Shown: positions 1-62,443, counted from the whole stretch's first letter. The stretch: 62,443 nt of DNA, filler included, from Collodictyon triciliatum (GCA_043381765.1; 4 parts of 4 records of this genome joined end to end with filler, not necessarily neighbours in it), one strand, 5' to 3'. Notes: generated by a model not told the origin, from the sequence alone. Translations and numbers: made by a program.

Positions 1-15797: not shown

Positions 15798-18700
15798 ATG
15801 AGTCGCTCGTCGCAGATTTCCAAGATTGCAGGAAACTTCCGAAGCGACATATCGCCCAATTCGAGTTTAAATCCAAACATGAGCCCAACCAAAGATTTTT
15901 TCAGTCCACTTGGCTGTTTTGTGCTCAGAGACCGCGGGGACCCACCGAAGTTTGCGAAACGCCACACAAGACCTCAGTTGGAAAGGAGCTTTTCTGCGGT
16001 TGATTCTTTTAATTATGGACTTCATCTATCCAGCGAGGCAGGTGCGTTTTTCTTCTAAATATAAAAGGGAAGTGACAATATGTTTGAGATGTCTCTTTCT
16101 ATTTTATACTATTTTTTATATCAAAAATGAAGACGATGGACTTTTTACCCTATCGGGTATATTTGGATTGAATCAAGAATTATTAACACATGACTTTCCA
16201 ATGCTAATTGAGATGCTCCATTAAGATTATTTTATTTTTATTATGATTACGATTATTGTCTGATCATTATGATATTCATTTCTATTGCCATTATTAGAAG
16301 AAAGTTTAATGAAAATCGCGGCATACATGCACTGATCCATTTATATATTCATTCCCTTGATTGATTCAAGGGAATGAGTTTTTGTACAACTGGGGATGGA
16401 TTTGTTAGATAATTCTTATAGTAAAAATTATATACGCAGACGATGAGTTTCTGAGAGAATTAGACGAGGCCTCTGGGACAGTCATTATGCTTTCAAAAGC
16501 CATCGCGATTTTCCAGAAAAAAATTAGAAGAAGATTTGATAGAGACCTTTTTACTTATTCAAGTCTTCTGGTCATTCTCCTTCTGATGTCCTCGTTCGTT
16601 ATTCCTACCTCCTTGAACTTTCAGCATGTATGTATTTTCCATCAAAATACACATGTATATCGCATTTTCTTTCGATTATCATCAATATTCAGGTTGGGGA
16701 TATTCTTCACACAATGTCCTCAACGTTTCCATATATATATTGAGAGCTTGGTAAATAAACTTATTTTGAAGAGAGCCATATTAACTTTCGTGATTTCGAT
16801 TGTGTAGAGTGATTTTGTTGATGGTGACTTCGGCTCAGGTGAATCCTTTTTCCTTTCATAGCTTATGCAATATTATCACACGTTCTCACTGAATGATACT
16901 TTTTTTAAAATAATATAAATTAACTCTTTATTTTTAATAAAATTATTTGAATAGCTGGAAATCCCAATTTCGTAGATTATGCTTCTGTCATATCTTCGGT
17001 GAGAGCACCCATATTCTTTTACTAGAAAACCTTACAATATTACAACAGAGTGCCCTCTTATTAGATGATATATGTATACCTTTTAATCAACCTGAGTTTC
17101 AAGAAATTATTCTTAATACTGATAATAATAACCATGGGTATACTGAATCTATATGGACATAACACAGAGCGACATTTATGCGGTAAAATTATACCAAAAA
17201 CCAAATAATTATCCTTTGGAATAAATTAAATTACATGAAAAAAATAATCGAATAATAAAAAAAATCAAACATTCATAATTTTCTTTGTTGAACTATCATC
17301 ACAGTAAGCAAAAGAAGATTTAAATACTATAAAACATAGTTCATCCAAGGAACAATTATACCTGCTGTTGGAATGGATGGAGTAATTGACTCAAGACAGG
17401 AAATAGTTGGCTCCGTATTGCTCCGTCAGATTCGCTCAAAGCCCATTACTTGCAAAGTAAAAGTTCCTCACCAACAATGTTATGGGTTCTATTTGTCTGA
17501 TAATGCAGATAAAAAATCATTTGGACCACCAAGCAACCCTTCGTATGTATTAGTTGAATAGTTTGAGTGCATTGCTCTTACAATAATTCAGATGCATGAA
17601 TTACTGTTTTACCTGGTGTGAATGGGAATAGCATTTTATCTTTTATATATTCTTTTAAATTGAAAATTTCTCGTCACTCTAGAAAATACACTTGGAGCGA
17701 TGGATACTCTGACTTGTATCCTACTGTGCTGTATTACTCTGATTTGAATTCACATCAAAATTATAAAACCTATGGAACAGGAGCATTTGGTATTCTGTTG
17801 CCAGCGAACTCCTCCTTGTTAGAAAACTTTGTCCAGGAACTTCAAGTATGGATAAATAAATGAATCGTTCATTTTCAATGATTTTCATATTGATAATGAT
17901 ACAAATATATATGTATTGATTCATCTTTATCGCGTTTCTCTACCACTGAATACTTTGATAAAATTTTCCCTTCAATATTCTTTTATCAAAGGAAGATGAA
18001 TGGATTTCTCCTGCAACAAATGTTGTGGCAATCAATCTTGGTATTTTAAATCCTGATATTGGGTACGCTGTTTCAGTCGAATATGTGAGTCGCAGTTTCA
18101 TTTAAATGCAAGCACATCGCTTTGAATCGAATAAAGGAAAAAAAATGCAAGCACATCGAATCATCCAGTAACAATGTTGCGATACATTTACCCTTTTTAT
18201 TCGATTCAAAAACTATATATTTAGGCTGATTCACTAAATTTTCACCAAAATATAAGCATGTCAACTCCTTAATAAATTATTCAAAACCAAATAATAAAAG
18301 GTTTTCGAGATACCTCCAACAAGCAGGGTTATATCAACTAGGAGAATATCCAGTTTTCCTCTCACGATGTAGGGCACCCGCTCATCTTCAATATTGAACA
18401 CTTTGTGATATAGACTCACAAACAAACGATGATATAATCATTTCAAGGACTTTTCAAACAATATTTTCGTTTGAATAATTTTTTTTATTAATATTAGTAC
18501 AGAGAGAGTATCGTTTTATGTACTGTACTCTTTCTTCATTATCCGGCTGGGTCTTGAAGTCATACACGAGTTATGGGAGGTTTGGAAATGGAAACACATA
18601 TATTCTATGTAAATACATTCATACATATTTCCTGGTGAGAGCATAAAGTTTATTCGATGTATTTTTTTCCAGCTTGATTTTAATTTCATCATTTTCTTAC

Positions 18701-21700
18701 CCACTGGAACTTAGCTCCGTTGTTTGGGGATATATGGATACTTTTCCATAGGATGGAACATTCTTGAACTGGGGTCCACTATCGTATGAACCACAGTTTA
18801 TTTCACTCTTTTTGAATCCAAAGAAAAATTAATAGGAAGAAATTTAACAGGCTATAAAGAAGTGTAAGAATGGAAATAAGAGAAAATAAGAAGGAATACT
18901 ATGAAGAGCATGAAAATATAGTTTACTCCATTGAAGCTTAAAATTTGTGTAGATATTTGTCTGTTTCGCTGCATACCTGGGTCACTTCTCAGACCTTGCA
19001 TCCTCATTGAAAGATGAAATACAAACGAGTTATGAAAGCAATAAAGCGCTGCAGTATATCGATTTCCAATCCACATCTTACATCTACTTTGTCATTCAGG
19101 TTTGAATGTAAATCGAGATTCGATATAAACATTAAATATATGGTGAATCGGATGGCACCAAATATATATCCCTTGAAGTGGTAACACACGACAAACATCA
19201 GAGTTTAGCTGGGGTTGGATGTTCCCTTGCCCTTGTCAAGATATTTAAATATCTGAGAGTTTACGGACGATTCAACACGCTCTGGAAAACATTGAATGCT
19301 GCCGCATCAAGTCTCTTATCGTTTATTGTTATTTTTGGTGTCGTTTTGGTGTCATTCGCTCTATTTGGGTAACTTTACAGGAACCTTGTTTGCAATTAAC
19401 ATCTAAAACAAATTTATTTCACCTTTATTCAATGTCATTTTTTTAATCGTTTACTATTTTAATATTTCGGCTCATGCTATCGGTGTCGTAGGTATTATTG
19501 TTTTGGGCACACCATGCAAGAACATCATAACATCCAAATGTCGATGATAACTACAATTCAAATGCTCACGGGAAACTATGACCATACGCGATACTTGGAA
19601 GCGCATCCAGTTGTCTCATATATCTTTCTCCTGACTTACCTGTCCTTTGTATTTTTGATTCTGAGTGAGCGATTTTATATTAAATTCAAGTAGTTTATCC
19701 TGAAAAGTTAAGCATATGATGCTAGGATATTTGAATTGCTTTTAACCCTTTTTCATTCACCAACCATTCTCCTAAATTTCGACTATATAGCAAATATGTT
19801 CATCGCCATCATAACACAATTCCATGAAGTCGTCACCGGTGAGACTCGAAAAGTCGCACAAGAAAACATCGATAGCATACACTCATTTAAAGAAGGGCGT
19901 AAAAGGCGTGGCTTAATCAGAGATGATGTAGCATATGATTTTTTTAAGGTTTGGAATAGTGATTCCATTAAATCTGATACGGAGAAAACAAGAACGTTAA
20001 TATGTTTTTTTTTAATCGGACGAAAAACAATTCTTATGATACTCAATCGCAGCGATACAGTGAAGTTAAGCCCAGAATTATACAAAGAAAAAGCACAGAG
20101 CCAACTGCCATATATCAAGTTTGCTTAAATTAAGAACAATATTACCTTTTCATTCCTTGAAGCTCTGACATAGTATTTTTTTTTTTAAAAGAAACCCCCT
20201 TTTCTTCCTAACCAATCAGGGAAACTACGTGTTTCTTCCTTTCGCAGACATTACAGAAAAGGGACCTAAAGACAAAGTTCATGTGCGTGTCACACCAAAT
20301 TCTCATGTTTTATCTTACGAATCACTTTATCTTATATAAATCTATCTATTTAGCGCATAAAAATGGAATCATCTGTAATGAACCATCACACGATACATGA
20401 GTTCATCGAGGATGAAGACATCCTTCATTTTAAGTCTACAGACGAATCATATAACACTTGTTTATCTCTCAAAAGAGTCAGGGATATGAGCTCGCGAGTG
20501 CTTCCACAAGTAACACATTAAACTTGAATCCAAGCTCCTTAAAATACTGTTGGATCTTAAATTTTCTGTTAGCCAAATCTTTTAGAAAGATAAAACCTGA
20601 CTTTTCTATTATTTCTTTCAATTTGTAGAAAGATATTACCTGATACATATCTTGATATAGGAATTGAAAGAAGAGGTAAAAGGTCTCTTGAAAAATAAAC
20701 AAGGGAAGTTCTTTGTATCTCTTGGGGATTTTTACCTGAAGTGCGATGCAGTGTTTGTGCTCCCTGTATGGCTAGAAATAAAACTGTCATTGCGTGTAAT
20801 AAAAAAAGTTGGATGGACTTTTCTCAAGAGCCACTTTAAAGGTGAGCTTCCTTTTTGATGATGTTTATTTTTGAATATTTGTATGTAAATGAATTTGTAG
20901 GTATTCCCAAAAGAATATTTTTGTTTCATTTTAAGTTAAAATGAAATATTTTCCCAATTAATCCATCATCTCGATTTTAACTGCAAACCTGATCAAATAT
21001 GGGTCACAGTCTTGCTGGTCATATTCGACAAGATGAAAGGCAATAAACCACGAACAGAGACAATATTGAGTGATGACCAGGTATATGATAAGATAGTCGA
21101 TCAACTATAATTTTTCTGGGGTTTGAAAAAACTACGTCTTGATATACTAAATAATTATAATTTTAATACTGAAGCAATTTAATTAGATGTTGTGTGATTA
21201 ACTTTCAGATGTGCTTTCCAATAGGTCGTCAAAATATTGCAGCAGGCACAAATTGTGACGTTGAAAAGTGGAGAGAAATCAATCGTCCGAGAAAAACTTC
21301 GTTTTTTTGAGTTTACTCGGGACATTGTGTGCGTAAATTACGAATGCTGTGGTGTTTTAAAGCAACAATCATATCAGCGCTGATTTATTTGCACATATAT
21401 CGCAATAGGTACTTTCATTCCTTGGGGTTGTCCAAAATATCGGATCAGAATTTCAACTATCTTGTGGAAGCTCTGAGGATATTCAAAATATTGAAAGAGA
21501 ATGACGGGACGTCAGACGTCGAAAATCCACCTGTAACCACTTGACATTTGTATATTTTATTGTATCGTTTTTTCTCCCCTTATTACCTTAAAGGTGGTAT
21601 AATTTTTTTTTCTTTATTGATTTGTAATATAGCCAGACGCTAAAATTATTAAAAGGGCGACATATCAACATTTCTTTTCAATTTATGTTTGTAACAACAT

Positions 21701-23537
21701 ATTCTGTCAAATTAAAAGGACCGACATGTTTCATTTATGTAAACGCCCACACATTCACGCGATTCAATACAGGCGGCCGACCCTGAGCTCGATGAGCATT
21801 ACAAACCTACACCCATAGAGGCTGCGATATCCGATGTATCTGAATTTTCAGACCTCATCAACAGTCTCGCAGAGTATATTCATGACTGTTGGACTGTTAA
21901 TCGCTTAGAAAACAATATCATGTTTGTGAATTCCGTTCAAATTCCCAAAATTTACCAGGAAACAAAACAAAAACAAAAACAAAAACAAAAACGAAGCAAA
22001 AACAAAGCAAAAACAAAGCAAAAACAAAGCAAAAACAAAGCAAAAACAAAGCAAAAACAAAGCAAAAACAAAGCAAAAACAAAGCAAAGACAAAGCAAAG
22101 ACAATGCAAAACCAAAGCAAAAACATAAATACAAGGACAAAATTTATATCGTTAGATACGGAAAAGAGAGAACCGCAACACACCATCCCAATATGGCTCC
22201 ATTTGATGAACTCTCCGATGAGATCCAATCATATGACCGCATTATGACGTCCCAAGTTAGCCCACCGATATAAAAATTCATTCTATTAAGCGCCACATTT
22301 TCATCATGTAAAATATACGTTTTCTACAACTGGTCGGACATATGTTAAATACACTAAATTAATGGGCATTATCATTATTTTCATGTGCAGATTCTCAAAG
22401 TTTTGCTTGAACTTGGCTTTGAGATTGTGAAAGAGAATGAGAACCCTACACCGCCAAACCTAGTGTCCGTAGTTATTAAGGGCAAATATAAGGTTTGTAA
22501 TCTTATGGTCAAATTACTCATTTCACAAGATACTCACCTTTTAATTTATATTTACATATCCTTTTCTCTGTCATTCATTCTTTCAATTTTTGCATGACCA
22601 AAAGCTCTTGCAATTTGTCTTATGTCGGGGTTTCATTAAATTCTATACGCTGTTTACTGCTATGTATCCATTTCACATGCATTATATTATGTCACTTATG
22701 ACTGGTCCTACCTTGGGGCCGCGGATGTGATATGAACATGACCAAAACTACAGCCAATATTAAGAAAAGAAAATTCCTTTTTAATTTTTGATTATTTTTC
22801 TCTTAGGAAGAATTGAAATGTCCTCCGAATTACAACATCAGTATTCTCAAAGAAACTGTCACCATCCCGCCCCAAGTGTCTGGACTCATTCTCATTCTCG
22901 CAGAAAATGTCCACGACGCTTATTGTCTGGTTTGTCTATTTCTCTATCTGTATTTGTATCTGTATCTATATCTATATCTATATCTATATCTATATCTATA
23001 TCTGTCTCTCTTCCTGGGTTTGCAGATTGTATGATTGGTGGGACTATTCTCTTTGATTTATACATCCATCCCACACTCAAACCACTACACAATTTATGAT
23101 ATCCACACAGTTATTGTTGATATTATTATGAATATGATTAATTCTGTCATTCACCGAACGACTGAATCAATGACGAGGAGAAACGCAAACAACTCTCAAA
23201 ATACGATGCATTCATACACAATTTGATTATACAAACATACTTTATTATTATTATTATTATTATTACTACTACTACTTTGTCTGCATCTACACACGTATTT
23301 CTATCCACTCAAGCGGCCATCGTTCTCACCCACCAGAACCAAATGGCCAAAGGCTGGGTTTATGGACCGCAGTACAACGCGGTTGAGAAGCAATCGCCAA
23401 TGCTGCGCCCTTTTTACTCCTTGTCCGAGTCTGACCGTTCGTCAGACATAACCACAAGTCGGGCAGTGATTCGTTCTCTGATGTCGCGGGGATACATAAT
23501 CAGAAGAAAGCAGAGAAAGTGGTATCAACTGTGGTAA
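15798..23537 (+). CDS. Polycystin-2/TRPP-type cation channel with two C-terminal RyR repeat domains (many exons)
   Basis: TOP domain IVGSVLLRQIRSKPITC, YGTGAF, WISPATNVVAINLGILNPD, VFEIPPTSRV. S3 WNILELGS. S4-S5 LVKIFKYLRVYGRFNTLWKTL...SFALFG. Pore QMLTGNYD. S6 FLIL|TNMFIAII. In-phase exons then lead to RyR repeats LAEYIHDCWTVNRLENNIIYGKER...HPNMAPFDELSDE and LAENVHDAYCLNQMAKGWVYGPQY...PMLRPFYSLSES. Start codon uncertain (next to a gap). Confidence 0.85.
21960..22120. repeat. (AAAACAAAGCA)n 11-mer repeat in the intron within RyR repeat 1
   Basis: Tandem repeat. Confidence 0.9.
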
Positions 23538-24021
23538 GTAGGGTAATCATGATTAGTGATGATGCGCCTCGACCCTGCGACTGTGGCTGCAGGATAATGG
23601 GGTGCCCCACGGTTGAGAGAAGAAGAAAGAGAAGAATAAAAAGGGTGCTCGCGCTCCAATTAAGTTGATTGTGTAGATGTTTAGTCAACTTGATGAGTTT
23701 GGCTATGCAGGAAAGATTTATTTTATTTTTTACCCTTTTCTTTACTGAATTCAAGGGAAAGGATTTTCTTTATCGGTAATCATCATGTTATTAGATTCTT
23801 ATGGGTTACCCTTGAATCAAGCGAAATAACTTAAAACATATTCATTTACACGCGCGAATGCATGATTTATTTTACTAAAAGTGCTCATCGAACCAAAGGA
23901 TTTAAACGCTGAATTCTTTTTTTCTTTTCTGAATGTTGTGTTGTATTTTCACTTCCTTTGTTTTGGGGAAAATGACGATTTATTATATAACTCTGGTGGG
24001 TCAACTCAAAAAAGGCGCCGT

Positions 24022-25070
24022 TTAATTGTTGACACTAAACTTGAATCTGGAGAGAGATTGGGACGAGAGAAAGAGACAGAGAAAGATATATAGAGAGAGA
24101 GAACAAAACAAACATTAAAGCTAAATCGACATAATAAATCATATATTTGCAGAGATAGTCATCCTACTGCGTTCACCATGGTTTATTTATTACATATTAA
24201 AGTAACCTGCATTTCGTGCATTCATAAAAGACAGTCTGTCCTTCGTCTGCAGACCGAAGCTGTGCTGTGGAGAACCGCAATTGGTTGTGGTTGCATTTTG
24301 GACAGAGCTCTTTGACCTATTTGATAAACAAAACATAATAGAATTAATATCGAAATAAATTATGAACCGAACCGACTCACGAGAGAATATCGCAGAGGAT
24401 AGTTAGGAATGACCCAAGATAAAGTCGATATACGTTCGTTAATGGACTGATAGGACTAAGCTCGATCGGGCCAGTGCATAAACACCCGCAAGAGACAATA
24501 TATATAGACTTACAATTGCTCTTTGGTCGACGACCTCAACGACTCTGTCTTTTACTTGCCGCAAAGTCATTCGAGACACGACTGTTTTCACCTCAAATTC
24601 TAATGTAAGAGAGAGGAAAATGGTTGAGGAAAATGGTTGAGGAAAATAATAACAATAATAACAATAATAACAATAATAACAATAATAACAATAATAACAA
24701 TAATAACAATAATAATAGTAATAGTAATAATAGTAATAATAGTAGTAATAGTAGTAATAGTAGTAATAATAATAATAATAATAATAAAGTAATGTTGATG
24801 ATAGGAGCCCACCAATAGAAGCAAAAGAATTGTAATAACAACAAGGTGAAAACAAAAAGGCATGTCCACAGATAGTGCAACACTTTGTGTGTACTGAGAG
24901 TTCTTTGTGGAGGAAAGAGAAGGCAAGCACGAGAGAAACATACTTGCTGTTGGGCAAGTGAATCCGCAGCCGCCGCACTCGATCACAGAGCCGAAGGCGG
25001 GAAGAGACAACATATTGTTGCATTGCGAGCAAAACTGGATAGGCAGGGCTTTCGTGGCAAACAGGCTCAT
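24022..25070 (-). CDS. RPA12: RNA polymerase I subunit A12 (4 exons)
   Basis: N-terminal zinc ribbon FCSQCNNML...IECGGC and C-terminal TFIIS-like ribbon CPKCNH...QLRSADEGQTVFYECTKC|RFKFSVNN*. Confidence 0.93.
24645..24787. repeat. (AATAATAAC)n/(AGTAAT)n microsatellite in RPA12 intron 1
   Basis: Compound tandem repeat. Confidence 0.9.
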
Positions 25071-25748
25071 TCCTTTTGTTCCGTCCCTGCTGCAACGCGA
25101 CTCAGAGTCTTCTGCAGCGATTGTATTTCTTTTTCTTATCAGTTGTCCAAGAATGAAAAAAAAAAAACCAGAAGGAAAAGAAAAAAAAGGGGGGCCGCTT
25201 AACAGGCCGAAACAACAGGCGCTCGTCACGCAGGATATTTTGTTTTCTTTCGCGCTGCCCTTCTCATCAAAATAGCTTTCTTCGTCTGAGTACGTTCGCT
25301 GGAGAGCAATTAGAAAATTAGGCTGTGTTTGACCAACGGAGCAGGCGGGCTTTGTGGCCGACGAGACTGAGTGGAGGTTTGGGTGAGCACCTCGGCTTTA
25401 TTTTCGTGAGGCCTGTCGAAGATGAATCTGCTCAAGTGCCTTCTCGTGGCTACCTAAATATTTCAGTTCTTTTTTTTTTTTTTTTAGCATTACACTTAAT
25501 CAATTATTTCCCCTTTATTCGGTTCAAAGACTCTATCAGATTGCATTTCTTTATGTATTTTTCTTTCCCTTTTATTTGCTCTTATTTTTTCTGCATCACT
25601 CTGGTTTCACTTTCCTAATAACCTTCTTTTTTAAAAGAATTGTTTGTACTATTATTTTTTTTACTTCTTTTTCTTTTTCGTTTTGTGACGTATTTATCAG
25701 TCGAAAAGATACCTCACACGATCTTTTCCATAAAAATTATGCAAGGAC

Positions 25749-26916
25749 ATGTCGGATACTCAGTCAGTCGACCGGGCTTTTGCTCAAGAGCAGGACATCC
25801 ACACAAACTTTGTTGTCTCAGTCTATGGGCAAATCGAGTCAGCGAAAGTAGCAAAACTTATACCTCACCACTTATCCATTCCAACCGAAACCACCGCATC
25901 AAAGCACGCACCGCAGTCCTTCCAAACACTGCAGAATTGCAAGCCACAGCCTAATATCCACTTTCCTTTACGTCGCGTCTAGTACGATTCTGTGGACAAT
26001 CTATACTGCAAATACGCCTTCATACAAGGCCCAGACTGGGAGTTGACAAAGGTTTTTTTCTCACTATTATTTTCATTTTCTTTTCAGTTCTCTCTCCTTT
26101 TCATGAGCATTTTATTCATTTATTCATTTATTCATTCATTTTCTCAACAAAGGGCTTGGAGGACGGGATGACGCAAATGTCGCACAAGTCCACCGCCGCA
26201 AACAACCTGATTGTCTGGAACTTCCCGATCGAAGCGTCCTTCCGCTCGACAAACCCCTTTGGCTGGCCGCAGCTGATCATCAGCGTCTACGGGCTCGATG
26301 CCTTTGGCAGAGACGTTGTTCGGGGCTATGGCTGGACGCATCTTCCAGCAGCCTCTGGGAGGTTCTCAGCCAGCATTTTTTCTCTCTCTTTTCTTATTTT
26401 CGTTGAGCCATCATCACAATCATCATCATCATCATCATCATCATCACAGCCATCACAATCATCACCCCCAGATTCATCACGTACGTACCGCTCTTCAAGC
26501 CAATCTCCTCATCGTCCCTGCAGCGCTTCACATCGTGGCTCACAGGGATGAACCCAGAATACATCGATGCAAAGTTTGCGGCAAAAGGCGAGGGCCGCGA
26601 GAGTGAGTCAGCAACGCTCTCATCTGTGCTGTGCTTGTTACTCTGCTCTTTTTCTTTTTCTTATTTTATTTTTTTTTCCCGTGTTTTGTTTGTGTGCTCG
26701 TGTCTTCCATAACCCCCTGTAATGGTCAGACCATATCTCTTGCCTTGTGCTCTGCGATGTTCGATGTAGTAAAGAGATTGGATGCTCCAATTAGTCACAA
26801 GAACGACGTCCGAAGGAATAGTCAAGGTCGCGCTGAATGTGCTCATGAAGGACTTTGCTACGCATCGGTACACAGAGGCACATGGCGGGAATGTCAAGCC
26901 CACAGTGCTTGATTGA
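25749..26916 (+). CDS. B9D1: B9 domain-containing protein 1 (ciliary transition zone, MKS module)
   Basis: [38 protein letters not shown]...[40 protein letters not shown]...[14 protein letters not shown]...GEGRE|..RTTSEG...LD*. Confidence 0.93.
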
Positions 26917-27091
26917 CTGCGAGTTGGCTACTGTCTGTACATAAACACACACACTCATATACTAGAAAAAAAAATGTGCATCGATACCTTTGGTAGAGTC
27001 AGTTCAGTTCAGTTCAGTTCGTGGGTGCTGTTTGTGGGTCAGAGTGATTTATTCACTATGCAGACAGACAACATGCAGGGTGCTAGAGTAC

Positions 27092-27919
27092 TTAGATGTC
27101 GGCGATGGTGACCTCAATGTCCACTCCGGGCTCAATGCTGACGGCAGTCTGGTGGATTGAGTGTTACAGGAAGAGAAGGGAGGCCCCGGTCAAGGAATAC
27201 ATTTCCGTGAATAAAAAAGCTCATGGAGGTACCGTTGGAGGTAATACAGTTAACGCGTGGCAGGGTAATAGTTGTACAAAAGAATGGAGTCAAGTATGGT
27301 TGGTGATTAAACAGATAGAATGGGGAACGGAGTTGGAGGCACATCATTATCAATCGGTCATGTTAGGATACGATATCGCGGACAACATCTGGTGGGGAGT
27401 GAATGTCGATGACGCGCTTGTGGATGCGCATCTCGAAGCGGTCGTAGGTGTTGGTACCCTCACCGCAGGGAGACTTGCGGGTGGTGATGCGGAGGGTCTT
27501 GGTGGGGATGCGGACGGGGCCACGGGTCTTGAGCTTCTTGTTCTTGGCTCCCTGGATGAGCTCAGAGCAGACTACAGAGCAGACGTAATTAATCTTAATA
27601 TGCGAGAGGTATTGTTGGAACCTCCTTGGTCGCTCTGAAGTCAGATGGAGGCAAAAAATACGGGCGGGAAGTAAAACATAGGTAGGCAGGCTGTGTGCGT
27701 TCGAAGACTGTAAGGGTGGCGGGGAAAGGAAATGAGGGAGATAGGGAGAGAGAGAGAGAGGGAAAAGGAGAAGGAACGGAGAAGGAACGGAGAAGAAGTG
27801 TTGTCTGCAGGAAACCTACCCTTCTCAAGATTGGCAACGTTGCGGGAGGTCAGGGTGATGCGGATGCGGTGGAACTTGACTTCCTCCTGGGCGACTTTCT
27901 TGGGGGCAATGGTGGCCAT
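27092..27919 (-). CDS. RPS20: 40S ribosomal protein S20 (uS10); introns 27572-27819 and 27149-27371
   Basis: [19 protein letters not shown]...[40 protein letters not shown]...[14 protein letters not shown]. Confidence 0.97.
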
Positions 27920-27928
27920 CTATAATTG

Positions 27929-27987
27929 AGGGAGAAGTTTCAGACCGACCATGCTTAGTGCAAGTATTCCTTTTGCATATCTTTATA
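27929..27987 (-). promoter_or_regulatory. Candidate TATA box and 5'TOP-like pyrimidine tract of RPS20
   Basis: Minus strand TATAAA at 27982-27987 and CTTCTCCCTC at 27929-27938, just before the ATG. The TSS is not known. Confidence 0.3.
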
Positions 27988-28907
27988 TTTCTTTTTCTTT
28001 TTTTTTTCGCTTCTCTTTCGGTTGTCGCGCAACCAAAGGTGACGAGGAAGTTACGGCCTCATGTAGGGCAATGTGGCCTCTGCAAGGGAATCTGATTTTG
28101 TATAGATAGACTCACGTTGTTGAGGCTGTTGGAGAGTACTTGGACCTAGGTCAACCGGGTGGGGATCGACGGAACTGATTCGGGCGGAATCGGACGGGAG
28201 TTCGCAGGTGACGTACGTGAGGATTTGTGATTGCGAAAGAGAAATTATATCGGGGACATTAAACAGCGCAACAATTATACCAAAGGCCTTCGCATCGCCC
28301 GAGTTATTCGAAAAAAAAATAGAGGAAAAATCGCTATTGTGGAAGGCGAGATTCTGGCTTTCCGAGGGTGTGCATCGAGCTTGTCTTCTGCATTGTATTG
28401 TGGGTTGATGCTGGTGACCACAAGCAAAGGAAAGTTGTTGATGTCAATTATCTGTATTTGCATGTGTTTAATTGATTGAAGTAATCAATATTGGAAATTA
28501 TAAATAATTTAACAAAATTCCAGTAATTGAGAACTTCAGCATTAATTCGATCATTTAGAACGCCTAATATGATAATTTTATTACCTATTATAGGCTGAAA
28601 ATATGAATTCAGTGGTTACATGTGCCATGCGTTGGGAATGTGCGCTCTGCGTAGAATGAGCAGATAAAAAAAAAAACTGTCACAACTCCTTTGCCAAACC
28701 CATCATTATCACGCGACCAAACATCATCCAAGCAGCGAAAAGGCACGCACAAGTCCCACTCCCATGCCAATTCCCCAACTAGCAAAGTAGACACAAACCT
28801 GAATACAAATAAAAAGACCTTTCGCCGTTCCACCAACCCAACTCCACAATGCAGGCGCCAGGAAAGAGTCAGTCGAAAAAACTCGCAACAGAGCCAAGGC
28901 CACGGAG

Positions 28908-46561
<17,654 letters not shown>

Positions 46562-46589
46562 GTGAGTCAAATTATACAGATGGCATACG

Positions 46590-46920
46590 CTTTTTCTTCT
46601 TTCTTTTTCCTCTTTTTCCTCTTTTTCTTCTTTTTCTTCTTTTTCTTCTTTTTCTTCTTTTTCTTCTTTTTCTTCTTTTTCTTCTTTTTCTTCTTTTTCT
46701 TTTCTTCTTTTTCTTTTCTTTTTCTTCTTTTTCTTTTCTTCTTTTTCTTTTCTTCTTTTTCTTTTCTTCTTTTTCTTTTCTTCTTTTTCTTTTCTTCTTT
46801 TTCTTTTCTTCTTTTTCTTCNNNNNNNNNNNNNNNNNNNNNNNNNNNNNNNNNNNNNNNNNNNNTTAATTAATTAANNNNNNNNNNNNNNNNNNNNNNNN
46901 NNNNNNNNNNNNNNNNNNNN

Positions 46921-46970
<50 letters not shown>
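46590..46970. other. CT-rich repeat, artificial spacer (46821-46920) and poly-T
   Basis: Directly visible; the BEACH gene model breaks off here. Confidence 0.9.
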
Positions 46971-46971
<1 letters not shown>

Positions 46972-47614
46972 CTGTTTTTTTTTTTAAAATTTTTTTTTTT
47001 GAGAAAAAACAAAAAAAAAAAAAAAAAAACATGGTCTTCTGAAACCCACATACCAAGGCAACGCGCAAAGACCATCACGAGGGCAATCAACGCTGCGGCT
47101 TTCGTGTTCATCCTGATAGACTTTCGGTTAATGTCCTATCTTGCTGTTTTTTTCCCAATCCAATCCTCTTTTATTTCTTCTTTCTTTGAACAGGTTCGGC
47201 CATCAACAAAGCTGAAAGAGACAGTTTTTTTTAAAAACGGATGGGCGTGACGTTTCTATTTATAACCCTGTCTGCACTTCACGAAAAACGCACCACTTTG
47301 ACATTTGGATTTTTTTTTTCTCCATTTTGTTTTGTTAAGCCTTGTTTTGCTTTGTTTTCAATCATTTTGCAAAAGCCACAGCCATGATGAATAACAACAC
47401 AGAAAGCTTTAGAAACGACGATGACGGGGTTTTCGGTCACCCGTTCCAACGAGGCGATGGTTTTTTTTGTTTGTTTGTTTGTTTTATAGATTTTTTTTGT
47501 TTGTTTTATTATTATTTTTATAAAGAGGACAAAGCATTTTTGTAAGAGACAGAGTTCTAGGAGTTTGCGGCTGCTTGATAATAAATCCATTCTGATACTT
47601 ATTTATCAGGTTGT

Positions 47615-50234
47615 TCACATCTTGAGTTTCGTAAGAAGCTCTTTAACCATCTGATTGAGAAGCTCGTTTTCATCCTTCAAATCCTCACGCATTTTCATCG
47701 CATCGACAAGCTCGGCGGATTTTGCTGGGGGGAAATAACCGAACATATGAAAGAAGAAGGATTAACCAAAAGCACGAAAAGGAGATGTATAAACGTTGTA
47801 TTGTAAAAGGACATAGATTGTAGCGAATGCGCATAAGCAGAAAGATGTATGTCAGAGACGATTCGAATTTTTATCCCCCCTTAGAAACATAAATGTATAC
47901 TGAATTTCATTTTTTACTTTTATTTTTAAGAACAGATTACCCTGCATCATAGAGAAAAGAGCGAGCTCAAGCCTTTCAAGGTCCGATGTCGCGGACGAGT
48001 CACAAAAATCTAAACACCCCCAGTAAAATTATCATCAGCGCCCACAGAAGAATGCGCGCAATTAAAATAAATATATTAATGTATATACTAGGAAAATAAA
48101 GAAACGCGCGTTCGCACATACCAACGAGCTTGAACAATGAAACAACATCAGCAGGAAGATTCGTATAAGTCTCGGCCGCAGTAGACGGTGCGTATGTAAA
48201 ATCAGAGACTTCAGAGGTGTTGCTTATGTTTGCCGATGAAAGCGTGGATAGTTGAATGGGGGATAAGCTCATGGACACGGGTCTTGATGAGGCTGATGAA
48301 TTGGCAACTGCTGCAACAGAGTTTGCGCTCATCTCACCATTTACATCTTCTGTTAGTGCTTTTCTTGAAAGCGGAGATTTTGCTGGAGTTTTTACTGGAG
48401 AATCCGTCGGTAGGTCGCGCGGGGCGTCTGCTGTAGATAACCTAGGCAATGGACTCTGCACAGGGCTATCTATTGACGTCTGCAATGGCTCGCTTATCTG
48501 CGTCATGTATATCTCCATTAGAATAATCATCATAATAATAATAATAAAATAATAATATAAATATAAATAATTTCAATAAATGCATATTTAATCATCTTTT
48601 TAGAGATTGTTTGTATCAAAGAAAAAGATAATCAAACATTAAGATCGTCAGAAGTTGCCGGCCGGCTGTTTCTTTCTCGTGCAAATTCTCCCAACATCTT
48701 AGTCAGGCTCACAGACGACGCCTTTGTTTGTTCGTTTGGTTCTGAAGTCCCTTCATAAAGTGTCTCGATAAGATTAGCACCGTCATTATATTCTTCATCA
48801 CTTTCATCACTTTCATCATCTTCATAATTTTCATCAACATCGAGTGCCCTCTTTGGGGTATATTCTGCTGCAAACTTTGCTGCTGGCTTCATGGAGGTGG
48901 TTTCTTCAATTGATTGAGTGGGGGTCGGTGCCAACAAATCCTTATCGTTTCCGTTGAGGCGTTCATTAGAAAACAGCTCTGCTTCGGATTCTTCTATCAT
49001 CTGCTGCACTTTCTCTTCGTCGCTATCTTGGAAATCTTGTTCGTTTTCGGAACCAGAGATACTCAGACTTAGAGATATATCCTCATCTTCGTCCTCATCC
49101 TCGTCCTCGGATAATATCTGGTCGATGTCGGGTTCGTCCTCATCATCCTCTGATTCATTCCCGTGAGCTTCATCAACATTAATATGTTTACTTTGGAGAG
49201 CTTCTTCTTCTTCTTCTTCTTCAATAGCGTCTTGTTGCTCTTCATTGCCATGTATTTCATTGCTTACCAGCGGTATTTCATCGCTACTGTCTTGAATTTG
49301 AGCAAAGGATTGTTTCGAGTCTCTGTGACTGGCTGGGCTTTCGTACTCTTTTCCTAGGTCACTCTCTGCAATTTCGTTATGGTTTTGTTGTGAATCGGCA
49401 GAAAGGTCATCCACAAACGAATCGTCGAGAAATGCCTTTGCCTTTGCTGCGGTAGGCGTCTCTGATGGGGATGAAACGGGACTCAAAGCAATGAGTCTTC
49501 CCGAATCAACAACCACAATAGAATCAGCTAGCTCTGTCATGCTGGATTCATCCTGAAACAGACCTTCGTCGCTCTTTTGCAAGGATACCTTGGCATCTAT
49601 GTCCACGTCTGACGATGGCGATTCTACCATGTTTTGTCCATCAGTTGATAAAAAGATCTTTCCCTTCTGCTCAGATGTATTTTGCCGCGTCGGTGTAACG
49701 GGCTCCGTCAAAGGTGTTCTACTATCATCAGCTATGGTTGCATCGGCACTGTCGTGGTAAATGCTGCCCCCATCAGACCTATTTTTGTGTAGTTATTAAT
49801 CAGTTCATTCGTTCGCCTGTTTGTTCTTTTATCAAGTATAACATAATGCTCCGCAGTTGTTCGAAACCTGTTTTCTGATATGTCCGAGCCTTGCTCTTCA
49901 CTCTCGATCTCAAACTCCTCGTCTGCGGACGGATGTGACTGACGCTGAAGGTACTCATTAATCAAAAGAATGAAATGGAAAAAGGACAAGGGAAAAGGAA
50001 AAGGAGAAGGAAAATGAAAAAGGAAAAGGAAAAGGAAAAGGAAAAGGAAAAGGAAAAGGAAAAGGAAAAGGAAAAAGGAAAAAGGAAAAAGGAAAAAGGA
50101 AAAAGGAAAAAGGAAAAAGGAAAAAGGAAAAAGGAAAAAGGAAAAAGGAAAAAGGAAAAGAAAAAGGAGGAGAAAAAGAAAAAAGGAAAGAAATGAAAAG
50201 GAAAGCCCGTTCAGCCGAGTACCGTGTTGGACAT
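47615..50234 (-). CDS. Acidic, largely disordered protein with a C-terminal coiled coil (FEZ/UNC-76/SCHIP1-like)
   Basis: Phase-compatible exons MSNT|RQSHPSADEEFEIE...|long D/E/S-rich exons|...DFCDSSATSDLERLELALFSMMQ|AKSAELVDAMKMREDLKDENELLNQMVKELLTKLKM*. Start inferred; family call tentative. Confidence 0.7.
49975..50200. repeat. (GAAAAG)n/(GAAAAAG)n intronic microsatellite
   Basis: Tandem repeat. Confidence 0.9.
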
Positions 50235-50725
50235 CTCTTGCTTTCCGACCACTTGCCACTGCTCACCAGGGCCGCCTTCTAGAACAGAAAGCTATTGAGC
50301 AACGCCTCCAAAGATCGCCCCACAAAACCAAGCACGAGAAACCCACACCCACACACCCACTCCCACAAACACACCGCATCACGAAACCCTCCCAGCGAGT
50401 ATGCTTTCGCCCCGACATTGTCCAACATGTGGAACAACAAGACAAGAAACGCACACGCCAAGAAAGACGGCAAATCGCCGCAGGCAAGCCTTGCAACCTC
50501 AAAGACAGCAGCACGACACACGGCACTCAAAGACAGACGCCGTTCAAGAATCAGAATGACAGACACCTCCGACGAATGCAAGAAAAAGAAAATAAGAAAA
50601 AGGACGCTTTATCCGCGCGCAATCGGCCGATGAGGTTAGGAGAAGACAAAGAGAAAGACAAAGAGAAAGACAAAAGACAAAGAGAAAGACGGAAAGCCGG
50701 GCTCATCACAGCCCATCACAGCCCA

Positions 50726-53563
50726 TCACGGGTCGGCCGAGTGCCCGCTTGCCCCGGCCGCAGCCGCAGCCGCGTTGTGTTTGCGCAGCCTGGCCACAAA
50801 GCGCTTCCTGTGCGCAGCCTTGCCCTTCCTCTTGGAGGCCGCAGCAGCCTTGTCGAGCATCTCGTCCGTGATGGGGTTGCTTGCAAGGTCCTCCATCAGC
50901 TTGTGGTACGCAATCTGCCGCGACTCTTGGTCCGGTGCGGCGTTGCGCAGCGCTTCGCGGATCAGGCGGCGGCGCAGACGGGCTCGCAGCCCTTTCTTTT
51001 TGATTGGGATGCCCAGGATGCGCTTCAGCCGGTTCACTTCGAGGCGGCGGATTCGGCGCATCAGCGCTCGGGTGACCACCGTGTTTGGATCCAGCGTCGA
51101 AAGGATGTCCGGCTCCTGCTTCGCCTCGCCCGGCTGCAGAAACTCGATGCTGATGTCCTCAGACACCCGGCATAGCTGGCAGTCCGACGGCCAGATCTCA
51201 TGGACGTGCGCTTGGAACCTGTGGTTTGGGTGGTTACTTTTTTTGTATTTATATATATATAATTGTTCTAATCATTAGTTTTTGCTTTTCATGATATACT
51301 GATTAATATTATTATTATTTTCTGCTGCGTTTGATTCGGACAAGAGTGATATTACGCACACTGAAGAGCCGATCTGGATGATGGTCGATGTTTCGATTTG
51401 GCACTCGAACGGAAGTCCGCTTGATCCGAGGCGGTGTCCATTGACGTGGGTTCCGTTTAGAGAACCGCGGTCTTGGATAAAGAATGATTTGCTGCCAGTG
51501 TCTGAGTGGAGTGGGTGTTGTTTTGTTGTTATAAAAATCAATATTTTGTTTCTTAGTCGGATGAATGGGAAATTAGAGGTAAGATATGGCCATTTCTTTG
51601 GCTATGATTTATCTCAGCTCGCAATCAAGGCTCATAAGAATTGTTACATCAAAAAATATACTATTAATTTTCAAAGTTATATATACTTCTACATATAAAG
51701 AAGTGAGCGTTACCATAGCCGATTGCGCAGTGGTTGAATGCAACTTCACCGTCGTCAAAGCAAAAATGACTGGCATCGCATAAAAAGAGCGGTTGAGCAT
51801 GTCGGGTTTGCATTAGGTTATAATCGATATTTTAATCGAGGGTAAAGGACATTCGAAGAAGAAAAGGAAAGAGCCTCACTTTCCCTCTTTGACAGTGTTT
51901 CCAAACGTCGCACCAGAGGGCTCCACTTCCACGAGAGATGCTTGTGTGAGAATCTTCGACCTCAGGCAAATCAATCGCAATTTCTGGACAGAGTTCATCT
52001 TAGTGAATTGTTCTTTTCCAAAAAACAAACAAACATATTATAGAGAAACATAAGGAAATTTGGAGAAAGGAAAGGTAAATTGAAAAGGTAAAATGAAGAC
52101 GTATGGCTGTACACAAAATACATCAAATGAGAGGATATGCATGAGGAGAAGTGACTAGTGTATCCGTACCGGCTTGTTGGATGTATACGGATTCAAACAT
52201 TCAAGCATCGCGCCTGTCTCAGGGTTTTTGTAGACGTACACACCAGTCCATGTATCATAGTAGAGACTTGTATTTGCATCGTAAAAGTATCTATACGAAA
52301 ACACAGTCAATATCGTAAAAAAAAATATATGGCAGTTTATAGTGCGAACACACAAGTACTTTCCTCGGCGGTATATGCTATAAACTTTGTGCAAACCTTG
52401 TTCTTTTGAGCTGCTCCAAAGTCATTCCGGTGAACTCATTTTCATTTCCACCTGCATCGTCCTCGTCATCACTGTCGTCAATCAAGCCCTCCTCGTCGTC
52501 ATCATCATCATCACCACCAACGTCGTCGTTATCAACGCCATTCATGCGAGCGTCGTCGTGATGACCTTTGTACGAGTCTTCATTTTCCGAATGGTCGCTG
52601 TCTTCGTAGCCTCCCAAATCCAGTCCAACTGATTTCTGCCGGTCGGGAATGTGTGTTTGCCTTGCAGCCTGAGCCAGCATAAAGTCCTCATCATCCGATG
52701 CATCCAAAATCTCGCCTTCGTCGTAGGATGATGTGGGCGATGCGACTTTCATTGCATCGTGGATGTTTTTGGCTGGCTGGATACTCGGTTTCTCTGGTTG
52801 GGTAGTGATTGCCGGACGTACTGTGCTCAGCAGAGGGGCAGGATTGTGATTTGTCAGAATGGGGATGATATCATTCTCATCATCTATGATAAAACGGGAA
52901 AGGAAGAGAAGAAAATGAAAGAAATGTTAGTCTCCGTGTTTGTGTCAAATAGTAGAATGTGTGAGAAATGAGGACGGGACAAGTTTTGAAAGAAAAGCGG
53001 TTTTGCTGATTGTTTGTGGTGTTTGAATGTGTCGAAAGAGGTGTATGAGAGCTATTCAGGCGTATGCGAGTAAATGGAGCAGAGAAGCAGAACATCGAAA
53101 TCAGACTTCGGACAGAATAGAATATAGAGCGTGGAGGAAAGAAAGACGCATATTTGTTTATAATGCTGCGACGAAAATGGTGATGACTGCGCGGTTTGAT
53201 ATACATGAGAAAACATGCGAGAAAAAGTGCGAGGCGGTGCAGACAAATGAATTAAAGAGTCGTTAGTAATGGTCCTTCTTTGTATTCCGAACACTGTGTC
53301 GAGTCCTACGTTACTTTACCGCACTATGCAAGCCTGTGTCCACTCATGAGAGGATTCTCTTTACAATACAAAAGCAAGGATGCCTTCGCAATAGTTATTA
53401 TGAAACAAAAAGAATAAAGAAGAGGAGTAATAAAAGCGGAAGAGGATCTCTTTCAGTCTGCCCCGAAGCATTTGAGCGAACCCTTGCGTGACCCACCTTC
53501 GATTTCTCCGTCTTCATCGTCACTGCAGACTCTGTCTGCAGTTAAATCATCCTTTGCAGCCAT
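50726..53563 (-). CDS. AGGF1-like protein with OCRE and FHA domains
   Basis: OCRE YFYDANTSLYYDTWTGVYVYKNPETG. FHA LRLICLRS...GATFG...HCAIGY|D...FFIQDRGSLNGTHVNG...IIQIGSS. Followed by HVHEIWPSDCQLC and RRLEVNRLKRILGI, which parallel the post-FHA segment of AGGF1. Confidence 0.78.
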
Positions 53564-54615
53564 TGAACAATCGTGATGATTTGATCGATTTGTGTTGTTT
53601 TTGTTTTTGTTTTTGTTTTTGTTTTCGATTGGTTGTTGAAGGACGTTTGATTCAATACGTATATTAGAAAAGAGAAAAGAGAAAAAAATAAAAAAAAATA
53701 TGGCCGGTTTGGTCTTTGCTGCAGCCTTCTTTTGGTCGATCGCAGAAGACAACCGAAAAAAAAAAAGGAGAAAACGGCGGAAGGACGAAAAAGAGATCGA
53801 TTAAAAGAAAAAGAAAAAAACAAAGGAGAAGGAATGTCACAGAAACGGAGAGTTTTGGAATAAGTGAACGGAGGCCGACGGTCGCAGTCCGATCTGCTTC
53901 GCTGCTTTGGTTTGGTTTTGCCTTTGTGCGGGGTCGTGGATTCTGATTTCTTGGGAGGAGGATGATCGGTGCTTTGTGGGTTTCGGCTTCTTTCGCTCGC
54001 TTGGCTTGTGGTTGCTTTTTGAAAATGTCGCTGCGCTTCGGGACAAAAATGCTGAACAGTCAATGAAAAAATACAAAAGTGTATTTTGTTTTGCACTGGT
54101 TGCTGGACACATGGGNNNNNNNNNNNNNNNNNNNNNNNNNNNNNNNNNNNNNNNNNNNNNNNNNNNNNNNNNNNNNNNNNNNNNNNNNNNNNNNNNNNNN
54201 NNNNNNNNNNNNNNNNNNNNNNNNNNNNNNNNNNNNNNNNNNNNNNNNNNNNNNNNNNNNNNNNNNNNNNNNNNNNNNNNNNNNNNNNNNNNNNNNNNNN
54301 NNNNNNNNNNNNNNNNNNNNNNNNNNNNNNNNNNNNNNNNNNNNNNNNNNNNNNNNNNNNNNNNNNNNNNNNNNNNNNNNNNNNNNNNNNNNNNNNNNNN
54401 NNNNNNNNNNNNNNNNNNNNNNNNNNNNNNNNNNNNNNNNNNNNNNNNNNNNNNNNNNNNNNNNNNNNNNNNNNNNNNNNNNNNNNNNNNNNNNNNNNNN
54501 NNNNNNNNNNNNNNNNNNNNNNNNNNNNNNNNNNNNNNNNNNNNNNNNNNNNNNNNNNNNNNNNNNNNNNNNNNNNNNNNNNNNNNNNNNNNNNNNNNNN
54601 NNNNNNNNNNNNNNN

Positions 54616-56970
54616 GAATTCGCACCCGCAACAGAGTCGCGTCCGCACTTGATTTCCGAATACCACAACAAACTCATAGCTCGACTCGACCCAAAAGCAA
54701 AGAAGAAATGTGCGGATTGTCCCAACGAAGTTGCGTTTCTGTGTAAGGACGGTTGTGATTTTCTCTGTGTCGAGTGTCAAGAGAAGCATCACTCAAAGTG
54801 GGAGAGAACTGTGAAACACAGAGTCATGTGGGTTACTTTGATTCTTCTTTTGTCAATCTCCCTTCATGTTCGTACCGGTTTTTTTTAAAAAAAAAGTAAT
54901 GATAATATGATACACTTGCCACTAACTTTGGTGTGATTTAGTCCACTGACAGAGGTGACCAACATGGACATTCTGCATCCTCGGCTGTGTCTTTTACATA
55001 AGAGTCCGATTGTTTGTCTGTGCGAATCGTGTTGGCCAGTTTCTGAAAAGTGTTATCAATGCACAACGGAGGATTTACTGTCAAACATTATTCACCCACA
55101 AATTAGAGTATCGAGCTTCGACTATTCATCGATCAAAGAAGACGAGTTGATTGAGAGAGTGACCGAGAGGCTTAATACCTTGGAAGATAAGAAATCACAG
55201 CTGTCTGACCTGCTGACATTAGTATATTGCCATCTTTCCTCTATTTACATGATAATTGTAATCTTGTGTGATTTAACTCTAGCAAAGATGATTTCAAACT
55301 AGCTTTTAATCAGAATCCTTTTTCTTTTTCTTTTTTTTTTAAGATAGCACAGGAGGAAGGAAAAGAGCTTAGCAAAATAACTACATTCTATGAGGAGACA
55401 AAGAAAAAGACAGAGGACCTGTATCGTAAGCTCATAGAACAAGTATTTCACGCATTTGCAAAGTTGTATAAATATTCATACCATTCATAATTGCGATCGT
55501 TATCATTTTAATAATCATGACCTCTTATCAAAGGCAAAGGACACATTTTCTTACGCATCAGCGCCCATCGAGTCAGCGCGAGGAGAAATCGAAAGGACAG
55601 AAAACTTGCTCAAGCACTGCGTCCAGCTGCTCACAGAATCGAAGGCCATCTACGAGAAGGAGAAGATCGCCTCGAAGCTTCTCAAGAGCAAGCTACTCTG
55701 TGAAAAAGTTTTAGAAAAACAGATACTGGAACCAATCCAACCGGATTTGAAGACAATCAAGTCAGCTCTACCATTGGACGCTCATCTGTATGTGGATAGA
55801 AACGGCGCCCACTTGTTTGGAGAGTCCTTCGACTTGGTGAAGTCGGAGTTGGACGAATCGCTCCAGAAACTGGCAAGCTTGAACGAAGCATACAGAGAGT
55901 GCGAACAAGTGAGCATGTCGAGAGAGAAGGAGCTGGAAGGTCTCAGGGCTGCACTTGAGCAGCATGAGAAGGAACTCGGCGAGCTCAGAAAAGAGAAATC
56001 GGAAAGGGATGCAAAAGATAGAGAAAAGGAAGGGGAAAGGGAGAAACAAGCGTTACAGATGAGAAGTATGTGTATAACAAGCTGGAGATACAATGCTAAA
56101 GATTACAGGTATTACAAGCACGTCGGCTCAAATGGGGATGGCCAGCTTCAATTCAAGAATCCACTTGCTGTCGCAGTTCACCCGAAAACAGGGCATATTT
56201 ACGTTGCAGACACGTATAATCATCGAGTCCAGGTTCTGAGCGAGGAACTGGGATTTGTCAGGATATTTGGGGGAAACGGTTCAGGAATTGGTCAAATGAA
56301 TTGTCCCTTCGGAATTGCAGTTTCGTTGGATGGATTGATTGCAGTTCCCGAGTACAGTGGCAACAGAATCCAGATTTTCGACGAATCAAACACAGTTGTG
56401 AGCACGATTAAATCCGGGCAAAAAAAGAGTGCGAGTTGCAAGCGAGCAGAGTTTGACGGATTCTCGAATCTATTCCAAGTTTGTTTTGATAACGAAGGCA
56501 ATCTTTTTGCAGCAAACTATGGCAAGAATCGAATCGACAAATTCAATCGCGCGTTTGAGTTTGAGTGTTCGTTTGCATTGTCGTCATCTGGCGAATCCGG
56601 TGTTTCAAGTCCGGTGGGTGTTTGCTTCACATCAAAGAATCAGGTCTGCGTTGTCGGTCGTGGAGCAGACAGACTCAAGTTCTATGACACAAATGGGACT
56701 TTCCTCAGAAGTATGAATATTCAGAAAGTCGGCGGCTGTCCATCAATTGCAGAAGGTCCGAATAACTCGATTTTCGTCTGTGATTATGATGCATCCCACC
56801 GGATTATTGCATACAACACAGAGAATGATGCTGTGATTCACACGCTGGGCTCATCTCAGGGGTCGAGTCCTGGACAACTCTCTTATCCCGTCGGGCTTTG
56901 CTTTGGTTTGAATCAGAAACTCTATGTTTGCGACCAATCTAATTATCGTATCCAAGCATTCGCAGCCTGA
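54616..56970 (+). CDS. B-box / coiled-coil / NHL-repeat protein (TRIM-NHL-like); 5' part hidden in the 500-N gap
   Basis: B-box CADC...FLCKDGCDFLCVECQEKHH...KH, a second Cys/His cluster CLLH...CESC...CYQC...H, a long coil, then NHL blades FKNPLAVAV...IYVADTYNHRVQV, MNCPFGIAV...NRIQIF, LSYPVGLCF...LYVCDQSNYRIQAF*. Confidence 0.88.
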
Positions 56971-57549
56971 AAACATCCATCAAAGGTGGCCATAAAACAA
57001 CCGCCGCCTGATTAGGTGAAACGAATCATCGAAAGACACACAAATAAAGACTTACAAAGAACGCGCCTGATGGATTTAAATCCCTTCCTTTCCTTTCCTT
57101 CTCTGTGCTTATTTGATCTGTCATGAAATCGTGTCTGAGAAAGAGAAAACTCGACGCACACACAATCTGTGTTCATGTTTTCCATAGCAATAATGAGGAT
57201 AGGAAATAGAGTACGGCTTCGCAAAGTGGTTGCACTGACAAGAAACAATAAAAGCAACTGAAAGTAGAAAAATATAACAGTGGCAAAGAACACATATAAA
57301 TATTAAATGTAACGATAATTGATTTATACCAACAATGCATAAGCTCTTCACACCGTCCCAAAGCAGATATCATAGCAGGCAATCAATCCGGCGCCGAATA
57401 GAGCGCACCAAGAATCTCCAACCAACCCGCCCTTTCTTTCCCACCGTCTTTTCACACAGATATACATTCATCAAGAATCTGCAGGTCGCTCCTTCTATAA
57501 GCAGGTGTCTTCCATAAACCATAAAATATAACCCGAAGGAAACAACTTA

Positions 57550-58402
57550 GCCGAACAGCAGATTATCAGCCACGTCGGATTGCGTTTTGCCCGGGTTGTG
57601 CAGTCGTCAATCTACGTTAAAAAAAGTGTGAATAGAGTGAAAAGAGCAACACAAAACACATTCAAAAAACGAAACCTGCCTGTGCCAGTTATTGCTGTGA
57701 TTGAAGTCGACAATAAATTATGTTCCTAGGGGATTAATACATTTTTCTCCTTATTTCCCACTTTCTTCATAGATGGAGTAGTATTGTGACTTTCATTTTA
57801 ATTTTTCATTTCTCTAGGGAGTTTAGAAGTCAGATTTGCTGTTTTTTTTTTATTGATTTTTAAGCATTATCAATGTAAGTCATTTTTGTTTGTTGTAGAC
57901 TTCTTTCCTGAATACTTTCTTAATAAATGATAATAAATGAACATATATCCTTTTCTACACATGTATTTTAATTTAATGATTTAATTCTCATAGATTTCTG
58001 CGATTATATGAGGTTTCTTTATTGTTCGGCAGAAGCTACTTCATCGTCTGGATAATGGAGTTAATTTCCTCTTGGATTCTGATTGTTGTTATTGTTATTA
58101 TATATTTACATTTTTCTCTTCATTGTTCCATTATATCATTTTTTGGATTGTATGTTTTGTGTATAAATTTAACTTTTCTGATTCAACATTTGTGTTGGTA
58201 ATTTCTTGCTCAATGCGACTTATCGATGCAATTATTTCCGTTTTTCTCTTCTCTGTGTCTATATAATAGGCAAGAAACATAAGTTAATAAGGTAAAAAAA
58301 GCTTCTTTTTTTTTAAAAAAAAAAATACCCTTTTGTTTCTATAAGTTCAATACAAAGAAAATTGAGACAACAAATATTCAGAATATATCAATCGCTGGAT
58401 TC

Positions 58403-58447
<45 letters not shown>

Positions 58448-59990
58448 AAAGGAAATGCATAACACATTGATACCTCAGTACATGCATTTCTCACCTTCGA
58501 TTTGACTCTGTGAGACTTTGTCCTGTATTTCACAGTGTTCTGAGCTCTCGTTAATCTGAGCTTTCGCAAATTCTACCTTATTTTCTCTAATGGAGTGGTG
58601 GCATTATCAGGTACATTATTTTCAATATGAAAGGAGATTGCAACAAACACGAGGAAAGCATGAAACGGATGAAATTTTGTGATGCCCTCTTACAATAATT
58701 CAACATCTTTTTGTAGCGACTCCATAAATCTCATCTTCGTTGGTTTAGCAAGAAAATAAAATGCCAAATATTAATCAATTCAGGTGTAAATATTATTTAA
58801 CTTTTTAAGGTATATAACTCAAGAATAAAATTTGTTATAAAATTGCGAATTCGTTTTTTTCTAAGACTCAGATTTACATCCTCTCGTAAACTTTCATCAG
58901 ACGGAATGGTAGAACCCAAATCATGAAATTTCTGTGCCCAAAATGCTTTTGATTCTCTTGATATTTCGTCGCTAAAATGTAAAGCATTATCATCTTGCAT
59001 GTCACGTATAGTGAGAGTCTCTCAATAAAAATAAATAAATAAAATAAAAAAATTACACCAAAGAATCTCTTTCTCGCTCGCAAGAATCCATCCTTGAAAC
59101 GATTGAGCACAAGCTGGACTTCAAAGCCTGTTGTATTGGCTGATTGATTACCAAAATGCAAGTATTTATGGACCACACACATATTATTTTTTTTCTGATA
59201 ATATCTCGAGTATGGTTTTTCCTTAAGGAACCTTTTTTCTTTCAGAAAGGTCATCTTGAATCTTTCTTTTTATGAACAACGAGGTCTGAGAATATTTCAT
59301 TATTATTAGTACTAAATTAAAAGGAAAAACCTGGTGGATATAGGCTGCATTACATTCAAAGTAGAATCAAATAAACACTGATTTTTTAATTTTTTTTTTT
59401 TTAGAATCTCTTAAATTGTAATATCACCTTGACACGATTAGCTTTCAAAACGAGCTCAGCTCTTTCGCTCTCTAGAGCCTATATTTTGGGCAAGAAAATC
59501 ACACTTCCGAGCGGAAAAGTTTTGATTCAAGGAGATAAATTGCGATTGTATGACGCCAAATGAATCATGGTTTCAACATATGTTTCATCATCTTCGATGG
59601 GGATTGCATACAGCATCGAGAGAAGACAGCTGGTTGTGCTCCGCAGACAACTGGGCCAATTGAGATGTACAGTCACGAACCGTTTCGATGGCTTTTTCGT
59701 GGCTTCGCCTGAGAACATCGATCTCCTGGAAGAGTTGACGAGCTGCTTCGCCATCGGCCATGTGTAAGTACGTATGTCTGAGCGAATGGGAGGCTTTGAG
59801 TCCCATGCACACGCGAATGAGGTTGGTGTTGTTGTGAATAAAAACAAATGCCCGCTTTACTCTTTATCGAGCAGCTGTTTGAGGACTTGAAATTGGGTGT
59901 TGGATTCGATTGTCAGCGCTTCATATAACACCCGAATGGCGGAAAAGTCGTTTGTTTGGAACACTAATCGCCGCTGCGCAACGCAGAGAT
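57550..59990 (-). CDS. Hypothetical multi-exon coiled-coil protein (both ends uncertain)
   Basis: GT-AG-bounded helical exons: MADGEAARQLFQEIDVLRRSHEKAIE...LDA|ALESERAELVLKANRVK, ...ERERDSL, ...MESLQKDVEL|LENKVEFAKAQINE...|DTEKRKTEIIASISRIEQEI. No family recognised. Confidence 0.55.
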
Positions 59991-60279
59991 AATGTCGCCT
60001 TTCATAAATCAAAATTTAGTTTGGTACGAACGACCAGCACGCAAAGGCCTGTTTGTGAAATCGTGCCAAAGTAAATGAAATATTATTTATATTCCACATA
60101 TAGGATAGTTAAGCGTTTCCTTCGGACTTCTTTGGCCTTCGTTTTCACTCCGCCACAACGCGCGTCTGACGACCAAATGAATAATCACTCGCAAGCCGCT
60201 CGAATTTGGGCTGTGGTTTACCCAAGAAGGTCAAATGCTAAGGAAATACTTATTCATTAGGCAGTTCCCATATTAAAGC

Positions 60280-61539
60280 ATGTCCAGGAAAACCTGTGCA
60301 AGGAAGCCGCCTGCAAGTCTGTCTGATCGGAGAGTATTTTTGCATGATGTCGAGCAAGTCGTTTACAACAAGAACAAGGCCCGCAGACTCACAGATGCGC
60401 TCGCCTCCTTCTTGAAAGCGAACAAACTTTGGGAAGAGTCCATCCTATTGCGCTTACTGGACAGCGAAGGCCTTTGCCTGATAGCCTTCCGCATTACAGA
60501 AAACACCCGAAAGCTTCTGGAACTGAAGCAGGTAAGTTTGATCGATATTACGATCAGCTTCGCTAGAAGTAAACCAACAGAGACCTCGGTGATGCTCTAC
60601 CAACTATCGCTGGACGTGTGGCCGCAACTCCTTTGCGAGGGGCCGAAGCCATTCAGACCGACTCACGTGGAGATTAAAAAGGACAAAGGCTTCTTCACAG
60701 ACACGGCCGTGGTTAGGCTTCTTTGTCATAAGAACCAGCTCCCTGCAAAGTTTACGGTTATGGGCAAAAAGTGTCCAAAGCGCAATCCTCAAAGAGCGTC
60801 CGCCAGCCGCGAACAACGAACGAAAAGTAAAAGCCCCCGCAAAAGAATACACCCGCCAAGTAGATAAGCAACAACGGGGTCAAGGAAGCCAAGGCCAGGC
60901 AACAACATAGTCCGCAAGACTCACAGCAGATACGCGTATACAGCGACAGCGGCGATGACATTGAAGAAAATCTCGGTACCTCTTCATAATCCTTGCACTC
61001 GAGCAATCCAACGCCAACACCGGACAAGCCTGCACGTCGCAAAACCCAAGAGCAGCGCATCTCCAAACCCCGAAAGAAATACCCCTTAAACTACACATTC
61101 AGACTGACGTGAACATGCTTAACATAGGATGCCTCAAGGCAGTCTTCGTTACTTATCCGAAAGGATACTCCAAAGCGAAGGCAACAAAAGAACCAGCACC
61201 CACCAAAGATAGTCCGTTTATCATTCCCAGCCCATTGCACCGAGAACCAAGGAGCAAGAGCAAACAGCACAAGTCGATTCCAAGCTTGGAACTTCACACA
61301 CCAATGAAAGTCAGAGCAAGCAGGAGCGTATGTTTCTAAAACCACAAACGCATATCCATACTCCGGTTAAGCAAAGTCCACTGCTTACTACGCATGGTTC
61401 CGAAACCAGGGGACGGTCAAGCGCCACTTCCGATAATACCAGACAAACAACGATGCATCGCTTTTTGTCAGAGTCGCCCAGCAAGAAACGCAAGGAAAGT
61501 GACCCGTTGTCCCCTCAAAAGACTCATCCTGTGGAATGA
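60280..61539 (+). pseudogene. Intronless, disrupted ORF; possible decayed non-LTR retrotransposon ORF1
   Basis: 195-aa ORF with an RRM-like LINE-ORF1 pattern (TSVMLYQLSLDV...FFTDTAVVRL...LPAKFTVMGK), followed by protein-like P/K/S-rich text broken by stops and frame changes. No RT or endonuclease seen. Confidence 0.35.
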
Positions 61540-61836
61540 AATAGAATGTAAATCTTGTCTGGGATAGACAGCTGAAAGGACTCGTCGGAGTCGGTTTGAT
61601 AAGAAACTGCCACGTGCGTACTTTCATCGACCCAACAACTTTATTTGCTCTTTTACAAGTGTCGAACACAACCAGAAATCGCGTTGGAGATGGTCCACCT
61701 CGGGTAGAATAGTCTGCGTGTGAAAGAACACTTTCTCTCCTTTCTCTCCTTTCTATCTTTCTTTTTCTTTTTCTTTTTCTTTCCACCCAAAACACAAAAC
61801 ACCAACCACACAATCTGGGGGTTTCCACTGTCTTGT

Positions 61837-62339
61837 TCACAGCTCATTTTTTGTCCTAGAGGCAAAGGCGGTTTCCTCGGCTTTGTTTTCTCTCAATAAA
61901 CTGTTGAAATTAAATAAATAAATAAATAAATAAAAAAAAAACGGACACGTAATAATGGCCCTTGAATACAACCATATGGAATTACACTTACATATAATGT
62001 TTGTATTTACTATGTATTTACAAATAGACGAATAGCAATAATTATTTGGGTGGTAATGTATCTTGAAAATAAACAATGAGGAAACTAAAAAAAAAAAAAG
62101 ATTCGGTGGGTAAGATTCATTTTTCCAAGGTATCAACCGTACGTGAAAGTACATATACATTCACCATCCTGTTTGTTTGACAGGGGGTTCGGGGTATTGA
62201 TGAACAACGGGAACAGTGTTAACTACACCAGCATCCTTTTCATTGGTAGACGCTCCGTTCAAATCAATTAAAGCCTGCAGTTTAAGTGCTTCTTCGAGGT
62301 AGTGTGTCAAGCCTATTTGTGGTAGACGTGAATGAGTCG
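61837..62339 (-). CDS. Last two exons of a gene entering from the right edge; product ends in -KNEL
   Basis: Exon ...LTHYLEEALKLQALIDL...PVKQTG with donor at 62164 joins in phase 2 to exon 61900-61837 (CLLRENKAEETAFASRTKNEL*). Confidence 0.55.
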
Positions 62340-62345
62340 CTGCAA

Positions 62346-62443
62346 GCAAAAACAAAAACAAAAACAAAAACAAAAACAAAAACAAAAACAAAAACAAAAA
62401 CAAAAACAAAAACAAAAACAAAAACAAAAACAAAAACAAAAAC
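62346..62443. repeat. (AAAAAC)n microsatellite, probably intronic
   Basis: Perfect hexamer repeat running to the window end. Confidence 0.95.

What the first reader, a model, noticed from the sequence alone, without database searches (positions are those of the whole stretch)
15798..23537. Polycystin-2/TRPP channel fused to tandem ryanodine-receptor repeats
Seen: the ORF track stops at 21544, but a phase-0 intron (GT 21533 to AG 21772) joins the channel tail (...DVENPP) to AADPELDEHYKPTPIE. Exons 21773-21921, 22156-22255, 22391-22492, 22807-22929 and 23337-23537 chain without frameshift into two complete RyR repeats (LAExxHxxW/Y...YG...PxM/LxPFxxLS...LxxxGF/YxI). There is no gap and no obvious separate start between channel and repeats. 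Known: animal PKD2 ends in an EF-hand and coiled coil, and RyR repeats are cytosolic modules of ryanodine receptors. I recall PKD-RyR fusions (PKDRR) being reported only for oomycetes. Inference: this intron-dense genome does not look like an oomycete, so the architecture is either older and wider than thought or arose twice, giving a TRPP channel with a RyR-type regulatory tail.
Basis: partly seen in the sequence, partly recalled or inferred. Interest (0 to 1): 0.82.

Follow-up and report, generated by a model that had tools for sequence, protein, structure and literature searches.

The report
Polycystin channel with ryanodine-receptor-repeat tail
This is a real, transcribed gene of an unidentified freshwater protist that joins a polycystin-2-type cation channel to two ryanodine-receptor repeats, a design so far published only for oomycetes but evidently much more widespread.

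Summary
A 27-exon gene (15798-23537, + strand, 1094 aa) encodes a polycystin-2-like channel whose C-terminal tail carries two complete RyR (PF02026) repeats. The spliced protein gives two full RyR domains and aligns end to end with PKD-RyR proteins of Diphylleia rotans (E 1.65e-123) and oomycetes (E 1.5e-58). It is therefore a member of the PKDRR family.

Three papers call that family oomycete-specific. It is not. The same architecture occurs in database proteins of two glaucophytes and Diphylleia. The window's protein falls outside the oomycete clade, next to Diphylleia. The host is intron-dense, AT-rich and not an oomycete, but I could not name it.

Mechanism is inferred. The RyR repeat pair was recently shown to be an adenine-nucleotide/ADP-ribose pocket, and repeat 1 here keeps all four pocket residues of that half. 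A nucleotide-tuned cation channel is my leading guess.

Verdict: new member of a known kind, with a wider range than published.

The parts
15798..16041 (+). Exon 1 (aa 1-81, cytosolic N-terminus, ATG 15798)
   Evidence: Inferred only: open frame and GT donor. No cDNA cover in any run. The N-terminus has a length comparable to the Diphylleia homologue.
16440..16627 (+). Exon 2 (holds helix S1, aa 118-136)
   Evidence: Donor joint 16627->16808 in X1. The acceptor is inferred. Hydropathy.
16808..16838 (+). Exon 3
   Evidence: Joints 16627->16808 and 16836->16953 (cut +2), X1.
16955..16998 (+). Exon 4
   Evidence: Joints in X1.
17168..17182 (+). Exon 5, a 15-nt microexon
   Evidence: The X1 joint 16998->17339 carries 14 letters between its two sides, and these match this stretch (table 5c).
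17340..17542 (+). Exon 6 (polycystin/TOP domain)
   Evidence: Acceptor from the X1 joint. Donor chosen by best family-HMM score. Polycystin_dom E 0.00091.
17683..17845 (+). Exon 7 (TOP domain)
   Evidence: Both ends inferred: open frame and best of the 22 open-frame alternatives scored, 548.5 bits.
17992..18084 (+). Exon 8
   Evidence: Donor joint 18084->18301 in X1. Acceptor inferred.
18301..18368 (+). Exon 9
   Evidence: Joints 18084->18301 and 18368->18498, X1.
18498..18579 (+). Exon 10 (S2)
   Evidence: Acceptor joint. Donor fixed by contig-length arithmetic (464 nt between anchors) and likeness to the PKD2 S2-S3 linker as I recall it.
18715..18783 (+). Exon 11 (S2-S3 linker, start of S3)
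   Evidence: Contig-length arithmetic and open frame.
18953..19099 (+). Exon 12 (S3 and S3-S4 loop)
   Evidence: Contig-length arithmetic and open frame.
19202..19368 (+). Exon 13 (S4-S5)
   Evidence: X1 record 1 piece 19198-19367 is contiguous with the next piece (table 8). PKD_channel profile 100-152, E 5.5e-08.
19492..19664 (+). Exon 14 (pore helix, filter LTGNYD, S6)
   Evidence: X1 record 1 piece 19491-19664. PKD_channel profile 154-210. Aligned to the PKD2L1 pore.
19791..19948 (+). Exon 15 (end of S6, start of the tail)
   Evidence: Pieces and joint 19946->20051 (cut +2) in X1 and X3.
20053..20118 (+). Exon 16
   Evidence: Joint. The X3 loose end before 20215 and the 131-nt gap in the X1 record fit exons 16 plus 17.
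20220..20282 (+). Exon 17
   Evidence: Joint 20282->20354 in X1 and X3.
20354..20509 (+). Exon 18
   Evidence: Joints in X1 and X3.
20661..20841 (+). Exon 19
   Evidence: Joints 20509->20661 and 20839->21008 (cut +2) in X1 and X3.
21010..21080 (+). Exon 20
   Evidence: Joints in X1 and X3. The 71 nt fit the record positions.
21225..21328 (+). Exon 21
   Evidence: Joints in X1 and X3.
21409..21532 (+). Exon 22, last exon before the repeats (ends ...ENPP)
   Evidence: Joints 21328->21409 and 21532->21773.
21533..21772 (+). Intron 22, the phase-0 'fusion' intron (240 nt). It holds the in-frame TGA 21542-21544 that ends the naive ORF.
   Evidence: Skipped, GT..AG, in X3 record 12 with 124 letters on the shorter side. 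X1 loose ends on both sides agree. Sequence.
21773..21921 (+). Exon 23, RyR repeat 1, first part (LAEYIHDCW)
   Evidence: RyR profile 1-39, 22.9 bits. Joints.
22156..22255 (+). Exon 24, RyR repeat 1, middle
   Evidence: RyR profile 48-75, 16.3 bits. Joints in X1 and X3.
22391..22492 (+). Exon 25, end of RyR repeat 1 and inter-repeat linker
   Evidence: Joints in X1 and X3. Repeat 1 is continuous over aa 881-971 in the spliced protein.
22807..22929 (+). Exon 26, RyR repeat 2, first part (LAENVHDAY)
   Evidence: X3 record 12 piece 22805-22928 is contiguous with 23336-23640. No Pfam hit on its own, but it is part of domain aa 1002-1089.
23337..23537 (+). Exon 27, RyR repeat 2, second part, and the TAA stop
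   Evidence: RyR profile 36-90, 40 bits, E 4.7e-10. Matches RyR2 repeats in the PDB, E 1.7e-14.
23538..23640 (+). 3' untranslated region (about 103 nt)
   Evidence: Contigs of X1 and X3 both end at 23640, in an A-rich stretch. This is a weak hint only.

Best explanation
A single 27-exon gene encodes a 1094-residue PKDRR-type protein. It has a cytosolic N-terminus, a six-helix polycystin-2-like (TRPP) channel with the extracellular polycystin/TOP domain between S1 and S2, a roughly 300-residue linker with no Pfam domain, and two tandem RyR (PF02026) repeats that end 2-5 residues before the C-terminus. It is a homologue, probably by descent, of oomycete PKDRR proteins and of unpublished look-alikes in glaucophytes and Diphylleia, so the fusion is old and widespread rather than oomycete-specific.

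Likely working (inferred, not shown): four subunits form a cation channel. It keeps the invariant filter glycine and one of the two acidic filter residues of PKD2L1. On each subunit the two RyR repeats fold into one clamshell domain like the RY12 domain of ryanodine receptors. That domain binds an adenine nucleotide (ADP/ATP, or an ADP-ribose-type signal) and thereby tunes gating.
For: SHOWN.
- One transcript: spliced contigs with GT..AG skips cross all shown junctions from 16627 to 23336, including 21532/21773. Loose ends carry what I recall as a SMART template-switch oligo, so the library is cDNA.
- Domains: per-exon Pfam hits lie in colinear order. There are two complete RyR domains in the spliced protein. 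Six hydrophobic helices have the TOP domain between S1 and S2. The pore aligns to PKD2L1.
- Family: the protein aligns with Diphylleia P0037 (1092 aa) in a single HSP, q79-1085 to s52-1077, 27% identity, E 1.65e-123. It aligns with Aphanomyces PKDRR over q104-1083 at E 1.5e-58. It scores 548.5 bits against an HMM of 18 PKD-RyR proteins and keeps 15 of 24 invariant and 11 of 15 near-invariant family residues.
- Range: 11 of the 50 long hits scanned (out of 110) carry PKD_channel plus two RyR domains. Named ones are Aphanomyces, Pythium, Saprolegnia, Cyanophora, Gloeochaete (2) and Diphylleia (2).
- Tree of 12 such proteins: window plus Diphylleia 100/99, glaucophytes 100/100, oomycetes 100/100.
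- Constraint: 14 synonymous and 13 non-synonymous differences between the window and the cDNA contigs.

INFERRED.
- RY12 of RyR1 binds ADP/ATP stacked on W882, lined by R886, R897, H904, W996, R1000, W1005 and R1020 (PMC13642953, sections read).
- A phage RyR-domain protein binds and cleaves cADPR through H75, W78, H100 and D117 (PMC13232231, section 4).
- By motif spacing in the alignment, repeat 1 here keeps W, R(+4), R(+15) and the His before Pro. Repeat 2 has Y, Q, W and M at the mirror positions.
Against: - Exon 1 and two TOP-domain junctions lack shown cDNA support.
- The RNA label of X1 and X3 is the tool's guess. Both runs come from one study and from relatives 90-99+% identical, not from the assembled strain.
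- The whole spliced protein could not be sent to Pfam or to structure prediction, only exons and in-script HMMs. The 14 proteins behind the HMM were themselves found with exon 27.
- Repeat 1 lacks the family's GW motif (NI instead). Repeat 2 lacks two basic pocket residues and the His.
- In the 99-column repeat tree, repeat 2 does not join the other PKDRR second repeats.
- The window's branch is long (1.78), and no unfused PKD2 outgroup was available, so a single origin is not formally tested.
- No functional data exist: the authors could not reconstitute P. infestans PKDRR-B function (PMC7399828 abstract).
- The linker is unmodelled, with pLDDT under 50 in the Diphylleia model.
Confidence: 0.8

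Rival explanations
1. The RyR repeat pair is not a ligand sensor. It is a docking, oligomerisation or phosphorylation platform, as the Repeat3-4 'phosphorylation domain' is often described in ryanodine receptors. It would replace the EF-hand and coiled coil of animal PKD2.
For: Half of the RY12-type pocket residues are changed in repeat 2, and repeat 1 has lost the GW motif. No EF-hand pattern is present in the tail. P. infestans PKDRR-B forms high-molecular-weight multimers (PMC7399828 abstract). The role of Repeat3-4 is recalled, not read here.
Against: All four pocket residues on the repeat-1 (W882) side, which stacks the nucleotide in RyR1, are kept. The HxxW, HP and D positions are invariant or nearly so across 18 PKD-RyR proteins. 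Ligand-binding residues are reported as conserved across PF02026 (PMC13232231 section 4).
Confidence: 0.3
2. The fusion arose independently in this lineage. A PKD2-like channel gene captured a two-repeat RyR cassette separately from the oomycete event.
For: RyR repeats are promiscuous. Among the same 50 hits they are joined to RGS, protein kinase, TrkA_N, cyclic-nucleotide-gated-type channels, EF-hands, ankyrin repeats, a cyclase and a sigma-54 activator. Repeat 2 of the window groups weakly (85) with kinase-linked repeats.
Against: Colinear full-length alignments include the roughly 300-residue linker. The repeats sit at nearly the same positions as in Diphylleia (879-974 and 994-1092 against 875-974 and 987-1084). 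Repeat 1 groups with the first repeats of Diphylleia and glaucophytes (84).
Confidence: 0.08
3. The main product is a channel without repeats. Intron 22 would usually be retained, translation would stop at TGA 21542-21544, and the RyR exons would be a separate or minor transcript.
For: The naive ORF ends there. Contigs drop rare variants, so a retained form cannot be excluded (notes).
Against: Both cDNA-type runs show the spliced form. No listed contig of X1 or X3 runs from exon 22 into the intron. The phase-0 junction keeps one frame to a stop 2-5 residues past repeat 2. Homologues carry the same tail on one polypeptide.
Confidence: 0.05
4. The piece is oomycete DNA, either a contaminant contig or a recent transfer, so nothing new is shown about range.
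For: Oomycetes are the only published holders.
Against: The gene has 26 introns and low GC. The protein lies outside the oomycete clade and is only 24.5% identical to Aphanomyces. RPS20 on the same 15.5-kb piece has no oomycete among the names visible in its best 120 hits. The range claim also rests independently on glaucophyte and Diphylleia proteins.
Confidence: 0.02

Closest known systems
Oomycete PKDRR proteins (PKDRR A and B of Phytophthora infestans and others; Zheng et al. 2016, 2020)
   Same: One PKD_channel domain with a polycystin/TOP domain, followed on the same chain by two RyR domains. The alignment with Aphanomyces PKDRR is colinear over about 980 residues (E 1.5e-58). As in subfamily B, the chain ends fewer than 10 residues after the second repeat.
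   Different: The host is not an oomycete. Identity is only about 24%. The protein lies outside the oomycete clade. The gene has 26 introns. Repeat 1 lacks the GW motif.
Unpublished PKD-RyR proteins in EukProt/MMETSP sets: Diphylleia rotans (P0037, P0026 cluster), Gloeochaete wittrockiana (P0017, P0059), Cyanophora paradoxa (P0014)
   Same: Same architecture by Pfam. Diphylleia P0037 has almost the same length (1092 against 1094 aa) and repeat positions, and it is the best match (27%, E 1.65e-123). It is the sister group in the tree (100/99).
   Different: 27-29% identity is too low to show a close organismal relationship. I found no paper describing these proteins.
Animal polycystin-2 / PKD2L1 (TRPP channels)
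   Same: Six helices, a TOP domain between S1 and S2, a pore helix and a filter glycine. The AlphaFold model of the Diphylleia relative matches PKD2 structures (9dwq_A, E 3.0e-24, TM 0.74 on the target).
   Different: No EF-hand pattern was found by regular expression. The filter reads LTGNYD against ILGDFD in PKD2L1, so the first Asp is Asn. The tail carries RyR repeats. That animal PKD2 has an EF-hand and coiled coil is recalled, not read here.
RY12 (Repeat1-2) domain of ryanodine receptors and stand-alone or phage RyR-domain proteins (RyDEP)
   Same: Two PF02026 repeats in tandem. Exon 27 matches RyR2 repeats (E 1.7e-14). The repeat-1 pocket residues are kept. These domains bind ADP/ATP or ADP-ribose signals.
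   Different: No other ryanodine-receptor part scored credibly in the per-ORF and per-exon scans. The only RR_TM4-6 hit (14.6 bits against a cut-off of 25.1) lies in the translated microsatellite of intron 23. No RIH, MIR or SPRY hit appeared. Repeat 2 is degenerate at two basic positions. Ligand binding is untested.
TRPM2 with its NUDT9-H ADP-ribose-binding tail (recalled, not read here)
   Same: A working analogy only: a TRP-superfamily channel with a C-terminal nucleotide-binding domain that gates it.
   Different: A different TRP subfamily and an unrelated ligand domain. No homology is claimed.

Membership tests
[quoted passage not shown] | PKD_channel (PF08016) six-helix channel, with a polycystin domain | tested here: met
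   Per-exon Pfam: PKD_channel E 5.5e-08 and 0.0029, Polycystin_dom E 0.00091. Six hydrophobic helices. 548.5 bits against the family HMM.
[quoted passage not shown] | Two RyR (PF02026) domains C-terminal to the channel on the same polypeptide | tested here: met
   Spliced contigs join the channel and the repeats. Two domains, aa 881-971 and 1002-1089. Per-exon Pfam.
[quoted passage not shown] | Full-length homology to described oomycete members | tested here: met
   Aphanomyces: q104-1083 to s227-1214, E 1.5e-58. Saprolegnia and Pythium also match.
[quoted passage not shown] | Restricted to oomycetes (as published) | tested here: not met
   The window's protein is outside the oomycete clade. 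Glaucophyte and Diphylleia members exist. This is a claim about range rather than a structural criterion, so I still file the protein in the family.
[quoted passage not shown] | Cell-surface location and multimeric complexes (shown for P. infestans PKDRR-B) | not testable with these tools
   PMC7399828 abstract.
Animal-type polycystin-2 (PKD2/PKD2L1) | C-terminal EF-hand and coiled coil (recalled) | tested here: not met
   No EF-hand pattern in the spliced protein. No EF-hand Pfam hit in any tail exon. Coiled coil was not tested.
Animal-type polycystin-2 (PKD2/PKD2L1) | Filter motif L-G-D with acidic residues | tested here: inconclusive
   LTGNYD against ILGDFD: the Gly and the second Asp are kept, the first Asp is Asn. 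This position varies (D, N, G, A, E) across PKD-RyR proteins.
Ryanodine receptor / IP3 receptor channel superfamily | RIH, MIR and SPRY domains and the RR_TM4-6 / Ion_trans pore of RyR type | tested here: not met
   No credible hit for these in the per-ORF or per-exon scans. The one RR_TM4-6 row (14.6 bits, cut-off 25.1) falls in translated intron microsatellite. The pore is of PKD type.
RY12-type nucleotide-binding RyR repeat pair | Stacking Trp of HxxW in each repeat, plus basic and His residues lining the cleft (RyR1 W882, R886, R897, H904, W996, R1000, W1005, R1020) | tested here: inconclusive
   Repeat 1: W, R, R, H all kept. Repeat 2: Y, Q, W, M (residue list from PMC13642953). The mapping is by motif spacing against an unnamed RyR homologue (P0013), not against rabbit RyR1 itself.
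RY12-type nucleotide-binding RyR repeat pair | Binds ADP, ATP or ADP-ribose-type ligands | not testable with these tools
   Needs binding assays.

The most novel reading that the evidence does not exclude
PKD-RyR channels are an ancient eukaryotic class of nucleotide-gated TRPP channels. They are present in at least stramenopiles, glaucophytes, CRuMs and this host, and have been lost many times. In this class the C-terminal RyR repeat pair senses the ADP/ATP ratio or an ADP-ribose-type second messenger and converts it into cation or Ca2+ entry. If so, the RyR repeat was a nucleotide-sensing gate on channels before ryanodine receptors themselves existed.
Probability: 0.22. Interest if true: 0.75.

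Novelty: new member of a known kind. Interest (0 to 1): 0.45.

Why it matters
Three papers treat PKDRR channels as an oomycete speciality and, on that ground, as selective anti-oomycete targets. This gene, confirmed by spliced cDNA, shows the design in a quite different freshwater eukaryote. Database proteins of glaucophytes and Diphylleia show it too. The evolutionary statement therefore needs correcting. The practical point, absence from plants and animals, is not touched by my data.

It also sets up a test that these papers do not mention, by term searches within them. In 2025-2026 the RyR repeat pair was found to be an ADP/ATP and ADP-ribose pocket. PKD-RyR channels are thus natural candidates for nucleotide-gated TRP channels. 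They are much smaller and easier to handle than a 5000-residue ryanodine receptor.

Tried and rejected
- No whole genome is held for the window, so paralogues and rRNA could not be sought.
- The search for homologous proteins with the last RyR exon ('longer') gave nothing (3 candidates). The same tool with a 282-aa neurobeachin-type exon gave nothing within its 495-2000 aa length limit. Both blanks are weak.
- The look-up of sequencing runs listed no holder on record as RNA. X1 and X3 are 'RNA?' by guess, and I read them as cDNA from their spliced contigs. X2, X4 and X5 are metagenome holders with small shares and serve as no evidence of habitat beyond 'present in some freshwater-labelled runs'.
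- Parts of the gene without contig cover (15790-16053) say nothing either way.
- The ESM Atlas search with the neurobeachin-type exon gave only generic eukaryotic solenoid clusters and no host clue.
- Rfam found only one tRNA.
- Host naming failed. RPS20 (73 aa) is too short, and its best hits are 70-81% identical and taxonomically mixed. I first suspected a small animal from neurobeachin, FHA/OCRE and NHL domains. I dropped this because, apart from one nematode entry, no animal appears among the names visible in the best 120 RPS20 hits.
- The repeat-level tree (70 repeats, 99 columns) is mostly unresolved.
- The AlphaFold model of the Diphylleia relative is poor overall (mean pLDDT 59.8) and says nothing about the linker. 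I used it only for the channel match.
- Earlier scan notes hold nothing on PKD-RyR fusions.
- Supplementary files of the papers were not opened. The taxon sampling of Zheng et al. 2020 may be listed there.

Full report
WHAT IS THERE. The region is AT-rich eukaryotic DNA. Stop-to-stop frames carry pieces of PKD_channel, Polycystin_dom and RyR domains in colinear order on the + strand. From open frames, GT..AG sites and transcript evidence I built a 27-exon model, 15798-23537, of 3285 coding bases and 1094 residues with a TAA stop. All 26 introns are GT..AG, range from 71 to 407 nt with a median of 145, and have 29% GC against 41% in the exons.

TRANSCRIPT EVIDENCE. No run is on record as RNA. 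Two small runs of one study (X1, X3, coded organisms A and B) nevertheless hold contigs 90 to over 99% identical to the window that skip the introns exactly. Of the 15 joints shown, 14 are GT..AG. The fifteenth (16998->17339) carries 14 extra letters that are a 15-nt microexon at 17168-17182. Seven further joints were not shown.

X3 record 12 (1501 nt) runs from 20354 to 23640 and contains 21532->21773, 21921->22156, 22255->22391, 22490->22805 (+2) and the step 22928->23336. X1 record 1 (1673 nt) runs from before 18084 to 21533 and ends in 11 letters that equal the start of exon 21773. Loose ends carry a string that I recall as the SMART template-switch oligo, which fits cDNA.

Exon 1 has no cover. 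Junctions 17542/17683 and 17845/17992 were chosen as the best of the 22 open-frame alternatives (of 24 combinations) scored against a family HMM (548.5 bits). The chain 18498-19368 was fixed by the contig's length (464 nt) together with the S2-S3 linker motif.

DOMAINS.
- Hydropathy gives S1 at aa 118-136. A roughly 215-residue loop follows (the polycystin/TOP domain; Pfam E 0.00091 on exon 6), then S2-S6 at aa 354-563.
- The pore exon aligns with PKD2L1. The filter reads LTGNYD against ILGDFD.
- The tail from aa 564 to about 870 has no Pfam hit and no EF-hand pattern.
- RyR profile positions 1-39, 48-75 and 36-90 fall in exons 23, 24 and 27.
- In a script, an HMM of 14 small RyR-domain proteins finds two complete domains in the spliced protein: aa 881-971 (57.7 bits, 4.6e-20) and aa 1002-1089 (81.0 bits, 2.6e-27). 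Both are continuous across exon junctions. Those 14 proteins were found with exon 27, so only repeat 1 and the first half of repeat 2 are independent tests.
- Exon 27 also matches RyR2 repeats in the PDB (E 1.7e-14).

RELATIVES. An exhaustive phmmer search of exon 27 against 1.84 billion representatives gave 110 hits, with none above 46% identity. I scanned the 50 longest-type hits of the 110 with Pfam, and 11 carry PKD_channel plus two RyR domains. Cluster look-ups name them as follows:
- Oomycetes: Aphanomyces, Pythium insidiosum, Saprolegnia.
- Glaucophytes: Cyanophora paradoxa, Gloeochaete wittrockiana (2).
- CRuMs: Diphylleia rotans (2).
- Three are unnamed.

The spliced protein aligns in one HSP with Diphylleia P0037 (q79-1085 to s52-1077, 27%, E 1.65e-123) and with Aphanomyces (q104-1083, 24.5%, E 1.5e-58), linker included. 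The repeats sit at 879-974 and 994-1092, against 875-974 and 987-1084 in Diphylleia.

A maximum-likelihood tree of 12 PKD-RyR proteins (1112 columns) gives three groups: window plus Diphylleia (100/99), glaucophytes (100/100) and oomycetes (100/100). The window's branch is long (1.78) and there is no unfused outgroup. The repeat tree is weak. Repeat 1 joins the first repeats of Diphylleia and glaucophytes (84), while repeat 2 is unplaced. The protein keeps 15 of 24 invariant and 11 of 15 near-invariant family residues. The GW of repeat 1 is NI.

HOST. It is not an oomycete, judged by gene structure, by the tree, and by RPS20 on the same piece. The best RPS20 hits are 70-81% identical and mixed (protists, green algae, haptophytes). 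The best named ones are Diphylleia at 80% and Rigifila at 77%, and no oomycete appears among the visible names. A B9-domain ciliary gene lies 2.4 kb downstream, so the host is ciliated. I could not name the host. A link to CRuMs is only a hint.

Note also that the window holds three N44-TTAATTAATTAA-N44 spacers about 15.6 kb apart. It looks like four joined pieces. The gene lies wholly within piece 2 (15664-31187), and only 134 bases lie upstream of the ATG.

SELECTION. Of the 27 differences between the window and the cDNA contigs that fall in the CDS, 14 are synonymous and 13 are not. This is roughly what moderate purifying selection gives. In the RyR part the counts are small (3 against 6).

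LITERATURE. PKDRR is described as encoded only by oomycete genomes (PMC7399828 abstract, section 2.2 and conclusions passage) and as 'oomycete-specific' (PMC9694693 passage). For PMC4820453 I saw only the search listing. Searches for PKDRR and its variants, and for RyR domain with polycystin, glaucophyte, Diphylleia or Cyanophora, found no report outside oomycetes. The held library lacks most subscription journals, and I did not open supplements.

MECHANISM (inferred). RY12 of RyR1 binds ADP/ATP stacked on W882 and W996, lined by R886, R897, H904, R1000, W1005 and R1020, and is proposed as an ADP sensor (PMC13642953, abstract and sections 6, 7 and 15 or passages). Crystal structures agree (PMC12627627, abstract passage). 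A phage RyR-domain protein binds and cleaves cADPR with H75, W78, H100 and D117, and the authors report the binding residues as conserved across PF02026 (PMC13232231, abstract and section 4).

By motif spacing, the window's repeat 1 keeps W, R(+4), R(+15) and the His before Pro. Repeat 2 has Y, Q, W and M. I therefore think a nucleotide-tuned TRPP channel the most likely reading (about 0.3-0.4 given the identity). A scaffold or phospho-regulatory tail is the main rival. None of the three nucleotide papers mentions polycystin or oomycetes (term searches, and the sections of PMC13642953 that I read).

VERDICT. This is a new, non-oomycete member of the PKDRR family. It shows, with database relatives, that the family's published range is too narrow.

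Noticed in passing
window 15564-15663, 31188-31287, 46821-46920: Three identical spacers (44 N, TTAATTAATTAA, 44 N) about 15.6 kb apart. The window looks like four pieces of about 15.5 kb joined end to end, so genes in different pieces need not be neighbours. Only 134 bases lie upstream of the channel gene's ATG.
   Followed up: partly
window 25955-26709 (+): Exons of a B9-C2 domain protein (ciliary transition zone; Pfam E 5.7e-24 and 8.1e-06) about 2.4 kb downstream of the channel gene on the same piece. The host is therefore ciliated. Polycystin-type channels are ciliary in many organisms (recalled). The adjacency may be chance.
   Followed up: no
window 27366-27815 (-): RPS20 exon. The best named relatives are Diphylleia rotans (80%) and Rigifila ramosa (77%), both CRuMs. 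This matches the channel's nearest relative but is far too short to place the host.
   Followed up: partly
proteins P0003-P0110 (hits): RyR repeats are joined to many other signalling parts in mostly unnamed metagenome or protist proteins: RGS (P0004, P0015, P0019), protein kinase (P0021, P0031, P0068, P0086, P0108), cyclic-nucleotide-gated-type K channels (P0038, P0039), Ion_trans with four repeats (P0011), EF-hands (P0073, P0089), ankyrin (P0095), a cyclase (P0062), a sigma-54 activator (P0110) and bacterial TrkA_N proteins (P0005, P0063, P0070, P0096).
   Followed up: partly
window 17168-17182 (+): A 15-nt microexon (5 codons) inside the TOP-domain region, confirmed by the letters between the two sides of a cDNA joint (table 5c).
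   Followed up: yes
window 15664-15760, 21956-22140, 22931-23016, 23234-23282: Long microsatellites upstream of the gene and inside introns 23 and 26. The read-laying tool skipped three of them as repeats.
   Followed up: no
window 33959-41000 (+), 51278-52421 (-), 55438-56967 (+), 3127-3895 (-), 8836-11763 (-), 390-461 (+): Other genes in the other pieces: a neurobeachin-type BEACH protein (DUF4704 E 4.4e-43), an FHA plus OCRE protein, a 510-aa open frame with NHL repeats, a bromodomain protein, a thiamine-pyrophosphate enzyme and one tRNA.
   Followed up: no
spliced protein, pore exon 19492-19664: The residue after the filter glycine varies across PKD-RyR proteins: D in Diphylleia, Aphanomyces and Gloeochaete b; N in the window and Gloeochaete a; G in Cyanophora; A in Saprolegnia; E in an unnamed Pythium-like protein. 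This hints at differing ion selectivity.
   Followed up: no
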